A DNA stretch of 61,438 nt, filler included, from Basidiobolus ranarum (taxonomy: Eukaryota), in NCBI GenBank assembly GCA_040143965.1. It is 7 parts of 7 records of this genome, joined end to end, with 100 filler letters (N's around TTAATTAATTAA, not from the genome) between each part and the next. Parts side by side here need not be neighbours in the genome. Positions count along the whole stretch, not along the records: positions 26,422 to 35,110 come from JASJQH010007813.1; 6 more parts are not named here. One strand, written 5' to 3'. Both the position numbers and the translations under genes were made by a program. Every line of letters begins with the position of its first letter. Position 1 is the first letter of the stretch. Positions 1 through 61,438 of this stretch are shown here, piece by piece. The notes beneath the pieces are model-generated. The model did no database searches. It had not been told where the DNA came from and saw only the letters and a program-made list of their open reading frames with translations.

Positions 1-191
1 CTATCGCATGGCAATAGGCTAAATAAAAAGGATCTGAATCTACCTATCAAAATCCACAACTCCCTTCACTGTTGGTAGTCCCAGGTCAAACTACACAATA
101 CTCAGAACCTGCTGAAGTGACTGAGTGTGTTGCACCTTGCATCAATCAAGTACCTGTAGCAATGCCATGTACTGAAAATTGTGGTCAATGA
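1..191 (+). pseudogene. 3' fragment of a disabled copy of the secreted 8-Cys protein family (array at 29770-34943)
   Basis: Frame from 3 reads IAWQ*AK*KGSESTYQNPQLPSLLVVPGQTTQYSEPAEVTECVAPCINQVPVAMPCTENCGQ*, matching the array C-termini. In-frame stops TAG 15-17 and TAA 24-26. The 3' flank also matches the array spacers. Confidence 0.9.
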
Positions 192-1340
192 GATCTCCAT
201 CTCCACTCAAAATTATTGAATAAGAAGGTACATGAATAAATAAAGTAGGATTTCAGGTCAAAATTGCAACACAGAAAAGGGCTGACCGTAAGACTCTTAT
301 TAGTGTAGTCAAGTAGGATTGCAGTTGAAATTTGCAACACGGGATGTGGTTGACCTGGTGACTCTTATTATCAGTGCAGTCTACTAAGCACAGTTCAGTT
401 ATGCCAATAATAAGAATGTAGACTTCTATATTGATACGAATACATCTCACACATGGGATTGAACAGTTTGCTAACTGTACAGCAGGATAAGAATCAACAA
501 GAACAATCTATTCTGTAAAGAGTTGGATGAATTTAAAACTTTTGTTTTGAAATTGCTTATTCTTAACTAATCAACAATTATTTTCTATGTATGCACCATT
601 TCATAGATATATATGAATGGTTAATGATGCATTGCATAGATATTAAAGATGAAGTAGTCATGTGGAAGAAATACAGTTACTATATATATCAGAAATGTAG
701 GCTTCTACAAGTCAATATTAAGATTATAACTGCACGTGGTTGATACATCTTCCAGTATTATATAGGGCTCCTACTATCGAGAAGATATAGAACTGTAATC
801 CTCAACGGCTTTTATGGTTTTTGAGTGCTAGCAAATAATGATTGTGGTACAAAAATTTTCAAGGTGTGGTCATGGTAGAGTAATTTGAAAATGCAAAATA
901 GTCATTGCAACATGCTTTACGAAATGTTCAGCTTATTGAAATTTCCATGTTGATCAGTGATATCTTCTGTTACACCCACGATGTATTCGGCTCCATCTAG
1001 ATGAATTTTCAAAATTATCCAATATTTCAACGGGTTCGATCACAAGGATTGATTTTACACCGACATGATCTAAGGTTAATATTCATTGTGAGAATAGGTG
1101 AATATTTAGTAATTAGTCTCAAATCTCCATTAATATGGGGACCGAATCGGATTTCAAAAGTCTGTAAATGGCCAACGTCATAGTTGATGAACAAATCGAT
1201 CCAAATGGGACCAACACTAGAATTGTATCGGCAATTATTGAATATACTTTAGCTATTCTAAGAACAGTCACCTATTTTAGAGATGGCGTAAACTAGGTTA
1301 GGAAACTTATATAGACCTTGGGTGTGAATTGAGCGCAGTA

Positions 1341-2336
1341 ATGTTTGCCATTAAGAAAGCCCTCAAGAAATTTACCCACCCGAATTCTACCCCAACAGAA
1401 CAGGTAGCTCCAAAGTTACACGCTTCGGTCTATTATGGTGCTCCCGGACAGGATGCACCGGAAACTTACAAGAAGCATAGAATTGATGTTCTACGAGTAC
1501 AGTACTTTAATCTGCTAAACACTGGTCACCTGCAACGAGTCGATGAAGATCCAGATAATCTTTTCGATACGCAGAATGGATTTTCGGAAGAAAACGTTCG
1601 AGAGTTAAAACAATATTCTAGTGAACAACTTGTGACTGTAGCTGGCCATACTGCTGGAATGCGGTTGATAACTAAAGATGCTAATAATTCCACGACTGCC
1701 ATTACAACACTGGTAAACTTCGTGGAGGAGCACCAACTAACTGGTATAGATATCGACTTTGAGAGCTATAGTGAGTGGGATGACGAGGACTACACTGCCT
1801 ATAAAAATTTCATCTTTGCCCTTGGCAACAAGCTTCACTCGATTGGTAGAAAACTTGCTATCTGTGGTCCAGTTTGGACTTCGGACCACCCACCTTTTAG
1901 ATGGAGGTACGAGGATATTGTGAGCTTACCGGTTGACTATATTACTCTAATGGTGTATGACTATCAATGTGACCACGGTGGAGGCCAGCCTATTTGCCCT
2001 CTTGCATGGTTGAAACGCTGGGCTGGAACAATGACCAAGATCATTCCTGACAATAGATTAGTAATCGGTATCCCGTCATACAGTTACTCTGCCGTGGAGG
2101 ATGAGTACAATATCCAAAATCTAACTCTAGAACAGGTCAAAGAAAAGAACGGATATCAGGGCGGGCGACGAGATCCTTCCTCCGCTGAGGTGATTAAAGA
2201 AGTGGATGGAGTAATGTACGTGATCAATGACAGACACTCGTTAAATACGAAACGAAGGTTGCTCGAACAATTAGGTGTTAAGCATATTGCAGTTTGGCAT
2301 CTTGGTGGAAATGACTGGTTTGGAGATGGGATCTAA
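1341..2336 (+). CDS. Glycoside hydrolase family 18 (chitinase-like) protein, intronless, no obvious signal peptide
   Basis: GIDIDFE (DxDxE) catalytic motif, VDYITLMVYDY, LVIGIPSY and C-terminal AVWHLGG. ATG at 1341 follows a TATA-like element near 1308 (the ORF track starts at TTG 1329). Confidence 0.88.
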   Translation: MFAIKKALKKFTHPNSTPTEQVAPKLHASVYYGAPGQDAPETYKKHRIDVLRVQYFNLLNTGHLQRVDEDPDNLFDTQNGFSEENVRELKQYSSEQLVTVAGHTAGMRLITKDANNSTTAITTLVNFVEEHQLTGIDIDFESYSEWDDEDYTAYKNFIFALGNKLHSIGRKLAICGPVWTSDHPPFRWRYEDIVSLPVDYITLMVYDYQCDHGGGQPICPLAWLKRWAGTMTKIIPDNRLVIGIPSYSYSAVEDEYNIQNLTLEQVKEKNGYQGGRRDPSSAEVIKEVDGVMYVINDRHSLNTKRRLLEQLGVKHIAVWHLGGNDWFGDGI

Positions 2337-2970
2337 GTGAGCATGAATGATTTTGAGACTAGAGTTCGTTCAATCACTTGAATACGGTGTTTTAATCTAA
2401 AAGAGTTGAATTAATAAATGAGACGATCGCAAAAAATTGAAGTGAAAACACATGGCAAAAGAAAAATTGTTCAAAGACTTACTCTGTATCAAATATTTAG
2501 TGTAGCAATAACTACACAGGATTATTTGCTTTTTGAGTTGGTCGACTGCTACTAGCTGACGAGATATCCTTTCTTTTATACCCGGTGGAGAGAGGTTCCT
2601 TAACGTTCTGGTCTTTCCCCATTTGAGCGCAATTAAAAAGGATGTGTCAAAGTAGCAGCCAGGTCACGATTCCAAAGACGAAGGGGAGAATCTTCATTAG
2701 TTTCCTCAGTAGTATTGGCCACGGCCTTTAAACACTGTTAGCTTTTGCACCTGAACAGAAATTAGATTGAACTTTTTACTTGCATATAAACAGTATTTAC
2801 CTTAAAAGACCGTGACGATATACAGTAGGATACTTTTCTCTTTTGTATGGTCTAAGATTTTGGACTTTTTGAAACTTTTCCAGTTCACCGTCCTAGCAAG
2901 CAGGGCACAGACTTGAAGTTTTGAACTCGTCAAGGTGCTTTCTTTGGCTAACAGTTTTCCCATTCCGTCA

Positions 2971-3213
2971 ACAAATCTCGTATCGCTCCTTATTATGTTA
3001 GATATCTCAACGAAAGTGCTACGTAGAATTCGGTATAATTTTGCTTGGGCTTTCTTCTACAACTTCTAGGCTATTTCAGTAGCCACTGGTGTCTTCTACC
3101 CATTATGGTTGCAACCTTTCCCACCTGAACTAGCTGGTTCAGCCATGGTGCTTTCTTCAGTGACAGTGATCTGTTCCTCACTTTATTTGAAACGGCTCCG
3201 TGCCTCAAAATAA
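2971..3213 (+). pseudogene. C-terminal remnant of a P1B (Cu-transporting) ATPase
   Basis: Reads LDISTKVLRRIRYNFAWAFFYNF*AISVATGVFYP...PPELAGSAMVLSSVTVICSSLYLK, with the YN and MxxSS Cu-ligand helices. In-frame TAG at 3067-3069. No upstream ATPase domains recognisable. Confidence 0.8.
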
Positions 3214-6200
3214 ATATGAATCGAGAGAGATAAACACTCTACTGTACGACAATTATAGTCTTACATTATGTACCAACTTGGAACAACATCAGGTACAACA
3301 GTCAAGTCATATCTGTACATAACCTTATAGAGAAATAACGGCATTTATAAAATAAAAAATTCAATATAGAATATAATCTCACCACTGATTTTTGTTTACT
3401 CCAATATTCAGTTTATTGAAAGATAATCTCGTCAACAACCACCTAACTTAAACCATGCATCCTGGCTACTATTTTCGGGAGTATTCTGTGTCTATCTTTT
3501 AGCTTACCAAAGATGCCCGTTGTAGGCAATCTTTTGGGCACAAGTGTAAGCATTATTGCATGTAGTGAGGTGATGGTGGTAGCACTAGTGCTTCCATGTA
3601 TGCAAGAACTAAGAATATTCTAATTGTATCCTAAGTGATAAGATTGAGTTACCTATATCGGTCAGAATAGGTACTCTTTACATTACTATCGTTTCCGGAT
3701 TGAATGGGGCTAGAACAGCTCTTGTCTGAATAGGAATTTGCTTAAGGATCTATATCTTCTTTCTCAGATTGACTAATACTATTTTCATAGTCAGTAGACT
3801 TCTTACCACTTTTGGTACAGCTACCCGCATTTACTTTGATCCCTAATGCTATAACTACAGTTACTGAATCTTGTTAAGATCTGTAGGGGCATATTCGGAT
3901 TTCTCAGGCTTTCCGACGTACTGCTACGTCTAAACTAGCCCCCAGAGTGTTGAGTTATCCACTACGTCGGTACAATACTTACTTGTGCTATACTTTACCG
4001 CATTGTAAGCTGGTAAGGAAGTAGGGGTCTCTATGTTAACCGATAAGGTGGCTGCTGTGATATATCTCATGTATTTAGATCAGTGGAGGATGTAAATAAT
4101 TAGTCAAAACCTACGAAGTCAAGAGAATAATGGTATCCAAGATTGGAAGGGACAACAGTTAATAGTAGTGAGTGCGCAATCTCAATTACTAGAATATATT
4201 TCTGCTTCAATATATCCTTGAGTTCCTGTATCGCTTTGTTAAGCAAGTAATATTGGAATTTCAGCAACTACAGTTCACATTTCAAATGATTTAGTGTATA
4301 ACTATTTATTACCGGTCAATACAATAGCTGGGAAGTTAGAGAAATATGGATATAATTTGATTCATCCAAGAGGATTGGATTGTAATCAAGAAATTGTTCT
4401 TCGACAGATGAATACTTGGGTTTACATATTGATCGCGAGATAGGGGATGACTGTCTAAATAGAACTGATAATCATTGACTGAAAGTTACAATGGAGAAAT
4501 AGTATATATGATTGAATTGCATATAATACATTGATAAGATATTTACACTAGCACAAAGTGCGTTGATATCAGCAACATATGGTTATAAAAGAGAAAGGAG
4601 GTTGAAGGACAGAAGTATTTTCCAAAACATATGAAGTTTTGTATATAAAATACAGCCCGAGATAAGAAACCCTAAACGAAAGACACTATTTATTATCTCC
4701 ATTGATTAGCTCTGTCAATGAGCTTGACTAGAGCACCGGACCAAGCAATGCACGCAACTTCAGTGACAACCATCAAAAAAAATCCAAGGGCGAAACATGC
4801 CCCCAAACAAGTAAATCTCTTAAAGTAGAATGCTCTCTTCAGGATTCCGCTTTTTGTCTCGAGCTCGTCACGTTATCCAAGTTTACATAGATTTCAATGC
4901 GACGTAAATAGTTGCTATTGAAATCAACATAGCCTAAACACCTATATAGTCGTATACAGCTTAGTATTTAGTTATTCCATATTGAACCAAGAGATCTCCC
5001 ACTATTCTCAAGAGAAAGTTGCTTTGAACATTTGGAGAACTTGTCCTAGAGGCCCCTAACTTTGCACATACATTCGTGGGACCGTTCTTAACACATTTTA
5101 CACGTTTGTTTATTTACCTCTTGACAAAACTATAAATGCCGACTTTCTATTCAATAAATCAATAAGTCGAAACCATCACTTCTTCTAGTTCGCCAAACCA
5201 CTTCTAACAAACTCCCAAGATACCTCAACAGTTGCATCACCGAAATGTATCGTATGGAAATGTGAGAAATCGGTTTATCGATCATAGTGAGTTAACCCAC
5301 CAAACTAGAATAAACCTCTCTAGCCAATGGTAGAGAGTTATGAGACTTGCTATGCATTAGTCCAGCTACCCACCAAGCTATCCACCCTTATGATCCATTT
5401 TTTGTTTTGGTCAACTTTGAAATTGCATTCACCAGATAAAGGACAATCATTACCTCTACAATGGACTTTGCAAGTCTTTCCAAAAAACTCTGGCACAAAA
5501 GTTTAGCAATAGGCTAAATATTATCCGTTTAAGCAAGGTATTAGTACATTTTTGCTGCCACCTACTCCATGATAGCAACTGTTTCAATGTTACATTCTAG
5601 AATGAGTTCACCTGAGGGTTTACATCCTTGATATGACAGCAATCTTAGGCATGCTGCGAGAACGAATATGAAAGAGACTTTAATGGCAGACGGGGCTTAC
5701 AAAATTATCCTCTCTCCCGTTATGGTCGTCAGGATGAGGAAGACGCGCAAGAGAACGAATAAAAGCTATTATACACGCATAAAGAATTACCTCGGATTTC
5801 TGGAACAACTGCTGATTAACCATGCACTAGCAAAACTTAATGCACAATATTTTTCCAAAACCGGCTTATCGTTACACCTAAATCAAAAACCTTATAAAGT
5901 AAATTTGGTAATATTAGACTTAATTATAAATCTTATGCAGACTAGAGATTCCTTCTAATTCCTCTAGTGCGGTGGCAATCTTCGTCGGTAGCATCTGTAC
6001 TATCCATATTAACTGGCGACTTCTGGTTCGTAGCTAGTTTTGACCTTGATGATACATATTCATATACCCTTTTAATTACCAACCAGCAGAAATCCCTCCG
6101 ATTATAGACTACAGCTAGTAGATGTGTGATTGCCAAACGATTATATAATACTTCAAACAGATGATTGCAAACCTCGATGCTTTATTTTGAGGAAGATTAA

Positions 6201-6310
6201 TGAAGTAATAGATCCAAGGGTTAGGGTTAGTCCAGTTTATAAATAACTCGAATTTCGATCAACATTTCACTAATAATTAACCCAGACTATAAACCCAGAC
6301 TGCGCCAGGT

Positions 6311-7712
6311 TCAAATCCCCTCGGTAGAATTTAGTTCCGTGGCATCAGACAATTGTTGTAATGCATCTAATTGGTCACAGAAGCCTGGGCAATGGCGATC
6401 AATTTCCTCCTTCCGTTGAACATGACTTATAGTGTCAGTTTTCTTATGTTGCGCTTGTTTCCTATGCTCTTCCCGAAGAAATTCCCTGTACTCCACTGGT
6501 ATAGGCAGTTGCAGTAGCTCCACAATCTTTTCAATCTTTCCCTCAATGTTCTGATATAGCTCAGTAAATGAAACTATTTGTACATGCTGCTTTCTCTGGA
6601 TCAAAGACTTGGCAAACTCAATTTCCTCTCTGTGACCGCGATAAATATAATTCATCATGATACTCATAAAGGCTGCATGGGTGAACGGATCAAACTTTGC
6701 GATATACAGTGTAGCCCCGCTGAGAAGTTTCAGTAAGCTAGGTATACTTTCTTCGGGATTTCGATAGATAAATATGAAGCGTGCATCGGGATATGTGTCT
6801 GTGATATGCCTGTATTCACCATTCCAACACATCACCCACTTGGCCATGTAGACAGACTGCTCATTCCCTCTCCTAAACAGTACCTTCTTCACCATCTTCT
6901 TATGGAAGTCAAACATTCTTCGACGCATGGACTTATCCAGAGACATATAGTTGGTAAAGAGCTTCATGCTCTCTGAGCTTGGATAATAAAATAATTCCGA
7001 AACAGAGAACAGAAAATGTGCCGCGAATGACATGTTGTCTTCTTCCCATTTGTCCATGCTCATACGATGCATCTTGCTTAGCTGATTCACCTCGCCCTTA
7101 CCAAATGGATCCAGTTGTTTTTTCATCCAATTATTAAAGTACTTCTCATCATAGAACCCAATAAAATCTACCAAATACTGCAGCCACAAAATCGGATACA
7201 TGTACTCCCATAATTTCAACGCCATAACGTGTTTGTCGTTAGTTGCGAGAAGATCCAACAGTTGAGTAGTGCCTGACCTAGGCTGACCTAACAGGAAGAT
7301 AGGAGACTTGACTGCAACTAGATGGTACAAAGGAAACAGTATCTCGTCAATCCACCATGCGATGTTGAATAAAGGCTGTCGCAGAAAAATGGTGTAGAAG
7401 AGTCGGCACAACCCTAGAGTTCTATACCAAGACTATGTTAGTAACTTAGAAGAGTATAGATAGGACCTGTGCAAAATGTGGATACCTGACATGCAGAGGG
7501 ATCGATGTATCCATTAATGAACATCGTATGCTTGTCAGTACATACGGGCCTACCACAAATGGCGCAAAATAGGGGGTGATTACGTAGAAAGCAATCAGCC
7601 AAAGTGACCACCCTAGTGCATAGGCTGTGGTCCATAGTAATAGTACTGGAGATACATGAGATGCCAGCTGCCAAGCGATAAGATCAAATCTTATATCGGA
7701 TACTTGCTTCAT
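6311..7712 (-). CDS. PAPS-dependent sulfotransferase with hydrophobic N-terminal anchor, 2 exons (~445 aa)
   Basis: 5'-PSB loop GQPRSGTT and 3'-PB motif IYRNPEESIPS. A 64-nt intron at 7422-7485 (GTATCC, branch TACTAAC, TAG) joins ORFs 7446-7712 and 6311-7411 in frame. Confidence 0.85.
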
Positions 7713-8713
7713 ACAGAAAAGAAGAGAGGGGGGATTTTCCTACAGTTGGATTACCAGGAATGGCATTTATACTCTTGCGCATTCATACGAACCATTGCGT
7801 GTGATTAGGTTATGACGCACAAATACACCACAATGTTTCAACCACTGTCTAATATGGCAATACATCAGCGCGTGAACCAAATTTCATCTGCCCACATGTA
7901 ATATAGGTTTATCTACTTACATGTATATATTTCCTTCTCAATGCAGCAAGGTGTTCTACTTGGGCGTAGAGTTGAAAATCCTTACTATTATGAGTACTAT
8001 TACGGTTCGTGGAATGTTTAAATGGAGACCATGTTAATTATCCAACATCCTCCTCTTTCCCACCCTTGCCCTATGTATAATCCTTCATTATGGCTCTATT
8101 CTTTAATGAAGAGTCATTGGTATAAGATGCGGATTTTTCCGCAATTTCTATTTACAATTGACACATATCATCTACATTGCTATTTGCTAGCTCCTACTGA
8201 TTCTTCCGCCTTTGGTGGCAATCCACGTTAATGGAGCCATAGCTGAAATCTAGTAAATCTCATTGGCATCGTTAGACGAGACGATTGGTAACTCTTCTTG
8301 TATACTTTATCTTCATTAAAATATATCGGGTTGTTTGAAATTGCTCAGTGAAAATGTCTAATCATACGCTCATCCTACTGGTTCTAGAATTAGTAAACAA
8401 CACAGACCGCTCCTGACTAATTCGATTGTGTTTACTACTGGATGTTGATACACTAGCGCTTATAACTGATTCACTTTGTTTGCATTAATTTTATGACAAT
8501 TTTGCTGCATTCTCTCCATGTATTAACATGATATCTGTTACATGGTCTTCAATATTATGAAGGTGATCCCACTACTTTTGATGATATTACATACATTTCC
8601 ATAAATCAACAGATGGAGTTAACAACACAGTAACATCACCCAACCGCGAGCCACTAGTGGGCAAACGGAAGGTAAACGTCTGGCGGAGGGGAACACTCTT
8701 CGGAGTCAACCTA

Positions 8714-8813
8714 NNNNNNNNNNNNNNNNNNNNNNNNNNNNNNNNNNNNNNNNNNNNTTAATTAATTAANNNNNNNNNNNNNNNNNNNNNNNNNNNNNNN
8801 NNNNNNNNNNNNN
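8714..8813. other. Artificial contig linker
   Basis: N44-TTAATTAATTAA-N44, giving stops in all six frames. Confidence 0.98.
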
Positions 8814-9929
8814 ATGTCATTCAGTGCGGATTCCAAGGAGTTTCACCTTCTGATCGCGCGCCTAATAGCATTGTAGTCTCGTGCATTTATTGGGAAGCCA
8901 AAGATGACTACTTTATTACTAGTGTGGACTGTATTTACCTTTTGGAATCTCTGATCGCTGTTAGATTTACAGTTGAAGAAAAAAATCGGATCCGCAGAAA
9001 CCTCGAAGGGTTCCGACCACTTACTGTGTCCAAGTGCAAATCCGAATCTGCTGATTTCTTTAAACTGATTATGTCTTTTCCAAATCCGAAGCCAAGAAAT
9101 ATCGAAAAAGATGTTAAAGTATTTCCATGGAAGATACTTCCTCTTGCACTCAAAAAAATCATCGGCAAATACGTAAGTTACACATATATGCACTCACTTT
9201 ATTTAGTTTGTATCCTAAATTTCCTCTCTAGACTACTAGTTACAACAATAGTTCCAATGTTAATGTTGATGCATTTCATAATACATTTGCCCCTAATTAT
9301 GTGAATGAGGCCAAAACCAATACCGGTAATCATTCTCCTTCCCCAGGGCCAGAGGTTGCTGCTCCATTGAAAAACCAAGAGTTGGGACCTACAACATCTC
9401 CATCAGCCTCACCTACTCTGAACCAAGGGTTATATAGTACGTACTTCATTAGTTGGTGCCAGCTCTAATTCTTTTATTCTAACAGTTATCTCTAGCTTCT
9501 CAACCGAACCAGGGAGAGCAGTTAACTGGACCCCATCGGAGACAACATTCATTTTTACAGCGACACTCTCTTGTTGCACCATATAATGTGCCAACCAATT
9601 ATTCACACGTAGCATCTCCAGGAGATTCTGAGCACCTGGCATCCCAACTTACACTGCAATCCTCCATCGATCCCGGAACCATGGTTGCTTTTGACAACAA
9701 TGAAGTCAAAGAAGAGCCGAGCTTTGAGGATGTTTTAAACGATTCGTTTAATGTTCAAGCCAACTACTCCATTCCACCGTACCAGGAATCCACATGGATG
9801 TTCGCTGGTAATGGAGCGATCAACATACCACACACAACCAGCTTTAATGGTAATTCTGGGGTAAATATGAGTAATGGTTTTGCGAGTCTGTACCACCCAT
9901 CGTTTATGATGAGTAATTCCAGAATATGA
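8814..9929 (+). CDS. medA: MedA/Medusa-type developmental regulator, 5'-truncated by contig start
   Basis: SCIYWEAKDDYFITSVDCIYLLE...RFTVEEKNRIRRNLEGFRPLTVSK...FPNPKPRNIEKDVKVFPW is the conserved MedA/Ren1/Acon-3 domain. Introns 9173-9231 and 9437-9495 splice in frame into ORF 9588-9929. Confidence 0.88.
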
Positions 9930-11709
9930 GATCGACTTGATGAATCCCCTGGTTCTTCAAAATAATTCTTGAAGCCTGCTATGATAATAATTTTGCTAAT
10001 TCCCCCACGACAAATACTCTAAATAGCACTTCATTCCTTTTGTAAATAACTTATCCATTTGCTCTTTTTGTATCCTTTCAACATTGGCAGTCTCTGCCGA
10101 GATATATGTTGTGCACGAATTGATTCGACTTTATTTTTGTCCAACTCTTCCTTTAAATGTATTAATATATCTTGCTTCACTTCTATTCGACACTTCATAA
10201 TCATATATGCTTAATGTGCGTTCATCTCAAGTTTTACTCTCGTAACTGTAGCGATTTCCCTACCATTAGTGTATGTAATTTTTTTTGTAACAATCAAGAC
10301 CTCGCACGACACGCAATACACACTTTCATTGGATCTCGACCTCACAATTCACTTGAGAATTAATCTGACTCTTATTACACCAGAAGCAATAGAGAAGCTG
10401 TGACACATTTCATTCAATATTCCTCTTGTCAATCCATATATAATGAGTGTGTGGAACCTGAGGCTGAAAGTGGGCAGATAGTAGCTATTTCCAATCTAAC
10501 CAAACCCTAGTTAGCTGGTTGGTGGGTATCGATACCCTTGTACCACGAACACATTCTCTTAATGTAGATATTAGTAGCATTCCTCCAGATGTTAAGAATA
10601 GCTTTGTTATCCAACTGAGTTCCTAATGAAGGCGCTAGGTGGAGTGTGGAGGGTTGAAAAATGGGCAGAGGGTGGTTACTGAATTCACTTGTGGAAATAT
10701 CACATTTCTTTATAGAATGGGATGAGCACGATGAGTAGCTTGAATAATACTGAAGTGTCTTCCAGTGTGGTTGGTATTACTCTGGATTAGAAAGGCATTT
10801 ACAAAAAAGAACGCTCAAGTGGAAGCTTGAGTATTTTCCTATGGCTAATGGATGTTTAATTAAACAAGATTAACCTTCGGAGTGTTGGGGTTGTCTGAGT
10901 CTGTAAAAAGAGTTTGATCACACAAAAATCAATCACCTATTTCCTCACACATACAAAGAAGTTAGCATTGGATGTACATGTATCCCAGAGGCTCATATTC
11001 TTGTGGTATTCACTGGATGCTTCTAGCAGCAGCATCGAATGAAACTAGGAAATTTTCAGCTTTAAGGAGTAGCAATATAGATTTGCATTTCGACTGGATT
11101 GAATCTGAGCCTACTTTACTGATATGCCAACTTGTTTAGGGCCTCAAATCCATTGGCTTTAAATTACAGTGCTTGACCACATGGAAATTGGAGATGGTAG
11201 TTATTTGTCACCATTAGCCTCTTGTGAGACATTCTGTGATGTCTTGGAATCAAAATTATCAAGATTTGAAGGTTACAGCCGCCGCCATTCTGAATTGAAA
11301 TGCATACCCTATATTAATTTAAACTTTCAGTTTACAAACTCTAGTGATGTGAGAGCTAATTCAATACGTCATCTCTACATGCAGATAAGAAACTACCAAA
11401 TCTATCTATTTCACTCGCTAATATATAGATTTTGACTCAAGAATCTCTTGGTGGTTGTTTTTGAGGGTATTAAGTTCCTGTATTTGTCTACCATATATTC
11501 GTGCTCTCTAGTATATCAACTGGATTACACTTCACCTTATTCTTCTTGTTTACCGTTGTTGAACTAACTTTGATTCTTCCATTTGTGGTTGATAAAGTCG
11601 TACACTTTCAGGTTAACATTTTGCTTTTTCAAGCTTGCTACATATAAAATAACATATCCTTATACGATTCATTCCATATATTTATGTAGATACTTAACGT
11701 ACTACCAAA

Positions 11710-12318
11710 ATGCCAGCGCTTACGTTGGAAAGAGTGACAGATGAAGCTCGAGCCTTAGGGCAACGGCTATATGATGAGGACATTTATTTTGAACCACCTT
11801 TGGATGAGTTCCAGATTGTAGAATTCGAAAGAGACAACTTTATCCGATTGCCTGAGGATTATCGAGCTTTCTTGATTCATATCGGTAACGGTTCTTCAGA
11901 GACTTTCGGACAAGCGGAAGGAATCTTACCTTTAGATGAAGCACCTCATAGATACCCCGTTCCACAATCGGAGCTCCGAGCTCTGATGTCGTTGCCTTTC
12001 CCTCTAAGCAACGACCATAATTACCAGACTAATATAGAAGGTGAGGAATTAAACCAAGGACACTTAGTCATTGGTTACGATGACTACGAAACATTTTACA
12101 TTTTAATAATTGAGGGACCTTGTCGTGGCGAGATTTGGCAGCGCAAACTGGACTTTGGATTTGTGCGCTGTGCTTGTAGAGCAGGACTCTTTTCCTGGTT
12201 AGAGGATAGATTTATGAGTTTGAAGAATCGATTATATTCTTCCAGTAGCAATGAAGACGAGCTTGAAATGGAGCTGGATGAAACAGAGAGCGAAGAAGAT
12301 GAAATCAAAGAAGATTAG
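11710..12318 (+). CDS. SMI1/KNR4 (SUKH) domain protein with acidic tail
   Basis: PPLDEFQIVEFERDNFIRLPEDYRAFLIHIGNG signature, then LVIG...FYILIIEGPCRGEIW...FSWLE. Intronless CDS. Confidence 0.82.
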   Translation: MPALTLERVTDEARALGQRLYDEDIYFEPPLDEFQIVEFERDNFIRLPEDYRAFLIHIGNGSSETFGQAEGILPLDEAPHRYPVPQSELRALMSLPFPLSNDHNYQTNIEGEELNQGHLVIGYDDYETFYILIIEGPCRGEIWQRKLDFGFVRCACRAGLFSWLEDRFMSLKNRLYSSSSNEDELEMELDETESEEDEIKED

Positions 12319-13878
12319 AGCTTTTGTATTACTTTAGCAACTTTTCAAACCACTTCCTTTATATTAATTATGTTTCTAGCATAATTTCGATTACCGACTC
12401 GCAATAGGCGTACGAACTTTACTCTCCACTACTGTGCCTCGAAACAACTCCAAATAGCATTAGTTCTTTCTCTGTGAGAAAAAATTGACCACCTTCTCTT
12501 TGCATTCTACACTACACTACATTACACTGCACTGCACATTTGTATTATTTATCTTAAGCACTACTTTGCTGATAGCAAAAACACATTCTTACCTTGGTTA
12601 TTTTTCTATCCCGACTTATTTCCATTCAGGCTCTTGTCATTGGTAATCCCCCAGCGATTTATTTTCAAAAATATCTATTTACTTTTTCTGTCGTCTACTT
12701 TTGCTCACCTATTTGAAACGATGTATTCCTGAATAATATGCTCTGTGGCGTTTTAAGAGTTGATATCATTATTTCACACACTTGCTGGTACTATTTACAA
12801 TATTGTAAGTATGCAGCGATTTGGAAGATTGGCATGTCTTTACAGATAAGGTAATATTTTCATCTCACAAGACGCTTCTTGATTGAATCATTATTTTCAC
12901 CAAGTGAAACCTTTGCCACTCAAGGGGGCTTAGTATTTCTTCATTACCTTGGCAGAGCTCTAATTTCACTAACATTCAACTCAAACTTTGGAGCAGGTGG
13001 CTCATGGTGATGTTGGGAAGATTGTGGCAGTCGAGTTGAATTAATTGAGAGCGAAATGAGCAGATATTGGCGTACCTTAAACAGTGTTTATTGTCTCATC
13101 CTAGTTTTCAACTGGGAGTGGGTTGTAGATCGGCACTTTCCAGAGAATGTTTAATGCTAGTCAAACATACAACAGACCTCATGGTTTACTCAGCTTGCAC
13201 CATTGTGGCTCTATCATCAATACTGTCGACACAGTAAGAGTTGACTTTTTAGTGGTACGCTATGGCTATCAAAGCGTTCTGACTGGAGCTATGTTTGCAT
13301 GAGATTTTGAACTACAAATGATCCAAGTTGTGAACCCCGTTTGACCGTACAGTTTGGAATGGCACTTACATTTAATATATGATCCATATGAATCTTCGAG
13401 TGGACGATGTACACAGAAGAGTGTTGTGGGTTGATCTCCTTTTCACTCGTTTCTCCTTAACACGGTTCCAAATGTGTTGAAACCAACTATGTTGTGGCAG
13501 ATAATCGTGTTGAGTAGATATTAGAGAACACCCTGAGTTGGTTTGCAGAATCAAAGATATACAATGAATTCCTCGATCCAGACCCGATATTGACTGCACG
13601 CTGGAAGACAAGATTTGGTTTTCGAATTTGCAAATACGGGTATTTTGAAAGCTCATTAACTAATAGGTGCCATGTAGATAGCTCCACCAGGTCTAATCCT
13701 GAAGAGAATCGGTATAAATAGAAGCCTTATGTAACGGTCATGTGCGTTTTTATAATTCGCAAATCACTTGTTGATGATTTTAAACAAAGACGTTCTTAAC
13801 AAAGATATCATAACATTAGCGTAGGAACAACGCTCTAAAACCTTCTCATTGCGTTATTTTTTGTCAAGCCTAAGCATC

Positions 13879-15261
13879 ATGACATTCACTATGAACCTTG
13901 CAAGCTGGTCCCTCAAAGAAAAAATCTATATTCCGCTTACCATCGGATGGAACCTTTTCTTGCTGTTAACAACTACGGTTTCCCTGCTTCAGTACCGAAC
14001 CCCATCAATTAGATACCGAGGTGTATTGCTGTCCCTGTGCATGGTTTTGGCTAACTCCCTAATTGTAACATTGTATTTAGGTCGCGAATCGTGGATTGAT
14101 GAGTTTCCTTGCTATATCAGCCTTTGGGTATCTTCAATCATGATGCCACTTTGGCTACTTGCAGTAGGGGGAAGATTTTTACGTCTCGCGTTTCTTTACC
14201 ACTTTAGTCAAGCGAAATTGATGGCAGGATCCAACAATTCAGTGAATGGAGAACTTACTGTTGTCCATGTCGAAAGTGGTGACGATCAAAGTCTAGTTGA
14301 AACGAATACTCTGCATAAGGCATTTGTCTCTCGACAGCAATCCTCAGTCTTTATACCAATCACCATTTTAGATGAAAATTGGTACTATCGTCATCGGAAT
14401 AAGTTCACTACCAAAGCAATATTCAAGTTTATACTGGGCGGGTTGTTGCTTCAAATAGCCTTAACCGGACTTGTACAGGCATTTAGTACGAAGTTTGCTA
14501 TATTGCCAAGTCCAGCCAGAGGGAATTGTCTAACCGGGTGGGAGTTTACTCCAGTTTTTCTAACTTCTGGATTTTATGTATTTGCCATGTGTCCAATCTT
14601 TATCTCTTGGCTTAAAGGTGTAAATGATGCTTATGGCATAAAACGTGAACTCACGGCGGATTTTACTGTGGGTGTTGCTTCCTTTGTGTTGTATATCATA
14701 TTCGCAGCGATCCCTCTTTTCAACGGTTTCAACAAGGTATTTCCGGCGGCTCACTGGAGTGTGCTTGCTTTAATGATAAGTCATATTTGCAGTATCGTTT
14801 TACCAGCAATTGACGCCATACATGGTGCGTGCAACAAACAGAGTAAAACAAGCTTTTCAAGTTTCGAGTCTATGCTGGGTGATTCAACACAATTCGAACT
14901 TTTCAAGCATTTCTCTTTGAGAGATTTCAGCGTAGAAAATGCGTTATTTTATGAAAGGTGTATCCGTCTTCGACTGATGAGTTGTAAACAACCTGTAAGT
15001 GAAAAAGGGAAGCTAAATACGGATATATTGCTAGAGATCAATAGTATCTATCATACATTCATCTCTTCACAATCCGAATTTGAGTTAAACTTGGACGCCG
15101 CTACTGTGAGAGAGATACGTCGTCAATTTCAAGAAAAAAATATCACTCTGACTATATTTGATACTGCCCTTAACGAAGTAAGGAACCTGATGTACAGACA
15201 TACTTTCCCAAGATATGTCAAATTAAGAGAGAAAAGTTTGAATGAATCAGGTATATTCTAA
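13879..15261 (+). CDS. 7TM receptor-like protein with C-terminal RGS domain (GprK-like)
   Basis: About 7 hydrophobic segments and a DAYGIKREL loop. RGS motifs FSVENALFYE, IYHTFI...FELNLD and IFDTALNEVRNLMYRHTFPRY. First ATG at 13879. Confidence 0.87.
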   Translation: MTFTMNLASWSLKEKIYIPLTIGWNLFLLLTTTVSLLQYRTPSIRYRGVLLSLCMVLANSLIVTLYLGRESWIDEFPCYISLWVSSIMMPLWLLAVGGRFLRLAFLYHFSQAKLMAGSNNSVNGELTVVHVESGDDQSLVETNTLHKAFVSRQQSSVFIPITILDENWYYRHRNKFTTKAIFKFILGGLLLQIALTGLVQAFSTKFAILPSPARGNCLTGWEFTPVFLTSGFYVFAMCPIFISWLKGVNDAYGIKRELTADFTVGVASFVLYIIFAAIPLFNGFNKVFPAAHWSVLALMISHICSIVLPAIDAIHGACNKQSKTSFSSFESMLGDSTQFELFKHFSLRDFSVENALFYERCIRLRLMSCKQPVSEKGKLNTDILLEINSIYHTFISSQSEFELNLDAATVREIRRQFQEKNITLTIFDTALNEVRNLMYRHTFPRYVKLREKSLNESGIF

Positions 15262-15573
15262 CATCTTTACAAACTCCCCCTTAAATATCCATCATCGTTT
15301 TACTATTCAGTAGAAGCAACTAAGTAATAGCTTTTATAAATAAACATAGACATATCCTTTTAGTCAATCGTCTCACAGTTGAGAGCGAAAGTTGTGTAAC
15401 ATGAAGTTTGCCAACTATGAGGATGTGTTCAAAAAAGCATACTTATGAAATAAAATTCGATTTAGTATCCTCTTTATTAAATCAGAAACCGCGTAAGATG
15501 CAGTGAATTAGCTTTAGAATTTCTATTAACAATATACGAATGAATAGGAAGGGAATGTACACGAATGTTACTT

Positions 15574-15882
15574 CTATGGAAAGAAGTGGGAAAGGTTGCT
15601 AAACAAGTATGTGGTAGGTTTATAGGTGATAGTAACCATCCTTTACCAATCCAGATTTTTGTTATGGCATAAACCAGCACACCCGGTATCCTCTTCTTGG
15701 TCATCTTCTGAAATATGTTCTTCAGCTTCGGTTTGTAGAGCCTGTCGGGCAATTCGCCTCTGCTGTTGCTCCTGAGAGAGGACATTACGCTTAAGTTTCT
15801 TGGAAGAAACAACAGATTCATTCTTCACTCTGCCACTTACGACAGGATAATAGCTTTGGGAGTCAAGGGTAGGTGTACGCAT
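15574..15882 (-). CDS. Small hypothetical protein (~86 aa), probable 48-nt intron 15599-15646
   Basis: ATG-started charged ORF (KKLKR...QEQQQRR...EEHISEDDQEED). A GTAAAG...TTAG intron would extend it to ...CAGLCHNKNLDCNLSHFFP*. No homology recognised. Confidence 0.35.
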
Positions 15883-17520
15883 GATAGTGGATAGAACAGA
15901 GGTGAAAAGTAGATGAAGCTTCGCAAAGGAATAGCAGGAAAGTCTGTGAAGAGCAAGATGAGGGAGAAAGTGAGGTGTATATACATCCGCTTAAAAGTGC
16001 AATATGCCCCATCCATACCATGATCCAGACCGTTCGATAAGTCATCCGACTTTACATGAAATCATCTATGAGAGTAGCAAAATCCAGCCTAGACGGGACT
16101 TGAACTACTACCCGTCACATATGAGCGAGTGCTGTGCATTAATTTTGGAAATGCCGCCTAGCGTTACACGGATTTCTGATTTGATATGGATGAACACAAT
16201 CTAGAGTATCCCCAGAGGGAAATTGTCTGAGTAATTAAATCAATGGAGTCGAGGCTTTCGATAGTCCCATACCCCATGAATATCAGACTCTGTTACAGTC
16301 ATTTTACTCGTGATCACCAGCTTTAACCCTCCTCTACAGATTACAGCTCACGAGGAATTGATGGAGCACTCTCTACCTGCCATTGGACGGCCGTAACATA
16401 ATAAGCTTGTTCGTATTTTGAAAATGAGAGTCTAAACCTTCATCGATCAGATCCAAATGCAGTATATATTGAGCAGGAACTGGAAACCATGAAAATCCCA
16501 GATGCAGGGCATTGTTGAGACTGATTTTTCCAGTACTCGTTCACAGTGCTGACTCTACTTACAACTGTCCCGCAGAATAGATATACCTCGCAGATATTCT
16601 TGCTAGTAAATATCCATGCTGCCATTGAGATAAGAACTTGAAATGAATCTCTATCACAAAGCCTGTCCCTTAATCATTAATGCCACGTAACACACCTTAA
16701 ACGTACAGTTAGCAAGCGATTTGTAAACAAGATAGAGTAAAATCAGCATTTGCTTGGCTAAGGTAGACTAAGAGCACCTTCTGCCCGCAATTCAGGTGGA
16801 CTAAGTACGCAGTCCGGCGGTCGTTGACATCTCACACCATCAAATTACTCGATGCTGTTCAGGACATAACCACAGCTCTATTTCTTCACACAAAGGTCTT
16901 TGTTGCACTTGAAGGTGGAAGTCAAGGGTACACTACATTTAATCGTTGATTCATATGTGAGACAATGTGGCACTGGCTGGATACACAAGCTGTGCAAAAT
17001 CCGTCTGAACCTTGCCTGTTTCATATCACTTAGTAACAAAGTAGGAAATGAATAAAATCCATCTTAAACTTCTACCTGGAATACTGAAATATGAGCCAGT
17101 GCGACCTTAACAATCAAGGTTTCGCAGAATTTACTGGTGAACTCGAATTGTATGTAGTTGGTATCATTCCTAGGGGTGCAGGCGCTTAATGTAGGGCGAT
17201 TATATAATCGAATGATCTCGTGGCTTCCGCTTATTCCGCCAATCTCCATTCCCGCTAATGTTCATTTCACGATGATATAGATAGCCAAATGACCATGGCC
17301 TCAATAGATACCTGATTCAGCACTTCTTGATTTGAGTAAATGGGATCAGAAAGCTATAAGCTTCGAAATACTGACCATTACTGGTTCTTATACATATCTC
17401 TTTAAATCGGCCCGATTTTAATCGCTATTGGGAACCTTAATTGCCCTGATAATCTAGGAAATTCGCAATTATTTGACGAACCCAGTTTAATGAGGAGCCC
17501 AAAAGAGGAAATAGATTCAC

Positions 17521-17620
17521 NNNNNNNNNNNNNNNNNNNNNNNNNNNNNNNNNNNNNNNNNNNNTTAATTAATTAANNNNNNNNNNNNNNNNNNNNNNNN
17601 NNNNNNNNNNNNNNNNNNNN
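17521..17620. other. Artificial contig linker
   Basis: N44-TTAATTAATTAA-N44. Confidence 0.98.
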
Positions 17621-20189
17621 TGCTTCTATCAGATACACCAACCAATTGACTGTGCTACCCCAATGTGTATCAGCTGATTGCAGTGCCACACCTTTATCAA
17701 GTACTAGAATCTTACTACTAAATAATCATATTCATATCACAAGAGCTATCCAGGATTTGAGTTTAGAAAAGGCACAATATCTTCACAGGAGAGATATGAA
17801 AATAAGCAAGAAGCTCTCTTAGTATAGCATTTAGTTTTACTAGTTTGACAGAAGTTATGAAGCATAAAATACACTTATTTGGAATGGCTAAAACTACAAC
17901 CAAAAAATGCTTAGAGTTTCAACATATAAATAAGGGTATGGTATAATGTCAGGCCAATACCAGAATAAGCCTAAGCCATAAATACAGTTACCATGACGTG
18001 AGAAAAATGGGAGGGCCAACTCATTACTTCAAAAGTAATGAGAATTTGCCATACATTCGATGCTAATATAGAAGAAAGATGTAAAAATCCAGATGCAGGG
18101 CTTCTGAAATATAAGACTGATGATTGAATTAAGGCTATATATGATTGAGAAGAGGTATGGTTTTGAGAAGTTCAAGTAATGGAAATCTGTATTTGTTATA
18201 AACATACAATACTCAAAATACAAAAAGTGGCTAGGAGTAGAGTCTCAAGACACAGGAGATATAGTATTTGCTACATGTTAAGTTTGTATAACTCCTTGAG
18301 AGCTAATATTTAACAATAGGTATCAGGCTAGGACCTACCAACAAAAACTGCAGTGGTAAGAAATGAGAGATATAAAATAAACAAGGTTTGAATTTTTAGC
18401 ATATGATGTGAAGTTCTAATTGTAATGAGCAATTATTTATAGTTCATTGACTGCTCTCATTTTATCAAGGTACAATGAAGAAAAAAGAAAGGTAAAGTAA
18501 TACTAACTGTTAGCAACTATGAAAATGAGAGCTGCACAGGTAGTATGAGTTGATGATATGAGCATAGTCTGTATAGTGCCCTGACTTATATTAACAGGAA
18601 AGGAATATTGCAAAATGAATGAAAAGTAAAAGAGGAATCAGAAGCAAGGTACAAGTAGCATTGCTTTGAATGCTAGCTCACAAGTGATAGAGTTAGAAGT
18701 GATTAGAGACAGGGGTGATATGCCACTTTTAGAAATATTTCTTTGCAATGCAGGATACCAGCCTTTGCAGCAGCTTGATTGCAGGACATTAATTCTTATT
18801 TGGTGTGTTTTGCTTTGCCATAATAGATATGGGTTATTCAAGCTCAAAATATCTGGAGGTAAGATAGTGTCTCTTCTATACTTTTGTCCTTTTAACAGCT
18901 CTTGAGTAGAATTTGTCATCAAGTGTTGCTTGCATGATATGACACTTGCTCATATAAGCTAAAGAATACTATACATGTTGTTATTTCACTTTAAATACTA
19001 TATCACCGTAACAGAGGCCATTGAGCTGGTTACGTCATCAAAATACTCATCTCCCAGTTAATACAACTTGGGAAAGAACTGGTTTAACTTTGGTAATTAT
19101 CAAATAGTTATATCTGGTAATTGCTTTCAGTTTTTGCATGCTACTACTATTTGATTTTGTTATATCTATGTTGACTTGATTAAATAATAGCTCATTGTTA
19201 GCAATGAATTTATCATTCTGCCGACCAATGTCATGCTGACACTATAGAATGAGTTACTGCAAGAGCAATGCCTGAGTCTATGGTAATTGTAATCTATAAA
19301 TTCCTCTGCACTGCTCTAAGTAGGCAGCCTATATGCTGATCCAACATTGAAGTTATCAATTAGTGCTAATTCATGATTGGTATTTTCATAAAATTGGAAT
19401 TGAACTGATTATCAGGATCCTTTGATACCTGCATTAACAGATGTACTAATTTGCCTAGAGAGTGATTATCAACCTGTGTTAGGATAAAAAATGGTGATAA
19501 ATTGATTTGACATAAAGTTACTTGCACAGTGATTGTTCAATCAGGCTATGCCTTGCTTGATTATAACTGTGAATTTTGAAATAAACATTGCATAACTAAT
19601 TTATATGGTTATTAATCTTGTAACTTCCCAGTCAAGTTAAAGAGTTATCAAAAATTAGTCATATTCCTTACTAGCTATCTCTATTGCTGATGTACTTACT
19701 CCTTTGATATAATCATTATTGCACTACCTATCCAAGAATGTTGAATTTATTCTCTTTGTGCTCCATATTGATTTTTTGAAATGTCACGACTTTGTTTGAA
19801 GATTTTTGCAAATCTCTGATTCACAAACTGGGTACACCAAATTACTAATGAAACAGGGCACAAGTAACAATTTGCTAGATCCTAATGATTAACCAGCAAC
19901 ACCAGTCCTACAGTAGCAGAGTATGGTATTACATAAAGAAAATATAAAAAGTGAAATTGAGTCTAGGCAGTATTAGTGTGTTTGTTATGCTTGGAAAAAA
20001 TGCTCCCATTCAAATTGTGAAGATACAGCTGAAAATATGGCAGGTGGCAGGTACTTGCTTAGAAGTATTTACATAGTTAAAGTATGGCCTTTTGATAGGG
20101 CATCTCAAGTTGTATAAAGTTGTGCTGCAATTCCTGATGTTTTATGTCAATCTTCACCAAGCAATATCAGATTTCATTGTAATATATTC

Positions 20190-21750
20190 CCTTTAACATG
20201 CCCCATCTTGCATTTTTCTTGCCACCATACCTTTTGCAATCTATCAGTACTCTGTAGCACTGCACAAACTATCATTTTGATGTGCTGCACATAGTATGTT
20301 CTTAAACCTGTAACTACAGGTATTTGCAATTAGCATTTCCTACTGCTTAGACATCTTCAGTGTGGCATATTGCATGCTTTCTATCTTCAAACCTTTTGGG
20401 ATTTGCCAGTAGTGTTTGAAGCAGCATAGACTTAGCTTTTAGTGTTATGCATACCTGTTGTTTTGCCTTCTGATGTTTTCTTGGCATCATTTACTTTTTA
20501 TTGTTTCCCACACCACCTGCCTCTTTGAAAAATACACTTCATCATTTGCTAGTAGCTTCTTTCACTGCCCAAATTCTGCTTAATAGTATGTTTAAAGTGC
20601 AAGTTTCCTGGTACATACTATTTGCAGGTAACATACCATGTCTAATTTTTTAAAAGGCTTAGGAACATGAAAACTGAGCAATTCATCTTTCCAATATGTT
20701 CATTTCTGAGTACTAATCTATCTATCTCTAGGCAATATTCTTGAGCACTTAATAGACTCTTTTGGAATATGGGCTAAATCTGCTGTTTGTTCATAAGTGT
20801 GTCCTACTTGTATCACAACTCTCACCATCAACAAATCCTATTTTTTGACTATCAAATCTTCCACAATGAGCACTTCTCTTAATGGTGTTAATAATGGTTA
20901 TCTCTTGGTTCAAAACTTATATTGCATATTCCCAGTTCTTGGGACTCTGTTAATTGTTACATGAGTGATGCCAATGCCCATTGCTAGTATCATCATCTCC
21001 TCATCAGTTGTTATTGGATTTTAGTTTATCATATGTTAGCACTCCATAGCACTTTAAAGAAATGCTCAAACTATTACAATTGGCTGCTCTTTCTTGTTAC
21101 CTTATCTGCTCTTTAGAGACACTGCGTAAACAGTTTTCAACAATCATTGGATTTTGTTACCATACTATTCAGTGCTTGCTGATGCTTTTTGTACTCATAG
21201 CTCTGTTCTTCAGGCTCTTACAATCTGTGTGATTTCTTGATATTATGCCCTTGGTTAATTGTGCTTCTTCTTTAGCACATTGTCTATGCTAATCTGAGTT
21301 TTCCTGATACCCCTATTTCATAGTACTGTGTTTTCATCATTTAGTAGAAATCTTGAGCATCCTGCATATTCTTGTTGAAGTGTTTGCTATACAAGTGGTG
21401 TCTTGACAACAAATATGTGCTCTATTTTGTGCAGTCTTTAGGTTGCTCAAGTGTTTATAGTAAGTTGTTCCCTGTCTGTGCAATTCTTAGCAATTATAGT
21501 TGTTGATTAGTCTTGCTCATTTGTTGACTTTGCACTATGTATCACTCATATTGATTGCTCCTTGGCACTATATCCTTCATTGTTTACCAGTGGTCTTTTA
21601 CACTTCAGAGACTTTGCATTAAGTGATTGCTACACTAGAGGCTTCTTAGCATCACCTACTTTGGCTTTGTCTGGTAATTTTTAGGTCATACTTAACTCTG
21701 TTCTTAAGTACTTTTGAAGTGCTCCTGCAACTATCTTCTATCTTATATTC
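20190..21750. repeat. Degenerate ~84-bp tandem repeat array, block 1
   Basis: Recurring unit resembling CTTTAAGTG..CCCATACC..TTTCTTGGCACCATACCTTTTGTCATTTGTCAGCAGTCTTTAGCACTGCA..AACTCTG. Best-preserved copy starts at 20191. Boundaries approximate. Confidence 0.7.
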
Positions 21751-23059
21751 TAACTTCAGGTCTATTATCTATCAAAAAGGTTGGCCATGTCACATGTTTG
21801 CATCTAAAACTTCATTTTGGTATACAAGTTTTGACTGCAAGTCTAGTACTCTCAAGGTAAAGATAAAACTGCTTGGAGCTTGTGAATTTTTGGGCATAAT
21901 TAGAATCTTGAATTGCAGACTTTAAGTTCATTGCATTGAACATCACTCACTGATGGTTTAATGGGAAATAAGATAAATGGATGTATGTAGATACTAACAA
22001 TCATGCCTCTAAAAATGGCTGAGGGTGGGTGAATAGGGGTATTGGAATGATAGTGTATTAATGGAATTTGCTGTGGAAACAAATGTTTGCTCTAAAAGAT
22101 ATGAGAGGCCCTACATGTATTAAACTTTCTTCATCAGGTGAGCAGATGGGCTGATGAGCAGATGACTCACCTTCTGATCAACAGTTTGGAAAGCACAAAA
22201 CAACTTTGGCTGAGACTTAAAATAATGAATCTTCACTTCCTAAGACATATGGTCTAATCATACCTAGGTATAGCACCAGTCAAGATCTTGCTGATTGGGT
22301 GATCCTTTTAATAAGCTGCAATGAGCATTAATACTAACTAAAATAGCAATCTCATTAACTACCTAAGTATATTCCTATATAGAAGGCATGTATGAACCTT
22401 TAAGATTATTTAAGGTGGATGTATTTCTATAGTGAAAGTTATTTAAGATGATCTCATCACCATATCTATTACTTAGCACAATAAACACTCATACAGAATG
22501 CAAAAACTTAGTACAATCTGATCAGCATATGAGTTAACTAACTACTACACCTAACAAGTTTAAAATTTAATATTGCATTTCAAGTGTCTTGCATTCCAAT
22601 TGTTTCTTGTCCACATATCCTGAGTAACTCTCATGCAACTCTCCTCCAAGCGTTACCATATCATGACTAAAAATAGCATCTGATGCTGTGGTTTTGGTTT
22701 AATCAGCCAAGTAAATGTTTGATAAGAAGTATGCATTTGAGAGAAGTAATAAAATAACTAGACTTTACCACTGATTTGGTAAATGCATTGACAAGTTACA
22801 TTTTAGTATTGTCAACAAGCAAAATCCATCAAGTTCTGGTTTACTACTATTAATTTGAGTTTCACCCCTTGCCCATAATAATGTAAAAGGTAAACATAGA
22901 GGCTCTACTAAGAACTAATGAAAACTTGGGACTAATTAGCCACTGCTGCTTTCTTTATGTTGCTTACACAACTATCATTAATATATCTGTATTGACTTCC
23001 CTAATGGCTGAAGTACCAAATTTTATATTGAGATGAATAACCTTATTACACTCACAAAC

Positions 23060-24950
23060 TGCATATTGAAAGCATAGCCCTATCATTTTTTACCATACTT
23101 CATGACTTTTGAGTCTCTGTTGTTAAAGTTTGCCATAATCATTGTTTCTTGGCTGCATACCCATGGCTCATCCTGGTGGTATTTGGCACTGCATACAATC
23201 TATTTTTAGCTAGTCACATACCTACATTTACTTGGCATTATACCAATCTTGCTTTACAGAAGTGCTTTTCATATTTAAAAGATTCTCAAGCAAATTTTTC
23301 CCAAATCATTCTTAGTTATCATTGTATCTTTTAGCACTTATCAGTGATCTTTAGGATATTTGAATGCTCCTTTGGGTATCTCCTGCATAATTGTTTTCCT
23401 AACACCATACCTTCTATTATTTTCCAGCAGTCTTTTTGCTGCTTAAACTCTCTCTTTGGTGCATCCCATACCATCTGTATGTAGTGTTCTATCTTCTGTT
23501 CAATGCCAACCATTGTTATCACTGCATAGAATATACTTTCAGTGGCTTCCAACCCTGATACTTTTTACATCTTTATTGCTTTCTATATAAGTTGTTGCGG
23601 TTGACCTATGCCTTTTGTTATTAGTCTACTGTCTTAATCACTGCTTAGACAATGCTTTAAGTGGATATGTATCAATTTTCCCATGTCACCATGCCATTTG
23701 TCATTGGACAGCAGTCTGGAGCACTTCAAGGACTCTTGTTTGCATCTTTTACCCACCTGATCTCTGCTTTTGCCAAACACTTCATGATTTCCCAGTAGAT
23801 ACCAAAACAGCATGGACTGTGTTTAAGCTTTCTCATACTCCCAATTTCCCAGCACCATACTATTCAAGACTGGTCACTCATCTTTTGCACTGCATTGACT
23901 TTGCTTTAAGATCTTCCTATAGTCATTGTTACTGGGCACCATTTGTATTCTCACTGGTTGGTAGTTTTGTACACTACTTGAACTCTCCATTTACTAGTTA
24001 TGATATCTATTATTACCTAGCAACATAATTTTCATCATTTGTCAGCTATCTATACTACTTTATAGACTCTACTTCAAGTGGTTCCATCCACATTTTCTCT
24101 TGACACAATATAGTTTGTTTTTTGCCAGCAACTGTTAGAACTTTGTATCATCTCCTTTGAGTGTTTGCCACACAGCTTGTTTCATAGAGCTATACCTTTT
24201 GTCATTTGTTGTTAGACATATCGGCTGTGTGGACTCTACTCAAGCTCTTGCCATTGTACTTGTTTCTTAACTCCATACCAATTGTTTTTATCTTTAGCAG
24301 TGCATAATGTATAGACTATATGTCAAGGGTTGAGACAACTATACAATTGTGAGTTACTGGTAGCTTATTAGATGGCATGGCCACTGCTCTAAGCACTTCC
24401 CACACTCATTGTTTTTAGCACCATAACATGTATACCTGTTGTTGATTGTCAGTAGTCTTGAGCATAGCATGAACTCTGCTTTAAGTGTATCTATACCCAA
24501 AGTTTCTTGGCACCATATTGTTTCTCATTTGTCAGCTCTCCTTAGCATTATGCACATTTAAGACCAAGTGTTTCCCATACAACCATTTTTTGGAACCCAC
24601 CCCTTTGTCATTTGTCAGCAATCTTTGGAATTTTGCAAGGTCTCTGTTTAGTATGTCTTATTCTACTCCTCTCTTGGTATTTAATCATTTGTGATCAGTT
24701 TTTAGTACATCTTATGCTCTACTTCAAGTATAGAGCATACCAGATACTTGGTATCACACCCAGTATGTATGTCTGCAGTCTTTGGCACTGCAAAGATCTC
24801 CCTTGGGTGTTTTCCTTACCCATGGTTTCTCAACACCATGCACAAAGTTGCTTGTAAATGGACATATCAGCTGTAAGCAGTCAACAATGTAAGAGTCAAC
24901 ATGATTGACATATCTTTCTGGCAGTCTTTGAAGCCATCCACAATGGTTGT
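23060..24950. repeat. Degenerate ~84-bp tandem repeat array, block 2 (same orientation as block 1)
   Basis: The CATTTGTCAGC-like anchor recurs near 23619, 23702, 23786, 23868, 23952, 24036, 24119, 24203, then 24443, 24526, 24609, a spacing of 82-84 bp. Confidence 0.8.
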
Positions 24951-26321
24951 CAATTGGTTTGTGACAAAGATCATTGGCTACAAAATTCTTAAACAAAAAT
25001 GCATACTCATTCTTCACCATTGGCTAAGGTAGCAACAATCCTAGACTTGATGAAATGGAATGTGCATTTTGAGCAAAGAGTTTAATTAATACAACTTGTT
25101 GAGTGTTCATTAAAAGTTATGATTGACGCAATCTACAACCAACATCAATATGATTTGGTATTTCTGTATGATGTTGCATTTATATAAATTATGCTTAAAG
25201 ATCTGAACCTCCATAATTGATTCAACTGGAATAATAGCTTGGTGTTGGTGTGGATAGTGTAATTGGCCCCTACATAACTCTGTTATCCAATGGATAGTTC
25301 AACCCAACCATCACATCATCCCTCAACTACTTTATGATGGCTGTGATACTTTGTAAAGTTGTTTTTGCTTGTTCAACTGTGATACATCAACCATATTCTT
25401 TACCTAAGCTTGACAATCATGTGCTATGATTAGCTATTCATAGCAGCTTAATTGTTAGTTAGGTTATGAAAAATTTAGTACTATTAGTATATCAGTACTA
25501 TCCCCAGATCAGTATTATCAGTACCATCAGTTATTCCAATATCAATAAGTATTAGTCAGAATTCATATGATGTTCCAGTTGTTAGTTGTACTAGGACACA
25601 TGATAGTCTTATGATCATATTCCTTGGGAGGTCACTTGTACATATCCTTTAGCTCAGATCAACTGAGAAGACTGTCATTGGTGTAAACTAGAGTTAAGAT
25701 GCATCAATCACAGATATTTTATATGGTGGGGACTACTTGAGCAAGTACATTACATATAAACAGTGATCACAATCATTAATTGCCACATCTTAAAAAAATG
25801 TAGCTCCAATAAAGATGGGTAAGTCTTGTAACTCTAAGATCTAGACCAGTGAGAGAAATTTGCAATCTGTTGCTTAAGAAATAAACTCATAGTAACAATC
25901 AGATCAGAAGGGCTAGAAACAGCCACTAGTAAATACAAGTTTTATTATATGATATAGTCAATTACATATCTCTAGTTCATGGACATAAGCCTCAAAACTG
26001 GAAGAAATTGGAGATTATTGAGAGAATCTTACACACTTTACCTAAGTTAGCAAGTGATTATAGACAAAAATAGATGCAAGTTAATAAGCAACAAGATATC
26101 AAAAGGTGCCAAATAAGTATCTGGTCTGGTTTTAGTTAAACCTTTTTAATCAAGCTTTCCCAATGAGTAGGTTTTTTCAGATATTGCAACCTGCATTTTG
26201 GCACAAATTTGAGGTCACAGCCAAAGTGTTATTTGCATGTAGTATCAGTTTTCTGTTTAAATTCCATGTTCTGGAGCTAAGATACCTACACAATATCATC
26301 TCATGCATCCAGTACCATAGG

Positions 26322-26421
26322 NNNNNNNNNNNNNNNNNNNNNNNNNNNNNNNNNNNNNNNNNNNNTTAATTAATTAANNNNNNNNNNNNNNNNNNNNNNN
26401 NNNNNNNNNNNNNNNNNNNNN
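26322..26421. other. Artificial contig linker
   Basis: N44-TTAATTAATTAA-N44. Confidence 0.98.
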
Positions 26422-27386
26422 CATAATCTAATAATAGAAGAGTTCTATTTGCAGTGGATCAGCATGCCAAGATCAGAATCATGACAATGGTTTTCTTATG
26501 ATAACAATCCTCAAATTTCTGCTAGGGTGTGTGGCAGGCTATTCCGGACTGTAACTATGATATCTTGATCAGTAGTAGATACTCAATCGCATTCCATTTC
26601 ATTCAATCAAATAGTTCCTATATTAATTAGTGATTTAATGTCTTCTCCTGGCTTCATCTTTAAGTTAAAGAATTGTCTTCTTAGAAGCATCTTGTTGGCA
26701 GCAGAAATTGTTTTGTGGGTGTCTTCCAAGGCTTTCCATACCTTCTTGGCAGTTTTAGCTCTTGAACATTGAATTAGCAATTTGTCTTTAACATTGAGAC
26801 AAATTGTGTTACAGGCACTTTGCTCTTTTTTAACCAGGAGTAAAACTTTGGTTTAAGATAGTTTTGCATTGTTTTCTTCTCCTACAACAGTGTCCCAAAG
26901 TCTTTTTTCTTGCAGCAGCATTTTCATTTTAGTTTTCCAAACTTGATAATTGGTTCCATCCAATTTTCATAAGAGGGAAAAGTCCTATAAATTTGAGAAG
27001 TAGACATTACAGAGAGTGTAAGCTTGGAGCTCATAATCTGTTAAAGTACTTGGGAGCCTGTTGGAAGTGGTTTGGAGAATCAGAGGAGTTGGTGGTTTTC
27101 ACTTGTTGATTTATTGAGTAGAAAGTTGACATTTATAGTTTTGTCAAGATGTAGACAAACTAATGTGTAGAATGTGTTAAGGAAGGTCCCAGGAACATGT
27201 TGGCAAAGTTTGGAGCTTCTAGCACAAGTTTGAAAAATCTACATATCTGAGAACTTCTAAGTTGGTAAAAATATTCTTAGTAAATTCCAATTGATAATAA
27301 TTGACAATATCTTAGTGAGTTATAAGATAACTAAGCACTAAGTTATATATGACTATATAGGTGCTTAGGCAATGCTAATCTCAACA
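26422..27386 (-). mobile_element. 5' end of a decayed Ty1/copia LTR retrotransposon (family A): LTR, PBS, gag
   Basis: 348-bp LTR at 27039-27386 (TGTT...AACA), followed on the minus strand by a PBS-like GATTATGAGCTCCAAGC. Gag reads KLDGTNYQVWKTKMKMLLQEKRLWDTV...TAKKVWKALE...KMLLRRQFFNLKMKPGE...NSLP with stops and a frameshift. Truncated by contig start. Confidence 0.9.
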
Positions 27387-27414
27387 CAGGACCCCTGATG
27401 ATAGTGCTCTTTAT

Positions 27415-28661
27415 CCCCTTGACAAAAATAACAATAACTTGATCTAGATTGGATCCACCCTTTAGGAGCACAAAACCATCAGAGGACTTTGACAATATTG
27501 GTGTCTTATTTTCTGCCAATGGCAAGATAGTGGCTTCCTAACAGTATTGTGATGGTTATCATAGATGGTGAAACAACTGATCCTGATATTTATCATGTGA
27601 AATTTAATTTCCAAGAATTTCTGTAAACACCGATTTTTGAATGGCATATTACTGTGCTTTCTGCTTTAGGAATTCCAATTAGAATGTATGCCTTTATGTT
27701 GATATTTAGGATTTGTATTCCAGCCATAATGAGAATCAAAAAATACAAGAATCTTGTTGTTTTTAGTCTCTACATGTGCACATACTAGACTGATCAGACA
27801 TAACTAAATAACATCAATATCCTTTACCAGCAAAATAATGGTGGCAAAATTGCTAAACATCTGAAATTTAGAGTGGCAATGACACTTGGAAAATAGCTGA
27901 CTTTTGTTGATATTGACAAAAACAATAAGCTCTTGGATTTTGGCAAATTTCTGTCAGGAATTCAGCCAAAATATCCCCAACTTCCAGTCAATAAATGTCC
28001 TGCCACAAGAAGATATGGCAGGGCTTGAATAGATTACCACATGGCTAAAACAATAATACATTATATCATGATCTTTCTCACCAAGGAGTTTGTCTTGCTG
28101 CTTTTTTAGATATACCCTTAGATTATCATGCTAACAAATTATTCTCATTGTGAACAGTAACAAGAGTCAGCTATTTGCCAAGTGCCAGTGCTTTTCAAAA
28201 TTTCAGATGTTTAGCAATTATTCTACTGTTAGTTTGTTGATAAAGAATATTGATGTTGTTCAGTTATATCTGATCAGTCAAGTATGTGCATATGTAGAGA
28301 ATAAACACAACAAGATTCTTGTATCTTTTGATTCTCATTATGGCTGGAATACAAAGCCTAAAATATCTAAATAAAGGCATGCATATTAATTTGAATTCCT
28401 ATAGTAGTAAACCCAGTAATTTGCCATTCAAAAATTAGTTTTTTGCAAAAATTGTTGGAAACTAAATAACGCATGCCAAATATGAGGATCAATATTTTAC
28501 CATGTATGATTACCATCAGAATACCATTAAGAAGCCACCATCTAACAATCAATATCCCTGGCAGAATGCAAGCCACCAATAATGTGATGGTCCTCTGACA
28601 GTTTTGCAATACAGAATGGTGGATCCAATCCAGAGAAAATTGATTTTATTTTTGTTAGGGG
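27415..28661. mobile_element. Non-autonomous foldback / long-TIR element
   Basis: About 500-bp diverged inverted arms (~27415-27920 and ~28148-28661) around a ~230-bp spacer. For example, TTTGTATTCCAGCCATAATGAGAATCAAAA near 27712 is the reverse complement of TTTTGATTCTCATTATGGCTGGAATACAAA near 28326. No transposase. Confidence 0.75.
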
Positions 28662-28978
28662 TTGGCTTACAAAGAGGTCTCTACTAAGCTGTATACTGGT
28701 ATTATATTAATTATGACTCTGACTTTTGCTGATGCAAATTGCACAACTAAATATACCGTATAATTCGGAGCAAATATCTGGTGTCGTTAGTATCAACAAG
28801 TGCAGTTTTCTTTTGGTTACTTTCAATTTCATTCATGCATTGATATAATATTGAATTAAATGTAACTTAAAATTATGTTGTAAATTTAATTTTACATAGT
28901 ATTCATGAGTAAAGTAGGCACTTATAGGGTTGGGTAGTTAAAACAAAGTTAGCTTTGGTTACCAAGGCAAATCTCTTC

Positions 28979-29190
28979 CAAATAGCAAACAAGTTTTAGC
29001 CTGGAGCCGAGCAAAGGCATTTACGTATGACAACAAAAATGATCAGAATCGTCAAGCAATAGTTAGCTAATGCCCTCACCGGTGAGAATTCTAAGTAAAG
29101 TTACTTGCTATTCAGCACCAGCCGAAGTGATCTAGCGTGTTGCATCGTGTCTCAATCAAATATGTAAATCAACCCCATGAACTGTGAATA
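28979..29190 (+). pseudogene. Highly degenerate 3' half of another 8-Cys family copy
   Basis: AAATAGCAAACAAGTTTTAGCCTGGAG resembles the KYQTGPSLE codons. From 29109 reads YSAPAEVI*RVASCLNQICKSTP*TVN. Followed by a family-type 3' flank CATGAATAAATAAAGTA near 29228. Confidence 0.75.
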
Positions 29191-29691
29191 ACCGCTTGAC
29201 ATTTAAAAAATAGGCTAAAAAAAGGCTCATGAATAAATAAAGTATGAATTCATTTTATGTTCACAGCAAAAGGTATGATTCATATGATATCTCTCTCAAA
29301 CGGTGCAGTCTATCAATCAAAGCTTTGTCACACCAGTAACATATAGGTAGGCTTTTTAACGTCACCGTCGACCCTAGTAATATTCGTCTAGTCTACCAAC
29401 TAATACATAGCACCAATCTCAAACCTTTTCGGTTGTTTAAATTGTTATTAGAATATGGTTTACTTCATGAGTATGTTGAACTGTGCAGTGACCTATTTGT
29501 TAATTTCGGTAAGCGTGGAGCTTCTTTCTTTCATTTTAGTTACAATACTTTGACCAAGTAGCTCTACTTCGGTAAACCATTTAAAGAACAAAATCTATTT
29601 GCATTATACCGTCTGTGTCAATAGAGTGGTCAACTTTAACCAGACGCCAACGGAAATGAATAAATCAAGCTGACATCAATTTCATTTTCAA

Positions 29692-29734
29692 GCACTAACT
29701 AAACTATGCTATATGATGCATACATCTATATATA
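29692..29734 (+). promoter_or_regulatory. Family-conserved upstream motif GCAYTAACTAAAC plus TATA-like element
   Basis: The motif lies 78-80 nt upstream of the ATG in all five copies (29692, 30758, 31936, 33246, 34344; the copy-4 version is diverged). It is followed by TATATA and an AATC-ATG start context. Confidence 0.6.
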
Positions 29735-29769
29735 GAGCTCTATGCCGGTATATTCAGAGTATACTAATC

Positions 29770-30294
29770 ATGCGTTTTACTTCCATTGTCTTCATTCTAG
29801 CTGCTGCCTCTATTCAAACTGCCATTGCCACTCCACTTGGCTGCTCATCTCCATGTACTGACACGATCGGGAGAGTTTACTATCGCTCATTGCCATGTGA
29901 ACAACAAGCAATAAACTGTAATCACAATGCCCAAATGCCACCTGCTATCAAGACAACAAGCACACATACCCCACTATTGAGACAGCTATTCACCACCATC
30001 ACCAGGAAACATGACAATTTGAATACCGCTAGCGCAAGTAACAGAAAAGGAATCAATGTCAAGTATCAAACGGGGCCAAGCTTGGAAGCCGAAGGCAATG
30101 CTATCGCATGGCAATATGCTAAACAAAAAGGATCAAAATCTTCTGAGGAAAATCCACAACTCCCCTCACCAATGATAGTCCCAGGTCAAACTGCGCAATA
30201 CTCAGCACCTGCTGAAATGACCGAGTGTGTTGCACCTTGTATTGATCAAATACCAGTATCAACCCTATGTACTGAAAATTGTAATCAAAGATAA
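29770..30294 (+). CDS. Orphan secreted 8-Cys protein, array copy 1 (174 aa)
   Basis: Signal-peptide-like MRFTSIVFILAAASIQTAIA. Pattern C-x3-C-x13-C-x6-C ... C-x3-C-x9-C-x3-C. Start set at 29770 by alignment with paralogs. Confidence 0.85.
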   Translation: MRFTSIVFILAAASIQTAIATPLGCSSPCTDTIGRVYYRSLPCEQQAINCNHNAQMPPAIKTTSTHTPLLRQLFTTITRKHDNLNTASASNRKGINVKYQTGPSLEAEGNAIAWQYAKQKGSKSSEENPQLPSPMIVPGQTAQYSAPAEMTECVAPCIDQIPVSTLCTENCNQR

Positions 30295-30835
30295 GTTTAC
30301 TTCTACCCAAATTTGATGGCCAAAAAAGGTGTATAAATAAATGACATAGGATTACAGTTGAAATTTACAACATGAGATAGAGTTGACCTGGCCACTTTTA
30401 TTATCAGTGCAGCTTACCAAGCACAGTCCAGTTACGCCAATAACAAAAACATATGCTGCTATATTGATGCGAATACATCGCACATATGAAGTTGAACGAT
30501 TTGCTAACTATACAGTAGCATAATAATCTATTTCACTGGAGAATCTTTTATTCATTTTAGTATCATTATTTTCATCGCGATAAGTAATTTTCTATAATTT
30601 ACTTCTAACAAAAACTAAACGATTGGCTTTAATCACAGCTTGGGCTGAGTCTCAGCGGTTTGAATTTAGAAATCACATTATCAAAATAGAGGTCAGCTGT
30701 AACCAGATGTTAATTGAAACGAATCTAACAAGTTACATTGAATTTCAATATCGTAGAGCATTAACTAAACTGTGATATATGATGGTAGCAAGTATATATT
30801 GTACCTAATGTCGGTATATTCAATGTGTACTAATC

Positions 30836-31336
30836 ATGCGTTTTACTTCTATTTCCCTCACCCTTGCTGCTGTCTGCCTACAAACTGCCATCGCCACTCC
30901 ACTTGGCTGCACTTCTCCATGCACTGGCACTATCGGAAGAGTCTACTATCGTTCATTACCATGTGAACAACAATCAATAAACTGCAACCACAATGTCCAA
31001 ATGCAACCGACTATAAAGACAACAAGCACACATACTCCACTTTTGAGGCAAGTATTCACCACCATCACCAGGAAACATGACAATTTGAACACCGCCAGTG
31101 CTAATAACAGAAAAGGAATCAATGTCAAGTATCAAGCAGGCCCTAGCTTGGAGGCAGAAGGCAATGCTATTGCATCGGAATATGCCAAAGAAAAAGGTTC
31201 AGAATCTTCAAATGTCAACACGGAACTCCCTTCACTGATGGTAATCCCAGGTCAATCTACACACTACTCAGCACCTGCAGATATGACAGAGTGCGTTGCA
31301 CCTTGCGTTGATCAAGTACCTATATCAACACCTTGA
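30836..31336 (+). CDS. Orphan secreted Cys-rich protein, array copy 2 (premature stop removes last two Cys)
   Basis: Paralog of copy 1. The seventh Cys codon is TGA (31334-31336), and the ancestral tail TENCAQ* is still present downstream to 31357. Confidence 0.8.
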   Translation: MRFTSISLTLAAVCLQTAIATPLGCTSPCTGTIGRVYYRSLPCEQQSINCNHNVQMQPTIKTTSTHTPLLRQVFTTITRKHDNLNTASANNRKGINVKYQAGPSLEAEGNAIASEYAKEKGSESSNVNTELPSLMVIPGQSTHYSAPADMTECVAPCVDQVPISTP

Positions 31337-32015
31337 ACTGAAAATTGTGCTCAATAAGATCTCTAGTTCCACCCAAATTTGCAGACCAAAGAGGTTGGAT
31401 GAACAAATAAAGTAGGATTTCATTTTGAATTTTCAATACGGGATGCACATGATCGGGCAAAGCTTTAATTGATGCAGTCCTCAAGGAAAGGCCCAGTGAT
31501 GTATGGATATACTTCTTAATGTAACAGTGAAAACAACTAAATATATAATTTAACCGTGTAGCATTCAGTTAATTAGTCAAAAAATACATGATAAATACCC
31601 AGAAACAAAGCTGCTATGTCACTAACTAATTAAAATATTGGTAACCTAATGATTTTAATGATGAATATACATTTCACATAGTAGGTTATAGGATTGACAC
31701 CTTTTATAATAACATGGTACTCAATTTTTAAGTCCTTTGTAAATATTTTTTCCACGTTTGATGACAAATCTACCATCTGACTTTAATAGAAATCAATCGC
31801 GTTGCAACAATTACGGCCCAAGCTAAATCTCACTGCCTTGGGTCTGAAAATCTAAATATCAATATAGACGTTAACTTCAACCAAAAGTTATTTGAAATGA
31901 ATACATCAAGTTCACGACAATTTCATTATTACAAAGCACTAACTAAACTACGATATATGACGTAAACCAATATATATGTAGGGCCCTATCTTGGTGTATT
32001 CAAAATGTAATAATC

Positions 32016-32540
32016 ATGCGTTTTACTTCCATTTCTCTCATCCTAGCAGTTGCTTCCCTTCGAACGGTCATCACCACTCCACTTGGCTGCTCTTCTCCAT
32101 GCACTGGCACTATCGGAAGAGTTTACTATCGTTCATTACCATGTGAGCAGCAGACAATAGGCTGTAACCAGAATGTCCAAGTGCAACCTATCATCAAGGC
32201 AGCAAGCACACATACCCCACTATTGAGACAGGTATTCACCACCATCACCAGGAAACATGACAATTTGAATACCGCTAGCGCTAGTCACAGAAAAGGAATC
32301 AATTTCAAGTATCAAACGGGGCCGAGTTTGGAAGCCGAAGGCAATGCTATCGCATGGCAATATGCTAAACAAAAAGGATCAGAATCTTCTGTTGAAAATC
32401 CACAACTCCCTTCACTGATGATAGTCCCAGGTCAAACTGCACAATACTCAGCGCCTGCCGAAATAACTGAGTGTGTAGCACCTTGCAACGATCAAATACC
32501 TGTATCAACTCCATGCACTGAAAATTGTTATCAAGGATAA
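32016..32540 (+). CDS. Orphan secreted 8-Cys protein, array copy 3 (174 aa)
   Basis: Same signal peptide, Cys pattern and conserved core as the other copies. Confidence 0.85.
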   Translation: MRFTSISLILAVASLRTVITTPLGCSSPCTGTIGRVYYRSLPCEQQTIGCNQNVQVQPIIKAASTHTPLLRQVFTTITRKHDNLNTASASHRKGINFKYQTGPSLEAEGNAIAWQYAKQKGSESSVENPQLPSLMIVPGQTAQYSAPAEITECVAPCNDQIPVSTPCTENCYQG

Positions 32541-32950
32541 GTTTACTCCTACCCAAGTTTGATAGCCAAAGAAGGTGTATGAAAAAATAAAGTAGGATTG
32601 CAGTTAAAATTTGCCACTACAGATGTGATAGACTGGACAACCTCATAATTGTCACTTATAAGCTGTTTACATGGAAATATGAGCTATATGAAAATAGGAT
32701 CAATGAGATACTCTGATCTCTCATAATGGAGAAGTTGGATGGTTGTTGCTCCCAAGTCCACATATTTTGGTCGATTCAAGGCATAAGAGAAGCAAATTGC
32801 TAATATATCAAGTTTTTTATTATTATGGATAGGGGTATACTTCCTATAAGATATCATTTTAAGCTTTTATATGAACTCTATAAGTTAATTTATTTAGTAT
32901 ATGCAGCACGGGAAAGTTCATAATTGTATTACTATCGTCTTAGGGTATTG

Positions 32951-33050
32951 GAAACATTGACTAACTACCGTCCGAATATATAGAAAACTGTGGTCAATGT
33001 GATCTTGAATTTTACCTATAGTTGAGGAAAAGAAAATGTTTATGAATAAT
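32951..33050 (+). pseudogene. Ghost family copy with almost the whole CDS deleted
   Basis: Promoter-like CATTGACTAACTAC...ATATATAG is joined directly to terminal codons GAA AAC TGT GGT CAA (ENCGQ) and a family-type 3' flank. Confidence 0.55.
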
Positions 33051-33323
33051 TACCGGGTGATCAGGAGTATTTTTTCATTCCTTCAAAAATGAACACTTTT
33101 TTTTCGTCAAGTAACTACTTTTCGCTAAATTTTTAATATACAAAAATCTCTTTGCACTAACCATAGCATTAATACATAGGTTGACTTCAATTAGATTTTA
33201 ATTGAAATGAATACCGCAACTTTATTTTACTTTCATTCCCGTAAGGAACTGACTAAACCATGGCACATGAAGCAAATAAGTATATATAGAGCTAGATGTT
33301 GCTCCATTCAGAGTATACCAATC

Positions 33324-33845
33324 ATGCATTTTACTTCCATTGCCCTCATCCTAACTGCTGCTTGCCTGCAAACTGCCATCGCTGCTCCACTTGGTTGCTC
33401 TTCTCAATGCACCGGGACGATGAGAAGAACTTACTATCGCTCGTTACCATGTGAACAACAAGCAATAGGCTGTAACCAGAACGTTCAAATACAACCTGTT
33501 TTCAAGACAACAAGCACACATACTCCACTTTTGAGACAAGTGTTCACCACAATCACCAGGAAACATGACAATCTGAACACTGCTAGCGCCAGTCACAGAA
33601 AAGCAATCAATGTCAAGCATCAAGCAGGACCTAGTTTGGAGGCAGAAGGAAATGCTATTATATCGGCATATGTAAAAGAAAAAGGTTCAGAATCCTCCAA
33701 TGTCAGTTCGGGACTCCCGCCGCTAATGATGATCCCAAGTCAACCTATGCAGTATTCGGCACCTGCCGAGGTGACTGAGTGTGTTGAACCTTGCGTAGAT
33801 CTAGTACCTGTATCAGCACCATGTACTGAAAATTGTAGTCAATGA
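33324..33845 (+). CDS. Orphan secreted 8-Cys protein, array copy 4 (173 aa)
   Basis: MHFTSIALILTAACLQTAIA signal. Start set at 33324 by alignment (the ORF track start at 33207 is upstream of the promoter motif). Confidence 0.85.
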   Translation: MHFTSIALILTAACLQTAIAAPLGCSSQCTGTMRRTYYRSLPCEQQAIGCNQNVQIQPVFKTTSTHTPLLRQVFTTITRKHDNLNTASASHRKAINVKHQAGPSLEAEGNAIISAYVKEKGSESSNVSSGLPPLMMIPSQPMQYSAPAEVTECVEPCVDLVPVSAPCTENCSQ

Positions 33846-34421
33846 GATCGCCACTTCTACTCAAATTTATTGAATAAAGAAGGTACATGATAATATAAAG
33901 TAGGATTTCAGGAAATATTTGCAACACAGGGAATGGCTGACCGAAAGACTCTTACTAGTGTAGTCTACTAAGCACAGCTCAGTCACGCCACTCAAAGATA
34001 AAACTCTCTATTGATACGAATACATCTCACACATGAAGTTGAACGGTTTGCTAACTGTGCAGTAGTATAATAATCAATTTCAGTGGATCTGAAGCAATTT
34101 TCATTTTTTCTAGTATTAATATTTTCACCACGATAAGTAATTATTCTATAATTTACTTTTAAAAAAATAGCAATTATTCTGTAATTCGTTTTTATTAAAA
34201 AATATGGCCATGTACATTAACCACAGCCTGAGTGAAGTGTCACCCATTTGGGTTTAAAAGTCACAGTATCAATATGGATCAGCTTCAACCAGATGTTAAT
34301 TGAAATGAGGAAATCAAGTCGACTTCAATCTCATTATCCTAAAGCATTAACTAAACTATGATATATGACGCCTACATGTATATATTGAGCCCTATATTGG
34401 TGTATTCAAAGTATACCAATC

Positions 34422-34943
34422 ATGCATTTTACTTCTATCGCTTTCATTGTAGCTGCTGCTTATCATCAAACTGTCTTCGCCACCCCACTAGGCTGCTCTT
34501 CTCCATGCACTGGCACTATCGGAAGAGTCTACTATCGTTCATTACCATGTGAACAACAAGCAGTCGACTGCAACCAGAATGCCCAAATGCAGCCGACTAT
34601 AAAGACTACAAGTACACATACCCCACTATTGAGACAAATATTCACCACCATCACCAGGAAACATGACAATTTGAACACTGCTATCGCCAGTCACAGAAAA
34701 GGAATCAATGTTAAGTATCAAACAGGTCCTAGTCTGGAGGCAGAAGGCAACGCTATTGCATGGGAATTTGCCAAAGAAAAAGGCTCAGAATCCTCAAATG
34801 ATAATTCGGAACTCCCTTCATTGATGATAATCCCAGGTCAAACTTCAGAATACTCAGCACCTGCAGAAATGACCGATTGTGTTGCACCATGTACCGATCA
34901 AGTAACCATGTCAACACCATGTATTGGAAATTGTGGTCAATAA
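34422..34943 (+). CDS. Orphan secreted 8-Cys protein, array copy 5 (173 aa)
   Basis: Same Cys pattern and core. The signal region carries a polar YHQ change. Confidence 0.85.
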   Translation: MHFTSIAFIVAAAYHQTVFATPLGCSSPCTGTIGRVYYRSLPCEQQAVDCNQNAQMQPTIKTTSTHTPLLRQIFTTITRKHDNLNTAIASHRKGINVKYQTGPSLEAEGNAIAWEFAKEKGSESSNDNSELPSLMIIPGQTSEYSAPAEMTDCVAPCTDQVTMSTPCIGNCGQ

Positions 34944-35110
34944 CATCTGTATTTTTATCCAAGTTTGCTGAAGAAAGAAGGTTAATAAATGAATAATCCA
35001 GGATTTTAGTTGGTTTCAAAGGATATGATTGACCTGGTAACCCTCATAATGGGTACAGTCAATAAAGAAATGCTTCATTGCGCCATATAAATAGGCATCT
35101 TAATGAGCTA

Positions 35111-35210
35111 NNNNNNNNNNNNNNNNNNNNNNNNNNNNNNNNNNNNNNNNNNNNTTAATTAATTAANNNNNNNNNNNNNNNNNNNNNNNNNNNNNNNNNN
35201 NNNNNNNNNN
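35111..35210. other. Artificial contig linker
   Basis: N44-TTAATTAATTAA-N44. Confidence 0.98.
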
Positions 35211-36138
35211 CCGGAGCTAGGGAAGAAGAACATGAACGAATGAACCGGATCTTGGACTTGTTAGTGGGAGTGGGATGACGAAGAAGAATTTGATGAATAG
35301 TAGGTACGGCAGTATACCATGTGCAGCCATGTTCAATGAATTCTTCCCAGAAAACGGTGGCTGAGAACTTTGGTGGGATAACAACGGTACCACCGGATTT
35401 CAATGATGCAAGTAATCCACAAACCAATCCATGAACGTGGAAAAGTGGCATGACAAGATAGGTAGTATCTGTACTGCGAAGGTTATAAGTGTTGATGATA
35501 TTACTCATTGTTCTGGTAATATTTTTATGAGTAAGTGGAACCCCTATTGAAATGAAAATTCAACTAAGTATTATATTGATTTTAGGAGCTTAATATAGAA
35601 TACACCAACCCTTAGGTCTACCAGTAGTCCCAGAAGTATGTAAAAGTAAAGCAACGTCATCTGGAGTAGCCTGTAAACTTGACAAGTTTACCCCATTTAC
35701 CTGAGAGCCAGCCGTGCGGTGAAGTAAAATCCGGTTTTGCTCTTTGGACCAACTAATTTCATATATAGAAACGTTAAACTTAGCTGCAGCACGGACAGCT
35801 GGTTTCTGCTCTTTTGTCCAACCATTGTGGACGAGTAAGACCTTACTCTTTGAGTCCTCAAGGTAGAAGGAAAACTCAGCTTCAGAATAGCTGGGATTCA
35901 AAGGTGCCGAGACAAGTTTAGCTCCAGTGATACCAAAAAAGGCTACTACGAATTCTAAAGAGTTAATAAGGGCCAGGGAAACGGTATCGCCAGGCTGTAA
36001 ACCGGCACCACTGAGTTGCTCTTGGAAAGAACGTACAGCTTCGGTAATCTCTGGGTATGAAAGAGAAGGGCCGCCCGCAGGAACAACAATGGCACGAGAG
36101 GTAGTTTTGGTATGTAGCGCTTGGGTTAGAGTGGACAT
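35211..36138 (-). CDS. PCS60: Oxalate--CoA ligase / peroxisomal acyl-CoA synthetase, 3'-truncated
   Basis: AMP-binding LHTSGTTGRPKG|VPLTH across intron 35544-35609. Also APLNPSY, MPLFHVHGL, TWYTAVPTIHQILL and RFIRSCSSSLAP. Confidence 0.9.
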
Positions 36139-39100
36139 TATAGGTTCGTTAGATGAAATATGATCTCTCGAAAATTCATCTTGATAACAGACTTTAAATA
36201 GAGCTGCTTACACTTGGAGTCACGTGAGATTGGTCACGAAGTCCCTCAAGCAAACAGCTTGTAAAGATATTATCACAATTCTCATCGAAATTGCTGGGAA
36301 TGGGAATGATGCAATAGAAAATGGAGAATGACTCGATAAGATCACGTCAACTTGAGTAGAATGGTATCAAGTTTCTTCAGTAACACATATAAATTTTGAT
36401 ATAACGATGCCATTTCACAACGATCTTAATCGTGGACCATGCACAAGCAGTATTGCAAAAGCTTAATACAACCCTAGCAAGAGATAAATATAGAAAAATG
36501 GAGCATATGAGTCAAGTAGATTTGCAGCAGACATATGGCGCCTCTTTCAAGCCGAACTCAATCAGTAAAGTTGACGAAGTTGCGGGACTCTTAGTATTTA
36601 AGAGTCACCACCCACGGCCTCATGACCTGGATTGTATTTGTGATGGCATGGATATTGATATGACGTATGCTGAACCAGCTGTTCTCACAAGACTCTGCTT
36701 GGAGCTCAGCGTTGTACCGAGATGTAGAGATATAGGAGGTGTTGACTATATATTCAGATGGCATTGAGCATGTAGTCACCACCGAGATAGTTGCCATTGG
36801 GGAAAGTGAAACAAGCATAATGAGATGAATATGTATTTTCGATGGAGTTATTAGCATTACAATATATATTAATGAATTGAACCAAATTGGTTTTTGATCT
36901 TGAATTTGAATTCCCACATGTATATACGCCATTGTAGGGTCCTCTTCTCACTATTGGCTCCTGAAGGTGTTAAAGACAATGATAAAGCACAGTTTGTAGT
37001 TATCTCCCAATTCTCTTTTTCAAGGCTGGAAGCAAATTAAACGAATCACTAGAAGTGTGCCAAGACGATACTACGGATAATACTTGTGGAATCAGTGAGA
37101 ATTGAATGACCATTCTAAAGATGCCCAGGGATAATCAAGGTTGAATAAACTAGATAGGGGTAGAGTGGGTCTCATATGAGTGGAGGGAGCCTAGATACTG
37201 GAGCTAAAGTTACGTAACTTATACAGGTGAACGAACTTTATAGTGCGTGAAAGTCAAGTGGGAGACATATTCAAGGATAAATAGGATTTATCACGGGTGC
37301 ACAAGAAATGAGGAACAAACGAACCAACAGAGGTAGTGGAAGACAGGCGGTCTACAAGAAAAATCAGCTTTGTTCAAAAGCTTCAGTTGTTGACTGTGAT
37401 TACTACTATATGGCCTCAAGCTCCACGAACTAGTGGCGGTATAATGCCGAATACAGAATTGAAATTAGCTTATGGTTTTTACGCTAACTTTGGCTCACCT
37501 TGACCAATGGTATTAGTGATCCGAGGATAAAACTATCTGGTTAAATTCACTAGATAGCCAATTGTGGCGAAGGGAAAATCTATTGTCGATCTATTGGATT
37601 CTTTTTGGAGATTATCATAAATATAGATGGTGTTAATCAGCAGATGCTATTAAGGTTTCGGCTAGTATTCCTGATAATGAGGAATGAATTTACTTGATTA
37701 GAGTACTATTTTAAACATCGATCCTCAATTGGTTAGGTTCCAAAGATGCATGCCACAGCAAACTTAGCTTTACTGTTCGTTGAGAATCTTGGATATCGAA
37801 TTTGTCATGCTTCGCCAGTACACAATACACGCTTTCAACCTGAATCTAAAGTATACTTCACAGTTAGTATATGGCTGAAGTCAAAAGACAATTCAGTATT
37901 CTTCATGTGCCAGATGAGTTGAAGTTTACTAGTCAAATTGAACGTGCGTTTATCCATGAAGGTTGCTGTTATATTCTATATTCATAACCTTTCTCTTCTA
38001 AGTAGTTTATATAGTTGGAACTGTGTAGTACGCAATTCCGAATCGGTAAGGTCAACTTGAGCTACTATATATTTGGAGTCAACCAAGTCGCTTGTAAATG
38101 GCACATCTCAAAAATGCTATACTATAACTCATATATTGGAATCTTGAACCGACATAATTATTATAAGAGAGTAAATCCATATCCTTCTTATTTCGATATG
38201 GGCCTTTTCCCAAGAATCTGAAGAAGTGTGGCCATTATGTCGTTAGTAGTACTGTAGCCCAAGTGTTTTTAAACCATATACATCATAGAACTAAAGCGAG
38301 TGTTCTTAACTCGCACGGAAACTGTACGTGTTTCCTCCTTATTATGTTATGGAAATTCTTTTAAGGCCAATATATGCCACCGAACTGAAGCTTTTGACGC
38401 TAAACTAGCCTTAATTTGAGGATAGCACCAAGGCCATTCGTGCCCATCCAGCTCCAAAAGTTGACAAATAATGTCTTGCCGATTATCCGATATTACACTA
38501 ATTGGTGTGCAAGCATAAATATTACGGGATGTGAATTCGTTGGAAACAAGCTTAGTGGCAACTGTATCGCATAGGGAACGAGTAGCTAGCTTCCAGTGAG
38601 ATAGCACAACAGACTACTATCAAAGTATTTCCTCATCACTTTCTCTGGGAAACGCTTGGGCAATCAATATTGTTAAGAAGGCTCGTGAAAGTCGGGACAG
38701 CCTACTTCGAATCTCATGATAGAAATCTTTCAGTGGAGAATGTAACTCATAACTTCAATCGCACTAAAATAATTTTTTACTACTCCCTTATCAACTCTGG
38801 CTACTCTTACAGAGCTATCTACATTCTATTAGCAACACATCCACCAGAGCGCTTGAGCTCAAATACGATGAGTTCTATTGCCTTGCCATCATTGAAGATT
38901 TACTTGATCTGAACTTCTGATCTGGCCTCACTCGTCTTGCGCGTTTTCAGAATGATAACATACCTATTCGTATTTAGTTTAAAAAGGGTACCTCTAACAG
39001 AGTTATACCCCACAAACAACTCCATGTCTGCTGAGCCTTTCCCCGGTTTATTTTTGCTGGTCCTCACAATGGTAATCATAGTAACAAATGGTGGTCGTAC

Positions 39101-39171
39101 AATAAACTCAGCAAATACAAAATTCCGCCGCAAGTCAACTATGGCTACACGTTAGCAAATGACCTGATAGC

Positions 39172-40203
39172 TTACCTGTTGTAAATTGACTGCTCCACAG
39201 ACCAATTGTCCGACAGATATCTAGGCCGAGCATGCTGAAGAAAATGCTGGCGCCAAGACATAATAAATACCTCCAGATCAGGCCATCGCTCCCGACATTC
39301 ATTAGTTACGGATGAGCATTCCATCAACTGGTCGACTACGATCTTTCCATGCTCTTTGTATTGTTCAGATTTTTCGCGATCCACTAATTGTGCTGCCAAG
39401 TCCAAAATGCTATCAGTGATTAAGTTCGTGTTCTCATGCGTCTGGTTCCACCATGCCATTACAATGCCCTCTAACTCCAAAATTCTACTAGGTGGTATCT
39501 TATCTCGACTTTTAATTAACGCAGCGGCCGCTCGACTAACTGGGCGATTCTCTGGATAAAGCGTCCAACCAGTTCCTTCTAAAGGTGCCAAATATTTTTT
39601 CACTAAGCTTTTCTTGTATTGCATGGCGAATTTTTCGTACTCATCGTGACAGTTTAGACAAAGCGGAAGAAGATCGAAGCTCTGGAGGATATATATATAT
39701 AATCAGTTTTATGAGCTTAACAAAAAGAGTCTGGTTCACTTACCGACCGGGATTTTATACATTCAGGCATATGTCTACGATACATATCGGGGACTGGTGT
39801 AAGTTATATTTATTCTATAGTCAGTAACATGTAATAGCTTACAAATCTCGCTAAAGTACTTACCAACGTGATGCAAGGAAAGTTTGTTTATTCCGCCACA
39901 TACAACACATATATTCTCCTGATCCTCCAGGTAGAACTCATCCCCTGCTCTTCCAGTTCCTTTAGTTTCAAAGTTCAGCCTGATCGACTTGTCGTCTATA
40001 TATTGAGCAAGTCCTCGTGAATGATACCATTCTAGTCGTTTTCTAACGGACTGTTAGGTATGATATATTAAATAATGGTTGTCTCGAACTTACTGGTTAC
40101 ACCGAAAAAGCAAGACCCCTTCTTTAGAAAAGACCTGATAATTCTCATATATTTGTTTTTGTCTTGGTGCTAGCTTCGGTTGCTTTCTGGGTCTGTCGTC
40201 CAT
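39172..40203 (-). CDS. Stand-alone HNH-like Zn-binding protein resembling the C-terminal domain of EXD2
   Basis: Spliced over three GTAAGT introns: IYENYQVFSKEGVLLFRC..KRLEWYHSRGLA..IRLNFETKG..FYLEDQENICVVCG..HHVVPDMYRRHMP..DLLPLCLNCHDEYE..WRQHFLQHARPRYLSDNWSV. ATG at 40203, no DEDD exonuclease domain upstream. Confidence 0.8.
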
Positions 40204-40676
40204 GATATAAACCAACCAAATACTAACTGTTTAAAGATATCGGGATATATATACTCTGAAATCATTAGTTGCTCCATCAAAATAATCAGTTAATTACGGA
40301 AAAGAAAATTCTTCTGTCCAGATCAGCTTGCCATCTTTCTACTTTATTAGCGGTGATTAAACATCCCTCAATTGTCAAATTTGAAAAGTATTGGAGATGA
40401 GCTGAAAATGCATAGGATAATTAGAGGAAATATGTGATTTTCTTTTATGATTGAATTGAATAGAGAATAAATATTTTTAAGTATGTTGAGAATCCAGAAA
40501 AATATTTATATATTAATGTTGAGCAAAGTTGATGAATTGGAACGTTTTGGACAATTGAGTTGAAACCAAAACAAGGTTATGCTTTTGATATATTATAATA
40601 TAGAGTATATGAGCATACCATATACTAAACATGATCACAACTATCTTGGTTATTTCCTCAATATTTTAACAGAGTT

Positions 40677-40985
40677 TGTTGGAGGATCTCGACATAATAG
40701 AGGTAGACTTTATATATTAGAGACAACTTATGATAATGTTTTAGTTACTTTATTCTTAAGAGAATATGTGACTTATATAGTAGAGAAGTAAATCAATTGT
40801 TTGAGATATTCAGAAGTTTGTGTATTAAGATATAATAGATAGGTGGGGGTAATATGACTATTGTATAGATATAGAGATATTTCTAATTAGAATATAGGGG
40901 TTATAGATATGTTGCTTTCTGTTTCTGATATATGTATCATAACTAGAGTTAACTAAGTTGTTGAATAAAGATTAATTATCCAACA
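40677..40985. mobile_element. Solo LTR, family B (309 bp)
   Basis: TGTTGGA...TCCAACA termini, flanked by near-TSD GAGTT/GGGTT. Homologous in reverse complement to 52767-52900. Confidence 0.7.
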
Positions 40986-41039
40986 GGGTTGGTTATCCAC
41001 TCTGTTGATACAAGCACACCAACACCACATAAAAAATCT

Positions 41040-42281
41040 TAAAGTATTCTGAGAGCCTGATGGAAGTGGTTTGGAGAACTAGAGAAATTGGTGCTTTTCA
41101 CTTATTGATTTATTGAGTAGAAAGTTAACAATCACATTTTTATCTGCTAAATTATTTGATAGCCTGTTGGAAGTGGTTTGGAGAATTAGAGAAATTGATG
41201 GTTTTCCCTTATTGATTTATTGAGTTGAAAGTTGAAATTCATAGATTTATCAAGATGTAGACAAACGGGCATGTAACATGTGCTAAGGAAGGTCCCAGGA
41301 ACATGTGTGCAAAGCTTGGGGCTTCTAGCACAAGTCTGAAAAGTCTATATATCTGAGAACTTATAAGTTGGTTTCTATATTCAAAGCAAATTCTGATTGA
41401 GAATAAAGGGTAATATCTTGGTGAAATATAAGATAACCAAGTACTAAGCTCTATATGACTATATAGATGTTTAGGAAATGCTAATTTCAACATTATCATG
41501 ATATAGACAAACTAACATCCAGAATGTGTTACAGAAGGTCCCAGGAACATTTGCACAAAGTTTGGTTCTTCTTTGAAAAATATAACCATCTGAGAGCTTC
41601 CAAGTTAATAAATTATTCTGAGGAAATTCCAATTGATAATAATGAGCAATATCTTAGTTCAATATAGAATAACCATGTACTAAGCTATGAATGAGTATAT
41701 AGATGCTTAGGCATTGCTAATTTCCACAGTTGGATAGTAGTTTGGAGCACTATCAAAGTTAGTGGTTTTCACTTGTTGATTTATTGAGTGGAAAGCTAAC
41801 ATTTAGAGTTTTATCAGGAAGAAGACCAAGAAGCATGTACAATGTGTTAAGGACAAAGCCAGGAATATGTGTGCAGAGCCAGGGCTTTCAGAACAAGTGT
41901 GAGAAAATATATAAGTGAGAACTTCCAAGTTGGTTGAAATACTAAGTACATTACAATTTGGAAAAGTGTTGAAGTATTTTGGGAGTTGTTGGAATTAATG
42001 GTTGACACATACTGATTTTGCAAGTAGAAAGTTAATATATATAGTTTTATCAAGAGGCAAACAAAAAAGCATGCAGAATGTGTTAAGAAAGGCCCTAGAA
42101 ACATGTGTGCAAAGCTTGGGGCTTCCAGCTTAAGTTCAAAAAGAGTATATATTGAAAGACCTCTAAGTTATTAAGTAAATCCCAAGTGAGAAAAATGGGT
42201 GATATCTTAATGAGTTAATGAATAGCTCAGCACTAAGCTATATATGAATAGGTAGATGCTTAGGCTATATTAATTTCAATA
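41040..42281 (-). mobile_element. Cluster of copia family-A LTR copies (nested and tandem)
   Basis: Four segments homologous to LTR 27039-27386: an outer LTR 41040-41144 plus 41498-41728, the nested copy, and partial copies ~41729-41945 and ~41950-42281. Confidence 0.82.
41145..41492 (-). mobile_element. Complete family-A solo LTR inserted inside another family-A LTR
   Basis: 348 bp, the same length as 27039-27386, with TG...CA ends and a perfect 5-bp TSD TTATC (41140-41144 and 41493-41497). Confidence 0.85.
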
Positions 42282-42356
42282 GGAACATGTATCCTGTTGT
42301 GAAACTCTTGTCTTGTTTATCTTTTCCCTAATTTTGATATAAGTATTCCAGCAGAC

Positions 42357-42660
42357 CATGTGCAACCTCAAACTTTGCACACATGTTCCTGGAGCCTTCC
42401 TTAGCACATTCTATATATTGGTTTGCTTACCTCTTGCTAAAACTATGAACCTCAACTTTCTACTCAATGAATTAATAAGTGAAAACCATCAATTCTTTCT
42501 AGTTCTGCAGACCACTTTAAACAACTCTCAAAATACCATAACATGTTATGAGACCCAAGCTTGCACTCTCCGTAACCTCTACTTTGCAAATATCTGGAAC
42601 TTGTCCTTCCTCTGAAAAATTAGATGGAATCAATTATCAAGTTGGAAACAAAAATCATCA
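42357..42660 (+). mobile_element. Inverted copia family-A LTR end, PBS and start of gag
   Basis: Reverse complement of LTR A ending AACA at 42543, then TGTTATGAGACCCAAGC (PBS) and EKLDGINYQV. Confidence 0.8.
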
Positions 42661-43687
42661 AGATTGTTCAAGAATGCCAAAATCACTTCCCTGTGGTTCT
42701 ATTAAAAATATAGTATAATAGTCAGATAAATACTATAGCTCAATATCCAAAAAATTACATTTAGTGTGGAAAATTTACAGTAAAAAATGTCTTGAAAAGA
42801 AGTTAAATCATGCATTCATTTCCTTGAAATTTCTATATACTATGACTTTTCCTCACTTACAGAATATGGTTTTTTCCATTTAATAAATCCATGGAACGCC
42901 AATCAAGTATGTAGATCTTTGATTGGTTTGAGAAATGATTTCATAGTTACTATTCATTTAATGCGTAATGAAGTTTGCAGGGAGTGAGCTAAGTAACATA
43001 CGAGTCAATGTTGCAACCAAAAAAAATTTTTTTACTAATCGAGAGCGAACTCTAAATTCGGTCGATGACCAGATGAAAATCATTTATCCATTCTTGGGAG
43101 ATAGAAGGGGAGGGGATGCAAACAGTATGTCCAGAGTCAACACTAAGTAATGGTCAAGTGAAATCTACTAGAACTATTCGAATTAAGCACAGATAAATAT
43201 CCTCATGAAGGATGCAGTGAAATATATATAGATACCTACCATATAAGGACATATTGTCAACAGTGGTTACTTCGCTTACTCAATTTGTAGACAGTATGGG
43301 ACACCAAATCGATCAGCAATACATGTATTACTATATGGATATCCATTCTGATGATTGATTACTGATTACATGATTTTATCTAAGCTCTCATTGCATTCGT
43401 TGGCAAATACAGCACTAAATAGGTTAGCAACCGATTTTGAGGAGTGAGCCAATAGCCAGGAAACACCAATATGTTACACAGGGTTCATTACCAACACTTC
43501 CGCGAGTACCAAACAAACCTTGCAAGTCGTGCACAGTTCTATCAATCAGTGGAATATAAAGGGAGACTTGGTTGCTATTATCTTGAAAGGATAGATACAG
43601 ACTCGGATAACAACTAAATCACTGGACTCTCCATCATCCTCTATACTTTAAACTGAGCATATTCTTATACATTTTGCCTTCGCTAGG

Positions 43688-43890
43688 ATGACATTTGCAA
43701 ATTCTACTCGTTATCTTTTGTATAAAAATTTTCTCTTGTACAAATCCAGTTGGTTTCGTACTACGTGTAGAAATGTTCTCGTCCCATTGCTGATATTGGG
43801 ACTTTTTGCCAGTATTAGAGGCAGCGTCAGCAAATTCGTTAATGACAAGAACTACGGTTACGCGAAGGAAGCGTCTACGATTAGGAATAG
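43688..43890 (+). CDS. Probable ABCA-family transporter N-terminus, truncated by contig end
   Basis: YLLYKNFLLYKSSWFRTTCRNVLVPLLILGLFASIR resembles the ABCA N-terminal LLxKNxxxxxRxxxxxxxExxxPxxxxxxLxxIR pattern. TATA-like element near 43555. Confidence 0.55.
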
Positions 43891-43990
43891 NNNNNNNNNN
43901 NNNNNNNNNNNNNNNNNNNNNNNNNNNNNNNNNNTTAATTAATTAANNNNNNNNNNNNNNNNNNNNNNNNNNNNNNNNNNNNNNNNNNNN
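43891..43990. other. Artificial contig linker
   Basis: N44-TTAATTAATTAA-N44. Confidence 0.98.
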
Positions 43991-44468
<478 letters not shown>

Positions 44469-45865
44469 TATGTAAAGTGGGGAGCTGTCTAAGGATGAAG
44501 TCACTTTAGTAACGGTGATTCTGAATTTATTTGGTTTCAAGTTCGAAAGGACAGGGCTACCAAAAATTAGATTCAACACTAAATCATTGGCTCCAAGTGC
44601 TTTAGAATGAGCATGGCCAATTCTACATTATAAAAATTTTCTCGCATAGTAAAGTACCCCAGTCGGTGGATATTGTATATGCTCTTTCCATGTGTCGATT
44701 TCTATTTTGGCCAAATAATCTCACATCACTTCCTATACTCAAGCATATAACGTAGGTCCCTCTCACTCAAACCACCCAATTACACTGTCCTGTACGAGCA
44801 TTGCGATTATCTACCCTAGATAAGATACCAGAGTCCAATCATTATCAACGAGTGGAGTTAACAGATGTATATATATAAGTATATATATATATATATTTGT
44901 AGATAAATATGAATTGGTGCAATCTCTTGTGCCATTGGTGGACGAAATATGATATCAAATAAAGTTCGGTCCAAATGCATACATCCTAACCCTATACCTA
45001 ATCCTATGCCTTCACTGATTCTTTTGCAACTCTGTCAGCCAAGCTTCCTCTGCCGAGAGGGGTGGCCTAGCACCAAGCGTTAGCGGTACTAGAGATGTCA
45101 CTTTGCTACTCATGGTCCTGCTACCCCAGCCCCGAGTCGCTTCTTTGACATTCATCGGGCAAATGGATTTTAGGATAGTCTGTGTAACACTGTCGAGTCA
45201 ATTCCTTGGTTATCATGATAATCAAGTATACAGATAATGATAAGAACTCAATACCCTAAGCCTATTGGCTCCTTAGTTCAGTCACATCTAGGATAGTAAT
45301 TCCCTATTTCGAACCCTTGATGAGCCCTGTCTGGCCGAACCCTAACCCTTAAATATATATCCATCCCCAATCTTAACCCTAGCCCCACTCCCTCGAAGTC
45401 AGGAGCACATCATCATGGTTACAAATAATCACGCCAATTAGGCAAAAGTTGGAATTAGAGTTAACTTTGAAACACAACAAATATTTGGAAAGAGAGCTTT
45501 GACATTGACTGTGAGTTCAGTGGGCGTCCAAAATACTGGTGAAAATACTGGCCATGTGGGATTTTATTAGTTTACTTATTATTGCTGTAGTATAATCATC
45601 ACAGCAATTCAGGAGCATTTGCTGGTTCTTGGTAAATCTAGGAGTTGATAATTATTTAATAGGTGATTTGTTAAACTCATCCCATGGGAACTGAGCGTAA
45701 TGCTAAACATCATCATTAATTGATGGCTTGTAAAACAGAAATGTCAATGTATTTACCTGAATGCACTTACGAATATAGTGTTAGCCGTATCCTTTCTTAC
45801 CATTTGTTTATAGTATTGCTTCTTTATTACTTCCTCCATAATATCTTATTCAACAAAATACTCTA

Positions 45866-48151
45866 ATGTTTAAGAATTGGAAAAAGAAATCCAGTAGTAC
45901 AAAGAGTGATTCAAGTGAGAGGCGTTTCAGTCTACTGGGCTCTAAAACTTCACAAAGCCCTGTATCTGGTGGTTCACCAGATCTTCGCCCATTTGCTTAC
46001 TCAAAAGTAAGTTTGTAAACGATGAACTGAGGTAGCATAGCTATTTAAATATACGGAGCACTAATTTTTTCAGGATGATTCTGGTTATCAAAGGAAAGAT
46101 TCGCAGACATCGACTTTGTTGTCAGCTCCTTCGATGGTAAGCTTAAATAGTCAGACCAGTAGCATACTAGAGCCTGGAGCGACAAGTACACTTTATCCAG
46201 AAGAAGTCCAGAGTACCCAGTCGTTTCATAACCCTCACGCAATAACCAAACCTGTTAATAACCATACAAACGACTTGCCCATTCCGATGATAAAAGAACC
46301 CACAGTTTTACCCAAAGGTAAATCTTTTCCTCTAAGAAATCAAACTGTTACATAATTAATTCTTTTCTGTAGTATCAAAAGAAAGACGTGAAGTACCTTC
46401 CATTCAATACGAAGAAGCTTCTATCGACCTGCAAGCCGATGAAAGTAAGACCTATCGAATAGTATTCTTCACTGAAAAAGTTTAAGCTACTTAATTGAAG
46501 GTCGTTATTATCTTCAGATGTAATGCTTGTATATCGACTTGATAGCCGAGTTCAGAAGTTACAAAAGCAGGTTTGTACATCCATACTGATTGTCCTATGA
46601 TTGCTCAATAACTACCGTACGAGTGAGCTTTCTCTTGATCAGCAAAAGTCTAATAGAACTCCATTTCATGCAATATCTAGGTCAAAGATATGCGTCAGTA
46701 TTTCAAGGGTCTTCTCAAGCGAGACACAGAGGAGCTAGTTACAGCGAGTATCAAGATCCAGGCACTAGCTCGTGGATATCTGGTAAGTCAAGCACTTTGC
46801 CTTGTTTCTTTTGTTAGATAAAGGGCTCGTTGTATCCTGTAAGTTTGACATACAGACTGAACAAATCTCTCATGTACCACTTGGAACTATCTGAATATAG
46901 ACAAGGAAGGAGTATCGAGATTACAAGTTTGTTAAGTTGCGGGGACTCCACATCACCAGAAAGCTGATGACACGTTGCCAGTTACAAAAGGAATGCTCAC
47001 GTATCGGAGGGTTCACAACCGAAGGAGGCACTGGTGAGTGACATCTAAGTAGTTGTTTGTTTGTCCGTCTGTTATCTTTGCACAGGTCCATACCACCTAT
47101 CCATGTGAACATGGATGAGCAGACACAAATGCACACTTTTTTCACTTGTCCACTCATCGTATGATCTAACTAATAACATCTCTTCACTACCTCCCTACCA
47201 ATCTATGGAATAGCTACAGACACCGAGCAGGACTTGGCAGCAGTGAAGATTCAAAGAGCATGGCGTGGACAAATGGTTCGCACAAGAGTTGGCCAGCATA
47301 AGCGCATAGAAGGTGCAGCTACCCGGATTCAGTCATTGTGGTAAGTAAGCAGAGCATAAGTATTAGTATGAGTATGAGCATGAGCAGTACTTGCATCAAT
47401 GATGGTGATAGTACGCTGAGCGAAAAAAGGAAGGGAGGGGGAGAGCGCAAATGATAGTTTGTTTAGTTGTATTGATAGTTGATAACATTCTCTAACATCC
47501 TGCTTTTTTGCTTCTCTTTCCTACTCGCTCTGGTGTTATCATCTCTATTTCTGCTGCTATTTTTTGTGTGGGTGTTGGTGTATGAATGATGAATAGGCGT
47601 GGATATCGTACGCGTGAGGCAAACCCACGACTCATGGTGAAGATATTGCGGAAGAGATCGAAGGAGCAACAGAAGACTATCCAAAGGCTAACACGCGATG
47701 TCAAAACACTACAAATCCAGATGGACGAGGAGATCATGATCCAGAAGGAACATACAGACTCTTTGAGCTATCTACACACCGAGGTAAGCTCTCTCTCTCC
47801 CTCACTTACCCCTATTCGCTGTATAGTGTGCGGCTAGCAAAGTAATGGCTTAGCCATTGTCATGTTTGAGATTAGGGTTAAGACTGTTTGTATAGTGAAA
47901 TCACAAACTGATCTAAATGTAACATTGGAATATAGGTGCGAGCATTGAAGGCTGAGAAAGCCATATCACCCAAGAAATCACCAGTAGCGGTTCGAAAGCC
48001 CCGGCTCTCTTCTGGACCACCAGCAGTTGATTTCTCCAAATTTGTAACACAGGAAGACTTCACATACTTGAAAGCAGAAATCGAGTTTCTTCATCAGCGT
48101 TTGGAAGAACTAAGTAGCAATGCAAACTCCGCTAATACCAAAAATAGCTAA
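45866..48151 (+). CDS. Multi-exon IQ-motif / coiled-coil protein, C-terminal part CEP97-like
   Basis: Spliced model with a Ser-rich N-terminus and three IQ motifs (IQALARGYLTR, IQRAWRGQMVR, IQSLWRGYRTR), then coiled coils. GT-AG introns include 47341-47596 and 47784-47935. Confidence 0.75.
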
Positions 48152-48572
48152 TACCCAAGATATTCATCTACTACTACACTCTAAAAAGGAAATGAAATTT
48201 TTCATGGTCCTTGATCAATATGCCTCCCAAAAGTTGATTTGGTAACGATATCTAATTTACGTACTCCTGCAGTATTTTACTATATTAAGGAACTTCTTAG
48301 CAAAGTATATCAGCAATCACAACTCTCCCAGATCTTAGTAGACTGATTTGTTCGCATAGTAAATATGATATTCAATATTTATACTCTTTAATGGATTGAC
48401 TGTTCGACAATTCCACCGAAAAACAAATATTAAAGGGAAGAAATAAGCAAAAGGCAAGTAATGGGTGTGAAATAGCTGCATGTCATGAATTAGATTCCTG
48501 AGAATATGGGTTTCAAAAAATCGTTGAAAATAAGGCAATGTACATAGGTAACTTGGGTTAGCTGAATGTCAA

Positions 48573-49609
48573 TTATATTATGCGTAACTAGATTAAAATG
48601 TAAGATGCTCAGTTACGCAGTCAATTGCACAATTAAATCCCACTACTTACATAATTACTCGGTACAATGCCAACTGTACCATCACTACGTCGAGCTTGCC
48701 ACCATTTCCCCTTAGTGTCGACAATATCCAGTGTCTCATCTTTCACGAAGGAAATCTCATTTGGATCCACATTGCTCGCTTCATCTAAATTGAATACAAA
48801 ATGGGATCAATTACTTTGTTTAACGTTGCAATATCTGAAGGACTGGTTACATGAATAGATCGCGCGAGCCTTATATGTGTATTTTGGATTTTGGATCAAT
48901 GATGGATAGTACCCCATTCCAGTGGTGCTAGTACTGTTGCGACCCTGCATGATATGATGATCGATTTCTCCTAGCTGTGGCGAAGCATTGCTTTCTATCA
49001 TATCACTAGAGTATGCTGACTGATCGTCTTCTATATGTTGGTCACCATCGAAGCCTAATCCAAACATCCAAGTAAACTTTGTATTTGGTTAACAATGAAA
49101 AGGGACTCCTTACTGCCAAGAAAGATTATTCTTACCATTCCGATGGCAGCCAAGATACATCCTGAACCAAGAGCAACTATGGATGTTACCTTGGAGTATA
49201 TCGTATCATCGATTTCTATGACCAAAAACATGATAGCAACAGCTATCAGAGGGAGGAACTGAATACAAATATGTGAATGTCGTAGAATGGGAAATTGGAT
49301 ATTCAACTCGGTGACTTACCGCTAACCTGAGCTTCCTAATAAACCCACCAAAGGTAGCAACAGATATCCCGAAAATTAGGCAAAATAAATACCCTACAAC
49401 GAACCAAGTAAACCCTGAGGCACGCAGTGCACAAGAGGAAGCAAAAATGACTACCAGTCCGCACTATATGCACCAGATATGCAATATTCGTTAGTCGTTA
49501 AAGTCAAATACCCTTCCCAAAAATGGTGGCTACGTGTATTTGTTTTTACCAAGTTCAGTATCAGGGCTACCAGAAAAAGGGGGCTTCGACGTGAAAAACT
49601 TGTATACAT
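48573..49609 (-). CDS. SHO1: Sho1 osmosensor (4 TM + SH3)
   Basis: Four hydrophobic segments over exons 1-4, then SH3 YKARAIYSY|EASNVDPNEISFVKDETLDIVDTKGKWWQARRSDGTVGIVPSNY|LRII*. Five GT-AG introns. Confidence 0.87.
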
Positions 49610-50606
49610 CTTTTTGGTGCGTATCTTTTCAACCTCCGCTTTTGAAAGTTTCGATATTGAATTCCAGCAGAACGAAAAGATAGACAAGAATAGTCGAGTC
49701 GAAAGTAGGTTGTAAAAGAAACGGAACAAAGAGAAAATCAAGGGGAGAATAGTATATTGCAAAGATAGATATGCCCCGAACAGGCCACCATTACGGATAT
49801 TACTTTCATAAAAATCCTTTGGATTCTTAGTATACTTGAAGTGACTTTTCTTTAACAATTCTCAAACAATGTTTAAACAATATACTCGAGACGGCTTCTT
49901 GCCTACCAGTTTCAAAAATCAACCAATTGTATCATTAAGTTATGGAACTACGGTGATTGAAAATACCCGTTATCGAATTTGAAATATACGTCATTTACTC
50001 TATCACATGTTGTGGAACTTCGTGGCAGAAACAGCATATGAAAGAGAGATAGATTGCTTGATTGCGCTAGTTGTCCAAGCACTAGTTGCTCAGTATATGA
50101 AATGGCATCCGTTATTAGGTGATATGAAAAATAGGGGAATATGATAAACCGAAGTAATTTAGCTAATTCCACTTAGAGTTGGGCTGGACTTCGGTGATTT
50201 TGTACGAAGATCTATGGCTTGACAAAATGGTGGAAGCTCATAATAAAGTGGTAGAGAACTGGTTGGACAGTATACGCCAATCCGTAGATTTCGTTCACAT
50301 GTTGTTAAACGAGCAAAAGAAACAAGGGACTGCCTTCAAAATCTGTGAATTAAATATATACCAATTTCTAGTGGGTAAATGCTTCTGATTTGAACCCCTG
50401 AATCCTTGATAGTAGGTTCTATTTGTGAGGATATGGATGGAAATACAGCAAGTCACATGTATATATTGTCGGAGCTACTTTCAATATCAGCGAGCTTCAC
50501 TCCTTGAACTTCATAACCCCAATACAGCTTCCTTTCCTGCTCTTCCTACTTCCCCTTAAGTACACTTCTTAACTTGGAGCATCAAGTCGCGGATTGTGTT
50601 TATACC

Positions 50607-51972
50607 ATGGCTTTTATCGACGAATTCAAATCTGCACCTAGAACCGCAGCTTTTGTGGTTTTTTTTTTGGGACAAGCTGCCATAATTAACTTTTCTCAAA
50701 TAGTAGCCTTAATACTTAAACCCATAAATAATGGTTCTTTTGAGCGTTTTATCAACTATTCACAGCGTCTATTTGGCGTGCTATTGGTGGCTATCACTGA
50801 GCTCTTTGCTCCTTCTTCCTTTGTCATAACTGCGGATCCTGAAGCAGCCGATATCTTTAACAATACCTCTAAAGACTCACTTAAGCAACTTTCTTTTCCT
50901 GATCGTATTATACTCATTGCCAATCATCAGGTAATATGATTCTTCTAACTTCAATGGGAAAAGTTGATGTTAATTTCGATATTGGTGATAATATTTAGAT
51001 TTATGCCGATTGGATTTATTTATGGTAAGAATGGCAAATTGATTTTTCAAGTCAAACTTCAACCTTACATATATCGAAATAGGTGTATTGCTTACTTCGC
51101 GAAAGCCCATGACGCTATGAAAATCATTTTGAAGGATTCGTTAAAGCATGTTCCAATCTTTGGATGGTAAGCACAAACCTATCAACTCAAAATTGCTTAG
51201 TTAACTAAAATCTTACATTTCTTCCATATTTCATAATATAGGGTAAATATATATTCAATGCTCTACTTTGCTAGGTTATTACAAGTTACCACGTAGTACT
51301 CTATCTAATATCTTTTTTTCTCTCAAGGGAATGCAATTCTTCGATTTCATTTTCCTTAGAAGAAATTGGTCTTCAGATCAAGTTCACTTAGCTCAACACC
51401 TGAATCGTCTTTCCAGCTCGGCCAATCCCTTATGGCTGATTCTCTTCCCTGAAGGAACTGTAGTCTCGGACTGTACTCGACAGAAGTCTGCTAAATTTGC
51501 AGCAAAGCACGACATTTATAACCCAAAGAATGTTCTTTTGCCTCGTTCCACTGGAATGCATTTTTGTTGCTCTCAACTTCGAAAGTCTGTTGATTATGTT
51601 TATGATTTAACCGTTGGCTATGAGGGCCTGAAACAGGACCAGATTCCTCAAATTGAGTATACCTTGAAAAGTATGTACTTTTTAAATAAGTACCCACGTC
51701 AAGTTCACGTACACGTACGTCGCTTTGAGATGAGTGATGTTCCTACTGATGATAATGAGTTCACTTCTTGGATTCGTGCAAGATGGCAAGAAAAAGATGA
51801 ACTTATGGAGCATTTCTACCAAAACGGACGTTTCCCAGTTAGCGAGCATAGGAAAGTAATTGATATCAAAATGAACCACTTCTCAGATCTAGGACAGATC
51901 TGGCTTCTTAGTATCCCATTGATTGCCGTGTCTTGTACAATATGGTATTTTATTAGAAACTTTGTATTCTAA
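50607..51972 (+). CDS. Lysophospholipid acyltransferase (LCLAT1/CST26-like, PlsC family)
   Basis: NHQ|IYADW (HX4D), KDSLKHVPIFGW|GMQFFDFIFLRRNW, LFPEGT, LLPRSTG, WQEKDELM. Several short introns. Confidence 0.9.
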
Positions 51973-52409
51973 AACCACCGCTTCCTTTCAACCCCGAGAT
52001 CGTTTTACGCTTCGTCCTGCGTTGCTTTACTAATGATGATCTTCAATGAATGGCCTGATTGCCGGTTTTCTTCAACATTTCGTTTGTAAAAATATCCACC
52101 GTTTATCTTTCATTTATCCCTCATTATTCGAGATTTATTATTGAGTTCCTAATCGAGTTTTACTTTTAGAGAACATTGGTTTTCATATTTCATGTTTCTA
52201 TTAAATGGTTGTCGTAAGTCAATAAACAACATTTCCATTCAAAATCATTTAGCAAGGGTAGCTTAGTCTATGGGCAACATTTGATAAGGTATGTAAAAAG
52301 GAATTGATGAAAGCAAGCTGATTTGGATATACTAGATAGAGAAGGGATCTATAAGAAAAAATTCATTCCCTTTTTGAAGAGTGTACATTGTTGATGAATA
52401 GTTTGGGTA

Positions 52410-52666
52410 TTAGCTATGTTTGGCATCACCTGAGTTGATAGTGCTACTTAGTTCTCCCAAACGCTGATGAAGAAATTCAATTTCTGCTTTCAAATATCCA
52501 AAATCTTCTTGCGTTACAAATTTGGTAAAGTCAACTGCTGGTGGTCCAGTGGAGAGTCGTGGCTTTCGAACCGCTACTGGTGATTTCTTGGGTGATATGG
52601 CTTTCTCAGCCTTCAATGCTCGCACCTATATTCCAATGTTACATTTAGATCAGTTTGTGATTTCAC
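52410..52666 (-). CDS. Last exon (plus intron end) of an inverted paralog of the IQ/coiled-coil gene, truncated by contig end
   Basis: VRALKAEKAISPKKSPVAVRKPRLSTGPP...EIEFLHQRL matches 47936-48151. 52561-52666 is the exact reverse complement of 47895-48000. Confidence 0.85.
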
Positions 52667-52766
52667 NNNNNNNNNNNNNNNNNNNNNNNNNNNNNNNNNN
52701 NNNNNNNNNNTTAATTAATTAANNNNNNNNNNNNNNNNNNNNNNNNNNNNNNNNNNNNNNNNNNNN
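52667..52766. other. Artificial contig linker
   Basis: N44-TTAATTAATTAA-N44. Confidence 0.98.
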
Positions 52767-52900
52767 TCTCAAACAATTGATTTACTTTTCTACTATATAA
52801 GTCACCATATACTCTTAAGAATAAAGTAACTAAAACACACTATCATAAGTTGCTTCTAAATACTCAAAGTCTACCCCCATTATGTCAAGATCCTCCAACA
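52767..52900. mobile_element. Partial family-B LTR at contig start
   Basis: Reverse-complement match to ~40677-40806, ending in CCTCCAACA. Confidence 0.72.
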
Positions 52901-53552
52901 AGAGCTAAATAAAGTCCACACTACCTGGTGCTTTTCTTCCAACTAACCCTAACTCTCCAAATATCTGCCAACTAACTCCCAAAATAATTCAACAGTGTCC
53001 CCCAGACCCCCTGCCATTGTATTCTTATTCTTTGATTAGGAGAATCTCAGCATCATCCTTCAGTTTAAATATTACAATGTAAGATTAGGCAGAAAATTAT
53101 TAAATTTAGAATGCAAAATAGATTTAGTTGGACCAATTTGTGTACATTGGTGCTAGATAAGCTTGATCTTGAATATCCATAGTGACTATTTGGTTAAACA
53201 AGTATTTACTGCATACATTATAAAATAATTTAGCTATCTATAAACAGCAAATAGTAAGAAACTAATAGGTTCAAGCATAAACATCGATATTATAAAATGA
53301 AGTTCAATCACTAGAATGTGTAAAATCAATGTAAAACTAGATTTCGAGTATATATAATTTAATGTAAGCCGATCATTGAAATGATGACAGTAACCGAGTG
53401 TGGTGACAAAGATTATTCACTTGTAAGAAAACTATGGAAATATGATCCAGGCTAAGGGCGACTCAAAGGCTGTCTTCATCGTGGCCTACTTAGAAGCAGA
53501 TGCGATTGAACAGATAGTATAAAAAATGCTAGTGGGTGTAGCTTCAAAGTTT

Positions 53553-54677
53553 TTATAACTCATCCTTGATCTCCTCAACTTTCTCTTCGATCTTTTCCTT
53601 TAACTCCCCTAAGAAACTACTCAAGATATTTTTACGCATGGTAAAGTCATCAATTTGCTTACGAGCAATGCTGGTAGATGTTAAAAGTCCAGTGAGACGA
53701 GCGATCTCCTTTTGAAGGTAATCACCATTCGCTCTAATCTTATCCATGGCTTTGACATAGTACTTGGCGTAGCGAGTCTGTAACTCCTCACTCAGGGCAA
53801 GTGCTTGCTTGTAGAGTTCATCGCGTTTTTCAGCACCAGCGGCAACATATTGATGAGCAAGTTCGTCTAATTGAGCAATCTTTCCAGCTTCGGGAGAGAG
53901 TCCACCACCTGGCACACGGCTAGTCAAACATTTCTCGTTAAGGAACTGGACAAAGTCCTCCTCAGTACGTCCCAGGTCGTAAGAGATTGGAGTTTTGTCA
54001 GCACCTTTGGGGAAAAATTTGATAGTAGGGTAGCCCTTAACTTCGTATCTATCGGCTACATCTTTATCGGTAGTAGCGTCTAACTTGGCAACAACACAAT
54101 CGCTGTCACTGGCAAAATCACTGGCAACTTTTTCATAGATGGGTGCCAAATTCTTACAATGTCCACACCAAGGAGCGTAGAATTCTACCAAGACATTCTT
54201 ATTTTCATCAAGAGCGAGTTCATCGAAGTTTGAATTAGTCAATACAGTAACATCAGAGTGAGCCTTTTTGATACGAGCTTGGGCTCCAGTTTTTTCGGTA
54301 ATAAACTTAGCTAATGAGTCTAAGTCACGGCCACCTTCGTAATTTTCAGGTGCGTTAGCGCTTCCCTTAGGGAACCATTTTAAAGTAGGATATCCTTGGA
54401 CATCGAATTTAGAAGCCAAATTGCGATTGGCATCGGCGTCAAGTTTAGCGACAATGACGGAACCTTTGGCGTGGGCGAAGGCATCTCCTAGTTCCTCATA
54501 AATTGGTGCCAAAGTTTTACAGTGGCCACACCAAGGTGCGAAAAATTCGACCAAAGCATCTTTAGAACCGTCGATGATTTGGTCGAAGTTATCCGGGTTC
54601 AGGTCATATACGTTGCTTTCAGCATTCACCAAGGCAGATACCAAAAGCAGGCCGCTCCATAGGAATTTTTTCAACAT
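53553..54677 (-). CDS. tigA: Protein disulfide isomerase, ERp38/TigA type
   Basis: Signal peptide, two APWCGHCK thioredoxin domains, an ERp29c-like helical C-terminus and a KDEL ER-retention signal. Intronless. Confidence 0.93.
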   Translation of the reverse strand: MLKKFLWSGLLLVSALVNAESNVYDLNPDNFDQIIDGSKDALVEFFAPWCGHCKTLAPIYEELGDAFAHAKGSVIVAKLDADANRNLASKFDVQGYPTLKWFPKGSANAPENYEGGRDLDSLAKFITEKTGAQARIKKAHSDVTVLTNSNFDELALDENKNVLVEFYAPWCGHCKNLAPIYEKVASDFASDSDCVVAKLDATTDKDVADRYEVKGYPTIKFFPKGADKTPISYDLGRTEEDFVQFLNEKCLTSRVPGGGLSPEAGKIAQLDELAHQYVAAGAEKRDELYKQALALSEELQTRYAKYYVKAMDKIRANGDYLQKEIARLTGLLTSTSIARKQIDDFTMRKNILSSFLGELKEKIEEKVEEIKDEL

Positions 54678-57600
54678 TATTCTGTTACGTTTATGAGCTC
54701 TGCTTGCTAAGTTGAAAGGAGAGATACTGAAATGAGGTCAAAGTACACTATGAAAGGTTGTTCTTCCTTTACTAATGACAAGACTAGATATGATCCCTAA
54801 ATTTATTAGTAATTCGACCTATTTATAGGGTTCATTATAGGGTCTACTATTTCCTGAATGGGTATCCCCTGATTTCTTCAGACTTCCTTATCTCATTCAA
54901 TTTGACCAACCATTCATTGACAAACGGACAGCACGAGACGTCATAATTACTGAAGTAGACAAGCTTCAAGTTGGCAGGGTTTGATTTGATAAAATGACTC
55001 AGGCCTTGGGCAATAAATATTCACCCCACAATTACCATCATACAAAACGACCACTATTAATATGATTAGTCAAAATAGCAACCCGGCATACTGCGACATG
55101 CTAACTAAACCCAGCATATAACTCAGGAAGAAATGGATACATATCCGTACAAGTTTTGTTATGCATATTTCATATGAGCGCTGAAAGCTGCTACACAACC
55201 TGTGTAGACAGACTTCTCTCAGAATGTCTTTGATATTCTAACTAATCACTGTGCATAGAGTCGAAGCTTTACTAATGAGCTGATGGAAGCGCAACACATG
55301 CAATACCCACATATCAGAGCAACCTGAAGTGCGTCTATATATTATTCGCCAATAGTCAACCTACAAGTATAGGTTGGTGATCGTCGTGTCACATTTAATG
55401 CTTACAAATAGACAACACTGCTAAAGGTTACCGAAAGTGAGATGTATCAATGCCGAACCTACATTGATATCTTGATGGGATTTATAATCCTAATGGCTTA
55501 GGGGTTAGTTTGCCAGCAGCATTGAGTTAACAGTAAATATAAACACCAGATTATTCAAGCTCAATACCAACAATTCCAAACAATCATCCAGTACGATGAT
55601 GAATACTTCAAGATATAGGCCATCAGTTCTGAGTATGGTATAGAAAGATGCAGAAAATCCAAAAACAACTCAAGCAGTTCAGGCTGGTGATATTTAGTAG
55701 ATTCAACTTAGTTACTGTTCAACCCTGCACCTGCCTAAATCGGACACGAAATTAGCCTACCGGACAGTTTTTTGTAAATACACTCGATTCTGTCATATTA
55801 GTACAACTTAGCAATAAGTACTGTTACAAAGCAACTGTGCCCCTTCATTGAACATTCATGTGCCAAAGCCCTCTAAAGAGGTTATCTATCTATTTCCTAT
55901 GCATATTCCTAATTAGATCATAACTTCATGCAACCTCTATAAATCAACTTGCCATGAATGACAAACTGGTATATCTAGGAGTTTTTAGGCCACTACATTT
56001 AACTGCCTTACAGCTTTACAAAGAGATATACTCATACCTCCAACATCTTTACTTTGCTGTCTACGCAATCTTCACAACCTAGAGAGTGGATTAAGAACCA
56101 CCAAACTTACCAACCAGCCTCCTAACCTGGTGCTATGTAGAAGCTCTAGTTAATTAAAGATATTATTATACCAAAATAGTGCTGAACTTCAGAAAAAAAT
56201 TATAGCCATAGGAAAGATGCCAATTACACAGCGTTCATCACAAAGTTCCAGTAGAGCAAGCAACTCTCACTGAGGAAGCATAACTATTGGCAAGTTTCTA
56301 AAGAAACACTGACACTGGAAAGTAGTGAAATTCCCCCCCCCATTTTCAAGCGAATAAGCCAGATACAAGGATCAGGCTTATTAATCAACTATGCAACTCT
56401 TCAAGCACTGGTATTCTGACTTGATCTATAATGCAAAAAATGGCACGACCTAACTATCCCATCTGCAGCTATACTGTGCTATCAGTGCAGCACTAGATGA
56501 AAGTCTGTTATAGACGGCACTTGATGAAAGGCAACGTGGGGGTTATGTCTTTACCCATATAGTACTATGTTGAATGCAACAATACGAAGTAGCTATAAGG
56601 CGGTAGCTCTTGAGTTAGTTTCAGACACGTACTTGATTCATATCCATAGCAATTCGCTTCGATCATACTTCTGTCAGACAGCAATACTCATATCATCAGC
56701 GGTTGCCTTTTCAGGTGCATGAACAATAATCCTTCATGGCCACCCGGGAGTCGACATACTTGGTTTCCTTTGTCTTGACAGATACGGCAGTGTATCAATT
56801 GCTTAGGATACTTGATCAAACGAGGCCATATCCCGAATTCGTATACGTGTCTCAATAGCCACCGGTTGGCCTTGGTCTAAATTACACCGATCTTGTCGGC
56901 TAAAATCCATATCTGGTATTATCGACGTGATAAGTGATCAGAGAAGATACTGGCACATCAGTAGATCAAGGTGTCCCATTTAGATCGAGTGAATGTGGAA
57001 TGATGTGGCTTTGTGACTTCTGTGTTCCTTCTGTCCATTATGTAATGCATCTGATCACAATACAGAGTTTTGTGTGACACAGTAATTATGTTGCCCACGC
57101 AGCAGCTCCCACCTTTTTGGGGCTGGTTGAAAATTTGAATATCAGCGGTCAAAGCATAACGCTCTCTCCAGGCAAGCATATGATTCGTTTCAGATCCTGA
57201 TGCTCCTTTGCTCGGTACATTCTACTGATTCTGAGATGTTCAGCCTGCACCAGTATCATCTCAGACATACGTATAGCTAAGATTACGTGACCGTCTAGAT
57301 TGGTTCGTTCAACTTCATAAAGCTGTAGGCTTACCACCACCACTCAGCAAATCAGATGAAACCCTCGATATGCCATTGTCAGGTAGCTAGTAAACTTTGC
57401 CCTTCCGCAGGCAATTAGTATATATATTAGTGATGCTTTGAATTGTTGTCTATCAATGGTAGAGTTTATGGGGCAGCAGCAATCGAGCTGAGATGCTCTC
57501 AACTTCGATTTTACCGATGGAGCTCCATATTGGACCCTCCACTGAACTGAAGCTTCTAATCAAATTGGCGTACAGATCTAGCATCAATTCCCAGTGGCGT

Positions 57601-60204
57601 TTCAGCTCGAGTGTCACCAGCTGCTTTAAATAACTGAATGTAAACTGTCGATTACATAGGATTAACATCCTTAAAAGTCCCTTTTAGAAGATTCTAGTAC
57701 TCCTTACATTTTGGTAAGGATAGAATCGATGCAAGCCGTTTGTAACGCAATGACCTTTTGGCAGAGTTTCGGTGACACTTTTACTAATTCGAGGAAAAGA
57801 TGAGTGCTTCAAGTGAGCATGTATCACCTGATTTTATTGACTCTGCTGCACTCTCTAAAATGATGGCGCCCTGATGCGGTGTTTTTTGCTCCTATATTCT
57901 CATAGGATGCTCTGGCGCGTACAACTTTTGATCTGCTTTGCGTTTTCCCAGAAAGAAATTCCTCCAAACAAAGACTGCAACAAGCATGAATCTGATGTGC
58001 ATATTGCAGAACTGTGTACCACATTCATGGGTATCCATTCGTTGTTCCACTTGCATCAGAATCAACTTCTACAATGGTGCGACGCGACTCACTCCTACAA
58101 AAACATAGTCCGTGGATTCGGGACCAGAAAGACTGAGAATTTGAAATCCGAAGATTTAATTTACTGAGTTTCGTCACAGTCAAATCATCAAAAAAGTGGG
58201 TTGTCAGTTGTGTAATCAATCAAATCAGCATCAACATGTTCGATGATTACTAAGAAGGCAGAGTAAAATATATGGGCAAATACTATCATGCTTCTAGTCC
58301 AAGTAGCACTAAGCTAGAAACAGGTAAAGAGGCTGTCAAAGAATAACGAACCAGATTGATGAGCATTCCGTAGCCATCTAGATAACAAAAGTTAATTTAA
58401 GGTGGAAATTTGGCAGTCACCTGGTAACAAGATTCGCGATCATTGAAATCAATTGGCTCTTACTTGTTTTGGCACATATTGCCACTGACTTGCTAATTAT
58501 CCGTCAAATCGTTGACATTACTGAGCCAGGTGGAGGTAAGGTGTCTCAGCGAATGCACTGATTTGAGCTGTACGTCATCTGAAGTTGAACAGCATAATTT
58601 GAGGCAGACAAGCGAGATTTCGCTTCTGATGATTCGATTGAATCCATTCCCATGGCAATCATGCAAGATATCCTGCAGATCGATTAAGCGAACGAATGCC
58701 CTATTATGCATGGATTTCTGTTAAGACATAGTTACCCCAAAATTCCATCGACCATCAGTCTTTGTTATTGCGAGTGGAATGGACTAATTAAAGCAGAAGT
58801 CTTCAATTCATGGATCTCACTGAAGCAACAATGTGGGTTGGCAATTTGTATATATATTTGGGTACATAAAGGAGTCTGATATAAGCGGTAATATCTCAAA
58901 CTTGGATGAAGGGGGAGTGAGCAGAATAAATAGAGGTGAGGCCTTGTAAATGTAACCCTAAAATTCGGCACAGACCCGCGTTTGATATCTGTCATGGGGG
59001 TGAAGAGCCCCTTAGGTCAGCTCTGATTGCGATACAAGAGCCATGTAAGCGCTCCGTATAATGAGGCAGATGGCGAAGGAGCCTCGTAAGACTTGTAAGA
59101 TTTCTCCTGGTCGATCGGAAAAGCCCGAGAGGTAAGATTTACCTAGATCCAACAGCTAATGATTCGAGCCATCTAGTAAGATGGGGTCCATATAGAGAAT
59201 ATATATGCATCAAAGGGTGGTGTCTAAGTGTGACTCCCCCAAAGCCAGGGAATCATGAATTTAACGGAGCATTAGTCCACTTGGTGTTATTATTCATAGA
59301 CTCTGGGATCTGACTAATATCAATCCTAATCCCAATTCAAAGAAAGGAAGTGTACGAATTCCGAAAGCAAAACAAAAATTCTTACAAGGAACTTGCATTA
59401 TACTTCTCTCAAATAAGACGTGCTAGCTTATGTTTGAATTGGTTTGCTATTTCAATTGTAGCATTCATACAGAAGCCGAATCCAAGCAATTGATTATATA
59501 TCCATCTTAAAAGGGGTGAAACGTTGCGATGTTCAAGGTTGGATGGTTTCATAGGGGTGACACTAATTTATTTGAGTTCTTTTTCAATTGAATACAACTT
59601 CCTAAATTAAAACTTCGGTGAATTTCAGCTTCTATGCTGGCGTTGTATAACCCTAAATAACCATTCCCATTTTACACACCGGCCTTACTCCCTTGTCAGC
59701 ATCGTATTTATTCCTAACCCCCGATTTGTTCACTTAAGACTAAAGCATTGCTAGCGGACCTTGTTTTCTTGTCACACTTCATACTTTTTTTGGCCATTCT
59801 ATTCCACCTCAATACTCTGAAGTCACTGATTAAAAGTATTTTAATCTTGATATTGCTTAGTGGACTTGTCCCTCAAAAGCCTCTTCCTACTGCTTTTGGA
59901 TTTTTCACTTGTAGTTATATACACTTGTCCATATTGATTTTACTCCTTCCCCCAAACCTACTTGTTGTCTTTTGACTTCGAATATCATTCGAGTAGGTAG
60001 ACAGATCGCTATCTTTTCGGACTCGCTCTAAACCTCTTCATTCTTTCTTTGTTTATGTACTTTCGTTCCGTTGACCCATTTTCTCAACGTAGAAGAAAAG
60101 TACTTTCTTACAAGTAGCCGCCAAAGAAAGAAGCAACCATTCAATTCTAATATTGGTTTGTACATTAACGATCAGCTACTGTTAATTTTAAAGGTTCTCC
60201 AGTC

Positions 60205-61438
60205 ATGAAAGTGATCAAGTATCACCTTGGAACGTATTTGTATCGAAACCAAAGGCTCCCTTTATGCCTATATCAATTTTTACAGCACGAGAGCCCCGTT
60301 GAGCGAGCCTTTGCTTTTCATCTGAAACTACGTGATCTTGACCAGGTGTTTTGTGAGACAACTGCAGGTTATATATACAATACAAAGATATTGGACATAT
60401 GTAAAGACAAGAATTCTCACTGTATATTGACCGAGGACAATGGCGAAATCTACGTCGAGGCGCATATCGTGGAGGAGATTGCTCGTCAAATAGGAGAAAA
60501 GGTGTTAACGGAGATATGTCGATTAGATGAGTCATCCATCAAATCCGGAACAGTTAGAAGTATATTAAGCGCACTACGTAATGTTAATCCAAAGGAGGAG
60601 GTTGAGATAATAGAGGAAGAAATTCACGTATTTAGTGGTTTGAACGGTGGTCATATGGAGGTTCACGTGAAGTCTGAGGAGTTAATTGATTCTAGTGGAT
60701 TCCACATTCCTCGTTTGTCGAAATCGCCACAATTAGACAAGACCATTCGTAGAGTAAGATCTCTTAACAGAATGGCTATCGAAGAGGTACTTGATCGCCG
60801 CTCTGTCTTTTTTGAAAGGTCCAGTATTGGCGGTGCGCCCCCTCGTAGAATGGGAGCTATCTCCGAAGATCACTCTCATCCCTTGATAGGTCACAGATTC
60901 CTCCACGAGTCTGATCATTCCTCTTCACATTCTCCGCCTTCGAACGCAACTACTCCTACTAGAATGCTAGATGAAGAGCCTAAAGAACGCAAGCGTAAGC
61001 GTCCAATCACACCGCTAAATACTGTAACCAGTGCTAGTCAAAACACACATACAGCTGCTCTGGCTATGGAGAGTAATGGAAGATCTCAGCATGTTGTTGA
61101 AGATGTAACTGAGCATATCCGCGCGCTTCATAAGCAACAAAAGCAACAGCAACACATCTCTCAACCCCATAGGTCGATGGTCGATTCTCACAGTGGCCAA
61201 CATTATCTACATCACTCGCAATCAAATCATGGTATACCTCTCAAACCTGCCGGATTAACGCGTGGAAAAAACACTCGTAACTTGACTATTAGTACATCCT
61301 CCTACGAAGAATCCGCTGGTGCACCTAAATCTGCTCCAATTCATCCCACTTATCAACATTTAGGCGGCTCTGGTCTTCGGATATACTCACAACAAAATGG
61401 CCCAGTCTATTCGGCAATAAATGGGCAAAGACTAATTC
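60205..61438 (+). CDS. Hypothetical nuclear protein, >410 aa, runs off window end
   Basis: Uninterrupted frame from ATG 60205 to the end, absent from the ORF track because it has no stop. Globular N-terminus, then a disordered region with KERKRKRP (NLS-like), a Q/H-rich stretch and GKNTRNLTIST...APKSAP. Confidence 0.75.
   Translation, partial: MKVIKYHLGTYLYRNQRLPLCLYQFLQHESPVERAFAFHLKLRDLDQVFCETTAGYIYNTKILDICKDKNSHCILTEDNGEIYVEAHIVEEIARQIGEKVLTEICRLDESSIKSGTVRSILSALRNVNPKEEVEIIEEEIHVFSGLNGGHMEVHVKSEELIDSSGFHIPRLSKSPQLDKTIRRVRSLNRMAIEEVLDRRSVFFERSSIGGAPPRRMGAISEDHSHPLIGHRFLHESDHSSSHSPPSNATTPTRMLDEEPKERKRKRPITPLNTVTSASQNTHTAALAMESNGRSQHVVEDVTEHIRALHKQQKQQQHISQPHRSMVDSHSGQHYLHHSQSNHGIPLKPAGLTRGKNTRNLTISTSSYEESAGAPKSAPIHPTYQHLGGSGLRIYSQQNGPVYSAINGQRLI

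Follow-up and report, generated by a model that had tools for sequence, protein, structure and literature searches.

Hydrophobins are moderately hydrophobic proteins of about 100 aa that carry their cysteines in the form C-CC-C-C-CC-C. This strictly conserved eight-cysteine pattern defines the group, and hydrophobin candidates were recovered from only one of six Zoopagomycota genomes surveyed; Basidiobolus is not named in that survey (bioRxiv 10.1101/2022.08.19.504535). Here, we describe a tandem gene array of Basidiobolus ranarum whose products resemble hydrophobins in being small, multicopy, putatively secreted and equipped with eight cysteines. However, these proteins lack adjacent cysteines (C-x3-C-x13-C-x6-C-x102-C-x3-C-x9-C-x3-C in four of five, the exception being gene 2), are hydrophilic (GRAVY of −0.36 to −0.58) and longer (145 to 153 aa when mature), and belong to a family in which the number of cysteines ranges from 0 to 9. 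No hydrophobin Pfam match was obtained for four array proteins or 59 aligned family members. An earlier sequence-only reading of this DNA had set the array apart from the hydrophobin pattern, and that distinction holds.

A functional analogy may be drawn with the Ustilago maydis repellents (Rep1), which are lineage-specific, secreted, nonhydrophobin products whose 34- to 53-aa peptides form amyloid fibrils in the cell wall (PMC3133707) and are similar in size to the 42-aa module, M1, at the core of the array proteins. However, Rep1 comes from a single gene whose 12 repeats are released at KEX2 sites, whereas the array family has one M1 per protein, more than 100 copies and no conserved KR or RR, and no homology between the two emerged. 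Spidroins, minicollagens and the K/Y-rich mussel foot proteins are fibrous or glue proteins with terminal domains. The likeness of the family to these proteins, namely, conserved end modules, a variable low-complexity middle, CxxxC-type cross-links and a cationic K/Y-rich block, would be an analogy of layout only, as no sequence similarity was found.

In zygomycetes, Pfam matches are lacking for over two-thirds of the shared small-secreted-protein groups, and the sets of such proteins differ between herptile-gut and insect-pathogen lineages (PMC9391592). The family reported here, its modules and its size do not appear in the portion of that article examined, and our literature search found no paper on the family.

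Organization and conservation of the array

In the analyzed window (61,438 nucleotides), 100-nt N spacers link several contigs, and the array lies on contig G000:C7813. It comprises five intronless open reading frames (ORFs) on one strand, with start-to-start spacings of 1066, 1180, 1308 and 1098 nt (Table 1), which matches the head-to-tail paralogs 1.07 to 1.31 kb apart described previously. The five proteins are 71 to 84% identical in pairwise comparisons. Three relics had also been proposed. A DNA profile of the array unit retrieved three matches, one of which lies on a separate contig (C7810) and another of which is weak. Together with the stops in the relics, an overall dN/dS of 0.25 among the five genes agrees with the suggested multigene family that includes pseudogenes and is under (purifying) selection.

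Table 1. Features of the array and related sequences (positions along the window)
Feature	Position	Strand	Remarks
Gene 1	29770..30294	+	174 aa, M1-only, 8 Cys in mature part
Gene 2	30836..31336	+	166 aa, 6 Cys, premature in-frame TGA at codon 167
Gene 3	32016..32540	+	174 aa, M1-only, 8 Cys
Gene 4	33324..33845	+	173 aa, M1-only, 8 Cys in mature part; most divergent copy
Gene 5	34422..34943	+	173 aa, M1-only, 8 Cys
Module M1 of gene 1	29971..30096	+	Residues 68-109
Module M1 of genes 2-5	31037-31162, 32217-32342, 33525-33650, 34623-34748	+	
Duplicated proximal promoter, TATA-like run	29690..29769	+	Same element before each copy
Degenerate relic, 3' half of array unit	28970..29297	+	E 8.5e-32; stops and frameshifts
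Weak 81-nt relic, 3' end of array unit	32976..33056	+	E 3e-5
Pseudogene copy, 3' half, two in-frame stops	1..303	+	E 4e-75; truncated by start of contig C7810

All five proteins start with a 10-residue hydrophobic stretch (mean KD of 2.3 to 2.9) with an A-x-A-like site at its end, so that the signal-peptide-like start noted earlier is supported by hydropathy, on which secretion was judged. Cysteine clusters at both ends were retained in four proteins, while gene 2 keeps only six cysteines. As dN/dS between gene 2 and the other array genes is 0.19 to 0.28, this copy is possibly still functional despite its premature stop. The linker, previously described as variable, varies in sequence but is constant in length within the array.

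Constraint is strongest in the Cys-free core, which the sequence-only reading had described as near-invariant. Among the five proteins, 41 of 50 positions are invariant in residues 64 to 113, compared with 25 of 42 in residues 22 to 63 and 23 of 53 in residues 114 to 166. The dN/dS of the M1 core was 0.08 (95% confidence interval, 0.03 to 0.21) for the five genes and 0.10 for 11 copies; this is purifying selection and not the value near 1 that had been named as contrary to the proposal. No region of the array genes had a dN/dS above 1. M1 is also conserved in Basidiobolus meristosporus ORX80713, where 34 of 42 residues are identical, compared with 26 of 46 directly upstream. The P-to-GP spacing was constant in 39 of 39 nonredundant M1 cores, all drawn from the 60 of 84 ORFs that satisfied the pattern used to excise them.

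The 80 nt preceding the start codons (−80 to −1) are 75% identical among the array copies, compared with approximately 63% expected from dS. The promoter element matched 14 of 14 upstream regions of the array branch and none of 61 from other branches; it is part of the duplicated unit. The earlier suggestion of bulk, stage-specific production was correct in that the copies have a promoter in common, but an element that belongs to the duplicated unit does not show such production.

A two-module family apparently restricted to Basidiobolus

The array was first read as an orphan system defined by its eight-cysteine frame. Neither part of this description stood: the B. ranarum genome yielded at least 126 M1 matches (E ≤ 0.001), M1 also has homologs in B. 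meristosporus, it occurs in proteins with 0 to 9 cysteines, and the C-terminal cysteine spacing shifts in B. meristosporus. For a second module of 38 aa, M2, which has a cationic tail behind it, at least 87 matches were obtained in B. ranarum (E ≤ 0.001). Family genes encode both modules, M1 only (as in the array) or M2 only. Judged from these sequence comparisons, the five array genes are one cysteine-decorated branch of a far larger family of secreted proteins, and the array lacks M2.

The full layout consists of a signal peptide, a short N-terminal piece (often with C-x6-C), M1, an acidic low-complexity spacer, M2 and a tail rich in K, R, Y and H. In 55 of 56 ORFs, M1 starts 58 to 71 residues from the initial Met, and the sequences upstream of it are unrelated; M2 lies 78 to 87 residues from the C terminus in 28 of 29. 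The middle region is 23 to 179 aa long and net acidic in 27 of 29 ORFs, while the last 25 aa carry a charge of +5 to +10 in 27 of 29. M1 is followed by a low-complexity spacer or by nothing, the latter in some members of only 123 to 130 aa. Many copies are pseudogenes, and drift may therefore be behind part of the copy number.

The closest homologs are B. meristosporus ORX80713, ORX73421 and ORX80394, which represent clusters of 4, 23 and 32 members and are 44 to 54% identical to the array proteins. Like the latter, they have a signal, the N-terminal C-x3-C-x13-C-x6-C, M1 and a Cys4-Cys5 distance of 102; unlike them, they have a C-terminal cysteine spacing of x15 instead of x9 or lack one pair. 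By these sequence features, the three clusters belong to the same family, while a quick M1 tree neither supported nor excluded a single clade of the eight-cysteine branches of both species. In B. meristosporus, M1-only genes are interspersed with M2-only ones, with an M1-only model on 9 of the 13 contigs bearing an M2-only model; six contigs carry them under consecutive accessions.

A search of 1.84 billion representatives with the M1 profile returned 30 matches, of which 20 were the array protein or named Basidiobolus; of 6 others, 4 were read and proved family-like. The remaining four, repeat proteins with scores summed from weak stretches, were rejected. In a word-index search, M1 matched 19 proteins named Basidiobolus plus the array's own protein, and all 44 M2 matches among the best 8000 candidates scored were from Basidiobolus. 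None of 203 pattern matches in metagenome contigs was confirmed. As all named homologs are from this genus, the family appears to be restricted to it.

No Pfam domain reached the curated cutoff in four array proteins and 59 and 37 aligned members. The best recurring matches fell below it and were rejected; they were to myticin-prepro in 6 of the 59 members (best E, 0.0023) and to evasin in 4 of them (best E, 0.006). Likewise, a PDB sequence search with an array protein and both module profiles gave nothing beyond one chance match at an E of 1. The claim that no known domain is present thus survived both searches, which yielded no catalytic or binding domain. AlphaFold2 monomers were extended chains (pTM of 0.13 and 0.17), although with shallow alignments of 59 and 37 rows a failed fold demonstrates neither disorder nor assembly. 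Foldseek returned no match for the AlphaFold2 model, which is uninformative since the query was unfolded. The ESM Atlas model of the array protein had no fold; the best Atlas score (0.93, to an unnamed Basidiomycota cluster) is a lead only, and the M2-only protein scored 0.79. A spacing common to M1 and M2 by eye (LL-x2-V-x11-L) was rejected as a sign of homology (hhalign probability of 0.4).

A putative extracellular coat or glue

Our best guess for the array proteins is a self-assembling structural role. We give an even chance to an extracellular structural protein that assembles via M1 and M2, with disulfide cross-links added by the array branch. Secreted and largely unfolded, the family proteins would build an extracellular coat or glue in which M1 and M2 gain structure only upon meeting other copies (M1-M1 or M1-M2). 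Disulfide cross-links would come from three CxxxC pairs in the array branch. The acidic spacer and cationic tail of M2 proteins, with their opposite charges, could help the material condense. Basidiobolus capilliconidia have adhesive tips (PMC10964425), and judging from the life cycle, the material would most likely be found there or on spore surfaces. M1 is a plausible assembly module because it is the most constrained region and is fixed in position and spacing, and a structural role is suggested by the very high gene dosage of both modules together with the lack of a catalytic or binding domain.

Against this reading, 107 distinct M1 cores displayed no covariation with a hairpin register, and the hydrophobic moment of the first half of M1 is helical, not beta. 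In its favor, the second half alternates between hydrophobic and polar residues (moment of 1.06 to 1.37 at 170 degrees versus 0.36 to 0.74 at 100 degrees, without a shuffle control). Covariation between M1 and M2 could draw on only 17 distinct sequences (effective number, 13), which is too few. The contigs shared by M1-only and M2-only models in B. meristosporus speak for the structural reading, while strict M1-M2 pairing is weakened because M1-only and M2-only arrays are unmixed in B. ranarum and their promoters did not match each other. A more specific version, which we consider doubtful, is that M1 and M2 are complementary modules of a glue or fiber found only in Basidiobolus. Repeated splitting of an ancestral M1-spacer-M2-tail protein would have produced cross-linkers with M1 alone, among them the array genes, and cationic adhesive subunits with M2 alone. 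Coamplified to more than 100 genes, these would jointly form the capilliconidial tip adhesive or a hydrophobin-independent spore coat.

The same layout could instead mark precursors from which M1, or the cationic tail of M2 proteins, is excised as an antimicrobial or signaling peptide, with the acidic spacer as a neutralizing pro-piece. Acidic pro-pieces of animal antimicrobial precursors resemble the order of signal, acidic spacer and cationic aromatic tail in M2 proteins, and this tail is similar in both species. Basidiobolus also lives among gut bacteria (PMC10964425), which would suit such a product. However, the array proteins lack both a cationic tail and internal peptide repeats, and their net charge is −3 to +2. 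KR or RR is absent from the mature part of four of the five and falls within M1 in only 8 of 60 M1-bearing ORFs, although RK and KK pairs, common in M1, are possible sites. The 102-residue gap between the cysteine clusters, fixed in both species, suits an intact chain. We regard peptide release as unlikely. That fixed distance, along with the even number of cysteines, is also what a small disulfide-bonded carbohydrate-binding or inhibitor-like protein missed by the predictors would have, and UniRef names some B. meristosporus homologs "CBM1" or "SCP domain." Yet these labels conflict within one 90% cluster (CBM1, SCP or uncharacterized), and none of 59 members, the labeled proteins included, matched a CBM1 or SCP Pfam model at an E of ≤1; by this comparison the labels are unsupported. 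Given also the shift or loss of C-terminal cysteines between species and the unfolded AlphaFold2 and Atlas models, a small folded protein seems quite improbable.

RxLR and PEXEL motifs are signals whose distance from the preceding signal peptide is fixed, and the position of M1, its basic residues followed by acidic ones and the birth-and-death evolution of the family would fit a sorting, maturation or uptake signal in proteins acting on insect or vertebrate carriers. In zygomycetes, effector predictions are frequent among small secreted proteins (PMC9391592). However, 42 conserved residues without indels are long for a signal, no cargo domain follows M1, and the absence of dN/dS values above 1 likewise makes this explanation very improbable. 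Slighter still is the chance that M1 forms a minimal amphipathic beta-hairpin and oligomerizes in membranes like the aerolysin/ETX-MTX2 stem. The hydrophobic-polar alternation, which surrounds a conserved GPS turn, and Atlas feature matches to ETX_MTX2 clusters (0.86 and 0.84) point in this direction, but Atlas scores below 0.9 are leads only, and the Pfam, PDB and covariation results and the lack of room for the other aerolysin domains count against it.

The adhesive capilliconidial tip carries Basidiobolus to insects and from there to amphibian and reptile guts (PMC10964425), and our literature search found nothing on the makeup of this adhesive. With more than 100 loci in B. ranarum and relatives found in Basidiobolus only, the M1/M2 family is a well-defined new protein family even without coassembly. 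If M1 and M2 do coassemble, they would constitute a new fungal material. Overall, the 42-aa M1 and the 38-aa M2 are short, concrete candidates for what coats or glues Basidiobolus spores.

The tandem array and its conservation

The sequence-only reading described five tandem genes and three relics, and both were borne out, the relics by a DNA profile (one of them weakly). Start-to-start spacings in the array are 1066, 1180, 1308 and 1098 nt. The Cys pattern was also as described, with the exception of gene 2, which has a stop at codon 167 and encodes six Cys. As the array is located on contig C7813 and the relic at 1-303 on contig C7810 of concatenated contigs, the window's other genes do not count as neighbors of the array.

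The core also proved more conserved than its flanks: 41 of 50 core positions are invariant versus 25 of 42 and 23 of 53 in the flanks. The pooled dN/dS, suggested as a check, was 0.25 (95% CI, 0.17 to 0.34) over the whole gene and 0.08 in residues 68 to 109. With a dS of about 0.5, these values identify the array genes as old duplicates under selection.

Features of the window and one related locus
Feature	Position	Strand	Remarks
Array genes 1 to 5	29770, 30836, 32016, 33324, 34422 (starts)	+	M1 only
Relic	28970-29297		DNA profile match
Relic	1-303		On contig C7810; DNA profile match
Relic	32976-33056		Weak DNA profile match
Short ORFs only	26422-28700		Upstream of array, same contig; by eye, some look like decayed gag/integrase fragments of retrotransposons
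Internal duplication	near 27600-28370		Upstream of array
GH18 chitinase-like ORF	1302-2336	+	Intronless; PF00704, E 6e-14; no obvious signal peptide
Sulfotransferase	6311-7432	-	Intronless; PF13469, E 1e-14; bacterial origin possible
SMI1/KNR4 (SUKH-1) domain ORF	11698-12318	+	Intronless; E 3.5e-8
Multipass membrane protein	13825-15261	+	C-terminal RGS domain; PF00615, E 2e-15
Six 100-nt spacers	8714-8813, 17521-17620, 26322-26421, 35111-35210, 43891-43990, 52667-52766		N runs around the word ttaattaattaa; separate contigs joined, artificial neighborhood
M1+M2 protein (locus L048)	G000:C6971:5900-6980		Spacer with repeated Lys/His-rich octapeptides and Met-rich repeats

A two-module family in Basidiobolus

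The real unit behind the window genes is a superfamily; the family proposed earlier is real and selected, but larger and more structured than first described. A literature search found no paper on this M1/M2 family, which is undescribed as far as this search reached, and the supplements of PMC9391592 may list its proteins as an unnamed group. In its own genome, gene 3 had at least 124 matches (E ≤ 1) and a divergent core query at least 126 (E ≤ 0.001), both lower bounds for M1 that include pseudogenes. M1 is a 42-residue Cys-free module common to all these matches, with P, F, L, Q, G and P invariant among 39 non-redundant cores. M2, the second module of long members, gave at least 83 and 87 genome matches, and no M1-M2 homology was detectable. 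A set of 99 loci yielded 77 non-redundant ORFs that start with a hydrophobic stretch; 47 of these contained M1 only, 13 both modules and 17 M2 only. True M1-only genes number fewer than 47, as 10 of the 47 run off the end of their locus and further ones derive from broken M1+M2 genes.

M1 starts 58 to 71 residues from the Met in 55 of 56 ORFs, and M2 starts 78 to 87 residues from the C terminus in 28 of 29. The middle segment is 23 to 179 aa long and acidic in 27 of 29. The C-terminal 25 residues are cationic, again in 27 of 29. One M1+M2 branch with many pseudogenes (C1873, C11825, C1240 and C5722; L044, L059, L049 and L055) has an acidic M1 and a C-x2-C-x-C-x2-C tail followed by an arginine run.

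The C-x6-C pair upstream of M1 is common to several other branches, M2-only proteins included; the three CxxxC pairs are a feature of the window branch and its Basidiobolus meristosporus counterparts. Cys4 and Cys5 are separated by 102 residues in 10 of 11 copies of this genome and in four of five examined B. meristosporus proteins of the window type. The B. meristosporus counterparts either have x15 as the last Cys spacing or lack the last pair. In this genome, a copy on contig C7858 stops early, as gene 2 does. Separate cross-linking pairs would therefore fit better than a single folded 8-Cys domain, and gene 2 need not be dead.

All named homologs are from Basidiobolus, with none named outside it. 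They include eight B. meristosporus protein clusters (44 to 54% identity); proteins to which ORFs of this genome matched bear the name B. ranarum. The core profile had 30 matches among 1.84 billion representatives: 20 were own or named Basidiobolus sequences, 6 were not name-checked, and the remaining 4 were repeat proteins and were rejected. No match was confirmed in a metagenome scan for the family. UniRef names disagree among near-identical B. meristosporus proteins (P0002 to P0044), which are labeled variously as CBM1, SCP, endoglucanase carbohydrate-binding or uncharacterized, and several of these gene models seemingly fuse two neighbors.

Gene arrangement in two species

In this genome, M1-only arrays (C7813, and C7858 with seven M1 matches) and M2-only arrays (C7471, with seven matches in 10 kb, and C1261) are unmixed. 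Further M2-only tandem arrays were noted on C1160, C7540 and C2797 (on all five contigs, L073 to L094 and L101 to L104). Their tails, in B. meristosporus too, are nearly invariant, cationic and composed of K/R/Y/H/F, with a net charge of +9 to +10. Such a tail is by itself a candidate for an adhesive or antimicrobial segment.

In B. meristosporus, judged by accession numbers and contig sizes, an M1-only model is also present on at least 9 of 13 contigs bearing an M2-only model, with consecutive accessions on at least 6 of those (e.g., ORX80708/09/10 and ORX83083/84/85). Ten of the 13 contigs were tabulated; the other three (P0042, P0100 and P0109) had no M1-only model among the members listed, which for the two largest clusters were 15 of 23 and 15 of 32. 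Nine models have M2 joined to a following M1, most likely predictor fusions of adjacent genes.

In a quick tree of 93 columns, an M1+M2 gene from the present genome fell into one group with the B. meristosporus M2-only genes (support, 97). A single clade for all 27 M2-only rows was rejected (p-AU 0.013). As this test was made post hoc, with the tree already seen, we only tentatively suggest that M1 was lost repeatedly.

Possible function of the family

The earlier impressions of no recognized domain and of no hydrophobin both held, with no Pfam or PDB match found and membership tests supporting the latter. These tests also rejected identity with repellents, KEX2 repeat proteins, CBM1 proteins and SCP proteins. 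AlphaFold2 modeled both the mature window protein (pTM 0.13) and an M1+M2 protein (pTM 0.17) as extended chains, with confidence peaking over the start of M1; a small fold missed by predictors is improbable in our estimate. The first half of M1 has a helical moment and the second alternates in a beta-strand manner. Covariation within M1 indicated no hairpin, and a membrane hairpin is the least probable of the alternatives considered.

We give about an even chance to the family being a secreted material that would assemble through M1 and M2, to which the window branch would contribute M1 and disulfide cross-links. This reading is favored because indel-free conserved end modules flank a stretchable charged spacer, gene number is very high, and neither a catalytic or binding domain nor a monomer fold was predicted. 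A peptide precursor is unlikely, although it leads the alternatives, and a sorting signal or effector is ranked slightly below the missed fold.

In zygomycetes, secreted families that are restricted to one genus and lack Pfam domains are common, according to PMC9391592. By analogy, the M1/M2 family may work in the manner of repellents (PMC3133707). The adhesive tips of Basidiobolus capilliconidia and the thick walls of its zygospores (PMC10964425 and PMC13370150) would be the obvious candidates for sites at which such a material is used.
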